64,000 nucleotides of DNA from the NCBI GenBank assembly GCA_963737655.1, contig CAVTTN010000002.1:3936001-4000000 (forward strand), written 5' to 3'. Positions 1 through 64,000 of this stretch are shown one piece after another. Positions within the stretch are counted from its first letter, which is position 1; each line of letters begins with the position of its first letter. The notes under the pieces are model-generated. The model saw only the letters and a list, made by a program, of their open reading frames with translations. It was not told the DNA's origin and did not search any database. Made by a program: the position numbers and the translations under genes. The DNA comes from an uncultured Planctomycetota bacterium (GTDB taxonomy: Bacteria > Planctomycetota > Planctomycetia > Isosphaerales > Isosphaeraceae).

Positions 1-167
1 CTCTTTGCGAACAGCTCAGCCAGAGCCAGCCGGCGGTGAGCCACCACCTGGCCCTGCTCCGACACGGCGGGATCATCACCCCCCGCCGCGCCGGCAAGAA
101 CAACTTCTACAGCCTCACCGAGGTCGGCGCCGAGCTGGCCAAGGTCGTCCAGGGGCTGATCGCCTGA
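1..167 (+). CDS. ArsR/SmtB-family transcriptional regulator, 3' part (runs off the window start; not in the ORF track)
   Basis: The frame from nt 3 reads LCEQLSQSQPAVSHHLALLRHGGIITPRRAGKNNFYSLTE...LIA* (TGA 165-167). It has the typical ArsR SQPAVSHHL helix and wing. Confidence 0.85.
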   Translation, partial: LCEQLSQSQPAVSHHLALLRHGGIITPRRAGKNNFYSLTEVGAELAKVVQGLIA

Positions 168-215
168 CCGGCGGCCTGCCTCGTCCCCGCGTCGAACCCC
201 CGAACCCTACGCCTC

Positions 216-280
216 CCGGTCGAATCCGCGATCCCGGACCCCTCCTTCGACGGGGGGGATGGGATCGCGGATTCGACCGG
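216..280. terminator. 20-bp perfect inverted repeat between convergent genes; probable bidirectional terminator
   Basis: CCGGTCGAATCCGCGATCCC (216-235) pairs with GGGATCGCGGATTCGACCGG (261-280), between the ArsR stop and the TolC stop. Confidence 0.6.
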
Positions 281-306
281 CCTTTGTCCGTTTCGGCCCG
301 CCTCGC

Positions 307-1895
307 TCAAGGCAGGAGCCGCCGGCCCACCGCCGTGTTCACGTCGAGCATCGCCCGGCGGTGTCGGATCAACGTATCGAGATACTGACGGACCACCGCC
401 ACGTATTCGCTCCGGGCCGTGAGGAAGACGATGAGGTTCTCCTCCCCCTGCTTGGACCTCTGGCGGGCGACTTCCAGGATGCGCTCCGACTTGGGGCGGA
501 TTCGCGTGTCGAATCGTTCGATCGCCCTCCGGCTGACGACGTACTCGTGCTGCGCCTGCTGGACGTCGGTGATGATCTGCCGGAGCTGCGCCGAGAGTTG
601 TACGTTCGTCTGGGTGACGTTGAGCCGGGCCCTCTGGATGTTCCCCTGATTGCGGTTGTACAGCGGCAAGGGGATCGTCGCACCCAGGGCCCAGGAGGTC
701 GGGCTCTTCAGCCCGTTGGGCGTATTGTCCTGGAACGTGTAGGGCTGGTAGAGGATGTACACGTCCTGGAAGCGGTTCGCCAGCTGGAGCTTGACGTCGG
801 CCTCGGCGCGGGCGACTCCCAGGCGATACGAGACCAGGTCCGGCCGGTTCTCCATGGCGATCTGGAGGAGGAGATCCTCGCTCGGGGGGTCGACGACGGG
901 GTCTCGGAGCCTCCTCGGAGGTCGATCCCCGGGGCCTGGTCCGGCGGGATGTTCAGCAGGTTCGCCAGGTTCCTCTTGGCCTTGAGCAGGGCCTCGTTGG
1001 CGTCCTCCCGGCCCTGCTCGGCCGTGAGGAGCTGCACCTCCACCCGGTTCATCTCCACGTCGGTCTTGAGGCCCTGCTTGACCTGGTCGGCGATCGGCTT
1101 GAGGATCGCCTCCAGCCCCTCGACGCTCGCCTCGGCGTAGCGGAGGTAGGCGCGGGCCGCCAGGACGTCGATGTAGACCGTGTAGAGGTTGTCGATCTGG
1201 ACGCGGACGGCGTCGCGGTACTGCTCCTCCAGGACCCTCTTGGCCGCCGTGGCCGAGCGGACCCTCGCGGCCCTCTTGCGCGAGACGTCCAGAGGATACG
1301 AGATGTTCACGTCGTACTGGGTCTGGCCGCCCGGGCGCTGGCGGGTGTAGGCGCCGTAGGGGATCAACTGGCTGTCGGCATAGAAGACCGGGTTGGCCCG
1401 GAGGCCCGCCGTGATGACGTCGGCCTCGGCCTGGGGGATCTCGAACGACTGGCCGCGAAGATACAGGTTCTCGCGGACGAGCCGTTCGATCGCGGAGTCC
1501 AGGGTCATCCCGCCCTCGGGCCCCTCGTCGTCGATGATCGAGGGGAAGTCCAGTGAGCCGTAGACCGGGATCTCCGCCGCGGCGAGAGGGGCCGGCGTCG
1601 CGATGATGCCCCGGCCGGCGGCCCCCATGTTGGTGGGGCCGGGCGTGCTGATGGACGTGGGGGCGCGGGACGTGGACGCCCCGGGCCGCCCTCCGAGCGG
1701 GTTGTCTCCCGACCCCGGGACGTTGCTGAAGCCGCCGGCCCCGGCCCCCGGCGACGGGCCCAGCGTGGAGTTACTCCCGCCCGGAGAGCCGGCCGGCGTG
1801 GCGTCGGGAAGGGTCGGACCCTGCCCCATCGCGGCCGATGACCCCAGCCCCGCCAGCATTGCCAGGCCGAACGACCATCGCACCAGTCGAGACAT
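307..1895 (-). CDS. TolC/CzcC-family outer membrane efflux protein (one frameshift near 908)
   Basis: Signal peptide MSRLVRWSFGLAML with a GGAGG RBS. OEP-like segments include TLDSAIERLVRENL, AGLRANP, NRPDL and IPLPLYNRNQGNI. The gene is split across ORFs 708..2195 and 307..855. Confidence 0.85.
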
Positions 1896-2225
1896 GGCTT
1901 CCTCCTGGGCCAACCGTCCGGGACGCGATCGCGGGCGATCCTCCCGAGGGCGGACGGTCCTCCGTCGGCCCCTGCTGCCCCTGGATATCGGGGGACGGGA
2001 CCGGAATTCCTCACCCGCGAACTCCCCAGGGTTACCCAATCTCCCGGAATTTCGGCGCGACCCCTGCAATCGGACGGCCTGGAACATTCCCGCCGCCTCG
2101 GGCCGAGGGCCTTGAGCTTCGCGGGGCGAGATGGTCCGATGGTCCGGGAAAAAAAAATGCGTATGAACGGCGAGGCGACGGGCACTAAGGTTCAAACAGC
2201 CTCACCGGAGGACGGAGCGGACTTC

Positions 2226-3551
2226 ATGGCGATCGGGCGGATCGGCCTGGCGGCCCGGCATTTGGGCGTTCTGTTCGACTCGGGGCGGCTCGGGGCCCTG
2301 TCCGACGGCGACCTCCTCCAACGGTTCCTCGACCGTCGAGACGGCGGCGAGGCGGCGTTCGAGACGCTGGTCGGCCGCCACGGGTCGATGGTCCTGGCCG
2401 TCTGCCGGCAGGTGCTCGGGCCGATCGACGAGGCCGAGGATGCGTTTCAGGCCACGTTCCTGGTCCTGGTCCGGCGGGCGGGCACGATCCGCAAGGCGGA
2501 GTCGCTCGGCCCGTGGCTCCACGGGGTCGCCCGGCGGGTCTCGCTCCGGGCCCGGAGGGACGCGGCCCGACGGTCCCGGCGCGAGCGATCGGCCGCGTTC
2601 CGGGTCGTCGGCGGCCCGGCCGAGGATCGATCCTTCGAGACCACGCTTCATGACGAGATCGCGCGTTTACCCGAAAAATACCGGACCCCGATCGTCCTGT
2701 GCGACCTGGAAGGCCGGAGCCACGCCGAGGCCGCCCGCCAGCTCGACTGGCCGATCGGCACGGTCAGCGGACGGCTCTCTCGGGCCCGGACCCTGCTCAG
2801 GGGACGGCTCGCCCGCCGGGGGGTGGCGCCGGGGATCGGGGTCGGCGCCCTGGCGATCGGCCGATCGGCGAGGGCCGACGCGGACCGGGCCCTGATTTCG
2901 AGGACTCTCGCCCTGGTCTCGGGCAAGACTTCCGTCGGCGCGTCGGTGGCCGGGATGGCGGACGCGGCGATCCGAGGGCCGATGTTGCGGCTGGCCCGCT
3001 CGATCGTCTCGGCCCTGTCGATCGGCTCGCTCGCGGCGTCTCTGGGGGGCCTGCCCCATCACGCGAGCTCCTCAAGCCCGACTTGCCGGGACTCGGGACC
3101 CGTCGTTGTCCGGGAGGATTCCGCGCTCCGGGCACCGCTCTCCGGCAAACGCCGCCGCCTGGCCGATGAGACGGAGATCCTCGCCCTGGCGTTCGCTCCC
3201 GACGGCCGGACCCTGGCCTCGGGTTCGGGCGACGCGACGGTGACGTTGTGGGACGTGGCCTCGGGGTTGGAGAAGGCGACGCTTCGCGGGCATCAGGCGC
3301 CGGTCTCCTCGCTGAGCTTCAGCCGGGACGGCCGACGACTGGCCTCGACGAGCGAGGACCGGACCGTCAAGGTCTGGGACGTCGGCACGCTCCGCGAGGA
3401 ATTCTCCGTGACCTGGCTCGATCCCCGGCCCGAGCCGGCCCACGACCTCGGGCCCGAGTCCCCCGACTCGGTCCCGTGCGGCCCCGGGCGGGACCGTTGC
3501 GCCGACGGTCCCGCCCGAGAGGCCGCCTCGCTCCCCGATCACCGGGCGTAA
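2226..3551 (+). CDS. Planctomycete ECF sigma-70 factor with a C-terminal WD40 extension
   Basis: SDGDLLQRF, AFETLVGRHGSMVLAVCR, AEDAFQATFLVL and LPEKYRTPIVLCDLEG motifs, followed by two WD40 repeats. The ATG at 2226 follows a GGAGG/GGAG RBS. Confidence 0.9.
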   Translation: MAIGRIGLAARHLGVLFDSGRLGALSDGDLLQRFLDRRDGGEAAFETLVGRHGSMVLAVCRQVLGPIDEAEDAFQATFLVLVRRAGTIRKAESLGPWLHGVARRVSLRARRDAARRSRRERSAAFRVVGGPAEDRSFETTLHDEIARLPEKYRTPIVLCDLEGRSHAEAARQLDWPIGTVSGRLSRARTLLRGRLARRGVAPGIGVGALAIGRSARADADRALISRTLALVSGKTSVGASVAGMADAAIRGPMLRLARSIVSALSIGSLAASLGGLPHHASSSSPTCRDSGPVVVREDSALRAPLSGKRRRLADETEILALAFAPDGRTLASGSGDATVTLWDVASGLEKATLRGHQAPVSSLSFSRDGRRLASTSEDRTVKVWDVGTLREEFSVTWLDPRPEPAHDLGPESPDSVPCGPGRDRCADGPAREAASLPDHRA

Positions 3552-3554
3552 GGC

Positions 3555-3596
3555 GTAGGGTGCATGAAATGCACCGTGATGTAGGGTGCATGAAAT
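3555..3596 (+). repeat. GTAG-family REP tandem pair; the second copy is interrupted by the IS
   Basis: GTAGGGTGCATGAAATGCACC (3555-3575), GTGAT spacer, then GTAGGGTGCATGAAAT (3581-3596) followed by the IS end. Confidence 0.9.
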
Positions 3597-5073
3597 CAGC
3601 CCTTTGGAGGCATTACTTTGTACACGCTTGACGAGCTTTTAGGATCTTCGCGGTAGCGACATGTTTGATCTTCGCCCCGCTCTGTTTCTTGGGCTTCGGC
3701 TTCTTCGGGCCGCGCGGGTGCTTGCGCAGCTTCGGCAAGGAAACCGATCGCGCCAGGCCCACCAGGACCTCGGCCAATTCCTCGGCGGGCAGGTCGTGAA
3801 ACACCACCCATTCGTCTTCGGGAATCGCGATCATCATCCCCCGGTGGGTCATCCGGATCTCGTCGGCCACGTAGTAGCCCGAGACCTCATCGGCCACCAC
3901 CTCCTCGCCGTGCACCGAACGCAACGCCCCCTTGACCGTGCTCAGCACGTTGTACGCGACCAGGGCCACGCAGAACGCGAACAACGCCGCCTTGGGATAG
4001 CCCAGGGTGTTGACCTCGCTGTCGAGCGACGCTTCCAACTCCTGGAACGCGGTCTCGATCGTCCAGCGACGACGGTAGAGATCGGCGATCACCTTGGCCC
4101 GGGCGTCCTGGGCCGGCACGTTGGTCAGGATGTGCAGCTCGGCCTCTCCGTCCCGCGTGGGCTGATCCAGCAGCACGGTGATCCGGCGCAGGATCAGGAT
4201 CTCGTCGGCCTCGTCGGTGGCCCGGATGGCCTGCTCGAAGACCCGGCCGGTCTCGATCCGGCCGCAGGCCCGCCGCTTGCCGACGAACGCCCAGTGCAAG
4301 GTCGAGGCGTGCTGTCGGATCGCGAAGGAGCCGCCGCGCCCCGCGATCCCGAACAGGAAGTCGGTCGTGCAGAAGTTGCGGTCGGCGATCCAGGGGTCCT
4401 TCGCCGCGACCTTCGCCAGGACCTGATCGAGCAACGACCGCTCCTGCGCATGACCGTCTTCACAGGGGACGACATCGGTGGCCAACATCAGGCGGGGGTC
4501 GAGCACGACCAGCGAGTGACCGGGCAAGGCGGCGGCCCGCATGGCCCGCAGCTCCTTGATCCTGTGCTCGGAGCCGGGGAGGTGATTGCCGTCGAGGATC
4601 CGGGCGCGATAGCCGGGCAGCCAGTCGGGCCGGGCGCCTCCCATCGCCTCGATGACCGGGGCCAACCGCGCGGCCACCGTGTGGACCAGCGCGGCGGAGA
4701 CGGCGGTCTCGGTGCCGTCGAGCTTGTCGTAGACGGCGTCGATGGTCGCCCCGACGGTCTCGGCTCGGGCCTGGAAGGCGGCGTGGATCGAGGGCCGGAT
4801 GCGGCAGACCACGACGCTCATGAGGTCGACGACCGTGGAGAAGAGGAGCTTGTGGGTGAACTGCTTGCGGGCGACCTCCTCGAAGAGTTGGTCGAGGGCC
4901 TGGGGGTCCATGGCGTTGGCCATGACACCCTGAGCCATGACCGACAGAGGAGAATCCCGGGAGAACCGCTCGAAGACATCGCTGAGGATCATCGCCGCCG
5001 CCTCCGCGGAGAATCGGTAACTCCGTATCTGGTGGCAGCTTAACAAACTCATGCCGACGACTCCAAAGGGCTG
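3597..5073 (-). mobile_element. IS4-family insertion sequence, 1477 bp, 13-bp TIRs, 12-bp target-site duplication
   Basis: CAGCCCTTTGGAG (3597-3609) and CTCCAAAGGGCTG (5061-5073). The direct repeat GGTGCATGAAAT lies at 3585-3596 and 5074-5085. Confidence 0.93.
3613..4992 (-). CDS. IS4-family DDE transposase
   Basis: ILDGNH, IADRNF and LYRRRWTIETAFQEL (YREK-like signature). Intact ORF with a basic C-terminal tail. Confidence 0.92.
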   Translation of the reverse strand: MILSDVFERFSRDSPLSVMAQGVMANAMDPQALDQLFEEVARKQFTHKLLFSTVVDLMSVVVCRIRPSIHAAFQARAETVGATIDAVYDKLDGTETAVSAALVHTVAARLAPVIEAMGGARPDWLPGYRARILDGNHLPGSEHRIKELRAMRAAALPGHSLVVLDPRLMLATDVVPCEDGHAQERSLLDQVLAKVAAKDPWIADRNFCTTDFLFGIAGRGGSFAIRQHASTLHWAFVGKRRACGRIETGRVFEQAIRATDEADEILILRRITVLLDQPTRDGEAELHILTNVPAQDARAKVIADLYRRRWTIETAFQELEASLDSEVNTLGYPKAALFAFCVALVAYNVLSTVKGALRSVHGEEVVADEVSGYYVADEIRMTHRGMMIAIPEDEWVVFHDLPAEELAEVLVGLARSVSLPKLRKHPRGPKKPKPKKQSGAKIKHVATAKILKARQACTK

Positions 5074-5207
5074 GGTGCATGAAATGCACCAACATGCGGC
5101 GGCCGAAGGCCGCCATCCGCCTCTTCCTCTTCTTCAACGAAGCGGAGCCAGGAGAGATGGATGGCGGCCTTCGGCCGCCGCATGTTGGTGCATTTCATGC
5201 ACCCTAC
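5073..5207. repeat. REPIN-like long hairpin: 46-bp perfect inverted repeat ending in REP units
   Basis: 5073-5118 is the reverse complement of 5159-5204. The reverse REP is at 5187-5207, and each arm contains a GCGGCC-GAA-GGCCGC mini-hairpin. Confidence 0.88.
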
Positions 5208-6550
5208 TTCAATCCCGGGGCCGCCCGGAAATTGGTGATCGGCTTGCCGTCGGCGGCGTTCCAGAGTCGGACCTCGCCGTCCCAGCAGCCGGAGACGATC
5301 GCGTTGCCGTCCCTGGAGATCGCGAACGTGTAGACCCAATCGTTGTGTCCATTCAAGACAAGTTTCTGCGCGTTTGCCTCGAAAATCCTCAGGGTCTTGT
5401 CGGCGGAACATGCGATCAACCGCTTGCCGTCGGGCGAGTACTGGAGACGGAAGACCGGGCCGCCGAACCCGCCGATCACGCCGGTCTGCTTGCCGTCCTC
5501 GTCGGGGTTCCAGATGCGGATCACGTTGTCGCCGCCCCCGGTGGCCACCTGCTTGCCGTCGGGCGTGAAGCTCACGGTGAACACGGCCTCCGTGTGGCCG
5601 GGGAAGGTGACGAGCGACTCCTTCTTCTCGATGTCGAAGACCTTGGCGGTCTTGTCGCGAGAGGCCGAGGCGAGCCTCTTGCCGTCGGGGCTGAAGGCCA
5701 CGTCCATCACCCAATCGGCGTGGTCCTCGATCGTGGTGACGAGCTTGCCGGACTCGACCTCCCAGACGCGGATCGCCCGGTCGGCCCCGGCGGCGGCCAC
5801 GAGGCGGCTATCGGGGCTGAACGCGACGGCCAGGACGCTGTCGGGCGTCTCGACCAGGTCGCGGACCGGCTTGCCTCCGCCGTCGGGCTCGGCCAGCCAG
5901 AGCTTGGCGGAACCCGATTGCCCCGGATCGCCACCGGCCGTGGCCAGCCACTTGCCATCGGGGCTGTACACGATCTCATAAATGCGTTCGTTCAAGCCTC
6001 GGACCCGCCGCACCAGCCCGCCATTGGCCGCGTTCCAGAGGTTGATTTCATGAAAACCTCCGGCGGCGATCGTCGTATTGTCGGGGCTGAACGCCACGGA
6101 CGTGATCGGCACGGGCAGGGGATAGCTGTCGGGCACCGGCACCACGCGATTCTTGTGGTAGAGCGCGACCCAATCTTCCTTCGGGTCGGCGCCGTCGTAC
6201 TTCGCCCCCTCGGTCACCCATCGCTCGATCAGCGCGACCTGATCCTTCGGCAAGGGGTCTTGCTTGTACGGCATCCTCGGCTGGGCGTCGGCATGAAGCA
6301 GCTCGACGAACCGGCTCTCGTCGGGCTTGCCGGGTTCCAGGGTGATGTCTTCGCCCTGCTGGCCGCCCTTGGCCAGCAAGGCGAACGTGGTCATGTTGTA
6401 CTTGCTCTCGCTCTTCCGCGAGTTGTGGCAGGCGATGCAGTTGCGGACCAAAATCGGCGCCACGTCCTTCAGGAAGCTCGCCGGGGGCGCCGGATCGGCG
6501 GCCAGGGCCGGAGACGTCATCACCGCGAACAGCGCGACCAGGCGAGACAT
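5204..6550 (-). CDS. Planctomycete cytochrome c domain + WD40 repeat protein
   Basis: Signal peptide, SFLKDVAPILVRNCIACH (CxxCH), RMP...LIERWVTEGA, then about 7 WD40 repeats. Confidence 0.9.
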   Translation of the reverse strand: MSRLVALFAVMTSPALAADPAPPASFLKDVAPILVRNCIACHNSRKSESKYNMTTFALLAKGGQQGEDITLEPGKPDESRFVELLHADAQPRMPYKQDPLPKDQVALIERWVTEGAKYDGADPKEDWVALYHKNRVVPVPDSYPLPVPITSVAFSPDNTTIAAGGFHEINLWNAANGGLVRRVRGLNERIYEIVYSPDGKWLATAGGDPGQSGSAKLWLAEPDGGGKPVRDLVETPDSVLAVAFSPDSRLVAAAGADRAIRVWEVESGKLVTTIEDHADWVMDVAFSPDGKRLASASRDKTAKVFDIEKKESLVTFPGHTEAVFTVSFTPDGKQVATGGGDNVIRIWNPDEDGKQTGVIGGFGGPVFRLQYSPDGKRLIACSADKTLRIFEANAQKLVLNGHNDWVYTFAISRDGNAIVSGCWDGEVRLWNAADGKPITNFRAAPGLK

Positions 6551-6645
6551 CGGCGGAGACTCCGTGGGGTGTCCTAAGAGATTAGTCGATCGCGGTGCTG
6601 TCCGCCAGCCGGTCGCGGTTGGATTCGTCCGGGATTCAGGACGAG

Positions 6646-6740
6646 GGGGAACCGAAACGCAGATTACGCAGATTACGCAGATGAAAACAATCAAGTGAAT
6701 TTCATCTGCGTAATCTGCGTAATCTGCGTTTCGGTTCCCC
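6646..6740. repeat. Palindromic intergenic element built from ACGCAGATT 9-mers
   Basis: GGGGAACCGAAACGCAGATTACGCAGATTACGCAGATGAAA ... TTTCATCTGCGTAATCTGCGTAATCTGCGTTTCGGTTCCCC; about 41-bp arms around a short AT-rich loop. Confidence 0.88.
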
Positions 6741-6749
6741 CACATCCCC

Positions 6750-9089
6750 TCATTTCACGACCTTCACGGCCACCCCGACGGGAGGGGTGGGATAGTCCTT
6801 CTTGTTCACCTGGAAGGCCACGGCGAGCTGGGCGCCGGCCATGGCGGCGGGGGCGTCGCCGTTGGCCTCGATCTTGAGGGTGAAGTCGGCGGCGTCGGGC
6901 GCGACGGTGATCGGCTCGGACTTGAGGCCGGCGGGGAGGCCGTTGAGCGTGAGCTTGACCGGCTCCTTGAAGGCCCCCTTGCGGACGACCTTGCCTTTCA
7001 GCTCGACGCTCGCCCCGCTCTTCACCTCCACCATCGGCGCCGCGGACTCGATCGTCGCCGGGCGGACGACCTGGACGGTCACCACGGGCGAGACGATCGT
7101 TTGCTCCTTCGGGCCGAGCTTCCCCTTGGCGGTGAAGACGAGGAAGAATGGGGCCAAAGGGGACTCGGCCGGGTATTCGAGCGTCGCGGCCCCCTCGGCG
7201 GCCTTCTCCGGGAGCGCCCCGGAGACCTTCACGTTCGGCGGCAGGGGCATCCCGGTCGGCGGGGCGAGCGCGGCGAACGCCAGGGCCGAATCCCCCTCGG
7301 GGCCTCGCGCGACCTTCACCGGGATCGGCCCTCCGAGGCCGTGGACGACCTCGACCGGGCCGGGCGGCGTCTCCAAAACGGCCGGGATCGCCAGGGCCAC
7401 CGAGGCGGCCAGGCCGACCTGATCGCTCGAATTCGTGGGGATGTTCGCCTGCTGGGCGAAGACGAGCATCTTGGTGCCGACGGTCACGATCGGCCCCGAG
7501 GGCCCCTGCCCCGTCCCCGTGACCTTCAGGTCCACCGCGCCGAAGGTCGCGTCGGCCGAGGCCGACACCGTGAAGATCCCGGCGTTCTGGCCCTCGGGGA
7601 TCGTCGTCGAGCGAACCGTCAGCCCCGGGGGAGGCTCGGCGATCCCCAGGACGATCGGCCCATTGTACGCCTTCCTCTGCACCGAGACACCGATCGCCGC
7701 GTTCCCACCCTTTGGAATATTCAGATGATCGTCATTCAGCGCCAGGACGAACGAGGGCGTGATCGGCTCGACGATCAAACGATATGGGAAGCCGACCCCG
7801 CCCCGGCCGATCAGGTCGCGGAGGCTCAGGGTGATCTCGTTGACGCCTTGCGGGACGGTGAAATCCAGCGACGGGTCGGGCGAGAGGATGCCCGGGGTCT
7901 TCTTGCCGTCCTTGGTCACGGCCGGGGTGACCACGGTGTCCTCAGCATTCGCCAATCCGTTGCCCGCCGGGCCGAGGATGGTGAGCGTGCCGTCGAGGCC
8001 CGAGCCCAGCTCGGCGGCATCGACGCGAATCCTCAGCGCCTGCCCCGGAGAAACCGCCAGGGCGAACCGATCCTCGTCCCCCGGAGGGTCGATCCGGCCA
8101 TTGAACACGACCGGCGCCACCGCCTTGATCGGAGGGGCCGAAGGGTCGGTCGGCTCGCGGAGCTCGGGGAGGTCGAGCACGTCCAGAGGGGCCGCAATCT
8201 CCACATCCAGAGGCTCGCCGGGCAGGCCGAGGGCGACGTTCGAGACCCTCGGGCGGAACAGGTCGGTCAGCGGAGGCACGGCGATCGTGGAGGCGCCCAC
8301 CCTCAGGTCGGGGAGCGTCCCGCCCCGGAATTCCAGGCCCACGGTCTCGCCCCGACGGCCGCCCAGGGGATAGACCTCGGTCGCTACCGGGATCGGGCCG
8401 ATCACCAGGCGGTAAATCGGACGGCCGGCCCCCTGATATTTCGAGTCGGAGATCTCGACCACGTAATCGCCGTCCTCGGGCAGGACGGCGGTCAGGCGGG
8501 CGTCGGTCAGCAAGCCCGGCGAGTCGTCGGCGCTCTCGACGAACTTCCTCCCGGCGGTCGTCAATCGGATCTGGGGATCGACGCCCGAGCCGACCCGGGC
8601 ACACTGGGCATCGACGACGATCCTCTGGCCCTTCTTGCCCGGGAACCGGAAGAAATCGACGTCCGCCCCCGCGAGTTGCCCCTCGACCACCACCGGCGAC
8701 GGCACCGGCTGGGCCGTTTCGAACACGCTATTGTCTTCCTTCTCGCCGACCTGGGGCACCTGGCCGACGGCCAGCAGGAACGGGTTCGAGAGGCCGTCGT
8801 CGGTCTTCACGCGGACCGTGTAGACGCCCACCGCCGCCTCGGGCGAGACCAGGAGCTTCATCCGGAAGTGGCCGCCGTCGCTGTTGGCCTCCTTCTCGAC
8901 GCTCGCCGGGAAGGGCGCCACGAGCTGGGGGTTGGCGGCGAGGTCGGTGCCGGCGATGTCGACCGCCGTCGCCTCCCCCCGGCGGGCCCCGATGGGGCTG
9001 ATGTTCGTGATCCGAGGGGGGTCGGCGAACGTCGATGCGACCAGGACCAGGCCGAGCACGGCGGCCGAGGCGGGCGTCAGGGCCTTCAT
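6750..9089 (-). CDS. Secreted planctomycete PPC-domain (pre-peptidase C-terminal) repeat protein
   Basis: Signal peptide MKALTPAS with a GAGGAG RBS. Motifs PIGARRGE, DVDFFRFPGKKGQRIVVD and NGRIDPPGDEDRF. Lies next to the cytochrome c-WD40 gene, a usual neighbour. Confidence 0.8.
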   Translation of the reverse strand: MKALTPASAAVLGLVLVASTFADPPRITNISPIGARRGEATAVDIAGTDLAANPQLVAPFPASVEKEANSDGGHFRMKLLVSPEAAVGVYTVRVKTDDGLSNPFLLAVGQVPQVGEKEDNSVFETAQPVPSPVVVEGQLAGADVDFFRFPGKKGQRIVVDAQCARVGSGVDPQIRLTTAGRKFVESADDSPGLLTDARLTAVLPEDGDYVVEISDSKYQGAGRPIYRLVIGPIPVATEVYPLGGRRGETVGLEFRGGTLPDLRVGASTIAVPPLTDLFRPRVSNVALGLPGEPLDVEIAAPLDVLDLPELREPTDPSAPPIKAVAPVVFNGRIDPPGDEDRFALAVSPGQALRIRVDAAELGSGLDGTLTILGPAGNGLANAEDTVVTPAVTKDGKKTPGILSPDPSLDFTVPQGVNEITLSLRDLIGRGGVGFPYRLIVEPITPSFVLALNDDHLNIPKGGNAAIGVSVQRKAYNGPIVLGIAEPPPGLTVRSTTIPEGQNAGIFTVSASADATFGAVDLKVTGTGQGPSGPIVTVGTKMLVFAQQANIPTNSSDQVGLAASVALAIPAVLETPPGPVEVVHGLGGPIPVKVARGPEGDSALAFAALAPPTGMPLPPNVKVSGALPEKAAEGAATLEYPAESPLAPFFLVFTAKGKLGPKEQTIVSPVVTVQVVRPATIESAAPMVEVKSGASVELKGKVVRKGAFKEPVKLTLNGLPAGLKSEPITVAPDAADFTLKIEANGDAPAAMAGAQLAVAFQVNKKDYPTPPVGVAVKVVK

Positions 9090-9242
9090 GATGCGGATCT
9101 CCTCACGGCCGGTCGGTTCCGAGGGCCGTGATCGCGAGGCGAGGCGGGGGTTTTGGCAGGGTCGAATCCTGGCGGGACTTCTCCTCGCTAAAGTCTCACG
9201 GGGGGAGGGACTTGTCAAGGATCTGGGGTTGTGATGAAGACG

Positions 9243-9533
9243 GGGGAGATCAACCGCCAAGACGCCAAGGGCGCCAAGAGGAGAGGAGAAGACGAGCGGG
9301 GAGGAGAGGAGAAGAGGAGGAAGACGAGAGGAAAGGAAGATGTAGAGTTCTAAACGCAGATTACGCAGAAGCGGAGAGGAAGAGGAAGAAGAGTATTAAA
9401 CGCAAATTACGCCGATGCAAGAATTTATTATTATTTCCAATCTGCGTAATCTGCGTTTAATACTCTTCCTCTCCTCTTCCTCCTCTTCTCCTCTCTTCTT
9501 GGCGCCCTTGGCGTCTTGGCGGTTAATCTCCCC
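9243..9533. repeat. Nested inverted-repeat (MITE-like) element
   Basis: Outer arms AACCGCCAAGACGCCAAGGGCGCCAAGA / TCTTGGCGCCCTTGGCGTCTTGGCGGTT, then purine- and pyrimidine-rich tracts, then inner arms GAAGAGTATTAAACGCA..TTACGC / GCGTAATCTGCGTTTAATACTCTTC. Confidence 0.85.
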
Positions 9534-9598
9534 ACTCCCCCGCTAGGAACAAAGCCAGCACGAAGATAGAATCAAAGGCCCGAAGGAGGGAGGCGAAG

Positions 9599-11666
9599 GT
9601 GGGAAAGGTCGTCAAGCAGGTCTGCCCGCTGGATTGCCCCGACACGTGCTCGATGAGCGTGACCGTCGAGGACGGGCGGGCCGTGGACCTCCGCGGCGAC
9701 CGCGACCATCCGTTCACCCGCGGGTTCCTCTGCCGGAAGATGGCGCGGTATCTCGACCGCGTGAACAGCCCCGATCGCCTGATGCATCCGATGAGGCGGG
9801 TCGGGCCGAGGGCTCGGGGCAATTTGAGCGGATCTCCTGGGATCAGGCCCTCGGCCTGATTTCCTCGACGTTTCAAGCCATCGCCGGGTCGCCCGACGGC
9901 CCCCAGGCGATCCTGCCGTACAGCTATTACGGGACGATGGGCAAGCTCCAGGCGAGCAGCCTGGACCGCCGGTTCTTCCACGCGATCGGCGCCTCGAAGC
10001 TCGACCGCACCATCTGCGCCTCGGCCGGCTCTCTCGGTTATGAATACACCGTGGGCCGGGGCCGCCTCGGGGCCGACCCGATGGGCGTCGCCGAGTGCAA
10101 GCTGATCGTGAACTGGGGATCGAACACGGTCCACACCAACAGCCACCTGTGGAGCCGGATGGTCCAGGCCCGGAAGCTCGGCGCGACGGTCGTCACGATC
10201 GATCCGTACCGGAGCGACACCGCCCGCCGATCCGACGTCCATCTCGCGATCCGCCCGGGGACCGACGCGGCCCTCGCCCTGGGAATCCTCCACGTGATCT
10301 GGCGAGACGGGCTCCAGGATCAGGAATACCTGACGGGCGCGACCGTCGGCGCCGACCTCCTCCGGGATCGGGCCTTGAACGAGTATGCACCCGACCGTGT
10401 GGCGACGATCACCGGGCTTTCCATCGACGAGATCGAGGCGTTTTCTCGCCTCTATGCGAAGACTCGGCCGTCGCTGATCCGCCTGAATTACGGCCTCCAG
10501 AGGCATCGGGGCGGCGGGATGGCGGTGCGGACGATCTCCTGCCTGCCGGCGGTCGTGGGGGCGTGGCGGGATTACGGAGGGGCGCCCTGCTCTCGACCAG
10601 CGGCGTCTACGACTTCGCGATGGACCGCCTGACCCGCCCCGACCTCTCGCCTCCCGGCACTCGCACCGTGAACATGAACGAGCTGGGCGAGGCCCTGGCC
10701 GGGGAGGTCCCGGGGCCTCCGGTCCGGGCGCTCTACGTGTATAACTGCAACCCGGCGGCCGTCTCCCCGAACGGGGCGAAGGTCCGCAAAGGTCTGATGC
10801 GCGACGACCTGTTCACGGTCGTCCATGAACAATTCCCGACCGATACGGCCGATTTCGCCGACGTGGTCCTGCCCGCCACGATGCAGCTCGAGCATGAAGA
10901 CGTCCACGGCTCCTACGGCCATCATTTCGTCATGTACAACCCGGCGAGCCTCGCGCCTCCCGGGGAATGCCGATCGAATAATGACGTGTTCCGAGGGCTG
11001 GCGGCACGGATGGGCCTCGATCGGGCCCTCTTCCCCGACGATTCGACGCTGATCCGCGAGGCCCTGGACGGCGGCCCGACGATGGCGGGGATCACCCTGG
11101 ATCGGCTGAAGGCCGAAGGCTCGATCCGCCTGAATCTGCCCGAGCGGTCGGCCCCGTTCGCCGAAGGGCGGTTCCCGACCGCGTCGGGCAAGTGCGAATT
11201 GTTCTCCGAGAGGATGCGGCGCGACGGCCTGGACCCTCTGCCGACGTACATCCCTCCCCTCGAAGACCCGCAGACCCGGCCCGACCTCGCCTCGACGTAC
11301 CCGCTTCAACTCCTGAGCCCGCCGAGGCCGCAGTTCCTCAATTCGACGTTCGCGAATTCCGAGTCGCATCGTCAGCAGGCGGGCGACCCGACGATCGAGC
11401 TCTCGGCCGAGGACGCGGAGAGTCGCGCGCTGATCGACGGCCAGTGGGCCGAGGTCTACAATAGTCGCGGGAGCTTCCGCGCCCGGGTCCGCCTGGCCGG
11501 GAGCGTCCGCCCGGGGGTGGCGGTCTCGACCGGGATCTACTGGAACAAGCTCAGTCCCGGCGGGTCGAACGTGAATTCGACCACCTCCTCGGCCCTGACC
11601 GACATGGGCGGCGGGGCCACGTTTTTCGACAACCTCGTGCAAGTCCGGGGGATCGACGAGCCATGA
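9599..11666 (+). CDS. Molybdopterin-dependent oxidoreductase (DMSO reductase/YoaE-like); frameshifts near 9810 and 10580
   Basis: CPLDCPDTC Fe-S motif, RISWDQAL, IRPGTDAALA, TADFADVVLPA and a C-terminal molydop-binding domain. Spread over three ORFs. Confidence 0.88.
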
Positions 11667-11956
11667 CGAGCCTGTTGCAACGCCTGGTCCGCCGCAAGCC
11701 CGAGGCGCCGAGCGTCCCGGTCACGGTCTTCACCCGCAAGGAATGCTGCTGCTGCCACAAGGCGCTCGAAGTCCTGCAGAAATATCGGCGCAAGTACCGT
11801 TTGGCGATCGAAGAGGTGGACATCGACGCCGACCCCGATCTCGTGGCGGCCCACGGACTGACCGTCCCGGTCGTGGCGATCGACGGCAAGGTTCGATTCC
11901 GGGGGGTGGTCAACCCCGTGCTGCTGGAGCGATTGCTGGCAGCCCGGGAGGCGTAA
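11663..11956 (+). CDS. Glutaredoxin-like protein (DUF836 type)
   Basis: VTVFTRKECCCCHKA, EEVDID and VPVVAIDGK. ATGA overlap with the upstream gene. Confidence 0.8.
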   Translation: MTSLLQRLVRRKPEAPSVPVTVFTRKECCCCHKALEVLQKYRRKYRLAIEEVDIDADPDLVAAHGLTVPVVAIDGKVRFRGVVNPVLLERLLAAREA

Positions 11957-11965
11957 GGCCCGAGG

Positions 11966-12250
11966 TCATCGGAAGCGGTCGAGGATCGCGATCCCGATCA
12001 GCCCGAGGAAGCCGAGGGCCGAGATGGGGAGCCCGGCGAGGAACATGAAGGACGCCAGACCGACGAGGATCTCGGGGTAATCCGCCGAGCCGCGAGGGCC
12101 CATCCCGATCATGAACGCGAAAATCCAGCCGGCGAGGCCGAGCGGGATCATCGCCACGCAGATGACGACCGAGAGCCTCGGCCACCTCGATGGAGGTGGG
12201 GGAGGCTCGGGTTCGGCGTCGGGCGGCCCGGAGTACAGCATTTCGGACAT
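11966..12250 (-). CDS. Small membrane protein, 2 TM segments
   Basis: Two hydrophobic stretches and an AGAGA RBS-like sequence upstream. Confidence 0.6.
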   Translation of the reverse strand: MSEMLYSGPPDAEPEPPPPPSRWPRLSVVICVAMIPLGLAGWIFAFMIGMGPRGSADYPEILVGLASFMFLAGLPISALGFLGLIGIAILDRFR

Positions 12251-12280
12251 CGATTTCTCTCGGTCTCGACGGAGGACGCC

Positions 12281-12904
12281 TCAGCCGGCCGGGTCGCGAC
12301 GTTGCGACCCGACCGCCATCGCGCCAATCCCCCCGCCGATGGCCGCGAGGGCGAGGCTCGCCAGCGAGTGCCCGGCCCTCCGGTAATTCTGGAGGCTGAA
12401 CACTCGAACGGGGGTCGATCCTCCTGCTACCGAGCCGAAATTCCCCCCGGTCGACGGATCGCTCTCGGTCGTCGGGCCGAGGGTCCAGATGGTGGCGCCG
12501 GGTCCGGGCTTCGGCGCGAATTGATCGAGGAGGACCGTGGTGATCAGGGGGGGAGCCGTCACGCCGTTCGAATTCCTCACGTAATTCGCGTTCATTCCGC
12601 CGCCCATGCCGCCCATCCCGCCGCCCATGCCGCCCATCCCGCCGACCCCCAACGGCCCGATGTCCGTGGGGCCGAAGACCAGGGCCAGGTAGCCGAGCCC
12701 GAAGATGGCGGCGCCTCCGCCGAAGGCCCGGGGGCGGCCCCGGCCGAACACGGCGAAGACCGCCCCGGCCGAGGGCACTGCCAGCGCCAGTGAATACATC
12801 CCGCTGGCCCAGAGGAGCGACGGCCTGGCCAGCGACGCCGCGCCGGCCGCCGCAAGGGCCACGACGATCATCATCCCGGCGATCGTGACTCGAAACCGCT
12901 TCAT
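12281..12904 (-). CDS. Hypothetical membrane protein with a Gly/Met-rich loop
   Basis: MKRFRVTIAGMMIVVA N-terminus, GGAGG RBS, about 4 TM segments. Confidence 0.7.
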   Translation of the reverse strand: MKRFRVTIAGMMIVVALAAAGAASLARPSLLWASGMYSLALAVPSAGAVFAVFGRGRPRAFGGGAAIFGLGYLALVFGPTDIGPLGVGGMGGMGGGMGGMGGGMNANYVRNSNGVTAPPLITTVLLDQFAPKPGPGATIWTLGPTTESDPSTGGNFGSVAGGSTPVRVFSLQNYRRAGHSLASLALAAIGGGIGAMAVGSQRRDPAG

Positions 12905-12987
12905 GGGGTATCCTCCGGCTTCCGTTCGATTGTATCCGTGCCGTCGCGACGCCCGCCATCGAGGCCCGACCCGGGGAGAGACGAATC

Positions 12988-13689
12988 ATGGCCTGGCCGA
13001 TGCCCGAAGGGGCCGTCCTGGGGATCTTTGCCAAGAGGCCCGACCCCGGGAGCGTCAAGACCCGGCTCGCCGCCGAGTTCGGCGACGAGTTCGCCGCCGA
13101 GGCCGCCGGGGCGATGGTCCTGGACCTCGCCGATCTGTGGGGTTCCGAGCGCATCCTGGAGGCCGGGGGCCGGCGAGTCCTCGTGTTCGCACCCGACGAC
13201 GCCGGCCCGTGGTTCGACGAGCGAATCCCCGCAGGATTGGCCCTTCAGCCCCAGGTCGAAGGCGACCTCGGCGACCGCATGAAGGCGTTTTTCGACGGGG
13301 AATTCGGGGACGGGGCGTCGCGGGTCGTCCTGATCGGCTCGGACAGCCCCACGCTGGACCCGTCGATCGTGATCTCGGCGTTCCTGACGCTCGAAAGCCG
13401 GGACGTGGTGCTCGGGCCGTCGGCCGACGGCGGGTATTACCTCGTGGGCTGCCGGCCTCCCACTCCGCCGATCTTCTCGGGGCCGTCGTGGGGGACGCCG
13501 GGCGTCCTGGAGGAGACGATCCATGCGTTGAAGGATTCCGGGCTCGCGCTCGGCGTCCTCCCGCCCTGGTATGACGTGGACACGCCCGACGATATTCGAT
13601 CGCTCCGGGGCCATCTCCGGGCGATGAGGAGGGCCGGGATCGACCCGATCTGCCCGAGGCTGGAAACCTTCCTGGGGCTCCGGGGGTAA
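12988..13689 (+). CDS. DUF2064/TIGR04282-type glycosyltransferase-A-fold protein
   Basis: FAKRPDPGSVKTRLA, QVEGDLGDRM, LIGSDSPTL, VLGPSADGGYYLVG, WYDVDTPDD. Confidence 0.88.
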   Translation: MAWPMPEGAVLGIFAKRPDPGSVKTRLAAEFGDEFAAEAAGAMVLDLADLWGSERILEAGGRRVLVFAPDDAGPWFDERIPAGLALQPQVEGDLGDRMKAFFDGEFGDGASRVVLIGSDSPTLDPSIVISAFLTLESRDVVLGPSADGGYYLVGCRPPTPPIFSGPSWGTPGVLEETIHALKDSGLALGVLPPWYDVDTPDDIRSLRGHLRAMRRAGIDPICPRLETFLGLRG

Positions 13690-13727
13690 CCCGGACGTCT
13701 CGTGATCGCGTCCCGGAGGCTCAAGCC

Positions 13728-14942
13728 ATGACCGCTTCTCTCCTGCTGGCCCTCTGTCTGACGGTCGGCGACATCGTCCCGCCGTCGGCCGATTCGTTCC
13801 TGAGGGAGGGGAAGCTCGCCGAGGGGGAGGCCGCCCTGGCCGACACGATCGCCGGCAACCCGAAGGACTCGGCCTCGCGGTTCGGCCTGGGCGTCGTGCA
13901 ATTCTTGAGGGGCGTCGAAACGCTCGTGCAGGGCTTCCACCGGTACGGCCTCCAGCCCGATCCGACCGGCGGGAACGTCTGGTTCCTCCGTCTCCCGGTG
14001 CCCGCGAACCCTCATCCCGAGCCGATCGCCTACGAAGACCTCCGCGCCCTGATCGAACGGCTGAACGCCGACCTGGCGAGGGCCGAGGCGACCCTTTCGA
14101 GGGTCGAAGACCCCGACGTGAAGCTGCCGATCCATTTCGGCGAGGTCCGCCTCGACCTCGACGGCGACGGCAAGGCCACGGACGAGGAGGCGCTCTGGTC
14201 GCTCTACAAGAGGCTGAACGGGCAGGCCCGGAACATCTCGGCCGACGACGCCCGCCGGTTCGTGATCGCGTTCGATCGCGGGGACGTGGCGTGGCTCCGG
14301 GGCTATTGTCATCTGCTCATGGCGTTCTGCGAGGTCTACCTCGCCCACGACGGGAGGGCGCTCTTCGACCATTCGGCCCACCTCTTCTTCCCGAAGACGA
14401 AGACCCCGTTTCCTTTCCTGAAGCACGATCTCCGGCCGAACCAGTGGCAGCCGGCGCAGATCTCCGACGTGATCGCGTTCGTTCATATGATCCGCCTTCC
14501 CGTGAGGGAGCCGAAGAGGGCCGGCGCGGCCCTGAGGCACCTGGAGGCGATGATCCCGCTCAGCCGCGAGTCCTGGAAGGCGTACCTGGAGGAGACCGAC
14601 GACGATCGCGAGTGGATCCCGAACCCGAGGCAAACGACCGTGATGCCGGGCGTGAGGGTCACCGAGGAGATGGTCAAGGGCTGGTTCTCGTTCCTCGACG
14701 AGGCCGAATCGATCCTCGGCGGCAAGACGCTGGTGCCGTTCTGGAGGGACGCCGGGGGCAAGGGCGTGAACCTCCGCCGGGTCTTCACCGAGCCGACGGA
14801 CCTCGATCCCGTCCTCTGGTTCCAGGGGACGGCCGCGGCGCCGTATCTGGAGGAGGGGAAGGTGACGTCGGTCGAGACGTGGCGGAGGCTCCAGAGGGTC
14901 TTCGGCGGCGAGTTCGTCGGCTTCGCCCTCTGGTTCAACTGA
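13728..14942 (+). CDS. Secreted hypothetical protein
   Basis: Signal peptide and GGAGG RBS; conserved-looking motifs FDRGDVAWLRGY, ETDDDREWIPNP and a FALWFN C-terminus. Confidence 0.75.
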   Translation: MTASLLLALCLTVGDIVPPSADSFLREGKLAEGEAALADTIAGNPKDSASRFGLGVVQFLRGVETLVQGFHRYGLQPDPTGGNVWFLRLPVPANPHPEPIAYEDLRALIERLNADLARAEATLSRVEDPDVKLPIHFGEVRLDLDGDGKATDEEALWSLYKRLNGQARNISADDARRFVIAFDRGDVAWLRGYCHLLMAFCEVYLAHDGRALFDHSAHLFFPKTKTPFPFLKHDLRPNQWQPAQISDVIAFVHMIRLPVREPKRAGAALRHLEAMIPLSRESWKAYLEETDDDREWIPNPRQTTVMPGVRVTEEMVKGWFSFLDEAESILGGKTLVPFWRDAGGKGVNLRRVFTEPTDLDPVLWFQGTAAAPYLEEGKVTSVETWRRLQRVFGGEFVGFALWFN

Positions 14943-15041
14943 GAGAGGCGCGCCCGCCCCCGTCGGGCGATTGATCGGCCGGTCCCGAGGGGCTACGATG
15001 CGGGCCGTCGTCGCCCTCTCTCCCGCTCGCGAGGCCCCGTC

Positions 15042-16343
15042 ATGATCCAGGTCGGATTCGGAAGCGGCGACATCACGCCCGAGGTCGGGATGAACATGCC
15101 CGGAGGGTTCTACAAGAACCCGGGCCAGGGCGTCCTCGCCCCCCTCCTGGCCTCGGCGTGCGTCGTCCACGACGGGACGGCCTGGGCGGCGCTCGTGGGC
15201 GTCGATGCCCTGGGGATCACCCGGGACGTCGTCGAGAGGGCGAGGGCGGCGATCGCCGAGAAGACGAAGGTCCCCGGGGCGAACGTCCTGATCGGCGCCA
15301 ATCATTCGCACAGCGGGGGGCCGGCGGTCCCGGGCCTGGATTTCGACGTCGATCCTAAATATGCGGACATGCTGGTCTCGGGGATCGTCTCGGCCGTGGT
15401 CGGGGCGACGAACTCGCTCCACGGGGCGGAGGTCGGCGTCGGCAGGGGCGAGGAGCCGACGATCGCCTTCAATCGCCGGTTCCTGATGCGAGACGGCCGG
15501 GAGATCACGCATCCCGGCAAGCCGGGGACGCCCCATCACGAGGAGATCGCCCGCGCCGCCGGGCCGACCGACCCGGCCGTCGGCGTGATGGCGTTCCGGG
15601 CCCCGGGAAACGGGCCGATCCTCGGCCTGGTGGTGAACTTCGCGTGCCATTCGACGATCGTCGGCGGCAACCGCTTCCATCCGGATTACGCCGGGTTCTT
15701 GCGCCAGTATTTGAAGGCCCGATATGGCGAGGGCGTCGGCGTGGTCTTCCTGCTCGGGGCGTGCGGCGATCTCACGCAGGTGGACAACACGGCGCCGGGC
15801 AGCGAGTTCGGCGTGGATTACTGCAACCTCGTGGGCCAGAAGCTCGCGGCCGAGGCGGCCAGGACTATCCTGAGGATGGAGTGGGAGCCGGTCGCGACGA
15901 TCGCCGTGGCGAGCGAGAGGGTGCCGCTGACCGTGAGGCCCGAGCCCGACGTCGCCCGGGAGAAGCCGCCCTATGGCCTGGGCTCGTCGTGGGACGAGCA
16001 GTTCGCCAAGGGCCGCGCGAAGGTCGCCGCGATCCGGGAGAAGACGCCGACCGTGCCGGTCGAGGTCCAGGCGGTGCGGATCGGCAAGCTCGGGATCGTC
16101 ACCAACCCCTCGGAATTCTTCTGCGACCTCGGTTTGAGGATCAAGGACGCCTCGACGTTGTATCCCACGTGGGTCGTCTCGCTCGCCAACGACGCGATCG
16201 GCTACGTCCCGACCGCCGAGGCGATGCTCGCCGGAGGCTACGAGTGCCGGACCACGATCAGCAGCATGTGGGCGATCGACGCCGGGCAGTTGCTGGTGGA
16301 GGCGTCGTTGCGCGCGTTGAACAAGGTTCATCCCGAGGAGTGA
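15042..16343 (+). CDS. Neutral/alkaline ceramidase-like metallohydrolase
   Basis: DITP, ANHSHSGGP, FNRR, NFACH, GACGD, LANDAIGYVPT..GGYE. Confidence 0.85.
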   Translation: MIQVGFGSGDITPEVGMNMPGGFYKNPGQGVLAPLLASACVVHDGTAWAALVGVDALGITRDVVERARAAIAEKTKVPGANVLIGANHSHSGGPAVPGLDFDVDPKYADMLVSGIVSAVVGATNSLHGAEVGVGRGEEPTIAFNRRFLMRDGREITHPGKPGTPHHEEIARAAGPTDPAVGVMAFRAPGNGPILGLVVNFACHSTIVGGNRFHPDYAGFLRQYLKARYGEGVGVVFLLGACGDLTQVDNTAPGSEFGVDYCNLVGQKLAAEAARTILRMEWEPVATIAVASERVPLTVRPEPDVAREKPPYGLGSSWDEQFAKGRAKVAAIREKTPTVPVEVQAVRIGKLGIVTNPSEFFCDLGLRIKDASTLYPTWVVSLANDAIGYVPTAEAMLAGGYECRTTISSMWAIDAGQLLVEASLRALNKVHPEE

Positions 16344-16358
16344 TCACGCCCCCTCGGC

Positions 16359-17072
16359 TCATTGGAGCTTCAGTCGAGGCTTCTGATCGGCCTTCGCGAT
16401 CCCCGCGCCGAAGAACGTGGCGGCGACGTCGGCGTCGCCCGGGACGACGACCAGGCGGACGGTCTTGCCGGCCTTCCTCGCCTCGCTCAGGAGGGCTTTG
16501 GCGGCGTCGTCCAGGGTCAGCTTGAACACGACCGGGTCGCCGGTCTTGCTCCGGGAGAACTGGCCCGATCCGGCCGGGATCAGGCCCTTCAACTGATCGC
16601 CCACGCCCCCTTCGGCCATCATGAGGAACTTCAAGGGAGAGGGAGCCGGATTCGCCTCGGCCTCGGCCTTCGGGGCGTCCTTCGCGACCTGGCCCTCCCG
16701 GGCGGCCTCGGCCCTCGCCGGGGCGGCGATCGACGTGGCGGTGTCGGTCGCGAGGAAGAATTTGAGGGCGCCGTCCTTCGAGAAGTCCGTGAGGCTCTGG
16801 GTCAGTTCCAGGGACGCCTCGCGGGTCGTCGCGTCCTCGGAGGACGCGGGGATCGGGAAGTCGAGGACGCCGAACGAGGCATATCTGCCGTCCTGGCCGT
16901 TGTTCTTCCCCTCGACGTTGAAGTACGAGGAGCCGGATCGCCCGGCCCGGGGGCCGGCGAGCTGGACCGTCGCCCCGGCCGTCGCGGCTTGCTCCACGCC
17001 CGCCCGGGCGTCCGTGACGAGCGACGAGGCCATCAGGAGGAGGAGGGTCGGCAGGGCGACGGTTCGGGACAT
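16359..17072 (-). CDS. Secreted hypothetical protein
   Basis: Signal peptide MSRTVALPTLLLL..ARA, YFNVEGKNNG and a C-terminal PRLKL. Confidence 0.7.
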   Translation of the reverse strand: MSRTVALPTLLLLMASSLVTDARAGVEQAATAGATVQLAGPRAGRSGSSYFNVEGKNNGQDGRYASFGVLDFPIPASSEDATTREASLELTQSLTDFSKDGALKFFLATDTATSIAAPARAEAAREGQVAKDAPKAEAEANPAPSPLKFLMMAEGGVGDQLKGLIPAGSGQFSRSKTGDPVVFKLTLDDAAKALLSEARKAGKTVRLVVVPGDADVAATFFGAGIAKADQKPRLKLQ

Positions 17073-17201
17073 CGGCGAGCCTCGGTCCGAGTGAGGTCGA
17101 ACGGGGAATCCGGGGCAAGATAGCAAGGGGAGGCGGCGAGTCCGAGGAGATCCGGCGACGTTTCGATGAAGACGGAACGCGGCCCCGAGCGCCCGGAGTT
17201 G

Positions 17202-18317
17202 TCAGGCGATCCCGGGCAGGCGGTCCGCCACTCCGGCCGATTCGAACGTGGCCATGTCGCGGAGGATGTCGGCGGCCGAGGCGATCAGGGGGAGGGCCAG
17301 GACGGCCCCGGAGCCTTCGCCGAGGCGGAGTTCCAGGTCGAGCAGGGGCTTGAGGCCGAGGGCCTCCAGAGCGATCCGGTGGCCGGGCTCGGTCCCGAGG
17401 TGAGCGGCGATCATCGAGCCGACGATCGACGGGCAGAGCCTGGCCGCGATCAGGCCGGCCGCCGTGCTGATCAGGCCGTCCAGGACCACCAGGGCCCCGT
17501 TCTGGGCGGCGCCGACGGCCGCACCGGCCATCGCGAGAATCTCGAAGCCGCCGATCCGGGCGAGCCAGTCCCAGCGGTCCCGGCAATCCGGGCCGTGGAG
17601 CCGCAAGGCCAGGTCCACGGCGTCGATCTTGCGACGGAGGCCGGCTTCATCCACGCCCGTGCCCCGGCCGACGACCGTTTCGGGCGACGCGCCGGTCATC
17701 GCGGCGATCAGGGCGGCGGCGGACGTGCTGTTGCCGATGCCCATCTCGCCCAGGGCCACGACGCGGACCCCCGGCGCCTCCTCGCCTTGCTTCGTCTCGG
17801 CGAAGGCGAGGTTTCGCCCCTGGAGGAACGCCCGAAACGCCTCGTCGCGGGTCATCGCGGGGCCTTCGAGGAAGTTGGACGTCCCTCGGCGGATCGGCCA
17901 GAAGACGACCCCGGGACCTCCGCGAGGGAGGAACGGCGGATGCTTCACGCCCATGTTCACCACGACCACCCGCGACCCGGCGCGTCGGGCCAGGATGTTG
18001 ACCGCGGCCCCTCCTCGGACGAAATTCGCCACCATCTGGCCGGTGACCGCCTGGGGATAGGCGCTCACGCCGGCCTCGGCCACGCCATGATCGGCGGCGA
18101 AGATCAGGACGACCGACGGCTCCCCGTCGGGCGCGGCGGTCCTCTGGAGCCCGGCGAGCTGGCGGCCGATTTCCAGGAGGCGGCCGAGGCTCCCGGTCGG
18201 CATCGTCAGCCGACCCTGCTTCTCGGCCGCGAGGGCCACCCAGGCCGGGTCGGGCGGGCCGACCGCGGCCAGGGCGACGTGGATCTCGGGGGGGACCGGC
18301 GTCGATTCGTCGCTCAT
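17202..18317 (-). CDS. cobT: Nicotinate-nucleotide-dimethylbenzimidazole phosphoribosyltransferase
   Basis: LTMPTGSLGRL, FAADHGV, GEMGIGNST, GRGTG, GGFEI, LRLGEGSGA. Confidence 0.95.
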   Translation of the reverse strand: MSDESTPVPPEIHVALAAVGPPDPAWVALAAEKQGRLTMPTGSLGRLLEIGRQLAGLQRTAAPDGEPSVVLIFAADHGVAEAGVSAYPQAVTGQMVANFVRGGAAVNILARRAGSRVVVVNMGVKHPPFLPRGGPGVVFWPIRRGTSNFLEGPAMTRDEAFRAFLQGRNLAFAETKQGEEAPGVRVVALGEMGIGNSTSAAALIAAMTGASPETVVGRGTGVDEAGLRRKIDAVDLALRLHGPDCRDRWDWLARIGGFEILAMAGAAVGAAQNGALVVLDGLISTAAGLIAARLCPSIVGSMIAAHLGTEPGHRIALEALGLKPLLDLELRLGEGSGAVLALPLIASAADILRDMATFESAGVADRLPGIA

Positions 18318-18344
18318 CGTCGGCTCGGCTCGGCTCAGATCGGC

Positions 18345-18833
18345 TCAGATCACGATGGGCTTGCCCGAGGTCCGGCGGACGGCCACGAACTGGCCGACGT
18401 GCATCATCGTGTGCAGCCCCATGAAGTTGATCTTGTGGCCCACCGTCGGGCACATACCGTTGAAGGTGTTCTGCGGGGCCTCGCTCAGCGCGGCGTCATC
18501 GAGCCGGTCCAGGACGGCCAGGGTGGCGGCATACTGGTCGTCCCACACCTTCACGTATTCGTCCTTGGTCAGGTAGTTCGCCCCGGGGTTCGCGGCGGCC
18601 TCCTTGTTGTGCATGTCGTCGAACCCGTCGGGCAAGGCGGGGCACGACCCGGGCGAGATCTCTTCGATCACCTTCCGCTCGACCGAGAGCAGATGGCCCA
18701 GCTGCCAGGCGATCGGGTTCATCCCGGGGACGGGCCGGGCGAGGAGGTCCTCGTCGGAGAGGTCCTTGATGTAATCCTTGACGATGTGCGTGCTCGAGTT
18801 GAGCGTCTGGCGGATGATGTCCTTCGATTCCAC
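18345..18833 (-). CDS. DinB-family protein
   Basis: GTG start with a GAGGG RBS; NPIAWQLGHL and HTMMHVGQ. It is the C-terminal part of ORF 18345..19502. Confidence 0.85.
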   Translation of the reverse strand: MESKDIIRQTLNSSTHIVKDYIKDLSDEDLLARPVPGMNPIAWQLGHLLSVERKVIEEISPGSCPALPDGFDDMHNKEAAANPGANYLTKDEYVKVWDDQYAATLAVLDRLDDAALSEAPQNTFNGMCPTVGHKINFMGLHTMMHVGQFVAVRRTSGKPIVI

Positions 18834-18874
18834 GAGAAATCCCTCAAGGCGATGGAGAGTCGGGAGGCCCCGGA

Positions 18875-19927
18875 TCAGCGCGACGCCGCGCCCGGGGGCG
18901 TTCCCGTCGAGAAGTCCGCGATGAACAACTGCGATTTCTTGTCGGCCGTCCGCCCGCTGGACGTCCACATCAGCGTCTTGCCGTCGGGGCTGACGATCGG
19001 CAGGCCGTCGAACCCGTCGTGATACGTGATCCGCTCCTCCCGGCCGGTCTCGGTGTCCATCAGGTAGATCTCGTAATTCTGATGGCCGTGGCGGCTGGTG
19101 GCGTAGACGATGTGGCGGCTGTCGGGCAGGAACGACGGCCCCCAGTTCACGAATTCGTTGGACGTCAGGGCCCGTTCGGCGGTGCCTTCGGGGTTGTTGA
19201 TGAAGACCTGCAACAGGTCGTTGTCCTTGCGATCGCTCCGATAGATGATCTTCTTGCCGTCGGGCGAGAAGAACGGGCCGCCGTCGTAGCCCGGCTTGCT
19301 GGTGATCCGCTTCGGGTTCTTGCCGTCGGCGTCCATGATGTAGATCTCCGCGTTCCCGTCGCGGAAGGACGTGAAGATGATCTTCGATCCGTCCGGCGAG
19401 TACGAGCCCTCGGCGTCGTAGCCCGGGGTGTCGGTCAGGCGGACGAGGTGGGAGCCGTCGAGATCGGCCTTGAAGAGATCCATGCCCACCGGGAATTCCC
19501 ACTTGTACCGCTCGGTCCGGCTATACGCGGGACCCTTGGGGCCGGAGGGCGTCGGGTCCAGGTGCGAGGAGGCGAAGAGGATCGACTTGCCATCGGGGGC
19601 ATAGAACGCGCAGGTGCAGGCCCCCTTCCCCGTGCTCACCCGCTTCGGGACGGCGTTCTCGGCGAGGTCGGCGGTGTAGATCTGGTAATCGGTCTCGTTG
19701 TCGGTGGGCGAGTGGAAGATCGACGGCGGGACGTTCGGGACGGCCTGGAAGATGATCGCCTTGCCGTCGGGCCGGAAGTAGCCCTCGCCGGCCTTGTTGA
19801 ACCCGTAGGTGACCTGGCGGACGTTCGTGAGATGCCGGGCCTCGCTCGCGGCGTCCTCGGCCGTCTGGACGGGTCCGGCGGCGGGCCTCTGGCCCAGGGC
19901 AGCCGAGAGGACGAGGAGCGTCAGCAT
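18875..19927 (-). CDS. TolB-like PD40/WD40 beta-propeller protein
   Basis: AGEGYFRPDG, GYDAEGSYSPDG, YDGGPFFSPDG, FDGLPIVSPDG; signal peptide. Confidence 0.9.
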   Translation of the reverse strand: MLTLLVLSAALGQRPAAGPVQTAEDAASEARHLTNVRQVTYGFNKAGEGYFRPDGKAIIFQAVPNVPPSIFHSPTDNETDYQIYTADLAENAVPKRVSTGKGACTCAFYAPDGKSILFASSHLDPTPSGPKGPAYSRTERYKWEFPVGMDLFKADLDGSHLVRLTDTPGYDAEGSYSPDGSKIIFTSFRDGNAEIYIMDADGKNPKRITSKPGYDGGPFFSPDGKKIIYRSDRKDNDLLQVFINNPEGTAERALTSNEFVNWGPSFLPDSRHIVYATSRHGHQNYEIYLMDTETGREERITYHDGFDGLPIVSPDGKTLMWTSSGRTADKKSQLFIADFSTGTPPGAASR

Positions 19928-19999
19928 GGCGAGGGTTCCTTCGGTGGGCTTCGGAGGGCTTCCGAGTGCTGAGGGCCGAGCTGAGTGCTGAGTTTGGTT

Positions 20000-20020
20000 G
20001 GTGCATTTCATGCACCCTAC
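20000..20020 (-). repeat. Single GTAG-family REP, next to short GAGTGCT-type repeats
   Basis: GGTGCATTTCATGCACCCTAC, identical to the other copies, preceded by GAGTGCTGAG..GCTGAGTGCTGAG (about 19964-19992). Confidence 0.88.
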
Positions 20021-20175
20021 GTGAGGGTGTGTTTCCTGCACCGGATTTAGGGCTCTTCCTTCAGCGGCGCGGGGGATTGCACTCGCTCGACGGGTTTCCG
20101 GCTTTCGCTTGCGTGCCTAGTATAGGCCCGTCGGTCCCGGGAGCCAACCTCCTACCCCGTTCGGAGCGCCCGCCC

Positions 20176-20718
20176 TTGAAGATTTATACGAAGACCGGCG
20201 ACGACGGCCGCACCGGATTGCTCGGGCCTGGCCGGGTGGGCAAGGATAGCCCTCGGATCGAGGCGTATGGGACCGTCGATGAGCTGAACGCCGTGATCGG
20301 CGTGGCGCGGACGACCGGGATCGACGAATCGGCCGATCTCCTGCTGGCGAAGGTCCAGGATGATCTTTTTGCGGTCGGCGCGGCGCTGGCGGACCCCGAC
20401 CCCTCGGGTCGGTTTCACAACGCGGTCGGTCCGGAGCGCTCGGCCGCTCTGGAACGGGCGATCGACGCTCTCGAGGCCGAGCTGACGCCCCTGACCCAGT
20501 TCATCTTGCCGGGAGGCTCGCCCTCGGCGGCCCATTTGCACCTGGCCCGGACCGTCTGCCGGAGGGCCGAGCGGCTCGTGGTCGCCCTGGCCCATCGCGA
20601 CCCCGTGCCGCCCGACCTGATCGTCTATCTCAATCGCCTGAGCGACTTCCTGTTCGTCCTGGCGAGGGCCGTGAACCGCCGAGGCGGAGTGGCCGACGTC
20701 CCCTGGAGCGGCCTATGA
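20176..20718 (+). CDS. PduO-type ATP:cob(I)alamin adenosyltransferase
   Basis: TTG start KIYTKTGDDG, AYGTVDELN, FILPGG, ARTVCRRAER, YLNRLSDFLF. Confidence 0.95.
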   Translation: MKIYTKTGDDGRTGLLGPGRVGKDSPRIEAYGTVDELNAVIGVARTTGIDESADLLLAKVQDDLFAVGAALADPDPSGRFHNAVGPERSAALERAIDALEAELTPLTQFILPGGSPSAAHLHLARTVCRRAERLVVALAHRDPVPPDLIVYLNRLSDFLFVLARAVNRRGGVADVPWSGL

Positions 20719-21479
20719 ACCTGGCGGGCAAGACGGTCCTGATCACCGGAGGCCGGCGAGTCGGCTCCGAACTCGCCCGGGACCTCGCCTCGGCCGGCGC
20801 CCGGATCGCGATGACGTATCACCGGGGCCGCGAGGCGATCGAGGCCACGATCCGGGACGTGGAGGCGCTCGGGGCCGAGGGGATCGCCGTCCGGGCCGAC
20901 CTGTCCGACCCCGATCAGGCGGATCGGGCCGTCGCGAAGGTCGTCGAACGATTCGGCCGCCTCGACGCCCTGGTGAACATGGTGAGCGTCTTCGAGCGAG
21001 TCCCCTTCGCCGATCTCCGTCCCGAACATTTTCACGCGATGATCGCCGCCAACCTGACGGCGCCCTACTTCGCGGCGATCGCGGCGAGCCGGACCATGCT
21101 CACGAATTCGCCCGAAGGTGCGTTGAAAGGGAAGATCGTGAACATGGGCGACGTGGCGACCGATCGGCCGGGCCGAGGGCAGCTCCCCTATCTGATCGCC
21201 AAGGGCGGTTTGACGACGATGACGCTCGCCCTGGCCCGCGAGCTCGCCCCGTTCGTGACGGTGAACCTGGTCCAGCCCTCGACGATCGACCCTCCGCCGG
21301 GGACGTCCGCCTTCGAGCTCGACCAGATCGCCGAAGCCTCCCCCTTGAAGCGACTCGGGACGCCCGGGGATGCCAATCGCCTGATCCGCTTCCTGCTCGA
21401 AGGCACCGACTTCGCCACCGGAGGCTGCTACCGGATCGACGGCGGGCGGTTCCTCGGGACCGACGATCCTCGCGACTGA
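20715..21479 (+). CDS. SDR oxidoreductase, pteridine reductase/FolM-like
   Basis: LITGGRRVG, YxxxK (YLIAK) and IDGGR. ATGA overlap with the adenosyltransferase. Confidence 0.85.
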   Translation: MNLAGKTVLITGGRRVGSELARDLASAGARIAMTYHRGREAIEATIRDVEALGAEGIAVRADLSDPDQADRAVAKVVERFGRLDALVNMVSVFERVPFADLRPEHFHAMIAANLTAPYFAAIAASRTMLTNSPEGALKGKIVNMGDVATDRPGRGQLPYLIAKGGLTTMTLALARELAPFVTVNLVQPSTIDPPPGTSAFELDQIAEASPLKRLGTPGDANRLIRFLLEGTDFATGGCYRIDGGRFLGTDDPRD

Positions 21480-21487
21480 ACGGCGGC

Positions 21488-22015
21488 TCAGCGGACCGCG
21501 AGCCGCCTTCGTCCGTAGATCGCGTCGTCCAGGACGTCGCCGATCCGGCCGCCGTGGCTGATCTTGAGTCGGGGGTTGCGGGCCGTCCTGGGCAGCTCGA
21601 AGACGAGCTCGCTCGTGGCGGACGCGCCGGCGGGAAGAGGCGCCGTCAGGGGATCGGGCGTGCCCCGGGCGCGATCGAGAATCGCCTGCCCTTCGGGCGA
21701 AATGCCGGATTCCCGCCCGTCGTCCCCGACCATCACCGCCACCCGGCGATCGAACCGATAGGGCACGCGCCGGGCCTGGTTCTCGACCTTCAGGGTGACG
21801 ATCAGGAACGTCCTGGGCCGGTTCTCGACCGTCCATTCGGCCTCCCGACTCCCCAGGACGGAGAAGCGGAAGTCGTCAAACCGGATCGGCCGGGTCGTCC
21901 CGTACACGACCTCGGGCGCCAGCCAGGCCCGGAGGCCGATCGCCAGGAACGCGATCAGGACGGCCGTCACCAGCCCTCGCCGCCATCGCTTCGTCGCGGG
22001 CCGAACCTCGCTCAT
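21488..22015 (-). CDS. Membrane-anchored DUF4352-like protein
   Basis: N-terminal TM, FLIVTLKVENQA and LPAGASATSELVFELP. Its ATG overlaps the ispH stop. Confidence 0.65.
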   Translation of the reverse strand: MSEVRPATKRWRRGLVTAVLIAFLAIGLRAWLAPEVVYGTTRPIRFDDFRFSVLGSREAEWTVENRPRTFLIVTLKVENQARRVPYRFDRRVAVMVGDDGRESGISPEGQAILDRARGTPDPLTAPLPAGASATSELVFELPRTARNPRLKISHGGRIGDVLDDAIYGRRRLAVR

Positions 22016-22914
22016 CGCGAACCCTCCCTCGCGCCGAACCCCACCGGGGCCGCATCGTTCCACTCGCTGAGGTTGCGGGCGATCGCCTCGATTTCCTCCT
22101 GGACGGCGTCAATCGTGGAGTCCAGGGTCGAGGTCCCGGCGGTCAGGCCGATGGTCTCGAACCCGTCGAACCAGTCCGGGTCGAGGTCGCCCGGCCCCTG
22201 GACGTGGACGGTCGGGACCCCTCGGGCCCGGCAGGTCGCGACCAGTTCCTTCGTGTTGTTCGAGGTCTTCCCGCCGACGACCACCACGGCGTCGACCCGC
22301 TCCAGGAGGCGGTCCAGGGCCCGTTGATGATCCTTCGTCGGTCGGCAAACGGTGTCCACGAACCGGACCTCGGCATGAGGATTTGCCCGTTCGATCGCCT
22401 CGACGACCGTCTTGACCGTGGCCTGGGTCGCGGTGGTCTGGCAGACGATCCCGAGGCGGTCGGCCTCATAGGTCCGGACGTGATCGGCCGAAGCGACGAC
22501 TTCGAAGCGGTCGAGATCGCCGGTCAGGCCGAGCACCTCGACGTGCCCCGGCTTGCCGATCACCAGGACGAAATAGCCGAGGTCGCGCAGGACCAGGGCC
22601 GCCTGATGGGCGCGGGTCACGAGGGGGCAAGTCGTGTCGATCAGCCTCTTGCCGGCCGATTCGAGCCGGGCCCTCTCCGAGTCGCTCACGCCGTGGGCCG
22701 TGATCAGGACGACGGGCGTGGCGGGCAGGGCCTCGCGATCGGCCTCGGACCGCCGGGCGAACCCCCGGGCGTCGAGCTGATGAAGGACGGCCTCGTTATG
22801 AACCAGGTCCCCGTGGATCGTGACCGAGCCCGGGTCGTCGATCGAGTCGAGGACCGCGAGGGCGTCGCGGACCCCGAAACACATCCCCAGCACCTCCGGC
22901 CGGATCACCCTCAT
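22012..22914 (-). CDS. ispH: 4-hydroxy-3-methylbut-2-enyl diphosphate reductase
   Basis: GMCFGV, LVHN, AHGV, DTTCPLV, HVEV, QTT, DTVCRPT, SNN and TAGTST. Confidence 0.95.
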   Translation of the reverse strand: MRVIRPEVLGMCFGVRDALAVLDSIDDPGSVTIHGDLVHNEAVLHQLDARGFARRSEADREALPATPVVLITAHGVSDSERARLESAGKRLIDTTCPLVTRAHQAALVLRDLGYFVLVIGKPGHVEVLGLTGDLDRFEVVASADHVRTYEADRLGIVCQTTATQATVKTVVEAIERANPHAEVRFVDTVCRPTKDHQRALDRLLERVDAVVVVGGKTSNNTKELVATCRARGVPTVHVQGPGDLDPDWFDGFETIGLTAGTSTLDSTIDAVQEEIEAIARNLSEWNDAAPVGFGAREGSR

Positions 22915-22949
22915 CGTCAGGCCTCCTGCGGACTTCAGGGAACAAGGTT

Positions 22950-22964
22950 CTTTGCAGAGCAAAG
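22950..22964. promoter_or_regulatory. Putative operator CTTTGC-AGA-GCAAAG upstream of ispH
   Basis: Perfect 6-3-6 palindrome 35 nt upstream of the ispH ATG; near-identical to the site at 24136-24150. Confidence 0.65.
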
Positions 22965-23040
22965 CATCAAGGCCCAAACAAGGCCCGCAAGACGCGGGCC
23001 CACCGAACATCCTCACTCACTCAAATCCCTCGAAACCCAC

Positions 23041-23096
23041 CACTGCCCACTGCCCACTGCTTCCTGCCCACTGCCCACTGCCCACTGCCCACTACT
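23041..23096. repeat. Heptamer tandem repeat (CACTGCC)x8, three units imperfect
   Basis: Read directly between the regulator stop and the ispH upstream region. Confidence 0.92.
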
Positions 23097-23106
23097 GTAG
23101 GACAAA

Positions 23107-23520
23107 TCAGGCCGGCGACCAGCCCTCGGCGACCTTCGGGGCGGGCGCCCCCTGGCGGGCGGCGGCCAGCGCGTCGGCGATGACGTTTTCGAGCTCGGCG
23201 AGGTAGTCGAGGAATCGCCGACGGCCTTCGTCGGTGAGCCGGCAGAGGGTCTGCGGCCTCTTGTGGGAATAGCCCTTCCAGACTTCCACGAGCCCCTCGT
23301 CATGAAGGACCTGGAGATGGCGGCTGAGGTTGCCGTCGGTCAGGGCGCAGAGGTCCTTCAGGTCGCCGAAGAGGAGGCCCCGGGGATGCGAGGCCAGCGA
23401 CGTCATGATGCCGAGCCGGGCCTTCTCGTGGATCGCGCGTTCGAGGCCGTCGTACGCGAATCGGCCCGAGGGATTCGGCTCGACCGGCGCGGCCTGGGGA
23501 TCGGCTTTACGCTTCGACAT
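23107..23520 (-). CDS. Winged-helix transcriptional regulator (HTH_34/ArsR-MarR-like)
   Basis: IHEKARLGIMTSL, LTDGNLSRHLQVL, RLTDEGRRRFLDYL. Confidence 0.9.
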   Translation of the reverse strand: MSKRKADPQAAPVEPNPSGRFAYDGLERAIHEKARLGIMTSLASHPRGLLFGDLKDLCALTDGNLSRHLQVLHDEGLVEVWKGYSHKRPQTLCRLTDEGRRRFLDYLAELENVIADALAAARQGAPAPKVAEGWSPA

Positions 23521-24115
23521 CGCCCCTCTCCAGGTTCCAGTAAAGCACCGCCGCCGCCAGGATCTGCCCCACGCCGAAGGGCAAGCCCATCGCCCAGGGA
23601 GAGAGGGCCGCCGGTCCCAGGCCGACCACGAAGAGGCCGGTCGCCAGGTAGAACGCGGCCACCAACCACGTCGCCCTCGGCAACAGCCGGCACGACGCGA
23701 ACACGCCCAGGCCGAACAGGATCTGCCACAACCCCGGCAAGAGCGAGAACGCCTCGGGGACCGACCGGACGATCACCGCCGTGAGCAAGCCGCCGGCCAC
23801 CACGCTGGGGGCGAACTGCTCCAGGGCCAGCCGGGTGACCTCTCGACTCCACGACGACGCGATCAGCCGCCTCCGAGCCGCGATCCCCAGGCCCGCCGCC
23901 ACCCCGCTGACCACCGCCGCCCCGATCCACAGGCCCAGATACGCCGCCTTCTGGCCGCTCGGATCGCCGATCCAGCCAGTCTGGACCACCGCCGCCAGCA
24001 TCGCCAGCCCGCCCGAGGCCGCCACCGGACCGGCCCGATACCCGCGGAAGACCTCCGTCCTCGCCATCTGCTGGCGGATCTCGGCGATCTGCGACAAGGC
24101 GTCATGCAGGTCCAT
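23507..24115 (-). CDS. Membrane protein (about 6 TM), co-transcribed with the wHTH regulator
   Basis: MDLHDALSQIAEIRQQMAR start with a GAGG RBS; overlaps the regulator start by 14 nt. Confidence 0.8.
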   Translation of the reverse strand: MDLHDALSQIAEIRQQMARTEVFRGYRAGPVAASGGLAMLAAVVQTGWIGDPSGQKAAYLGLWIGAAVVSGVAAGLGIAARRRLIASSWSREVTRLALEQFAPSVVAGGLLTAVIVRSVPEAFSLLPGLWQILFGLGVFASCRLLPRATWLVAAFYLATGLFVVGLGPAALSPWAMGLPFGVGQILAAAVLYWNLERGDVEA

Positions 24116-24135
24116 CGCGGCCCCTCGGTGGATTG

Positions 24136-24150
24136 CTTTGCGATGTAAAG
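24136..24150. promoter_or_regulatory. Putative operator CTTTGC-GAT-GTAAAG
   Basis: One-mismatch 6-3-6 palindrome 20 nt upstream of the ATG at 24115. Confidence 0.65.
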
Positions 24151-24202
24151 TATCCGCGCGGAGGGCCGTTGTCAAGGGGCCCCTTTCCCGAATGGTCGCC
24201 GA

Positions 24203-25300
24203 TCACTCCAGACTCCGGATGTACGACAGGACCTCCTCGACGTCCGACACGACCGCCCCGGGGACCCGGCCCCTCCGATCGAGCTCTCGGAGGAGCATCA
24301 GGTCGTCGAAGTCCTCATGGTTCTGGAGCCGGACCCGGGCCCGATGCCCGAGGGTGCCGTCGCGGAGGGCGTGGGCCTCCATGTGGTGGGCGATCAGGAA
24401 TTCGGTCCGGGGGGTGATGGCGCCGTCGAGCGCGTCGAGGGCGGCCCCGACGTGGTCGTGGGGGTCGATCGCCTTGCCGACGTCGTGGAGGAGGGCCGCC
24501 AGGAGGAATTCCTCGTCGTACGGGCGTTCCTCGCGGGCGAGCTCGAAGACCTGGAGGCTGTGATAGAGGGCGTCCCCCTCGGGATGCCATTTCGCGGGCT
24601 GTTTCACGCCTTCCAGGGGCTTCAGGAGGCCGCGGAAGAGGTCGATCGGGTCGGGGATTTCGCCGTCGTCGTCGGATTCGAGGGCGTCGGCGTCGAACTC
24701 GGGGTCGTCCTCCTTCAAGAGCGCCTCGAGCTCGGCGATCGAGGCCCGCTCGATCGCCTTGCCGGTGATCGAGCTCTTGAAGACGTAGGAGAGCTTGTCC
24801 TCGGGGTAGACCGTCAGCTCGAAGTTGTGGCGGTCGAAGACGTGGACGTGGGTGAAGACGCGGGCCTCGTTGTGCTTGACCACGCGCTTCTGCTCGACGT
24901 CGTACTCGAAGCCCATCTCCGAGAGGGCGTCGGTCACGAGGGCGAGGCTGTCGGTGAAGACGTGGAGGTCGATGTCCGACCCTTCGCGGACGTGCCCCGT
25001 GCGGACGCTGCCGATCAGGCGGGGGCGGAACCTCGCCAGGAGCTTCATCATCCGCAACGCCGCCAGGCGCATCTCCTTCAGCCGGTCGAGGCGTTTGGGC
25101 CCCTCGTGCATCCGGGCGAAGCTCTGGATCTGGTCGCGGATTTCTCGGTTGGTGGGCAGGTCGGCCGGTCGGTGCCGGTACTCGACGCCCAACTGCTTGG
25201 CGGCCTTGCGCTTGGCGGTGAAGTACTCGGATTCGGTCCGGGCGTACATCATCTGCGCGGCGAGGAAGGCGATCTGCCGCCGGATTCGTTCGTCGGCCAT
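24203..25300 (-). CDS. Nucleotidyltransferase + HD-domain fusion protein
   Basis: Pol-beta-type LIGSV..SDIDLHVF; C-terminal WHPEGDALYHS, LLHDVGKA and IAHHM. Confidence 0.85.
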   Translation of the reverse strand: MADERIRRQIAFLAAQMMYARTESEYFTAKRKAAKQLGVEYRHRPADLPTNREIRDQIQSFARMHEGPKRLDRLKEMRLAALRMMKLLARFRPRLIGSVRTGHVREGSDIDLHVFTDSLALVTDALSEMGFEYDVEQKRVVKHNEARVFTHVHVFDRHNFELTVYPEDKLSYVFKSSITGKAIERASIAELEALLKEDDPEFDADALESDDDGEIPDPIDLFRGLLKPLEGVKQPAKWHPEGDALYHSLQVFELAREERPYDEEFLLAALLHDVGKAIDPHDHVGAALDALDGAITPRTEFLIAHHMEAHALRDGTLGHRARVRLQNHEDFDDLMLLRELDRRGRVPGAVVSDVEEVLSYIRSLE

Positions 25301-25727
25301 GTCGAAGCGTGCGCCGAGTTCAGCCCATCGATGCGGCGCGGGGCGGGCAAGCCGACCCTGGGCCGGGAAGTCGGCCGGGATCGAGGTCGGTTGCCGGGCG
25401 GACCGTGGAATCGGGCCGCACGACCCATCATGCGTCCGGGACCGTCCCGGGTCAAGCGGGGAAAAGATCGGAACAGGCCCAATCCTTGCGTGTTCTAGAG
25501 TTTCAGGAGGCCATTCGGCACCATTCCATCAACCCGGCCCTAGATTCACGCATGGATGCAGTCTAAACTGGGGGAGACGGATTGGGATCGCGGGAACCGG
25601 GGATATCGATTATTCTCGGGGGCCGGCTCGATGCGATGAGTGGGCAGTCCGAGCTTCGATTTTGGGCGGAGCCAGCCCGGTTGGTTCGGAAACGCGTGGG
25701 ATCGTCCCGTTCCGGAGGCCGTGAACC

Positions 25728-26513
25728 TTGAAGGGCGAGGCGCGAAAAGTTCGGAAGCGGTCGTATCGCCCGAAGGTCGAGGCGCTGGAAGCGCTGCGGC
25801 TCCTGGACGCGAGCGCCCCGACGATCGCCCTGCCGGCGGCGGATCTCTCGGTGGTGGCCGGCGGCTCGGCGCCGATCGAATCCTCCTCGGGCCACGACGC
25901 CTGGGACGCCGCCCTGAGCGAGGCGAGGCTCGCCGACTTCCTGACGACGACCGACCAGACCTCGGCCTCGCTCGTCAACCCGGACGCCGTCGCCTCCGGC
26001 CTCTCGCAGCTCGACCGCTACCTGAACCGGACGTGGTACCGCGCCGGGGTTCCGGCCCAGGCCCATGATGACAGCACCCAGGCGGTCTACACGATCCTCC
26101 TCCAGCAATGGGGCCGGGGTCCGTTCGACCAGATGCTCGCGGACGTGGGGACCTTCGGGGTCCGCGAAGTCTTCAGCCGCGACACGCCGGATGGCCCCGA
26201 CTTCTTCCGGGCGATCGACACGGTCAAGAAGCGAACCCAGCGCGAGAAGAATTTCCAGTCGCTGGACGCCGGGGCGAACATCGCGGCGGCCGGGACCGAT
26301 GGCGCGGCCGAGGCCTGGCGAGGCGCCCTCCAGGAGGCGATCTCCAAGAACCTCAATGCCCGGGAAGCCGCCCTGATCCAGGCCACCATCCAGGGCCAGA
26401 CTCCGGCGGAGATCGCCCAGCAATGGGGCGTTGCGCCGAAGACCGTCAGCAACGAGAAGACTCGGGCCATCCAGAAGCTCAGGGAAGCCCTGGTCGCCGA
26501 CCTCTCCGACTGA
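25728..26513 (+). CDS. Divergent ECF-like sigma-70 factor with an N-terminal LExRxLL-like motif
   Basis: Region-2-like HDDSTQAVY and RAIDTVKKR; region-4 HTH LNARE..GQTPAEIAQQWGVAPKTVSNEKTRAIQKLR. TTG start with a GGAGG RBS. Confidence 0.7.
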   Translation: MKGEARKVRKRSYRPKVEALEALRLLDASAPTIALPAADLSVVAGGSAPIESSSGHDAWDAALSEARLADFLTTTDQTSASLVNPDAVASGLSQLDRYLNRTWYRAGVPAQAHDDSTQAVYTILLQQWGRGPFDQMLADVGTFGVREVFSRDTPDGPDFFRAIDTVKKRTQREKNFQSLDAGANIAAAGTDGAAEAWRGALQEAISKNLNAREAALIQATIQGQTPAEIAQQWGVAPKTVSNEKTRAIQKLREALVADLSD

Positions 26514-26581
26514 CCGCCGGAAGCGTCCCGCCTCCAAAAAGGGAAGCGAAGGACGCCCCCGAAAGTGCGCGCCCGGGCCGA

Positions 26582-26800
26582 TTATTCCGCCGTCGAGCCG
26601 AATTCGGTGGAAGGCACGATCGTCCCGGCCGATTCGGGCCGGGTCGGGTCGTCGGGCTGGCCGTCCTTCGGCATGTCGGGAGGGAGGCTGGCGGAGTCGG
26701 GGCCGACCTCCGGCGCGTCCTTGCCGTGCTGGACGTCGCGCTCGCCGAAGATTTTCTCGAAGTTCGGGAAGCCGTACTTGCGGACGATGGGGCCGCTCAT
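26582..26800 (-). CDS. Small hypothetical protein (72 aa)
   Basis: MSGPIVRKYGFPNFEKIFG; the ATG is 1 nt after the upstream stop, with GGAG upstream. Confidence 0.55.
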   Translation of the reverse strand: MSGPIVRKYGFPNFEKIFGERDVQHGKDAPEVGPDSASLPPDMPKDGQPDDPTRPESAGTIVPSTEFGSTAE

Positions 26801-26801
26801 G

Positions 26802-27323
26802 TCAGCGCTCCAGGTCGAGGAGGAGACCGTCGATCGCCAGGCGGAGGAGCTTGAGGATGGTCCGTCCGGCGGGGACATCGCAGAGGCGAAGGGCCGGGAA
26901 GCTCCAGTCCAGGGGGGAATAGACCACGCCCCCGGACTCCCAGGGATACTCGCAATTCTCGGGTCGCCGACCGCCCCGACGGACGGCCGGGCTGAGGATC
27001 TCGATCTCCTCGGCGAGGTGGCGGACCAGTCGCAATACGTGCCGCATGGACCTCAGGTCGCGTCGCTCCGACTCCAATTGCTGGCGGATGATCATGGGAA
27101 GGGGATTCGTAATATAGCCGTGGCTCTCCTGGAGAGCGGCGGGGGGCGTGCCTGCCCGGATCAGTCGGGCCTTGCAGAGCTTCTCGCAGGCCATCTGGAG
27201 GAAGAGGAGCCGGTGACAATCGGCGGAGACGGCCTGGGGGAATCGTTCGAGAAGGTCCCAGGCCCTGAGGTCGGCATCGGCCTGGCGGGCGTAGGCCCGG
27301 GCCCAGTCTGTCGGTTCGCTGAT
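26802..27323 (-). CDS. HEPN-like domain protein; the expected start codon reads ATC
   Basis: WARAYARQADADL..FLQMACEKLCKARL..SHGY..NCEYPW resembles the HEPN pattern QQAxEKxLKA / TH / RYP. Confidence 0.65.
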   Translation of the reverse strand: MSEPTDWARAYARQADADLRAWDLLERFPQAVSADCHRLLFLQMACEKLCKARLIRAGTPPAALQESHGYITNPLPMIIRQQLESERRDLRSMRHVLRLVRHLAEEIEILSPAVRRGGRRPENCEYPWESGGVVYSPLDWSFPALRLCDVPAGRTILKLLRLAIDGLLLDLER

Positions 27324-27655
27324 GTCCCGACTTCGACCGGAGGGGGGATCAACGGGCCGATCTGCCATCCGTTGGGGAGCTTCAACACGTCGTCGAGGAC
27401 CTGCTGGTACTCCTCAGGCGTGATTTCCAGGATCACGACCGAGAACTGGCGGCCCGACGCCTTCGAGGGGCCGAACCAGACCGGCATGATGCCCGCCGCG
27501 ACCGTATTCTCGTGGACTTCGAGGAGCTTGACCGGCTCCTTCGGGTCCTCTTCCGCCTCCGGGGACGCGAGGAGCCGAAAGATGTGGGTCAGTCCGTCCT
27601 CGATCTCATAGTGCTTTCGGGCGAGCTCGGCCGCCTCCCTGTCCTTCATCTCCAT
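27320..27655 (-). CDS. Hypothetical partner of the HEPN-like gene (about 111 aa; as sequenced it reads through to 27161)
   Basis: GAGGT RBS; EPVKLLEV..GIMPVWFGP..ILEITPEEY..LPNGW. The expected stop reads TCA at 27322-27320. Confidence 0.65.
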
Positions 27656-27757
27656 CGCCGTACCTCGGGATCGGATCGCGGGGAACACTCCGGGTCCGGA
27701 AGCATTATCCCGGGATCGTTCGCGGAGACAAGGCGGTGAGAGGATCCGCGACGATGG

Positions 27758-27792
27758 CCACGAGGGGGCGGGACAGTCCCGCCCCTTCGTGG
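27758..27792. terminator. GC-rich hairpin downstream of the isomerase gene
   Basis: CCACGAGGGGGCGGGAC-A-GTCCCGCCCCTTCGTGG. Confidence 0.5.
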
Positions 27793-27809
27793 GGTTCGGC
27801 GCCCGAGGG

Positions 27810-28817
27810 TCACTTCTTCGCCTGGGCCTCGGCGAAGGCGGTGTCGAACAATCGGCCGGCGGAGGCGAAGCCCATCTTGGTCTTCACGAACAGCGAGGCC
27901 TCGGCCGCCCCGAACTCGCGGTCCATCCCGGGGTCTTCCCATTCGACCGAGAGCGGCCCGGTGTAGCCGATGGCGTTCAGGGCGCGGGCGATCTCCTCGA
28001 AATCGACCTGCCCTCGGCCCGGGGAACGGAAGTCCCAGCCTCGGCGGGCGTCGCCGAAGTTCAGGTGCGAGCCGAGGATGCCCGTCTTGCCGTCGAGCGT
28101 CTTCGCCGCGTCCTTCACGTGGACGTGGTAGATCCGGTCCGGGAAGTGGCGGATGAACGCCACCGGGTCGACGAACTGCCAGAGGAGGTGGCTGGGGTCG
28201 AAGTTGAACCCGAACTCGGGGCGTCCTCCCAGGGCCTTCAAGGCGGTCTCGGCGGAGTAGATGTCGAACGCAATCTCGGTCGGGTGGACTTCCAGGGCGA
28301 ACTTCACGCCTTCCTGCTTGAAGACGTCGAGGATCGGGTTCCATCGCTCGGCCAGGAGGTCGAACCCGGCCTGGATCATGGCGTCGGAGACCGGCGGGAA
28401 CGAGTAGAGGTACGGCCAGATCGACGAGCCGGTGAAGCCGTTGACGACCGTCACGCCCATCTTCGCGGCGGCCCGGGCGGTGTCCTTCATCTCCTGGACG
28501 GCCCAGGCGTTCTTCTCGGCGTGCTTGCCCCGGAGCTCGGCGGGCACCCAGTCATCGGTCCTCGCGTCGTTGACGTCCAGGACGAGCTGGCCGACGAGGT
28601 GGTTGGAGATCGCCCAGCACTTCAGCCCGTACTTGCCGAGGAGGGCCCTGCGCTCGTCGCAGTATCCCGGGTCCTTCAGGGCCTTCTGGACGTTGAAATG
28701 GTCGCCCCAGCAGGGCAGCTCGATGCCGTCGTAGCCCCACTGGCTGGCCTTCTGGCAGATGGTTTCGAGCGTCAGGTCGGCCCACTGGCCGGTAAAGAGC
28801 GTCACGGGACGGGCCAT
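27810..28817 (-). CDS. Sugar-phosphate isomerase/epimerase (xylose-isomerase-like TIM barrel)
   Basis: FTGQWADL, FALEVHPTEIAFD, NFDPSH, HVHVKD, LSVEWED. Confidence 0.92.
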   Translation of the reverse strand: MARPVTLFTGQWADLTLETICQKASQWGYDGIELPCWGDHFNVQKALKDPGYCDERRALLGKYGLKCWAISNHLVGQLVLDVNDARTDDWVPAELRGKHAEKNAWAVQEMKDTARAAAKMGVTVVNGFTGSSIWPYLYSFPPVSDAMIQAGFDLLAERWNPILDVFKQEGVKFALEVHPTEIAFDIYSAETALKALGGRPEFGFNFDPSHLLWQFVDPVAFIRHFPDRIYHVHVKDAAKTLDGKTGILGSHLNFGDARRGWDFRSPGRGQVDFEEIARALNAIGYTGPLSVEWEDPGMDREFGAAEASLFVKTKMGFASAGRLFDTAFAEAQAKK

Positions 28818-28995
28818 CGCGGTCTCCCCTCACGGGTCGGGCGTCGGTCTGGAATGGGCGAGGGTCTTGGAGGCGGGCGAGACGGCCAATTTAGGGGGGC
28901 GGGGCGGGGAAGTCAACGATTTGACGGCCGGGCCCGCCCTCTCCTATGATGCGGACGCTGCCCGGGGTTTCGGTGGGGACTGGGAGCGACCGTCC

Positions 28996-29658
28996 ATGCC
29001 CGTCCGAGCCGTCCTCTTCGACTTCGACGGCGTGATCGCCGACACCGAGAACGTCCACGTCGCCGCCTGGCAGAGGGTCTTTGCCGAGATGGCCTGGGAC
29101 GTGGAGCCCGAGGTCTGTTCCCGGGCCGCCGAGGAAGATGACTCGGCTTTCTTCCGGTCGCTCCTGGCCGATCGCGAGATCGAGGGCGGCGACCTGACCG
29201 GCTGGATCGCGAAGAAACAGGCCCTGACCCGCGCCCTCCTGGGCGACTCGCCGAGGCTCTATCCCGGCGTCGCGGAGCTGGTCGGCCGCCTCTCGGGCCG
29301 GGCGGCGATGGCCGTGGTCTCCGGGACCTGGCGGGAGAACGTGGAGGTGGTCCTCGAACGATCGGGGTTGCTCGGCTCGTTCTCGGCCATCGTGGCGAAG
29401 GAAGACGTCTCCCGACCCAAGCCCGCACCCGACGCCTACCGCCGGGCCCTGGCCAGACTGAAGGTCGATCCGGCCGAGGCCGTGGCCCTGGAAGACTCGC
29501 CGAACGGCCTGGCCGCGGCGAAGGCCGCCGGGATTCGGGCCATCGCCGTGGGTCACCGACGCCCCCGGGCGGAGTGGTGCGAAGGCGTGCCGTTCGTGCC
29601 GAGCCTCGGCGAATGGAAGACCGCACTTGCGATGATTTCGGACCTGTCGGGTGCATGA
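28996..29658 (+). CDS. HAD-superfamily phosphatase
   Basis: FDFDGVIADTE, KPAPD, EDSPNG. Confidence 0.92.
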   Translation: MPVRAVLFDFDGVIADTENVHVAAWQRVFAEMAWDVEPEVCSRAAEEDDSAFFRSLLADREIEGGDLTGWIAKKQALTRALLGDSPRLYPGVAELVGRLSGRAAMAVVSGTWRENVEVVLERSGLLGSFSAIVAKEDVSRPKPAPDAYRRALARLKVDPAEAVALEDSPNGLAAAKAAGIRAIAVGHRRPRAEWCEGVPFVPSLGEWKTALAMISDLSGA

Positions 29659-29803
29659 AATGCACCACGTCGGCGCGGGGGAAGACCGACAGCATTCTCC
29701 TTCTCGACCGGCCTCTTGCGGGGGACGGTGCGGTTGCGGGCTTTGCCCGCGCGGGCGGTGCATTTCATGCACCCTACATGACGGTGCATTTCATGCACCC
29801 TAC
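29646..29803. repeat. Three-REP composite: one forward copy and a reverse tandem pair
   Basis: GTCGGGTGCATGAAATGCACC at 29646-29666; reverse copies at 29757-29777 and 29783-29803 with a 5-nt spacer. Confidence 0.9.
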
Positions 29804-30750
29804 GGGTTTTCCCGTCTCCACTGGATGAATCGCTCGATGCCTTCGCGGAACGGCGTCCTGGGGCGATAGCCCAGCTCGGTCTCGGCCCGGGTGATGTCGG
29901 CGAAGGTCTGGCGGACGTCCCCGGGCTGCTCGGGTCGGCGGTCGATCCTCGGGCTCTTGCCCAGGGCCTCGCCCAGGGTGGCGATCATCGTTCGAAGCTC
30001 GATCGGATCGGAATTCCCGAGGTTGTAGAGGTGATGGCCCTTGCAATGCTCGATCGCCCGGACGATCCCATCGGCGATGTCTTCCACGAATGTGTAGTCG
30101 CGGCGGGTGGTGCCGTCGCCGAACATGGGGACGGGTTCGCCCCGGTCGATCAGGTCGGCGAATTTGGCGATCGCCAGGTCGGGGCGGTTCCTCGGGCCGA
30201 ACGCGGTGAAGAACCGGAGGCCCGAGACGGGGAGGCCGTGGAGGTGGTGGAAGGTGAAGGCGAACAGCTCGCACGCCTTCTTGGTCGCGGCGTACGGGCT
30301 GACGGGCAGGTCCACCGGGTCGGTCTCGCGGAACGGGGCGTCGGGGCGGTCTCCGTAGACGCTGGAGCTGGACGCATAGACGAACTTCGGCCGGGGATCG
30401 AGCCGGCAGGCCGCCTCCATCAGGCGGACCGTCCCGTTCACGTTCACGTCGGCATAGAGCGAGGGATCGTCGATGCTCGGGCGGACCCCGGCCCTCGCGG
30501 CCAGGTGGACGATCGCCTCGGGCCGGAACTCCTGAAACAGGCGGTGGACGGCCCGGACGTCGCGGATATCGCCCTCGACGAGCCGGAATCGCGGGTTCGT
30601 CCGGGCCCGGAGGAGGTTCGCCCTCTTGGTCGCCTCGGGATAGAACGGGTCGAAGTTATCGAGCACGAGGACCTGATCGCCGTCGGCCAGGAGCCGATCG
30701 ACGAGGTGGGAGCCGATGAAGCCCGCCCCTCCGGTCACCAGCGTCCGCAT
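29800..30750 (-). CDS. NAD-dependent epimerase (UDP-glucuronate 4-epimerase-like)
   Basis: TGGAGFIGSH, HLAARAGVRPS, ASSSSVYG, YAATKK, QPGDV. Confidence 0.92.
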   Translation of the reverse strand: MRTLVTGGAGFIGSHLVDRLLADGDQVLVLDNFDPFYPEATKRANLLRARTNPRFRLVEGDIRDVRAVHRLFQEFRPEAIVHLAARAGVRPSIDDPSLYADVNVNGTVRLMEAACRLDPRPKFVYASSSSVYGDRPDAPFRETDPVDLPVSPYAATKKACELFAFTFHHLHGLPVSGLRFFTAFGPRNRPDLAIAKFADLIDRGEPVPMFGDGTTRRDYTFVEDIADGIVRAIEHCKGHHLYNLGNSDPIELRTMIATLGEALGKSPRIDRRPEQPGDVRQTFADITRAETELGYRPRTPFREGIERFIQWRRENP

Positions 30751-30792
30751 CGCCTACCTCCTTGCAGGACGAGGATCGTGGAACCCTTCCGG

Positions 30793-33616
30793 TTATTCGA
30801 GGATTTCCCAGTGGATGGCGGGGGAGTCGGCCTCGATCTCCAGGATCGAGCCTTCGGGGCTGGACTTGAGCTCGGCTTTGGGGCCTCGCTTGCCGGTCTC
30901 ATCGAGCGCGAAGGCGCGGAACGACCCCTTGCGCTTCAGGGTGATCCGGGCCCGGACCGGCTCGATCAGGATCGGCGGGCGGCCGGGGTTGGCGATCTGA
31001 CGTTTCCACTGGTCGGCGTAGGTCAGGCCGGTGGGCTCGGCCCGGGAGATGGCCGTGATCAGGAGCCTCCTGGCTCGGGCGATCGGCTCGGGGCCGACGG
31101 ACGAGACCATCACGACGGCATACGGGTTCTCGACGTCGATCGAGACGGCGTCGAGCGAGGCGGGCCTCTTGCCGGGCCATCCGGCGATCCCCTGGGTGAA
31201 CGGGGTGTCGATCAGGAGACGGCCGTGGGCGGAGTCCCAGGTCGATCCGCCCTTGCGCGAGCCGGAGGACTTCAGGGAATCGGCCGATCGGAGCAAAAGC
31301 GATGCCGCGTGAGGTAGCAGGGCGAAGACCTGGGGGTTGGCGTTGAGCGCCTCGGGCATGACGAACAGGTCCAGCGGCCCCGTCGTGCCCGGAGGGCCGG
31401 CGCCCCAGGGGTTGGGCGCGAGGAAGACGCCGCGACGGACCAGGCCGTCCCAATCCTCGACGGCGGCGGTCCTCGCGGCGACGAGCAGGTCGGCTCCCTC
31501 GAAGGGCGACGCCCAGGCACCCTCGGTGTGGTCGGCGAACTCCCCGGCGACGTATGGGCGGTCGGTCTTCCTCTTCTTCGCCGCCTCGACGGCGATCGAC
31601 GTGGTCTGCCTCCAGGCCATCGACCGCCGTTCCGGTGCGCCGAAGATCGGAGACATCCAGTAGAGGCGATCGTCGATCAGGTCGAGGCCGGCAGCCGCCT
31701 CGGCCTGATCGAATTCGGACTCCCTCCGCCAGTGGGAACATCCGGCGATCGGCGCCTTGAGGCCGCTCTTGCGGAGCGAGTCGGCGATCGATCGCCACTG
31801 GTTGGCCTCGATCCCGACCCAGGCCCTGCGGCCCGATCCCTGGCTACTCTTCTGGACGAACCCCTTGAGGATGGCGGCCTCCTCGGGGGGCAGGCTGTCG
31901 GGCGAGTCGATCAGGTCGAAGATCGAGGTCTCGCCCGCGAGGGTGACCCAGGCGAGGGCGGGGTCGTCCCTCAGGCAGAGGCCGGTTTCCGGGTTCACAT
32001 GGCTCAGGAGGGCGTCGGCCGCCTTGCGTTGCAGCTCTCGGATCGCCGGATCGAAGCCGGACGACGGGCCACCTCCCAGGGGCAGGGCGAGCCAGGCCGG
32101 CAGGCCGTCCCCTTCGCGGAACCGGCGATAGGCGAGGAATTCCAGGGCGACGTAGATCCCCCGGGCCTTCAGGGCGGCGACCAGGTGATCGAGCCGGGCG
32201 AGCGAGTCGGGGTCGAACGCCTGGGTGTCGTCCCGGGAGTCGTCGAAGAGGCTGCGGGTCGGGCCCAGGGGGGCGTCGAGGCCCTCCGAGGCGGACGAGG
32301 TTCACGCCGGATCTGGCGAGGCGATCGGCCAGGGCGTCGGCCTTCGCCGGTTCGGCGAACGCCAGGGGGGGCAGCAGGACGACCCCGAAGAAGCGGGCCC
32401 GGGAGCCGTCGGCGAAATGCAGGCGGCCATCCTTGATGACGACGGCCCCTCGCTTGCCGGCCGGGGCGTCCAGGAGCCCGGAGGCGTCCAGGGGGGATTT
32501 CGGCTCGATGCCGGGCGACGGCGGCAACGGCAGCCAGCCGTCGGTGCCGGTCTCGACGTGGTAGGGCGTCCAGGTGCCGTCGTCCGGGTCGTTCGGCGCG
32601 AAGACCTCGACGTCATCGACCCGGAGCGTCCCCCCGGTCTCCAGCTTCTCGAACTGGATGGCGGCGCGGGTGGCCGCCGGGGGGATGCGGACCGTCGCGG
32701 TTTCGGCCTTCCAGTCGAACGAGCCGGACCACCGCCAGAGGAGGGCCCCCTCGTCTCGTCCGGCCAGGGGCTTGCCGTCGGCGTCGAGGAAGAAGACCAC
32801 GGCCCGGGCCCCTCCGCTGCTTCGGAGCGACGCCCCCCGGACGTTCGCCCGGACCTCCAGGGAGGAGAACCGGTCGGCGCGGACGCCCAGGCCGTTCAAC
32901 GCGCGGTCGCCGGGTCGGGCCAACTCCAGGGCCGTCGAGGACCGATGGCCGGGATGGACCCGCCGGGCGTCTCCTTCCAGGGTCCAGAACGTCGGCGGCC
33001 CCACTCCCAGCTCGAAATCGCCGTTGAGCAGGAGGTTGGTCGTCGCCTCGCCGCCGACGGGCACCTTGTCGATGGTCAGGCCGTCGAAGTCCAGGGTCCC
33101 GGTGGCGCCGAGGAGGCCGGTGGTCAGGATCGCGTCTCGCGTCCCCGACGGGACGGAGATCCGCTTCGAGATCCGCACCCAGCCGGTGCCGAGGGAGCTT
33201 TTCCACGGCCCGAGGATCCCGCGACCCAGGGCGACGAGCCCGTCGCCCAGCAGTTCGATCTGGAGGCCGGGGTCTTCCCCCATCCTCTCGCCGACGTGGG
33301 TCGAATCGAGCCGGACCCAGCCGCCGATGACCAGCGCCTCGGTCTCCCGGCCATCGACGCCGAACGCCCGGCTGGCCCGGGCGTGACGGCCCGGCCGGTC
33401 GTTCTTGAACCGGAAGAAATGGGGGCCGACGACCCCTCCCGTGGCCTCGTAGGTGCAATCGCGGAGGTTGTACCAGCCCTCGGGGATGCCGTCGCCGTCG
33501 GTGTCGGTCTCGAAGTCTTCGAGAGGGGGCGGACCGGGCCGAACCAGCTCCTGAGCCCGGGCCGGAAGGGCCAGGCCGACGAGCAGGACCAGGGCCCCAG
33601 GCAGCGATCGGCTCAT
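30793..33616 (-). CDS. Secreted protein: two CBM-like beta-sandwich domains + glycoside-hydrolase-like barrel (frameshift near 32284)
   Basis: Signal peptide; [15 protein letters not shown] and LLNGDFE domains; [49 protein letters not shown]. Confidence 0.7.
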
Positions 33617-34350
33617 GGCTTGCCCCCGGCGGCCTCCTTCTGCGCCCGACCGGTCATGGGAACGAAGAGCGTGGGCTTGAGCTTGGCGATCTGGACGAGT
33701 TTACCGTTTTTCTTCTCCATCAGGTAGACGGCCTGGTTGAAGCGATCTCCCAGGGGGATCACCATCCGCCCGCCTTCCTTCAACTGCTCGACCAGCGGGC
33801 CCGGCACCTTGGTCGGCGCGCAGGTGACGATCACGGCGTCGAACGGGGCTTCCTCGGGCCATCCGGCGTAGCCGTCGCCGACCCGGGTGTGAATGTTGGT
33901 ATAGCCGACCGACTTGATCACGGCGGCGGCCCTCTTGCCGAGGGGCTCGTGGATCTCCACCGAATACACGTCCTTCACCAGCCGGGAGAGGATCGACGCC
34001 TGGTAGCCCGAGCCGGTGCCGACCTCATAGATCTTGTCGGTGGGCTTGGGGTTGAGGGCCTCGGTCATGAAGGCCACGTCGTAGACCGGCGTGATCGTCT
34101 GCCCCTCGCCGATCGGCAACGACTCGTCCTCGTAGGCCAGCCTCTTGGATTCGGGTGGGACGTAAAGATGGCGGGGGACGGTGCGGAAGGCGTCCAGGAC
34201 GCGCTTGTCCTTGATCCCTCGCTCGACCAGGTGGCGCTGGACCATCCGTTCCCGGGGCTTGGCGAAGGGGTCGTCTTTCGGGGGATCGTCGGCGCGGGCG
34301 GCAACGAGGACCCCGGCCGAAGCGAGGGCGATCACGATCAGGCGGTTCAT
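33613..34350 (-). CDS. pcm: Protein-L-isoaspartate O-methyltransferase with an N-terminal signal-like peptide
   Basis: [46 protein letters not shown]. Confidence 0.92.
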
Positions 34351-34566
34351 GGGCGATCGGTCCCCCGGGGACGGGGCGAGGCTGGAGGTCCGGGGAAGTC
34401 CGGGCCTCCGCCGAGTATACGAAGGACGTCCTCGGCACGGAAGATCATCGATCGGACCGGCGAACGACCCCGGATTTGCGGATTTTCCGTTGGGCCGGGA
34501 CGCCCGAATCGGATAAGATGATTCCGACGGTCGAAATGCCGATCTTCGGTGGATGGAGGCGCAACG

Positions 34567-35016
34567 TTGATCCCCTGGACCCCCCTGGTCCTGACCCTCC
34601 TGCTCCCCCCCGCCGACTCGCCCCCGGCTCCCGAGGCCGTGACGAGGGCCGGCAAGGTCGTCTTCCTGTCCGAAGCGCTGAAGTCTCGCGGCATCCGGGC
34701 CGATGTCGAGCCGATGACCAAACAGGTCGTCGTCCTCGGTCGAGACGGCTCGATCACCCCCCTGCTCTCCGACGAGGCCAGCCGGGCCCTGTTCCTCGAC
34801 GAACGGTTGAGGGGCCGGAAGGCCGAGATCGACGGACGAACGTTCCCCGGTGTCCCGTACTTGCAGGTCCTGGCGTTCCGGGTCGAGGAAGGCGGGCGCC
34901 TCCGGATCCCCGAATATCATTGCGAAGTCTGCTCGATCGACGTCCGCTACCCGCAAATCTGCCCGTGCTGCCAGGGTTCGATGGAACTCCGGTTCAAGGC
35001 GGAAGAAGGGCGCTGA
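34567..35016 (+). CDS. Hypothetical exported protein with a C-terminal CxxC..CPCC motif
   Basis: TTG start after [22 protein letters not shown]. Confidence 0.7.
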
Positions 35017-35106
35017 AGCCCCGCTTTGTTCTTCTTCCCCAGCCCACTTCGGCACTCCCGTCCTTCCCATCCGACGGCGGCGGGGACCGCCCGGGAGAAT
35101 ACGACC

Positions 35107-36309
35107 ATGCCCCCGATCTCGGCCAACCTGCTGCTCCACGCCGTGGCGGCCCTCGCCATCGCCTCGACCCTCTTCGCCTTCGTGACCCTCCTCTGGGCCA
35201 CCCGGAACCGACGAGGGCTCGCCGACCACACCCCTCCGGTCACCATCTTGAAGCCCCTCAAGGGCGTCGATGAGGGCCTGGAGGAGAACCTCCGCAGCTT
35301 CTTCCGGCTGGATTACCCGGTCTATCAGCTGATCTTCGGCGTGGCCGACGCCGACGACCCGGCCATCGGGGTCGTCCAGAACCTCATCGCCGAGTTCCCC
35401 GACCAAGACGCCCGGCTCGTCGTGGGAACCCCCGCCTTCGGGCTCAACCCGAAGGTCGAGAACCTGGCGGCCATGTACCGCCACCGGAAGCATGAGATCA
35501 TCCTGATCAGCGATTCGAACGTGGTCGTCCGGCCGTCCTACCTGAAGGAGACGGCCTGCTACCTGGCCGACCCGTCGGTCGGGCTGGTCACGAACGTGTT
35601 CGCCGGGGTCGGGGAGAAGCAGTTCGGGGCGATCCTGGAGAACCTCCAGCTCAACGGGTTCATCGCCGGGAACATCGCGGCGGCGGCGGCCTCGGGCGTC
35701 ACGTGCGTGGTCGGCAAGTCGATGCTGATGCCGGTGAAGGTCCTGGAGGCCATCGGCGGCCTGGCCAGCGTCCGCAACCTCCTGGCCGAGGACCAGGCGG
35801 TGGGGATCAAGGTCCGCAAGGCCGGCTATCAGATCCGCCTGAGCCACCACGTGATCGAGAACGTGAACCGCGACCGCGACCTCTCCTGGTTCCTGAACCG
35901 CCACTCCCGCTGGTACAAGATCCGCCGGAGGATGGCCCCGGGCTTCTTCCTGGCCGAGCCGACCACGAACCTCACGGTCGTCGGCCTGGTCTGGGCATTG
36001 AGCGACGAAACCGGGATCGCCTTGGGAGGGCTGGCGGTCCTCTGCGGCCTGGCGATGGCGCGGGACGCGGTCCAGGCCCGATGGCTTCGAGGCTCGTTCC
36101 CCAAGCTCCGGCACCTGCCGTTCAGCCTGATCAAGGACCTCTTCCTCCTGCCGATCTGGTTCGACGCGCTGGTCAACCGCAAGGTCCTCTGGAGGGGCCA
36201 CCGCTTCCTGATCGGCAAGTTCACCCGGCTCCGCCGGGCCCGAGTGCCCCGGGACGTCCGCAAGCGGGTCAGGCGGGTGAAGAAGCTCCGAGGCCGGGCC
36301 GGCGAGTGA
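35107..36309 (+). CDS. Ceramide glucosyltransferase/HpnI-like glycosyltransferase (GT21)
   Basis: ILKPLKG, NPKV, ISDSNV, LAED, RHSRW and TM segments. Confidence 0.88.
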
Positions 36310-36316
36310 GGTTCCA

Positions 36317-36514
36317 ATGACTTACAAAGTGGCGCTCCAGGAGACGGAGGAGGGCTTCAGCGTCTGGGTTCCTGGCCTGCCGGGCTGCTGCTCGCAGGGA
36401 GGATCCGAGACCGAGGCCCTGGAGAACATCGCGGAGGCCATCCGCGATTACCTGGATCTCGCCGCCGAACTCGCGGCGGAATCCGAAGCACGCGAGGTCG
36501 AGGTCGAGGTTTAG
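36317..36514 (+). CDS. hicB: HicB-family antitoxin (short, no DNA-binding domain)
   Basis: [32 protein letters not shown]. Confidence 0.88.
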
Positions 36515-36516
36515 TC

Positions 36517-36729
36517 ATGCCCATTCTCCCCGGCGTCAATCACCTCCATGCCGTCCGGGCCCTGGAGAAAGTCGGCTTTGAAGTCCGTCGCCAGGGCAAA
36601 CACATCCTGATGACGGACGGGACTCGGATCATCGCCATCCCACGGCACAATCCGGTGCATGCGGTCACGATGGCGAGGATCGTGTGAGATGCCGGCCTGA
36701 CAATCGAGGAGTTTCGGGAGTTGCTTTGA
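36517..36729 (+). pseudogene. hicA: HicA-family toxin with an in-frame TGA at 36685-36687 (not in the ORF track)
   Basis: MPILPGVNHLHAVRALEKVGFEVRRQGKHILMTDGTRIIAIPRHNPVHAVTMARIV*DAGLTIEEFRELL*. Confidence 0.85.
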
Positions 36730-36781
36730 AGATCAATTCCCCGGTCGTTTCCGGCGAAAATCCGTCCTGAGAGCACCGGCG

Positions 36782-37551
36782 ATGGCCGAGACGATCACCG
36801 CCAAGGTCGCCCTGAAGATGCCCGGCGGGACGGTTCGCGCCGAGATGACCGTGCCGACCGGGCCGATCCGCCCGGAGGCGCTCTGGCCGATCGCCCGCGA
36901 TTTGCTCGGGCAGATCATCGGGGCTACCGTCGATCACGAGGCCGGTCAGGGCCGAGCGATCTCCTGCCGGGCCGGGTGCGGGGCGTGCTGCCGCCAGCTC
37001 GTGCCGATCGCCGAGGCCGAGGCGAGGCGGATCCGCGACCTCGTCGCCTCGATGCCCGAACCCCGCCTCGCCGAGATTTCGGAGCGATTCGCCCGGGCCC
37101 GGGACCGGCTCGACGAGGCCGGGCTCCTGGAAAAGCTCTCCGAACCCACCCGATGGCCGCCCGGGGATTCGCTGACCGTCGGGCTCGCCTACTTCCGTCT
37201 GGGGATCGCCTGCCCGTTCCTGGAAGAGGAGTCGTGCTCGATCCACCCCGATCGCCCCCTGGCGTGCCGGGAGTATCTGGTCACCTCGCCTCCGGAATTC
37301 TGCGCCCGGATGGAGCCGGGAACGGTCGCCGGCGTGAAGCTGCCGACCTCGGTCTGGTCGGCGTTCGCGAAGCTCGACCCTCCCGCCGACGACTCGACCA
37401 CGAATCGCTGGGTCCCGCTGATTCTGGCCACGGACTGGGCGGACTCGCATCCCGATTCCGATCCCCCGCGCCCGGGCCCGAGCTTCTCCACCAGTTCATC
37501 GAGACCGTGGCGAAGGCCGAGGGGACGTTGCCCCGCCCGGGGATCTCCTGA
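36782..37551 (+). CDS. YkgJ-family CxxCxxCC cysteine-cluster protein (a frameshift near 37480 fuses it artificially to the next gene)
   Basis: SCRAGCGACCRQ, CPFLEEESCSIHPDRPLACR. The natural C-terminus ELLHQFIE..PGIS* is in another frame. Confidence 0.82.
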
Positions 37552-37627
37552 GGCGCGAACCTTCGGGTCGTGGGCCCTGTCGAGGATTGGTCCTCCACCC
37601 CGTCCTCTCGAAGAAAGAGGCCTCTTG

Positions 37628-39223
37628 ATGGAAGAACCGTCCGAGTCGCCCGCTCCCGCCCCATCTCCCGCCCGCCCCTCGCCCCGCCATCGAGGCCCCG
37701 TCTGGCTGGGCCTCGGCCTCCTGGCGACCCTCGCCATCGTCCTCGCCCTGGTCCCCCGAAAAGCGTCGTTCGACGCCCTCGCCCGCGTCCGCGCCTCCGG
37801 CCGCCTGATTTATGGCACCGACGCCGAAGGGGGCGGCCCGTATGCCTTCCCCGACCCGAAGGCCCCCGGCCAGTTGACGGGCTTCGAGGTCGAGCTCATG
37901 GACCTCCTCTGCGGCTCGCTCGGGCCGACGCCCACGCCCTCGCAAACCCAGTGGGACACGCTCCTTCCCACCCTGGGGACCGGGCGGATCGACATCGTCG
38001 TCAACGGCTACGAGTGGACCCCGGCGAGGGCCGAGCGCTACCTGGCGACCCGTCCCTATTATCTCTACGAACTCCAGGTGATGGCGCTCAAGGGCGGCCC
38101 GATCGGCTCGTTCGACGACCTGGTTCGGCCTCGGAGCGACGGCCGCAAGATGAGGGTGGCCGTCCTCGGCGGTTCGGCCGGCGAGGCGTATTGCCGGGAT
38201 CATGGCGAGGGACGGATCGAGGTCGTCTATTTCAACGGCGCGACCGACACCATGATGGCCGTCAAGAACGGCCAGGCCGACGCCGCCCTCCAGGACCGTC
38301 CCGCCGCCCTGTTCTACCGGGACGATTATCCCTCGCTCGATCTCGTCGGACCGCCCGTCGGTCGGGGCCAGTATGTGATGTTCCTCCGTCCCGGGGACGG
38401 GCCCCTGCGAGACGCCCTGAATGCCGGGATCGAGCGATTGATCCGCTCCGGGGCCCTGCGGAGGCTGTACGAGCGATACGGGATCTGGACCGCCGCGCAA
38501 GACGACCTCCTCGCCGAATCGACGCCCGCCGAAGCCGGCGAATCCTCGCCCAGGGGCTGGTCGCTGATCGCCCGCTATGGATGGACGCTGGTCGAAGCCT
38601 CGGGGATGACCATCTTCCTCGCGTTCGCCTCCATGCCCCTGGCCATCGGGATCGGGCTGCTGGTGGCCCTGGGACGGCTCTACGGGCCGAAGCCGCTCGG
38701 CGCGGTCCTGGCCGGATACGTCGAGCTCCTTCGGGGCACTCCGCTGATGCTCCAGCTTTACGTCCTGTTCTTCCTGCTGCCGGAGCTGGGGATCGAGCTG
38801 CCGGCGCTGGTCGCCGGGGTGGCGGGGCTGGCGATCAACTACTCGGCCTACGAGGCGGAAATCTACCGGGCCGGCCTCCAGGCGATCCCGACGGGCCAGA
38901 TGGAGGCGGCCCTGGCCCTGGGCATGTCCCGGCCGATGGCGCTTCGTCGGATCATCGTGCCTCAGGCCGTTCGGATCGTGATCCCCCCGGTCACGAACGA
39001 CTTCATCGCCCTGTTCAAGGATACGTCGGTGTGCTCGGTCATCTCGCTCGTCGAGTTGACCAAGCAATACTCGATCCTGGCCAACAGCACGGGCGGGGTG
39101 GTCGAGTTCGCCGGGGCGTCGGCCACGCTCTACCTGCTGATGAGCCTGCCGCTGTCGTTCTTTTCGCGATGGTTCGAGAGGCGCCTGGGGTCCGAAGGGC
39201 CGAAGGGAGGACGGATCGGATGA
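37628..39223 (+). CDS. Polar amino-acid ABC transporter, fused substrate-binding protein + permease
   Basis: GFEVELM and IDIVVNG (SBP family 3); RGTPLMLQLY, YSAYEAEIYRAG and QMEAA (EAA loop). Confidence 0.92.
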   Translation: MEEPSESPAPAPSPARPSPRHRGPVWLGLGLLATLAIVLALVPRKASFDALARVRASGRLIYGTDAEGGGPYAFPDPKAPGQLTGFEVELMDLLCGSLGPTPTPSQTQWDTLLPTLGTGRIDIVVNGYEWTPARAERYLATRPYYLYELQVMALKGGPIGSFDDLVRPRSDGRKMRVAVLGGSAGEAYCRDHGEGRIEVVYFNGATDTMMAVKNGQADAALQDRPAALFYRDDYPSLDLVGPPVGRGQYVMFLRPGDGPLRDALNAGIERLIRSGALRRLYERYGIWTAAQDDLLAESTPAEAGESSPRGWSLIARYGWTLVEASGMTIFLAFASMPLAIGIGLLVALGRLYGPKPLGAVLAGYVELLRGTPLMLQLYVLFFLLPELGIELPALVAGVAGLAINYSAYEAEIYRAGLQAIPTGQMEAALALGMSRPMALRRIIVPQAVRIVIPPVTNDFIALFKDTSVCSVISLVELTKQYSILANSTGGVVEFAGASATLYLLMSLPLSFFSRWFERRLGSEGPKGGRIG

Positions 39224-39966
39224 TTCAGGTCCGGGGGCTGGTCAAGGATCACGGTTCTCTGCGAGTGCTCGACGGGATCGACCTGGACATCGCCCGGGGC
39301 GAGGTCGCGGCGATCCTCGGGCCGTCGGGGGGCGGCAAGAGCACGTTCCTCCGCTGCCTGAACGGCCTGGAACGGTTCGGCGAGGGGACCGTGACGATCG
39401 GCGAGAATCGCCTGGTCGCCGGGTGTCCGGAAACGGTCCGCGACGGCACCCTGGCCAGGGTCCGCCGCGAGGTCGGGATGGTGTTCCAGGGGTTCCACCT
39501 CTTCCCTCATCGGACGGTCCTCCAGAACGTGACCGAGGCGCCTCGATGCGTCCTGGGCCTCGATCGCGACCGGGCCGAGGCGAGGGCTCGAAGCCTCCTC
39601 GAACGCGTGGGGATGCTTGAGAAGGCCGGCTGCCGGCCCCGAGAACTCTCGGGAGGCCAGCAGCAACGGGTGGCGATCGCCCGGGCCCTGGCGATGGAGC
39701 CTCGCGCGATCCTGTTCGATGAGCCGACCAGCGCCCTGGACCCGAGGATGACTTCGGAGGTCCTCTCGGTGATCGCCGACCTGGCCCGGGATGGGCAGAC
39801 GATGGTGGTGGTCACTCATGCGCTGGAGTTCGCCCGGAGGGTGGCCTCGACGGTCCACCTGTTCGGGGGCGGCAAGGTCGTCGAGTCCGCGCCTCCCGGC
39901 GAATTCTTCGAATCGCCCCGCACGGAGGCCGCCCGCGCCTTCCTGGCCGAGACCCGAGCGGCCTGA
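39220..39966 (+). CDS. Polar amino-acid ABC transporter ATP-binding protein (GlnQ-like)
   Basis: GPSGGGKST, LSGGQQQR, FDEPTSALDP; ATGA overlap. Confidence 0.95.
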   Translation: MIQVRGLVKDHGSLRVLDGIDLDIARGEVAAILGPSGGGKSTFLRCLNGLERFGEGTVTIGENRLVAGCPETVRDGTLARVRREVGMVFQGFHLFPHRTVLQNVTEAPRCVLGLDRDRAEARARSLLERVGMLEKAGCRPRELSGGQQQRVAIARALAMEPRAILFDEPTSALDPRMTSEVLSVIADLARDGQTMVVVTHALEFARRVASTVHLFGGGKVVESAPPGEFFESPRTEAARAFLAETRAA

Positions 39967-40038
39967 TCGGCACGGGCCTTGCAAAACAGTCCTCTCGTGA
40001 ATTCCGCCCTTTCGATTCGCGAACCGATGGAGGACATC

Positions 40039-40272
40039 ATGGCGTCTGCCACCATGAATCAGGTCAAGGAGCATATGGACGTCGTCTGCTCCAACGGCGG
40101 CAAGGTCGGCGTCGTCGATCACGTCCAGGGGGACGAGATCAAGCTCACCAAGCACGACTCGCCCGACGGCATGCACCACTTTATCCCCATGTCCATGGTC
40201 GCCAGCGTGGACGACAAGGTCCACCTGTCGATGCCCGGCGACCAGGTCAAGAAGCAGTGGCGGAGCGAGTGA
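40039..40272 (+). CDS. DUF2171-family small protein
   Basis: VKEHMDVV..VGVVDHVQGDEIKLTKHDS..HHFIP; GGAGGA RBS. Confidence 0.85.
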   Translation: MASATMNQVKEHMDVVCSNGGKVGVVDHVQGDEIKLTKHDSPDGMHHFIPMSMVASVDDKVHLSMPGDQVKKQWRSE

Positions 40273-40345
40273 TCCGCACAAGTGACCGGGCGATGGCCCG
40301 GTGGAGTTGGTCGGCCCGAATGGATCTCGGGCCGACCCAACTCGT

Positions 40346-41078
40346 TCAGTCGGCGGATCTCGGAGGAGTCGGGCCCGGGTCGGTCGGTGAGGGAGGCTGG
40401 GGCACCTTCTCCTCCTTCGGCATGGGCGGGGGGGAGGACTCCGGACCGGGAATCGGGGGGATCGGCTGGAGATCGGGGGCCGAGGGCTCCGGCGGCGCCA
40501 CGAATTCGCCGGGGGTCTTGTCCGAAGGGACCACGGTGCGGACGCCTTCGGGGCCGATGACCTGGACCGCGCCGGGGACCTGGACCTTGAGCGCCTCCAG
40601 CGTCGCCTTGTAACGAGTCAGGCCGGCCTCGACCTTGGCGAGCCTCGCTCGGAGTTCCGCGCGTTCCTTCGTGAGAGCATCGACGGCGTCGGAGGCCTCC
40701 TTGCGGGTCCTCTCGACGAACTCCTCGGCGGATCGCTCGGGGTCGGCGGGGGGCGCCGGCGAGGCCACGCCCGCGGGCGCGATCCCGACACCCGACAGGG
40801 CCTCTGTTGCCGGCGCGAGGGCGGGCTCCGGCGAAGCCATGGGCGGAAGCTCGGTCGAGGCCGGCGGGTCGTGGCGGGGCGACGCGACCTTCTCCGGCTC
40901 GGCCGGAGGCAACGGCGGAGGGTCGTCCGAAGGACGACTCGGCGCCGCCCTGGACCTGAGCGGCCACCAGGACTGCCCGTTTGGCGTCGCGGCCCGGCAT
41001 CAGGGTCGCTCGGATCGCGATCAAGCCGAGGAGCGTCGCCCCGGCGATCGCCCCCCATGTCTTCGCCTTCCCGATCAT
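40346..41078 (-). CDS. Pro-rich, coiled-coil, membrane-anchored hypothetical protein (probable frameshift near 40920)
   Basis: The N-terminal TM (ORF start 41078, GGAGG RBS) joins the Pro-rich/coiled-coil ORF 40346..40912. Confidence 0.55.
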
Positions 41079-41137
41079 GGCATCCCTCCCTCGGGCCTCT
41101 CCGACCTCTCACGCCCTCCGGCGCGTCCCCGAAGAGT

Positions 41138-41596
41138 TTAGCCGATCGGCTCGGAACGACCCAGGGGAGAAATCCCGGCCGAAGCCGAGTTGCCGATCGT
41201 GGCCGAGGCGAAGACGAACCATCCGGCGATCAGGGCGATCCCCCCGCCAGGGGTGATCATCCCCAGCCATCGCGGGCCGCCGAGGCCAATCGCGTAGAGG
41301 GTTCCCGAGAAGACGACGATCCCGACGGCGAACAGCCACCCGGCGGCATCCAGGCGCCCGGATCGCCCGCGGAGGGTGGCGGTCAGGCCGACCCCGACCA
41401 GGGCCAGGGCGTGGTACATCTCGTAGCGGGCCCCGGTCTCGAAGACTTCCAGGCGGTGAGCGAGGGATTGCCTGTCGGGCGACGTCATCTTCTCCATCTC
41501 GTCCGGCTTCGGGGTCAATCCGTGGGCGAGGAAGGCCCCGAGCACGACCGCCAGCCCACCGAACGCCGCGCCGATCCCGACCCATCGCCCGCCCAT
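41138..41596 (-). CDS. DUF423/YgdD-family membrane protein
   Basis: LGAFLAHGL, FETGARYEMYHALAL, FSGTLY, ITPGGG. Confidence 0.9.
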   Translation of the reverse strand: MGGRWVGIGAAFGGLAVVLGAFLAHGLTPKPDEMEKMTSPDRQSLAHRLEVFETGARYEMYHALALVGVGLTATLRGRSGRLDAAGWLFAVGIVVFSGTLYAIGLGGPRWLGMITPGGGIALIAGWFVFASATIGNSASAGISPLGRSEPIG

Positions 41597-41676
41597 CGTC
41601 GCCTCCCTTCGCGTCTCGCCTTGCCCCGTCCCGATGATCGGGGAAAACCCCCGCCCTGTCGAGTCCCCGGGCGGTC

Positions 41677-42273
41677 TCAGGGGTCGAGCCATCGATCGTA
41701 CAGCGGGTCGAGGGCCGCCTCATATCGGCTGAGGGGCCGGCCAGCCGGGGGACGGACGACCGCCAGGCATCGCCGGAACAGCGGAGGTGCCCACGCCGCC
41801 GTTGTGACCACGAGGACGAAGAAGCCCACCGTGAGCGTGAGGTTGGTCACTTCACGATCGAGACGAGCCCCGACCGCCACCAGGAGCAGTAACGCCCCGA
41901 AAAGTCCCAAAGAGCCCAGGCAGCCGAATCCCAGGACCCGAAAGACCTGATCCAGCCGGGAGACCGAACGCCAGGGCGGACTGATCGGCCCCGCGATGGG
42001 CCGATCGATGTCGTCCAGGAAGCGGACCGGGGAATGGCGTTCAACCCAGGCCCGAAACCCCCAGGCTTCGTCCATCACCCGGAGGAGATCGCGGGGCGAG
42101 GACCGATGGAGCCGCAAATCGGCGAGCAGGGCGAGCGCGACCCCTTCCGGCGGTCGCGAGAGGAGCCCGGGTCGGGAATAATCCGGCAGGCCCCGGAGGG
42201 CCCCGGAATCGACCTGGCGACAGAGCCAGCCCGTGATTCGCTCGCGGCGGCGAGGATCGACGAAAGCCGTCAT
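41677..42273 (-). CDS. Hypothetical membrane protein
   Basis: C-terminal part of ORF 41677..43494, from MTAFVDP; two TM segments; ends DPLYDRWLDP. Confidence 0.5.
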   Translation of the reverse strand: MTAFVDPRRRERITGWLCRQVDSGALRGLPDYSRPGLLSRPPEGVALALLADLRLHRSSPRDLLRVMDEAWGFRAWVERHSPVRFLDDIDRPIAGPISPPWRSVSRLDQVFRVLGFGCLGSLGLFGALLLLVAVGARLDREVTNLTLTVGFFVLVVTTAAWAPPLFRRCLAVVRPPAGRPLSRYEAALDPLYDRWLDP

Positions 42274-42353
42274 GGGCGAAACCCCGGAGGGCCGAATCTC
42301 TCGGCGTCCATCGTCCCGGATCGGGAGCATCCGACGCAAGGCGCGAGCCTCCG

Positions 42354-43712
42354 TCATTCCCCCCGGAGGAGCAGGGCCCGGGACTCGGCGGCGAGGAACA
42401 GGGAGCCGGTCACGCAGACCGTCCCCTCGGGAGGTGTCCGCCTCCGGGCGGCGTCCAGGGCCTCGGCCGGCGAGGGGCGGATTTCGACGGGCAGGCCCGA
42501 TCGTTCGCGGACCATCGAGGCGACCTCCTCGGGCGGGACGGCCCGGGGGTTTTCCAGGTATTTCGTGGCGATCACGGCGTCGAACAGCGGGAGCAAGGCG
42601 TCGAGCTGGCCGGGCAGGTCCTTGTCCCGGGTCGTCCCGAAGACGAGGGTCCGGGGTCCGGCGGGAAAGTTGGCGAGGATCGTCTCGGCCAGAGCCTGGG
42701 CCGAGGCGACGTTGTGGGCGCCGTCGATCACGATCCAGGGGTTCCGCCCGATCACTTCGACCCGCGCCGGCCAGTCCAGGGACGCGAAGCCTCGGGAAAC
42801 GGCCTCGGTCGGCACGTCCCAACCCAGGTCGGCCAGCAGATCGAGCGTCGCCATCGCCACGGCGGCGTTCCTGGCCTGATGAGGGCCGAGCAGGGGGAGC
42901 GTCTTGAGGCCCCAATCCCGCCTCCAGGTCGTCACGAGCACCCGGCCCGGCGTGGGGCGGTCGAGCGGAGGCTCGGGCGGTCGGTATTCGAACCGGAAAT
43001 CGCGGTCGATCTCGCGGAGGGGGGACTTCCTCCGCCCGGCGACCTCGCGGATCGCGTCGCGGGCCGGCCCTTCGGGCACGCCGATCACTCCGGGCCGCCC
43101 CCTCTTGAGGATTCCCGCCTTCTCCCGGGCGATGGCCGGCAACGTCGAGCCGAGCTGCTTGGTGTGGTCGAAGGAGATGGACGTGATGACCGAGGCCGCC
43201 GGCCTCACGCAGTTCGTGGAGTCCAGCCGGCCTCCCATCCCGACCTCCAGCAAGACCGCGCCGACGCCCCTTCGGGCGAAATGGAGGAGGCCCATCGCCG
43301 TGGTGATCTCGAAGAACGTCGGCCCCCGGTGGCGATGACTCGTCGAATCGGAGTCGAAATGGGCGACCGCGGGGCGGACGGCCTCGATCAGGTCGAGGAG
43401 CTCGCCTCGTGAGGCGTCCCGGCCATCGATCCGGAACCGTTCTTCCAGGCGGTGGAGGTGGGGCGAGCAGAAGAGGCCGGTCTCGACGCCGCAAGCCGAG
43501 AGCGCCGAGGCGATCATGGCGGAGGTCGAGCCCTTGCCCTTGGTCCCGGCGACGTGGACGATCTCCAGGCCGTCCTGGGGATCGCCCAGGGCCCGGAGGA
43601 GCCGTCGCATCCGGCCGAGGCGGAGCTCGCTGGGGATGCGGGGCATCCCCGTCCTTTCGTAGTTCAGCCGGCCATAGAGGAATTCGAGGCCGTCCGGGTC
43701 GTGGTCGGTCAT
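42354..43712 (-). CDS. folC: Folylpolyglutamate/dihydrofolate synthase
   Basis: HVAGTKGKGST, SPHL..ER, TFFE, EVGMGGRLDSTN, DGAHN, TGSLFL. Confidence 0.95.
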   Translation of the reverse strand: MTDHDPDGLEFLYGRLNYERTGMPRIPSELRLGRMRRLLRALGDPQDGLEIVHVAGTKGKGSTSAMIASALSACGVETGLFCSPHLHRLEERFRIDGRDASRGELLDLIEAVRPAVAHFDSDSTSHRHRGPTFFEITTAMGLLHFARRGVGAVLLEVGMGGRLDSTNCVRPAASVITSISFDHTKQLGSTLPAIAREKAGILKRGRPGVIGVPEGPARDAIREVAGRRKSPLREIDRDFRFEYRPPEPPLDRPTPGRVLVTTWRRDWGLKTLPLLGPHQARNAAVAMATLDLLADLGWDVPTEAVSRGFASLDWPARVEVIGRNPWIVIDGAHNVASAQALAETILANFPAGPRTLVFGTTRDKDLPGQLDALLPLFDAVIATKYLENPRAVPPEEVASMVRERSGLPVEIRPSPAEALDAARRRTPPEGTVCVTGSLFLAAESRALLLRGE

Positions 43713-44143
43713 GGAGGGGGGGCCGCGGGGCTTCCGGGCGGGTCGGTCGCCGCGAAATCGGTGAGGCGGACGGAGTCCTCCTCGGTCAGGGTCCGATGGA
43801 CGATGGCGAGGATGTCGGCCAGGGGGCGGCCCTTGACGAGATAGCCCGAGGCGCCGGCCTCGAACGCTTCGAGCCGGGAATCGGCGTCGCCCAGGTTGGA
43901 AACCATCACGACCCGCAAGGTGGTCCCGGCCGGATCGTGGCGGAGGGCGTCCAGGACGTCGAAGCCGGTCAACTCGGGCATCCACACATCCAGGAGGAGC
44001 AGGGCGGGCCGGGTTTCGCGGACGAGCTGGAGGGCCTCCCGGCCGTCCCGGGCTTCCAGGACCGAGAGGCCCGAGGCGCGGAGGAGGGTCGCGTAGAGGT
44101 CTCGGAGGTCATCATCATCATCGGCCAGGACGATGGTCGGCAC
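43709..44143 (-). CDS. Single-domain response regulator (REC)
   Basis: GTG start; IVLADDD, LLLDVWMP, GYLVK; stop overlaps the folC start. Confidence 0.88.
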   Translation of the reverse strand: MPTIVLADDDDDLRDLYATLLRASGLSVLEARDGREALQLVRETRPALLLLDVWMPELTGFDVLDALRHDPAGTTLRVVMVSNLGDADSRLEAFEAGASGYLVKGRPLADILAIVHRTLTEEDSVRLTDFAATDPPGSPAAPPP

Positions 44144-44425
44144 GCCGGGGCCTCGTCGTCGCTCAATCAATCGGGCTTGCCCGTCGGGGGCCGATCGGCC
44201 AGGATACCCGGAGCGGGCCGGGCCTCGCCACGCCAGATCCGCCAGGCGGGGCGGGAACTTCCGGCCAGAGGAGGTCCGGTTCCGGTCCGGAGGGCCCGCT
44301 CCCCCCATTGGCCCGCCTCGCGGCGGGTTCAAGCCCCGGGCCCGGCCGACCGATAGAAGCGCTGTCCGGAGAGAGGCCAGAGGTCGGGCCTCCTCGCGGA
44401 CCTTCGGGCAGGGAGGCCGACGGCG

Positions 44426-46720
44426 ATGCGGCAGGGGGCGCCCCGGATCGGGGCGGAAATCCTCGTCCTGGGTCTGATCGTCGGCGGGCTGGCCGGGGCC
44501 GTCGGCCTCGTCGCCTCCGCCTCGCGACGGGGTGCCGACCGGCCTCCCGTCCGGGTCGTCGAGGCCCCTGCTCTTCCTTCGAAGGTCGATCCGGCTCCCG
44601 AACCCGACCCGGAACCGGACCCCGAGCCGATTCCGCCGCCGGCGCCGCCGGTCCCCGACGACCCCACGCCCGGGATCGTGGCGGACCTGCTCTCGAAGGC
44701 CGAGGCCGAGGTCTCGGCCGCCGAGGCGGCCCACAAGGAGGCCGAGGCCCGGGAGTCCGCCATCGCCGCCGCCCAGGCCGAGGCCGAGAAATGGCGACGG
44801 CGCGAGGAAATGGTCTCCCAGAAGCTCGCCTCCCTCGATCGCGAGGCCCGTCGCGTCGAGGACGAGGCCGACGCCCTCGCCCGAGAGCGCGACATCCTGG
44901 CCGAGAAGCGCGACGAGGCCAAGGAGAGCCTGAAGCACGCCCAGCTCCGCGCGAAGGACGGCCTGGCCGTCCTTCCGTACAAGGGACCCAACGGCACCTG
45001 GCGGAGGCCGATCGCCATCGAGTGCCACGACGGCCTGGCCACCCTCCAGCCCGGCGGGCCGAGCTACTCCGTCGCCCAGATCGCCCTGTTCGCCCGGCCG
45101 AGGAGCCATCCCCTGGTCCAGGCCGTCGCCAAGATGATGATCCGGGGCGAGGGGATGGCCACTCCCGACGGCGCCCCGAGCGTCCCCTACATCCTCTTCG
45201 TGATCCGGCCCGACGGTATCGCGCCCTATTACGCGGCTCGGGCCTTGCTCGACCCCCTCGGACTCGTCCAGGGCTATGAACTGGTCGATGCCGACTGGGA
45301 CATCGAGTACCCGGACCTCGGCGACCCGAAGGAATGGAAGGGGCTGAAGGACTCGGGGGCGATGCCCTCGCCGTCCTGGCCTCCTCCCGACGCCGGGAAT
45401 GACCTGGCCCAGGGGGCCGGGGGCGACCGACTCGGCGACTTGCGGGCAACCGGACCGGGCGGCCTGGGCGGACTCGGCGGCCCAACGGGTGGTCCCGGCG
45501 GTCGTGAAGGCGGCGGGGGTCGGGGAAACTCGACGGCCTCCGACGAGAAGTCCGGCGGCTGGGGAAGCCTGAACGGCCGGGCCTTTCCCTCTCCCGGAGA
45601 CGGCCATTCCTCCGACATCGACCTGAACGAGCTCGCCCGAGGCCGAGGCGCGGGCCTCGACCGCGTGATCCCCGACGACGGCCGGGTCCCGGTCATCCCG
45701 GGAGGCGTCCTCGGGATGGATGAGAACGAGGCCGATCCGACCCTCGAGCAGGAACTCAGCCGGGCCCGAGAGGGCCTGGGTCTGCCGCCCTCCCAGTCTC
45801 GCCCCTCGGGTTCGTCCCCGTTCCCCGGTGCCCCGGGCGCCCGGCCCGAGCCGCCGAGGAGGCTGGCGGTGCCGTCTCGGATGGTCCCCGCCCCGTTCGG
45901 AGGCGCCTCGCCTCCGGCCGCCGATCGGCCCATTCCTCCGATCGCGGCGGCCGGTTCCGGGGCCGGCTCCCGGCCGGGAACGTCCGCCGGCTCGGGCCGA
46001 TCGGCCCAGGGAGACGGCGCCCCGCCGACGGACCCGGATGGAACCCCGCTGAACGCCACGACCGGCCACAGCCAGGGTCCGACGGTCGTTCGAGGGCCGG
46101 CGATTTCCGCCCCTCCACGGACCGCTCCCTCGACCGGAACGACGACGACGGCCGGCGGGGCTCCCCCGGCCACGAACCCGGCGGGGGCCGTGGGCGGAAC
46201 GGCCGGGTCGGGCGCCTCCTCAACGGGTTCGACCGCCTCGACGTCGTCCTCGTCCAGCTCGGGAAAGACGGGGACGGGCACCTCGGTTTCGGGGACGAGT
46301 TCGGGCGTCCCGATCGGTCCTCCGGGAGGCGGCGGCGGCCAGTCGGGCGGACAGGGCGGGACCGGGCCTTCGGGCCCTCCGGACAGTAAGTTCCAGTCGA
46401 AGTCGTTCGAAATCTTCCTCTCGTGTGGCCCGAACGGGGTAACCGTCCATCCCGGCAATCACGTCCTGACCCGCGCCGATCTGGAGGGGAATGACCTCGC
46501 CCTGCCCGGACGAATTCACGGGTTGATCCAGGACCGGTGGAAGGCCGAGCCCGAGGTCGGTTGGCGGTCGAAGCTCCATTTCCTGATCAAGCCGGGCGGC
46601 GAGGGGACGTACCTCCGGGCGAGGACCCAGATCCTCTCGGCCAACATGGGCCTGCCGATGACGTTCCAGCTCGCCGGGACGTCGCCGATCAAGGGCGTTC
46701 TGGAGGAGACTCGCCGATGA
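44426..46720 (+). CDS. Membrane-anchored coiled-coil protein with two ExbD-like modules and a long G/S/P/T-rich linker
   Basis: N-terminal TM, Pro-rich stretch, coiled coil, then the modules IECHDG..FVIRPDG..YYAAR..GYEL and LSCGPNG..FLIKPGG..YLRAR. Confidence 0.65.
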   Translation: MRQGAPRIGAEILVLGLIVGGLAGAVGLVASASRRGADRPPVRVVEAPALPSKVDPAPEPDPEPDPEPIPPPAPPVPDDPTPGIVADLLSKAEAEVSAAEAAHKEAEARESAIAAAQAEAEKWRRREEMVSQKLASLDREARRVEDEADALARERDILAEKRDEAKESLKHAQLRAKDGLAVLPYKGPNGTWRRPIAIECHDGLATLQPGGPSYSVAQIALFARPRSHPLVQAVAKMMIRGEGMATPDGAPSVPYILFVIRPDGIAPYYAARALLDPLGLVQGYELVDADWDIEYPDLGDPKEWKGLKDSGAMPSPSWPPPDAGNDLAQGAGGDRLGDLRATGPGGLGGLGGPTGGPGGREGGGGRGNSTASDEKSGGWGSLNGRAFPSPGDGHSSDIDLNELARGRGAGLDRVIPDDGRVPVIPGGVLGMDENEADPTLEQELSRAREGLGLPPSQSRPSGSSPFPGAPGARPEPPRRLAVPSRMVPAPFGGASPPAADRPIPPIAAAGSGAGSRPGTSAGSGRSAQGDGAPPTDPDGTPLNATTGHSQGPTVVRGPAISAPPRTAPSTGTTTTAGGAPPATNPAGAVGGTAGSGASSTGSTASTSSSSSSGKTGTGTSVSGTSSGVPIGPPGGGGGQSGGQGGTGPSGPPDSKFQSKSFEIFLSCGPNGVTVHPGNHVLTRADLEGNDLALPGRIHGLIQDRWKAEPEVGWRSKLHFLIKPGGEGTYLRARTQILSANMGLPMTFQLAGTSPIKGVLEETRR

Positions 46721-47760
46721 GCCGGGACTCCTATCCCAAGATCGCGGCGGAGGCTCGTCGTGCTGATCGCGGCGATGGCGGGCGTCGCCTGGATCGGCCT
46801 GAAACCGACGTCCGAGCCGCCGAAAACCGAGGCGGGTCCGCCGCCCGAGCCCGTCGCGGTCGTGCCACCACCGCCCAGGAAGTCGCCGAAGCCCCCGGCA
46901 CCGCGACCGATCGCCCCGGTCCAGGCCCTGCCGGCCCCGAAGCCCGATCCCGAGGCGGTCGCCCGGGCCCGGTCGTCGCTGGATCGGGCCCGATCGGCCC
47001 GCACCCAGGCGGAGGCCCGGGCCTCGGAGGCCGCCGAGCGGCTCAAGGCCGCTCAGATGTTCGCCGCGTCGTCTTGGATGAATCACAAGAAGTTCGCCGT
47101 GAAGCTCCGCGACCCGGGTCCCCGGCTCGTCTCGGCGAAGTCTCGGGGCGAGCTACTCAAGGTCGAGCGAGACCGGCTCCGGGCCGAACTCGGGGCCCTC
47201 GACGCCTCGCCGAGGCCGCGACGGAAGGCCCTGATCGACAAGACCCGGTCGCCCGCAAGGCCGAGGGCGAGGAGTTCCATTTCGAGGTCCACGCCGACCG
47301 GGTCGCGTTCGTGGACCTGGATCGGCTGATGGACAAGGTCAAGACCGATGCGAGGGTCCAGCTTCGGCTGGCGGCCACGAGTTCCCGGCCGATCGGCGGA
47401 GAGGTGGGGCCGGTCGGGGCGTTCACGATCCGCTACAAGGTCGGCCGGATGGACGATGGGACCGGCGGACGGGTCGTGTCGTATGGCCTGCTCGGCTGGG
47501 AGATCGTCCCGAACCGACCGAATCGCGGCGAGACGTTCGAGTCGGCGATGGGCCCGGCGTCGGACTTCGCCCGGGCCCTGGTCCGGCTCGACCCGGCCCG
47601 GGACGTGGTGACGATGTGGATCTATCCCGACGGCTTCCCGCTCTATCGAAGGCTCCGAGATACCCTCCACGAGCGGGGGTTCCGGGTCGCCGCCCGACCC
47701 TTGCCCGAAGGGATGACGATCCGAGGCAGCCCGGATGGCTCGGCCTCGGCCGCCCAGTAA
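46717..47760 (+). CDS. Paralogous membrane-anchored coiled-coil protein (frameshifts near 46753 and 47245)
   Basis: ATGA overlap; MSRDSYPKIAAE/LVVLIAAM.., coiled coil, then EFHFEV..TMWIYPDGFPLYRRLR..ARPLPEG..SAAQ. Confidence 0.65.
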   Translation: MSRDSYPKIAAEARRADRGDGGRRLDRPETDVRAAENRGGSAARARRGRATTAQEVAEAPGTATDRPGPGPAGPEARSRGGRPGPVVAGSGPIGPHPGGGPGLGGRRAAQGRSDVRRVVLDESQEVRREAPRPGSPARLGEVSGRATQGRARPAPGRTRGPRRLAEAATEGPDRQDPVARKAEGEEFHFEVHADRVAFVDLDRLMDKVKTDARVQLRLAATSSRPIGGEVGPVGAFTIRYKVGRMDDGTGGRVVSYGLLGWEIVPNRPNRGETFESAMGPASDFARALVRLDPARDVVTMWIYPDGFPLYRRLRDTLHERGFRVAARPLPEGMTIRGSPDGSASAAQ

Positions 47761-47793
47761 GCCCGAACGAACCGATCGGGGCGCCGGCGTCGG

Positions 47794-48468
47794 TCAGGGC
47801 CGGGAGGCGTACTCTCCGCCGGATTCTCGGGCGATCCTTCTGAGATCGTCGCTGCCTCCGGCGAGGTCGATGCAGTGGATCGGCACTTTCTTGCCGTTCT
47901 TCCTGGCGATCGCTTCGGCCGTGCCCTTCGGGAATTCGCCGTCGGAGAGCAGGAAGATGGCGTCGGGGGCCTGGCTGATCGCCTGGGCCAGCGCGGATCG
48001 GGGATCGGTCCCGCCGTCCGGCTCAATCTGGCCCAGCCAGTTCAGGAGGAGCGTCTTGGAGTCGAGGTCGGCCGAGAGGGGCGAGCCGCCCGGCATCGGG
48101 ACGGGCCGATCGTTGTAGAAGATGACCTGGAACCGCTGGGGCCACCGCAGCTCGTTCACGCTCCGGCGGATCTCCCGCTTCGCCCGGGGCAAGCGGTCGC
48201 CGTCGCCCATGCTCCCGGAGCAATCGACCACGTACAAAAAGGTCTTGCCCTGGGCGCGGATGCCGAAGAACTGGGTCTGCTTCCAGGCCGGGATGCGGGC
48301 CCAATCGACCTTCGGGGCATACGGGTCGGAATTGGTCCCGGGAGGGCGGAGGAATTCGGAACCGGCGTTGGGCGGGGCCTGGGGCTTGACCGTGATCTCC
48401 TGGCCGAACGCCGCCCGGCCCGCCAGGACGAGCGTGGTCAGGACGATTCCGATTCCGGGCCTCGCCAT
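47794..48468 (-). CDS. VWA-domain protein with a signal peptide
   Basis: FFGI..YVVDCSGSM (MIDAS), GGT, IFLLSDG, LRRIARESGG. Confidence 0.88.
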   Translation of the reverse strand: MARPGIGIVLTTLVLAGRAAFGQEITVKPQAPPNAGSEFLRPPGTNSDPYAPKVDWARIPAWKQTQFFGIRAQGKTFLYVVDCSGSMGDGDRLPRAKREIRRSVNELRWPQRFQVIFYNDRPVPMPGGSPLSADLDSKTLLLNWLGQIEPDGGTDPRSALAQAISQAPDAIFLLSDGEFPKGTAEAIARKNGKKVPIHCIDLAGGSDDLRRIARESGGEYASRP

Positions 48469-48495
48469 GATCGCTGTCCCCCGTTCTGGCACGCC

Positions 48496-48642
48496 CTAAC
48501 CGAAGATCCGCTCCAGGAGCGAATTGATCAGCATGCAGATCCCGAAAACGATCATCCCGCCGAAGAGGCTCAGGACGAACAGGCCGACCACCTCCGACGG
48601 CTTGTAGCTCTGACGATCGCCGAACCGAGATATTCGCCGCAT
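48496..48642 (-). CDS. 48-aa single-TM small protein
   Basis: MRRISRFGDRQSYKPSEVVGLFVLSLFGGMIVFGICMLINSLLERIFG*, co-oriented upstream of the VWA gene. Confidence 0.4.
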   Translation of the reverse strand: MRRISRFGDRQSYKPSEVVGLFVLSLFGGMIVFGICMLINSLLERIFG

Positions 48643-48933
48643 CCCACGAATCGACGCCCCGAAGAGGAGCGTCCCCCTGTGCCGGTTCGAGAGGGACCCG
48701 CGATCGTCCCAGAGTATCGCGGCGAGAAGCCCTTGAACAGCATCTCCGGGGCCCAATCTTAGACGCGGAGCGACCCGGAGCGCCTGGATGGGCCGGGAGC
48801 CGAGTGCGGCGTCGGCCCGGTTTCCGCCTTGGACATTTGACCACGCCATTGACCGAAGGTCGGGCGCCGTCCAATGATAGTTCCTCGCGCCTCGGCGCCT
48901 CGCCGATTCGCTCGCTTTTCGGAGACCGCCTGG

Positions 48934-49797
48934 ATGGGGGGCCTGACGCTCGCGGACGTGGGATCGATCCTTCTGGCCGTCGGATGGCTCGTCCTCCTGG
49001 AAGGACTGCTCAGCGGAGACAACGCGCTGGTCCTGGCCGTGATGGTCCGCCACCTGCCGAAGAAGAAGCAGAAGCGGGCCTTGCTCTACGGGATCTGGGG
49101 GGCGATCGTCTTCCGGGGGATCGCCGTCGTCTGCGCGAGCTATCTCCTCCAGTTCTGGCAACTGAAGGTGGTCGGCGGCCTCTACCTGCTCTTCCTGGCC
49201 ATCAAGCACTTCGTGGCGGGCGACGGCGGCGAGGCGGCCCATGGCGAGGCCGGCGGCCCCGAGGCCGATCCGGAAGCGGTCGCGGTCTCGACGTTCGACC
49301 GCGTCTTCTGGGTGACGGTCCTGAACGTGGAGCTCGCCGACATCGCCTTCTCGATCGACTCGATCCTCGCCGCCGTGGCGATCACCGAGGGGCTCCCGTC
49401 GAAGCTCCAGGAGAACCACGTCCTCGCCCTGGGGATCATCTACGTCGGCGGCATCCTCGGGATCGTCATGATGCGGTTCGTGGCGAACCTCTTCCTCCTC
49501 CTGCTCGACCGCTTCAAGGGCCTGGCCGCCGGCGCGTACCTGCTGGTGGCCTGGATCGGCCTGAAGCTCACCGGCAGCGGGATCGACAACGCGCTGAACC
49601 CTCGGGCCATCAAGGGCGTGCCGCCGCCGGCCCGGGCTTGGCTCCAGAACGTCCCGGCCGCCGTCCGCAAGTTCCCCTGGGAGATGCCCGACCTGGTCTT
49701 CTGGGCCGGGATGATCGTGATCGTCGTCGCGAGCATGCTCTACCGGCCGAAAGCCCCGGCGACCACCACGCCGACGTCGCCCCCTCCTCGGGATTGA
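48934..49797 (+). CDS. TerC-family (YkoY/Alx-like) membrane protein
   Basis: LEGLLSGDNALV, ALLYGIWGA..FR, ADIAFSIDSILAAVA. Confidence 0.92.
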   Translation: MGGLTLADVGSILLAVGWLVLLEGLLSGDNALVLAVMVRHLPKKKQKRALLYGIWGAIVFRGIAVVCASYLLQFWQLKVVGGLYLLFLAIKHFVAGDGGEAAHGEAGGPEADPEAVAVSTFDRVFWVTVLNVELADIAFSIDSILAAVAITEGLPSKLQENHVLALGIIYVGGILGIVMMRFVANLFLLLLDRFKGLAAGAYLLVAWIGLKLTGSGIDNALNPRAIKGVPPPARAWLQNVPAAVRKFPWEMPDLVFWAGMIVIVVASMLYRPKAPATTTPTSPPPRD

Positions 49798-49804
49798 GGG
49801 CCGA

Positions 49805-51676
49805 TCAGATCCTGCCGAACTGCTTCTCCAGTTCGCTCTTGGTGAAGACCAGGGCCGTGGGCCGCCCGTGGGGGCAATGGTGGGTGTTCGCCGCGAGGTG
49901 ACGGCGGGCGAGGAGCGCGTCGATCTCCTCGGGCGAGAGCTTCTGATTCGCCTTCACGGCCGCCTTGCACGCCACCATGTTCAGGACGTCTTCCAGGACC
50001 GCGTCGGCCGAGGGGGCCAGCGGGCTGGACCGGAAATGCTCGGCCAGGTCGCGCAAAAGGCGATCGGCCGGCACATGGGCGAGCATCGCCGGGACGCTCG
50101 CCACGAGCACCGTGTCCCCGCCGAACGGCTCGATCCCCAGGCCCAGACGGGAGAGCACCTCGCGACGCTGGAGGACCTCCGACGCCTCGGCCGCCGACAG
50201 GTCGACCGGCTCGGGGACGAGCAATCGCTGGGACTCGACCCCTCCGGAGAGCACGCGCCCCTTCAGTTCTTCATACAAGATCCGCTCGTGGAGCGCGTGC
50301 TGGTCGATCACGACCATCCCCTCGTCCGTCTCGGCGATCAGATACGTGTCATGGACCTGGATCGCCTTCGGCGGCAGGTCCCGGACGGCTCGGAGGGCGG
50401 TCGGGGTCGGTTCGGATTCCGCAGGAGCGGCCGAGGTCGCCGGGGCGTCGAAGGAATCTCGAACGATCGTCGGCGACGGGTCGGCAAACTCGTCGAAATC
50501 GCGGGACAGGGGCAAGGCCGGAGGAGTCGCCGACGGATAGGGCTTGAACGGCGGGACCGGACCGGCCGTCGTCGGCGAGAACCACGTCGCGACGTTCTGC
50601 CGATCCGGGTTCGCAGGCGGGATCAGATCGAAACTCGGCGACGGCGGCGACGGCTCGACCGGAGGCGTCTGAAGGCGCGAATGGAGGTCGCTGGCGAGGA
50701 ACGTCTGGCGGACCGTCGCGAGCAGCTGGCTGTAAATCCGGTGGCCGTCGCGAAATCGAACCTCCACCTTGGTCGGGTGGACGTTCACGTCCACTTCCTC
50801 GGGCGGGATGTCGAGATAGACGAATGCCAGGGGCATCCGGCCGACCATCAGCAGCCCGCGATACGCCTCGCTCAGCGCGTGGCTCAGCGAGCGGTCGCGG
50901 ACGTAGCGGCTCCCCACGAACAGGAATTGCCCCTTCGCGCTCGATCGGCTCTGCGAGGGATGGGCCACGTAGCCCCAGAGGTGGATCGATTCGGTCCGAT
51001 TCTCGACCCAGATCAGCGAATTGGCCAGTTCTTGCCCGAAAAAGATGCCGACCCGTTCCTTCAAGCCGGTCACGGCCGGGAGGTCGTAGAGCACCTTCCC
51101 GCCCGAGCGGAACGTGAGGTGGACCGTGGGGTTCGCCAGGGCGATCCGGGTGAAGACCTCGGTGACGTGGCCCGCCTCGGTCTGGTCGGACTTGAGGAAC
51201 GTCCGGCGGACCGGCGTGTTGAAGAAGAGGTTTCGGACCTCGATGACGGTGCCGGGCGCGCCGCCGCAATCCCGGATCGGCTCCGCCTTCCCCGCGTCGA
51301 TCCGGATCTCCGAGCCGATGGCGGCGTCGGCGGTGCGGGTCTGGCAGCGGACCCGGGAGACCTCGGCGATCGCCGCGAGCGCCTCGCCTCGAAACCCGAG
51401 CGTGGTGATCCGAAACAGGTCTTCGGCCTCGGCGAGCTTGCTCGTGGCATGGGGCCGGAACGCGATCGGCAGGTCCTCGGCGGACATCCCCCGGCCGTCG
51501 TCGGCCACGCGGACGAGGTCCTTCCCGCCCCTCTCGACCGAGACCTCCACGCGAGCCGCCCCGGCGTCGATGGCGTTCTCCATCAACTCCTTCACCACGC
51601 TCGCCGGGCGCTCCACGACCTCGCCCGCCGCGATCTGGTTGATCACCGACGCCGGAAGTTCCCGGATGATCCCCAT
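49805..51676 (-). CDS. mutL: DNA mismatch repair protein MutL
   Basis: IAAGEVVERP, GFRGEAL, DVNVHPTK, DQHALHERILYE, ACK, CPHGRP. Confidence 0.97.
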   Translation of the reverse strand: MGIIRELPASVINQIAAGEVVERPASVVKELMENAIDAGAARVEVSVERGGKDLVRVADDGRGMSAEDLPIAFRPHATSKLAEAEDLFRITTLGFRGEALAAIAEVSRVRCQTRTADAAIGSEIRIDAGKAEPIRDCGGAPGTVIEVRNLFFNTPVRRTFLKSDQTEAGHVTEVFTRIALANPTVHLTFRSGGKVLYDLPAVTGLKERVGIFFGQELANSLIWVENRTESIHLWGYVAHPSQSRSSAKGQFLFVGSRYVRDRSLSHALSEAYRGLLMVGRMPLAFVYLDIPPEEVDVNVHPTKVEVRFRDGHRIYSQLLATVRQTFLASDLHSRLQTPPVEPSPPSPSFDLIPPANPDRQNVATWFSPTTAGPVPPFKPYPSATPPALPLSRDFDEFADPSPTIVRDSFDAPATSAAPAESEPTPTALRAVRDLPPKAIQVHDTYLIAETDEGMVVIDQHALHERILYEELKGRVLSGGVESQRLLVPEPVDLSAAEASEVLQRREVLSRLGLGIEPFGGDTVLVASVPAMLAHVPADRLLRDLAEHFRSSPLAPSADAVLEDVLNMVACKAAVKANQKLSPEEIDALLARRHLAANTHHCPHGRPTALVFTKSELEKQFGRI

Positions 51677-51736
51677 GCGCCCCCCTCCGGCTGGTCCATC
51701 CTCATTCTACCACGGGAGCGTTTGTACACAAGCTCG

Positions 51737-53107
<1,371 letters not shown>

Positions 53108-53150
53108 GCTTCGGTCGCGTCTCGGGGTCGTGGGAGGGCGAGCTCGGGAA

Positions 53151-53909
53151 TTATCCGCGGCCCGAGTTGGGTTCGGCGAGGGGCAATCGCACCGTGAACT
53201 TCGTCCCCTTGCCCTCGTCGGTCTCCAGGGCGATGGACCCTCCGTGGGCCTCGACGATCCGCCGGACCGTGGGCAGGCCCAGGCCGCTCCCTCCGGGCTT
53301 GGTGGAATAGAACGGCTCGAAGACGCGGGCCTGGACGTCGGGCGGCATGCCCTTGCCGGTGTCGGTGACCTCCAGGACGGCGAAGTCCCCGTCGCGACGG
53401 GTCGTCAGGAGCAATTCGCCGCCGTCGGGCATGGCGTCGATGGCGTTGCGGAAGAGGTTGTAGAGGGCCTGCTTGAACAGGTCCACCTCGAGCTGGACCT
53501 GCGGGAGGTCGTCGTCGAAGCTCGCCCGGATCACCACGTTCTTCTCGGCCGCGAGCCCTTCGTGGAAGTCGCGGAGGACGTCCACGACGTCGTTCAGGTC
53601 GGCCGGCTCGGTGCGGAGCTCCTGGACCCTCACGAACCGGAGGAAGTCCTCGAGGATGCCTTCGAGACGGTGGCTCTCCTTGCGGACCCTCTCGATCTTC
53701 TGGACGATCCGGCGGTCTCTCGGCGTGTCGGCACCCTGGAAGTCCTCGGCGAGGAGGTCGAGGTTCATCCTCATGGTGGACAGGGGGTTGCGGATCTCGT
53801 GGGCGAGTCCGCCGGCGAGCTGCGCGATCTCGGAATCGCGGGCCCGGAGCGTCTGGTCGGCCCCGGGCCCCTCCTCGATCTCGACGGTCATGGCGGGCGA
53901 TTCGGGCAT
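53151..53909 (-). CDS. Cytoplasmic histidine kinase (HisKA + HATPase only)
   Basis: LAHEIRNPL, NAIDAM, DTGKGM, FEPFYSTK, GSGLGL. Start uncertain (53909 or 53891). Confidence 0.9.
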   Translation of the reverse strand: MPESPAMTVEIEEGPGADQTLRARDSEIAQLAGGLAHEIRNPLSTMRMNLDLLAEDFQGADTPRDRRIVQKIERVRKESHRLEGILEDFLRFVRVQELRTEPADLNDVVDVLRDFHEGLAAEKNVVIRASFDDDLPQVQLEVDLFKQALYNLFRNAIDAMPDGGELLLTTRRDGDFAVLEVTDTGKGMPPDVQARVFEPFYSTKPGGSGLGLPTVRRIVEAHGGSIALETDEGKGTKFTVRLPLAEPNSGRG

Positions 53910-53943
53910 GGCGCGGCCCCCCGCGATCGGTCGGGTCATCCGA

Positions 53944-56188
53944 TCAGTCGCGAGGGGGTCGGCCGCCGTAACCGCCTCCGCCGCTTGGGCCTCGGCGAGG
54001 AGGTCCGCCGCGGTCGCCCCCCGGGGGGCCTCCGGCCGGGCGTTCCCGCCCGGCGTGCTCATCGGGAATGCCGCGCTCGGCCATCGCAACTTTCCTCGAC
54101 AGCTTCACCCGGTCCTGGTCGTCCACGGCGATCACCTTGACGAGCATGGTGTCCCCGACCCGGCAGATGTCCGTCACGCTGCCGACGTAGCCATCGGACA
54201 GCTCGCTGATGTGGACCAGCCCATCCTTGCCGGGGAGGATTTCGACGAAGGCGCCGAAGTCCTTGATCGAGGTCACTCGGCCCTCGTAGATCCCGCCGGG
54301 CTTCACGCCCTCGGTCATCGCCTGGATGCGACTCGCCGCGGCCTCGGCCCCCTCGGCGGTGGGACTCGCCAGGGTCACGATGCCCGAATCCTCGATGTCG
54401 ATCTTCGCGCCCGTCTCTTCCTGGAGGCGACGAATCGTCTTGCCGCCGGGTCCGATCACCAGGCCGATCTTCTCGGGGTTGATCTGGATCTGGATCAGCC
54501 TGGGGGCGTTGGTGGCGATGTCTTCGCGAGGCCGCTTGATCGCCCGGAGCATGGCCCGGAGGATTTCGAGACGGGCCTCGCGGGCCTGGTCGAGCGTCCC
54601 CCGGATGATCTCCTCGGTGATCCCCTTGTTCTTCAGGTCGAGCTGGATGCCCGTGACGCCTCGCTGGGTGCCGGCGACCTTGAAATCCATGTCGCCGAAG
54701 TGGTCCTCGTCGCCGATGATGTCGGTCAGCAGGACGAACCGGCCCGAGCCTTCATCCTGGACCAGCCCGATCGAGATCCCGCCCACCGGGTCGGTGATCG
54801 GCACGCCGGCGTCCATCATGCTGAGGGTCGCCCCGCAGACCGAGGCCATCGAGCTCGAGCCGTTGGATTCGAGGATGTCGCTGACGACGCGGATCGTGTA
54901 CGGGAACTCGGTCGTGGTCGGCAGGATCGGCTTGACCGACCGCTCGGCCAGGGCGCCGTGGCCGATCTCGCGACGGCCGGGCCCGCGGATCGGCCGGACC
55001 TCGCCGACGGCGAACGAGGGCATGTTGTAATCGAGATAGAATTTCTTCGAATACTCCTCCATGATCCCGTCCACCCGCTGCTCGTCGGCACCGGTGCCGA
55101 GGACGGTGGTGACGAGGGCCTGGGTCTCGCCCCTCTGGAAGATGGCCGAGCCGTGGGCGCTGGGCAAGACGGCGACCTCGCAGGAGATCGGGCGGAGGTC
55201 CTTCGGCCCCCGGCCGTCGGGCCGATAACCGTCGAGGATCATCTCGCGGACGACCCGTTCCTGGAGGGCGTGGAAGGCGGACTTCACCTTCAGCGGAGCC
55301 GGGGAGTCGGTCGCGCGCCTCGGGGCACAATTCGGAGACGACCCGCTCGCCCAGGGCCTTCACGGCGGCGTTGCGGTCATGCTTCAGGTGGATCCCCTTG
55401 GCCTCGCGGAGGGCGCCCGAGTACCGCTCGTGGAGGGTCTGGGCGAGCGGGTCGTGGACGTCCTCGGGATGGGTGTGAGGGGGCATCCCGGCCGCTTCGC
55501 GGAGGCGATGCTGGAGGGCGATGAGGTCCTGATTCATCCGGTGGGCGGTCAGGATCGCCTCGGCCATCTCGGCCTCGGGCAGCTCCTGGCCGAACCCCTC
55601 GATCATGACCACGGCCTTGTTGGTGCTCGCCACGATCAGGTCGAGGTCGCTGGCCTCCATCTCCTTGGCCGTGGGGAACGGGACGAGCTTGCCCTCGATC
55701 CGGCCGAGCCGGATGGCCCCGATCGGGCCGAGGAACGGGACGTCGGAGGCCAGGACGAGCGAAGCCGAGGCGCCGAGGATCGACAGGACGTCCGGGTCAT
55801 TCACGCGGTCGGCGGAGATCGGCCCGGCCTGGATCTGGACTTCGTTGCGATAGTGGGCCGGGAACAGGGGGCGAATCGGCCGGTCGATCAGGCGAGAGGT
55901 GAGGATTTCCTTGGTCGAGGGGCGGCCTTCTCGCTTGATGAATCCGCCGGGGAACTTGCCGGCGGCATAGACCTTTTCCCGGTAGTCCACCGTCAGCGGG
56001 AAGAAGTCGAGCCCTTCGCGGCCCGGCGCGGCGACGGTGGCCACCAGGCTCATGGTATCGCCCAGCCGGACGACGACGGCGCCGTGAGCCTGCTTGGCGA
56101 GCCGGCCGGTTTCCAGGCTGAGGGTCTTGCCGTCGAGCGTGATCTCAACGGAGACGGGTTTGCGGGGAGCAGACGTGGCAGTAGACAT
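53944..56188 (-). CDS. pnp: Polyribonucleotide nucleotidyltransferase (frameshift near 55315)
   Basis: DFFPLTVDY, LIDRPIRPLF, RREIGHG, ESNGSSSMA, GDMDFKVAG, KH and S1 domains. Confidence 0.96.
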
Positions 56189-56384
56189 CTCACCTACCTC
56201 GGCGGGTCGGCCGGGTGGGTGCCGCGATGGGTCGCCCCGGGAGGGCTGGAAGGCCGGGGCCGAGCCAGGACCCGGGGCGAGGGCGTCAGGGAGAAGGCGG
56301 AGCCGACCGGCTGGGATCGAATCGCATCGGTCGGCGGCGAATTGCCTCGGTCGGGACGGACCGGCGACGGACGGACCTTCCGCG

Positions 56385-56654
56385 TCACTTGCGGATGCCG
56401 AGCCGCCCAATGACTTCAAGGTAGCTCTTGCGGTTGTGGAGCCTCAGGTACTTCAGCAAGCTCGACCGCTTCGAGACCATCATCAGCAGCCCTCGGCGGC
56501 TGGCGTGGTCCTTCTTGTGCGCCTTGAAATGGTCGGTCAAGTCGTTGATCCGGGCCGTCAGGAGGGCGATCTGCACCTCCGGCGACCCCGTGTCCACGTC
56601 TGCCCGGCCGAACGCCCCGATGATCTCCGTCTTCTTCTCTTTCGTGATCGCCAT
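56385..56654 (-). CDS. rpsO: 30S ribosomal protein S15
   Basis: [25 protein letters not shown]; 89 aa; upstream of pnp. Confidence 0.98.
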
Positions 56655-56782
56655 CGCACGCCCCACGGCCGCCGGCCTGAACATCAGAGGCCGTTGTCGA
56701 ACATCGGAACCATTGAAGAGACAGAAGTGTAGGCGATCCCGTCCGTGAATGCAATCCCCTCCCGGCCGAGAGGCCGGCCCCC

Positions 56783-59328
56783 TCAATCCCGGGGGGGAGG
56801 TTCCGGCTTCATCGCCTTGATGCCCGAGTCCCAGGTGAACGGATGGACGCTCCCCGCCCATCGGGCCTGGAGGGCCGGGCGCCCCCCCTCGCCGATCGCC
56901 ACGCTCGACGCGACGATCAAGCCCGCGATCGTCAGCCCGAAGTAAATCGGCCAGGGCCGGGGCCAGCCCGAATCCCCATCGAGGCCGGGGAGCGGTCGGA
57001 ACCGGCGCGGCCAGATCAGGCAGAACAGGACGACCGCCAATCCCAGGGCCGAGACCGTCGCGCCGGCCACGAATCCGACGGGCCGATAGCGGAAACGGAG
57101 CGTATGCGACCCCTTGGGCACGTAAACCGAACGGAAGGCGACGTAAGCCGGGCGGATGGGCGCGGCCTTTCCGTCGATCGTCGCGGACCAGCCCGGGTCA
57201 TACGTGTCGGAGAGCACCAGGTACGCCCCGACCGGGCATTCGGTGGCCACATCGACGGCCTCCGGGAGGTCGAGCGTGATCCGGGCCCGGCCGGAAACCG
57301 AGGCGGACGGGTCGAGCGGACGGTCGGGGTCTTCGATCACCGGCCGATCCAGAGAATCGCGGCGGAGACGGAGCAAGGCGTCGCCGGCCTCGCGTTCGTC
57401 GGCCGCGTAGACCGGGTTGCCCATCATCCGGACGCGGTCCCTCGCGCCGGGATTGCGGAAGATGAAGGCGGAGCCGGCCTTCTCCGGGGCGTCGAGCCGG
57501 GCGACCCGGTAGCCGGGACCGGCGAGGACGTGGCTCACCCCTTCCACGTCGAACCGAACGCCGGCCTCGATCGAGACCCGGTCGTAACGAACCGTCCTCC
57601 TCGGGATGATCGGCGTGTGTCCTCCGGAGGACGACAGCCCCCAGACCGGCGGCAGGCTCCAGGCGAGGGTGTCGCGCGCGGGGAAGATGTCCTTCGGGTG
57701 GGTCACGTGGCCGGGCTCGCCGGCGGACAGGGCCCGAGGCCAAAAACCCTCCGCAAGCCCGGGTCGGCCTGGAGCTTCGGGACCGTCGGCGGAGGGACGG
57801 TCCAGTAGGTCGGATCGATGGTGGGGCAGTCGTTCCAGTGGGCCCCAAGCAGGTCGGCGAGGGCCAGCAAGGGCAGGACGGCGGCCCATCGTCGCCGGAT
57901 CTCGGGCCGAGCGGCCCGGATCGCCAGGCGGGCCACCACTCCGGCCCCGATCAGGAGGAGGAACGTCCGGCAGGCCGAGACGATCAGCTCCTCGGTCAGC
58001 CAGCGAGAGCGGTCCTTGTGGTAGCGAGTCACCCAGAGCGCCGCCTCGGACCATGCGGGCTCGTAGACATAATAAAGAATCGGGACACACGCGAGAACCA
58101 GGAGGCCCAGGGCCGCCATCGGCCCTCGGAGGCGGACCGGGCCCGGCCGGGACAGCCGATCGACGCCCACGGCCGCCAGGGCCGACACCGCCAGGACGAC
58201 CCACAGGTGATAGCGGACCGGAATCCGGCCGCTGCCGATGATCGGCACGTGAGGCATCACGTCGAAGACCACCGTGAACCGGCCGAGCATCATCACCGCG
58301 CCGACCATCGCCAGGAGGACCCAGAAGCCGACCCAGCGGTCGCGATACGCCCCGACCCCGACGAGCGAGAGGGCCAGGCCGACCAGGCCCATGTAAACAT
58401 TCATTTCATGGTAGGGATAATAGCCGTCGAGCCAATCGGTGTCGCGGGCCCTCGTCCCGTAGGCTTCCCGGACGAGCAGGGTGGGGAGCAATTCCGGGTG
58501 CCACGAGCCGAAGGTGATCTCCTCCCAGTCCAGCCCGCCGGCCCGGGGGGATCGGTTCAGGTACTCTCGGGACGGGTTCCACTGGATGGCGCTGACGGAC
58601 GCCCCGACGAGGAAGATCCCCGCGACCACGGCCAGGGCCTTGAGGCGGTCGGCGCGGTCGCGGACCGTCGCCGCGCGGTAAAGGGCGTAGAGTCCGAGGA
58701 TTCCGGCGGTGAGGATGGTGTCCTGGAGGTGCCCGGCGAAGACCTGGCAGGCCATCGCGAGCCCTCCGAGCGCCACGGGCCGGAGCCGGCCGCCGTCCCA
58801 GGCCGATTCCAGGGCCCAGACGGCCAGCGGGACGCTCGCCAGGGCGTTGATCATGCTCGTGTGGATCAGGTGCGCCGACACGTAGCCGCTCAGCCCGAAG
58901 ATCGCCGCGCCGGTCAAGGCCCCGGAGGGCCCCACGTGGCGGCGGAGCCACCCGTAGGTCCCCGCCCCGGCCAGCCAGACCGACAGGACGGTGTCCAGGT
59001 TCAGCGCCTTCCACGTCTCCATGAAGGGATAGAAGACATACTTGAACGGATGCAAGTATCCGGCCTGGCTCTCGGCGTAGAGCGGGAACCCGCAGTAGAG
59101 GCCGGGCATCCACCGGGAGAAGCGGCCGGCGCGCAGCTCCCGGGCGAAGAAGTCGCGATAGGGGTAGTTGATCTCCGTGATATCGAAGTAATACAGGGCC
59201 CCTCGGAACGTCACGACGTCGCGGAAGATCAGGACGACGGCGGCCGTCCACACGCCCAGGGCGAGGAGGTCGGCCCAGCCGCGGCGGGGAGGCGCGGGGG
59301 TCCAGGCGGGCGGCGAAGGGGTGTCCAC
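56783..59328 (-). CDS. YfhO-like multi-TM protein, GT-C fold (frameshift near 57731)
   Basis: [13 protein letters not shown], many TM segments, [17 protein letters not shown] and LRFRYRP. Confidence 0.85.
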
Positions 59329-59350
59329 GGCGGCTCGGCTCTTTCGGGAG

Positions 59351-60963
59351 TCAGGGCGAGGAGGGCCAGTCGATGATGACGAAGTCGCGCCCTCGGAACA
59401 ACACCCGGCCCCCCTCGGCCATCGCCTGATGTCGGTAGAACGGACCGACTTCGCGCCCTCGGGAGATCAGGACTCGGGGATGAAGCCCGGGATACTTCGG
59501 GGCGGCGCCGAATCGGTCGGGGTAGTGGGGATAGGGGACGCCCTCGATCCGACCCCGCGTCTCCAGGGCGATCCGGTAGACGTCCCAGTAGTCGCCGAAG
59601 ACCGAATCGACCTCGGGATGCCCCTCGAACCACGCGAGGACCGGGTCGTCCGGGCCCGTCCGGGCCGCCGATCGGCCGATCCAGCCCAGCCTCTCGTACC
59701 AGGACCAGGTATCGAGCGAAAACGCCCCGGCGAAGCCGATGGCCAGAGTCACCGCCAGGATCAAGCCTCCCGTGCCCTTTCTCGAGAGGCCAGCCAGGAC
59801 CATCCCGAGGCCGATCGACCACGGCACGAGGAGGAAGACCAGGTAGCGGTAATTGTCCGAGTTGTAAATCTGATTGCTGATGAGGAACCCGAACAGGATC
59901 AGGGACGAGGACATCACCAAAGCGAATCGGACCGCCAGGCTCGCCCGGGAGTCCCCGCCGGGACGGACATAAACCAACGCCGCGACGGCGAAGGGGACCA
60001 ATCCCAGGCCGAGAAGGGTCGTCATCCAGGCCGAGACGGGCGAGCCGGGCAGGTCCGCCCGGTTCCCGGGGAGCGAGGCGGGATTCGGGTCGGATTCCAG
60101 CGAGGGGACCTTGTGGCCGGCGAGCAGGCGAGGCAGGCATTCGCGGAAAAGAAGGTCCGCGTGCCCCGAGGCCAGGAGCCGCGCCGGGCCCAGTCGATCC
60201 GGCCCTCGTTTGGGCCCGAGGAAGCGGGGTCGAGGATCGTGGCGAATTGCCCCTTGTAGGCGTCGTGAGGGTCGGCCCGATAGCCAAGCTCTCGCGGGAG
60301 GTCCCCCAGGACGAAACCCGCCGCGAATGCCAGGACGATCAGGAACTTTCGGACCCATGCGCCGAAGGTGGTCCCGAAAAGGATCGCGCCGAGGACGATG
60401 GCCCCGATCGATGTCAGGAACATCTGATCCAGGTAGAACCCGAACCCCAGCCAGACGCCCAGCACCGCCGCGCGGCCGATCCCTCCGCGGGCGAGGCAGG
60501 AATGCAGGACGGCCAGGGCGCCGGCATGCCAGGCGACGGTCAGGAGATGGCCGCCGGTCAGGCGGCCGGAGAGCCAGACCGTCCCCACCGAGGCGAACGC
60601 CAACGGGACCAGCCCCCAGGCCGCCACGGACGGGCCAAACGCCCTCCATGACAGGAGGAAGATCGCCAGGACCGCGAGTTCATAGGCCACCACCCCGCCG
60701 GAAGTGATCGTCTCGGCGGTCGCTCCGCTGACCATCGCCTGGGGATAGGCGAGGAAGAGCGAGGGGATGCCCATGTGGGGCGTCCCCGGATAATGCCAGC
60801 GAAAATGGCCCCTCGTGGCGTCGAGCAGGGTCAGGCCGTCGACGGCCAGGTCGCTGTCCAGGTGCGCGTGGGCGCTGCGGATCAGGGGGATTCGGACCAG
60901 GGCCACCCAGATCATGGCCAGGGCCAGCATCAGCCACGGCCATCGAGGCGAGGCGGGTTTCAT
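59351..60963 (-). CDS. Multi-TM GT-C-like glycosyltransferase (frameshift near 60185)
   Basis: LDSDLAVDGL acidic loop after TM1, many TM segments and GDYWDVY; ATGA overlap with the Uma2 gene. Confidence 0.65.
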
Positions 60964-61517
60964 TGGAAGAATTCCGACACGTCGCACCGGAACCCCGGAA
61001 GCTCGGCAAGCCCCTCGATCGCCTCGCCTTCGCGGAATAGCGCCGGGAAGTCTTCATCCGGTCGATGGATGACGACGAGCCTCTTCTGCGGATAGACGGC
61101 CCACACCATTGCCACACCAATATCCAGATATTCGTTCACTTTTTTCCGCATCTCACCGGGTCGATTGCTCGGCGAGACGACCTCGACGACCACATCCGGC
61201 GGCACCGGGATCAGCCCATTTCCGACCTTCTCGCGGGGCCATCGCTCGTTGCGGTAGAAGCAGACGTCGGCGCCCCGCACCGTGTCGGGCCCCCGCTCGG
61301 TCAGGACGGCCGAATCGTTCGAGAGGGCGTACCCCAGGCCGGTCCGGCGGCCGAAGGATTCGAACAAGAACCCCGAATTCAAGCAGAGCCTTCCATGCTC
61401 GGGCATCGGCATCGGCTCCTCGATCACCTCGCCTTTCACCAGCTCGTGGAGGCCGTCGGGGAGGTCGAGTTCGAGGAATTCCTCGGCCGTGTAGAGCGTC
61501 TTCGTCGCGGTCGCCAT
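60960..61517 (-). CDS. Uma2/DUF820-family endonuclease-like protein
   Basis: ELVKG, PDTVRGADV, PDVVVEVVSPS, EYLDIGV, LPGF. Confidence 0.92.
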   Translation of the reverse strand: MATATKTLYTAEEFLELDLPDGLHELVKGEVIEEPMPMPEHGRLCLNSGFLFESFGRRTGLGYALSNDSAVLTERGPDTVRGADVCFYRNERWPREKVGNGLIPVPPDVVVEVVSPSNRPGEMRKKVNEYLDIGVAMVWAVYPQKRLVVIHRPDEDFPALFREGEAIEGLAELPGFRCDVSEFFQ

Positions 61518-61542
61518 CGCGGGCCTCCCGTCTCTGGCCGAT

Positions 61543-62091
61543 TCAGACCCGTTGGGTCGGGTCTTCCACGTAGTCGCCCAGGGTCAAGGTTTTCATCATG
61601 ATGTCCCAGGCGCGGCCGACCCGGTCGATGTCGTCGGCCCAGAAGTCGAAGGTGATCAGCGGCTGGATGTTCCACTTGCGAGCGAGCAGGGTCCGGGAGA
61701 AGGCCTCGCGGTCCTCGTTGGGGTCGCGAAAACGGACCTCGATCCAGGCCATGTCCATGCCGTCCCTCTCGGAGGCCTGGACGTCTCCTCGTTCGAGGAT
61801 CTCGCGAGAGTCGTTCGTCGTGACGTCCCGGACCATCGCCGAGAGGTCCAGGCCGGTCCAATCGACGTCGTCTCGGAGGTACATGACGGTCAATTGCATC
61901 GTGCAATCGTCGTTGGGCGGCTTGCGGTCGAGGAACTTGATCGACCCCTTGGCGTCGGGGACGACGACCCAGTCCTCGGGGAAGTCGAGCCGGACGGCCC
62001 CCCGGTCGGCGACGAAGATCTTGCACCCTCGCTCGGACTTCCAGCCGTGGTTCTTCTTGAGCCGGAGCCGCCGCCGTTCCCACCTGCCCAT
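61543..62091 (-). CDS. Conserved hypothetical protein
   Basis: HGWK..KIFVADRGAVRLDFPEDW; GGAG RBS; high-GC3 codon pattern. Confidence 0.75.
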   Translation of the reverse strand: MGRWERRRLRLKKNHGWKSERGCKIFVADRGAVRLDFPEDWVVVPDAKGSIKFLDRKPPNDDCTMQLTVMYLRDDVDWTGLDLSAMVRDVTTNDSREILERGDVQASERDGMDMAWIEVRFRDPNEDREAFSRTLLARKWNIQPLITFDFWADDIDRVGRAWDIMMKTLTLGDYVEDPTQRV

Positions 62092-62142
62092 GAGTGAGGT
62101 CTCCGCGATCGGGGCGTTTTCCCGAGGGTTCCGGTCGGCCGA

Positions 62143-63938
62143 TCAGACCGCGCCGGCCATCGCTTCGAGCTGGAGGACCGAGCGGTTCTGCTCCTTCGCC
62201 AGGTATTCGCGGCCCTTCTTGACGAGGATGTTGTCCCAGGGGAGGACCTCGTCGATCGAGCGGGTCCGGTGGCTGTAGAACTCGACGTCGAGCCCGAGGT
62301 CCTCGAACGTGGACCACCAGAGGCGGGCGTCGAAATGCTCCTTCCAGGCATCGAGCCGGGCGCCCCGCCTCCAGGCTTCCTCCAGGGCGGGCGCGACTCG
62401 GCGGTCTCCCCGGGTCAGGATGCCTTCGAGGAGGCTGGTCTCGATGTCGTGACACTTCACCGTCACGCTCTTGAGCCGGACCTTCGAGCGCAGGTACTTG
62501 TGGGCCCACTGGAAGTACTCGCGATGCTCCATCCCGTTCCACTGGTACGGCGTGTGGGGCTTGGGGACGAAGTTCGAGACGCTGGCGACGACCTCGGCGT
62601 AGCGGCCCGTGACCTCCTTGCCGATCCGGGCGAGGGTCTCCGCCATCTCGACGATCCCGTCGAGGTCGGCGGTCCGTTCTCCGGGCAATCCGCACATGAA
62701 GTAGAGCTTCACACGTCGCCAGCCTCGGCGGAAGGCCTCGGCGGCCCCTTCGTAGAGGTCTCGGTTGTCGATCGGCTTGCGGATCTGCTCGCGCATGTCG
62801 TCTCGGGCGACCTCGGGGGCGAGGGTCAGTCCGCCTCGTCGGCCTTCCTGGAGCAGCGCCGGGATCTTCTTGAGGGTCTCGGTGATCCTCAGGCTCGGCA
62901 GCGAAATCTTCACCCCCAGGGGCGTGAAGACCTCGCTCATCTTGGTGACGAGCTCCTCGAAATGCGGGTAGTCGCTGGTGGAGAGCGAGAGGAGGCTGAT
63001 CTCGTCGTAGCCCGTGTTCTTGTAGCTCTCCAGGGCGGCATTCACGATGGTTTCGACGGTCCGGTAACGCAGGGGCGCTTGATGACCGTCGATTGGCAGA
63101 AGCGGCACTGCCAGGGGCAGCCCCTCATGATCTCGATGGCGATCCGGTCGTGGGCGGTCTCGACGAACGGGACGATCGGCCTCGTCGGCAGGGGGCTGGC
63201 GTTGAAGTCGTCGATCACGCAGGCGCGGATGGTCTCCGGGACGTCGTCGCGGAGCCTTCGGATGCCGATCTGGCGGCCGTCTTCGTCGAACTCGGGCTCG
63301 TAGAATCGGGGGACGTAGGCCCAGTCCACGGCCCCGGCGATCCTCGCGAGCTTCTCCTCGCGAGAGAGCGTCTCGTCCCGGCTCATGGTCTTCCAGAGGT
63401 CGCAGACGATCGGCAGGCTCGGCTCGCCGTCGCCCACGACGAACAGGTCGATGAACGGGGCGAGCAGCTCGGGGTTCTGGGCCCCGGGGCCGCCGGCGAT
63501 CACCAGGGGGTCGTCGGCCGACCGGTCCTCGGAGTGGAGGGGGATTCCGCCGAGGTCGAGCATGGTCAGGACGTTCGTGTAGCAGATTTCGTACTGGAGG
63601 GAGAATCCCACGACGTCGAAATCCGCCAGGGGCGTGAACGTCTCCAGGCCGTAGAGCGGCAAGTCGTGGTCGCGGAGGGCTTTCTCGAAGTCGGGCAGAG
63701 GGGTGAAGGCCCGTTCGCAGGCCCAGCCCCGGTCATTCATGAGGTTGTAGAGGACCTGGAGCCCGTGGTGGCTCATGCCGAGGCTGTAGGTGTCGGGGAA
63801 GGCCAGGCAGACCGTCCCCTCGCACTCCCCGTGGTCCTTGACGATCGCGTGGCGTTCCCCGCCCATGTATTGCGCGGGGGTCTGCACGTTCGGCAGGATT
63901 CGCGAGACGATCTGGGTCTTGAGCGAGCGATTGAGCAC
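62143..63938 (-). CDS. TIGR03960-type B12-binding radical SAM protein (frameshift near 63073)
   Basis: LAFPDTYSLGMSH, GFSLQYE, RGCPWQCRFCQ (CxxxCxxC), SLPSLR, KLYFMCGLP, FVPKPHTP. GTG start. Confidence 0.9.
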
Positions 63939-64000
63939 GGGGCAGCCTCCGCGACCGACGACTGGGCGAATTCCCATTCTAATCGGCCGGGAGGCTCCGG

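Follow-up and report, generated by a model that had tools for sequence, protein, structure and literature searches.

The question raised by this locus is whether an insertion sequence (IS) found inside a REP was directed there and, if so, by which feature of the repeat. IS1397 and IS621 are known to target REPs. In the window analysed here, a stretch of 64,000 nucleotides from the genome of an uncultured planctomycete of the family Isosphaeraceae, a DDE-type IS interrupts a REP, and an earlier note on this DNA had proposed from that single insertion that the element may use the REP family of its host as a safe-harbour target.

The element and its insertion site

The element measures 1477 bp and has perfect 13-bp terminal inverted repeats (TIRs) and an intact DDE transposase gene. 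The features of the locus are as follows.

3597..5073, minus strand: IS4-like insertion sequence, recognized by its TIRs, duplication and ORF; two more near-identical copies in the genome
3613..4992, minus strand: DDE transposase, 459 aa; Pfam DDE_Tnp_1 above cut-off
5061..5073, minus strand: left TIR, 13 bp, upstream of the transposase start
3597..3609, plus strand: right TIR, 13 bp, identical to the left TIR
3581..3584, plus strand: GTAG tag of the interrupted REP; the duplication begins at the next base
3585..3596, plus strand: first copy of the 12-bp target duplication, nucleotides 5-16 of the REP
5074..5090, plus strand: second copy of the duplication (5074-5085) and the remainder of the REP, forming a full 7/3/7 hairpin without GTAG
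3555..3575, plus strand: intact REP in tandem, at a distance of 26 nt upstream, which is the most frequent tandem spacing of the genome
5187..5207, minus strand: REP that formed an inverted pair with the interrupted one (arms of 52 nt, 5073-5124 and 5153-5204)
2112..3551, plus strand: left neighbour, convergent on the REP cluster; its product joins an ECF-type sigma factor to WD40 repeats
5204..6745, minus strand: right neighbour, a WD40-repeat protein, convergent on the REP cluster

The earlier note had described these TIRs around a complete transposase, and both were borne out. The interrupted REP is the 5′ member of an inverted REP pair. As had also been stated, the duplication directly follows GTAG and takes in the left arm (7 nt), the loop (3 nt) and 2 nt from the right arm; moreover, when the IS and one duplicate are removed, a perfect REP is restored. 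This REP is the commonest of the genome. The claim that a hairpin is regenerated on the right needs qualification, in that the hairpin at 5074-5090 is complete but its GTAG tag has been replaced by a TIR-derived GCTG.

No promoter or terminator consensus was found at 3500-5300, and an Rfam scan of the window returned no RNA family match. The empty site was sought in sequencing reads, where the best run held at most 0.15 of the words; contigs from 4 of 24 listed runs contained only IS relatives and other REP pairs, and the empty locus was not seen among them. At 5204-5207, the TAG within the GTAG tag of the partner REP serves as the stop codon of the neighbouring gene. The ECF-sigma/WD40 gene at 2112-3551 encodes only about two WD40 repeats and may be truncated. 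Elsewhere in the window, a heptamer tandem repeat of 7.7 copies occupies 23040-23093, and 16-mers of this repeat family occur about 190 times genome-wide.

The transposase and its family

The element had been assigned to the IS4 family, and this assignment held in part. The catalytic residues D134, D204 and E313 were kept in 203/203, 202/203 and 203/203 relatives, respectively, and their D-70-D-109-E spacing falls within the IS4 range D(60-110)D(100-150)E defined in PMC2266710. There is a single ORF with no programmed frameshift, as in IS4 elements, and target duplications measured 10-13 bp in 82 of 82 called targets, in keeping with the one helical turn of the family (duplication callers permitted 8-14 or 9-14 bp). 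On the other hand, Y306-R309-E313 is followed by E rather than K at position 320, so that the complete Y(2)R(3)E(6)K motif of the IS4 family is lacking; across the 203 relatives, Y was found in 199, R in 201 and E in 203, while the last position was E in 105, A in 51, T in 47 and K in none. Likewise, the NCBIfam model IS4_1 gave 96 bits, below its cut-off of 115, yet was the best-matching family. The predicted structure of the transposase (pLDDT 83.6) has the Tn5 transposase as its nearest neighbour (E 2e-9, TM 0.44), with a basic C-terminal tail (residues about 430-459) that is modelled at low confidence; a sequence-profile search of the PDB with the transposase gave 0 matches.

The element thus resembles the IS4 family and Tn5 in its single ORF, D-70-D-109-E spacing, 10-12-bp duplication, CA ends and length of about 1.5 kb. 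In the available text of PMC2266710, which defines the family and notes strong specificity in the target arms, none of the seven subgroups fits cleanly: IS4Sa is alike in its CA ends, and IS231 and IS4 are alike in duplication length. IS701, ISH3 and IS1634, which lack the full YREK motif and make 4-6-bp duplications, were considered as alternatives and set aside, the duplications here being 12 and 11 bp and the model matches weak. The element is therefore filed, loosely and from its sequence features, as IS4-like, with one hallmark (the YREK lysine) missing.

Two relatives on plasmids carry the RefSeq label 'IS4 family transposase'. A 1467-bp relative with 42% identity lies on the megaplasmid of Ralstonia GMI1000 and, going by its length, may be ISRso13. 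In the accessible part of a preprint (10.1101/2022.07.16.500299), ISRso13 is not tied to a family.

The target REP and a candidate RAYT

The commonest REP of this genome is present as 184 exact 21-mers, and the motif GTAGGGTG-N9-CACC had 288 genome matches, compared with 0 for a reversed control. The earlier note had estimated that REPs cover well under 1% of the window; in agreement with this, the GTAG-GGTG REP family makes up 0.08% of genome bases, and the window has 5 intact matches to the motif. The target has the properties of GTAG REPs and REPINs, namely a tag, a short perfect hairpin, high copy number, an extragenic position and occurrence in tandem and inverted pairs. As in those repeats, GTAG is directly followed by a perfect 7/3/7 hairpin, and inverted pairs stand between convergent genes; it is the target, not the element, that corresponds to them. 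Going by the available text of PMC3733652 and PMC8266576, it resembles group 3 REPs, and a RAYT is encoded in the genome. GTAG REPs have been recorded in the PVC group (PMC3733652), and the GTAG tag is important for RAYT binding and cleavage (PMC8266576). Half-REP matches of the family numbered 12, and an insertion was seen in only 2 of them, both of them IS copies.

The RAYT at L228 passes the NCBIfam cut-off (108.6 vs 80). One REP copy lies about 190 nt upstream of its gene, with other palindromes nearer, and it may be the cognate RAYT of the target REP. Seven Y1 transposase matches were found in the genome, along with five or more GTAG repeat types other than the target. Pairs belonging to a second REP family surround L232, and long palindromes of a tag-less family surround L228.

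Copies in this genome

Three near-identical copies of the element were found, all of them intergenic. The second copy (C2:3532412-3533887) lies in the same REP type and register as the window copy, and the two have a common duplication and orientation. The third (C2:896841-898316) occupies a unique non-REP site with an 11-bp duplication; this site has GTAG|GG and GCACC flanks as in the REP, but the hairpin is absent (-2.0 kcal/mol). The comparison of flanks that the earlier note had put forward as a check on specificity is thus divided, with 2 of 3 copies at the same REP register and one outside REPs. The third copy (near C2 896830) is inserted directly after the TAG stop codon of another gene. 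In a search for miniature derivatives, 18 TIR matches with at most 1 mismatch were found in the genome, 6 of which belong to the three copies.

Copies 2 and 3 are without one base near the gene end (IS position 120, window position 3716). The base lies in a CCCGCGCGG context and is missing from two of the three copies in this genome and, in genome G061, from 6 of the 17 copies of a sibling; a seventh G061 copy is without two bases beside that position, and similar losses occur in other GC runs. A real frameshift in copies 2 and 3 was set aside, since the same base is missing from 6 of the 17 G061 copies. Judged from this sequence pattern, a systematic error of long reads is the probable cause, and it would make intact transposases appear to be frameshifted.

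Use of REPs by relatives

Relatives were taken from two locus searches (the best 80 of 579 and the best 80 of 566 confirmed stretches). In G061, 17 left ends of a sibling of about 85% identity were found, and all 17 adjoin GTAG-GGTG REPs in the same register, one of them with a variant tag and an imperfect stem. Fourteen of these copies have their own matching 12-bp duplication, comprising 8 distinct sequences, and they stand in both orientations (8 one way, 6 the other). Given these 14 copy-specific duplications, the insertions in G061 were therefore independent; they are also young, because the copies differ from one another at only 0-3 positions. Unmatched flanks were seen in 3 of the 17, two of them reciprocal. 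The duplications of L123 and L162 are reciprocally swapped, which suggests recombination between copies or mis-assembly, and L112 and L137 also have unmatched flanks.

The same register recurred in more distant elements. Those with 40-63% identity used it in G013, G023, G027, G086, G087, G100 and G111, including one in the very REP type of the window and one in a long-loop REP (L308-L310); it was seen as well in imperfect stems (L119, L300). In 9 REP-rich hosts, 39 of 42 copies were at the register, compared with 0 of 47 in 12 REP-poor hosts (40-100% identity), where REP-rich means at least 45 motif matches, a cut-off set after inspection of the data, and where the tally takes in one-ended and mismatched junctions and leaves out copies whose TIR could not be called and genomes for which there was no REP count or no callable end (e.g. 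G060, G084 and G017). Across 21 genomes, REP use correlated with host REP count (Spearman 0.79, with kin not independent). When 129 clusters were placed on a tree, 21 used the register; REP use required 13 changes compared with 19.7 after shuffling (0 of 1000 as low), and the REP-using clusters were clumped yet scattered over several branches. Distant elements (41-60% identity) used REPs in 2/2 to 4/4 cases where REPs are sparse (3-5 per Mb). In contigs from four runs (soil or unlabelled), 1 of 4 listed IS-end flanks, all one-ended, resembles another REP type at the same register, and the other three show no such resemblance.

Measured against the Type 1 class of Tobes and Pareja, the position in the REP is fixed, with 33 of 33 REP targets after the tag, but the presence of all copies in REPs was found in G061 (17/17) and not here (2/3). 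Among targets with a near-perfect half, under a definition that leaves length free, 33 of 35 have a 12-bp duplication. The earlier note had held that copies in unrelated targets would refute specificity. Such copies exist, in the form of the third copy and of the REP-poor hosts, but so does the single register shared by nearly all copies in REP-rich hosts. REP targeting is real but facultative, and a selected safe-harbour function is at most conjectural.

Two further observations concern other repeats. Other subclades (L048 and L052, also L305, L306 and L319) show a second mode of repeat use: they sit at the axis of different palindromes, and their duplications, where one was called, measure 10 bp. 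At L236 (G103:C100), a left-end remnant of a close sibling, without a transposase, lies 10 nt after GTAG in a REP-poor host.

Target consensus and the choice of REPs

Non-REP targets have in common a symmetric half-site, T-R-G|G. Among close relatives this half-site is longer, G-T-R-G|G-G-T-S, which equals the first eight bases of the REP. A target matrix was built from 8 non-REP targets in other genomes, 5 of them from one genome. With this matrix the window REP scored 11.9 bits at 12 bp, compared with 1.4 at 10 bp and 0.1 at 11 bp; the scores of five other types of GTAG repeat in the genome were 1.1-8.3 bits, and the mirror register of the hairpin averaged -2.4 bits. The hairpin-free site of the third copy reached 11.1 bits. 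Of 373 genome sites with at least 11.05 bits, 268 were this REP at this register, in line with the presence of 2 of 3 copies in REPs. The dominance of REPs among the best sites is helped by the scarcity of TAG, which occurs at 0.27 of expectation in this genome. Insertion cuts the score of an intact REP to 9.3 and 6.1 bits, the latter for the tag-less hairpin at 5074-5090. In a 400-kb sample of G061, 9 of 10 sites with at least 13 bits were the REP subtype in use, while another subtype, alike in hairpin shape (83 of 478), scored 5.1 bits and was used by 0 of 17 copies (p ~0.04, hand calculation). A relative of 40% identity used the low-scoring subtype once (L014, 6.6 bits).

These data suggest that sequence readout around the GTAG tag, rather than recognition of the hairpin, guides the choice of REPs, a reading that we consider reasonably probable because a matrix derived from non-REP sites picks out the REP and because the hairpin-free third site scores nearly as high. 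From the anatomy, the tallies, the register and the match between consensus and REP, we infer that the transposase may read its target directly. The element would be a recently active cut-and-paste IS, by analogy with the chemistry of the IS4/Tn5 family. A Tn5-like transposase dimer would read a loose two-fold symmetric duplex, with G-T-R-G | G-G-T-S on each side, and would make two cuts 10-12 bp apart. A GTAG-GGTG REP would supply a perfect first half-site, followed at exactly 12 bp by a passable second one. Most of the best sites in a genome rich in both REPs and GC would then be REPs, leading to insertion 3′ of GTAG with 12 bp duplicated, and in hosts without this REP scattered weaker sites would be used. 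The preference appears to be steeper than the matrix, probably helped by the loss of genic insertions.

The fit of the matrix is incomplete. Were insertion proportional to matrix score, REPs would receive 5-52% of copies in 3 Mb of this genome and, for the G061 sample, 15-82% (5-92% by bootstrap); matrices from broader sets gave 0.07-10% here and 1-72% in G061, and family-wide matrices, which explained little of REP use, were set aside. The linear matrix thus under-predicts the 17 of 17 in G061. Held-out non-REP targets scored from -3.8 to 10.2 bits, which means that relatives accept sites far below any steep threshold. The clumping of REP use on the tree, the REP insertions of distant elements in hosts with sparse REPs and the single use of the low-scoring subtype at L014 also speak against a simple readout. 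Either some lineages have a sharper preference, or there is a contribution from structure, host factors or survival.

A contribution of this kind is the basis of a rather unlikely alternative, in which GTAG|GG is read but an extruded REP or REPIN hairpin, supercoiling between convergent genes or a REP-bound protein is also needed or strongly preferred. It would account for the under-prediction in G061 and for heavy REP use even where REPs are sparse, and it finds parallels in the subclades that insert on palindrome axes with 10-bp duplications (L048, L052) and in ISRm22, which inserts at a palindrome axis and for which supercoiling has been proposed (in the available text of PMC1525189). However, the third site is free of a hairpin yet scores close to the REP, and 47 non-REP targets were no more structured than their flanks (-2.4 vs -3.3 kcal/mol, with two axis-centred palindrome matches left out of this test). 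Moreover, the REP subtype of the same shape is not used in G061, and the register is identical in the long-loop REP.

It is improbable that a weak preference and survival suffice, such that insertion is broad and only intergenic, REP-rich insertions persist. All three copies here are intergenic, and the predicted REP share roughly doubles when only intergenic DNA is counted. However, with uniform insertion each register would receive a share of about 1e-5, and intergenic DNA is 20-25% of the sequence; the G061 copies are young; and survival cannot account for a fixed register and a fixed side in all 33 REP targets that have a duplication, every one of which is on the tag side although the hairpin is symmetric. 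That a single chance insertion spread as a REP-IS-REP unit through REP recombination or the RAYT is very improbable: the common duplication and orientation of the two REP-borne copies here, the unmatched flanks of 3 of 17 G061 copies (two reciprocal) and the RAYT encoded in the genome would be in keeping with it, but it is largely refuted by the copy-specific duplications of 14 of the 17 G061 copies, with their 8 sequences and 8/6 orientations, and the pattern recurs in unrelated elements and hosts.

Comparison with known REP-targeting elements

REP targeting by an IS4-type element is already known. ISRm22 of Sinorhizobium meliloti (IS4 family, subgroup IS4Sa) targets REPs at the palindrome axis, according to the available text of PMC1525189 and PMC2266710. 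It is likewise an IS4-family DDE element with an end starting in CAG, and all ISRm22 copies described there lie at a fixed REP point. In contrast, it is reported to make 6-bp duplications at the axis of a REP that, as described in the accessible part of PMC1525189, apparently has no GTAG, whereas the element studied here, compared with ISRm22 by description, has its insertion point next to GTAG at the stem base, duplicates 12 bp and is facultative. No Sinorhizobium record was present among 25 plasmid matches to the transposase.

ISPsy8, ISPa11, ISPpu9, ISPpu10, ISRm19, IS1397 and IS621 are alike in having a fixed insertion point in host REPs, but they have transposases of other families, make 0-3-bp duplications and insert inside the stem or loop. 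ISPsy8 is an IS3 element, and ISPa11, ISPpu9, ISPpu10 and ISRm19 are IS110 elements (as given in the available text of PMC1525189); IS110 elements select their targets with an RNA (PMC11208160). For protein-only DDE transposases, palindromy or supercoiling has been proposed as the basis of REP choice.

What is new here is that a clade without the lysine of YREK inserts at the GTAG tag, and that a testable rule of target choice can be put forward; a literature search that covered few subscription papers found no report on this clade or on GTAG-tag insertion. The clade is a natural experiment in which near-identical enzymes occur both in hosts that have the repeat and in hosts that lack it, and its non-REP sites predict the REP family, the side and the spacing that are used. 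The ecology of the IS is thereby tied to REP populations, and this IS4-related group may merit a name of its own.

A possible lengthening of the target consensus

We tentatively suggest, as a possibility well short of even, that the target consensus of the clade has grown in planctomycete hosts from T-R-R|G to G-T-R-G|G-G-T, which agrees with the opening bases of the GTAG REPs of the host, and that the clade so tracks, by means of the tag, neutral sites that are maintained by a RAYT. If so, the tag on which the RAYT depends would itself lead the element to self-renewing neutral sites, and each insertion would strip this tag from the hairpin. There are hints of this: T at +3 was found at 18 of 29 and 32 of 52 non-REP junctions in closer relatives compared with 42 of 155 in distant ones, and G at -4 at 10 of 16 compared with 15 of 68, with kin not independent in either comparison.
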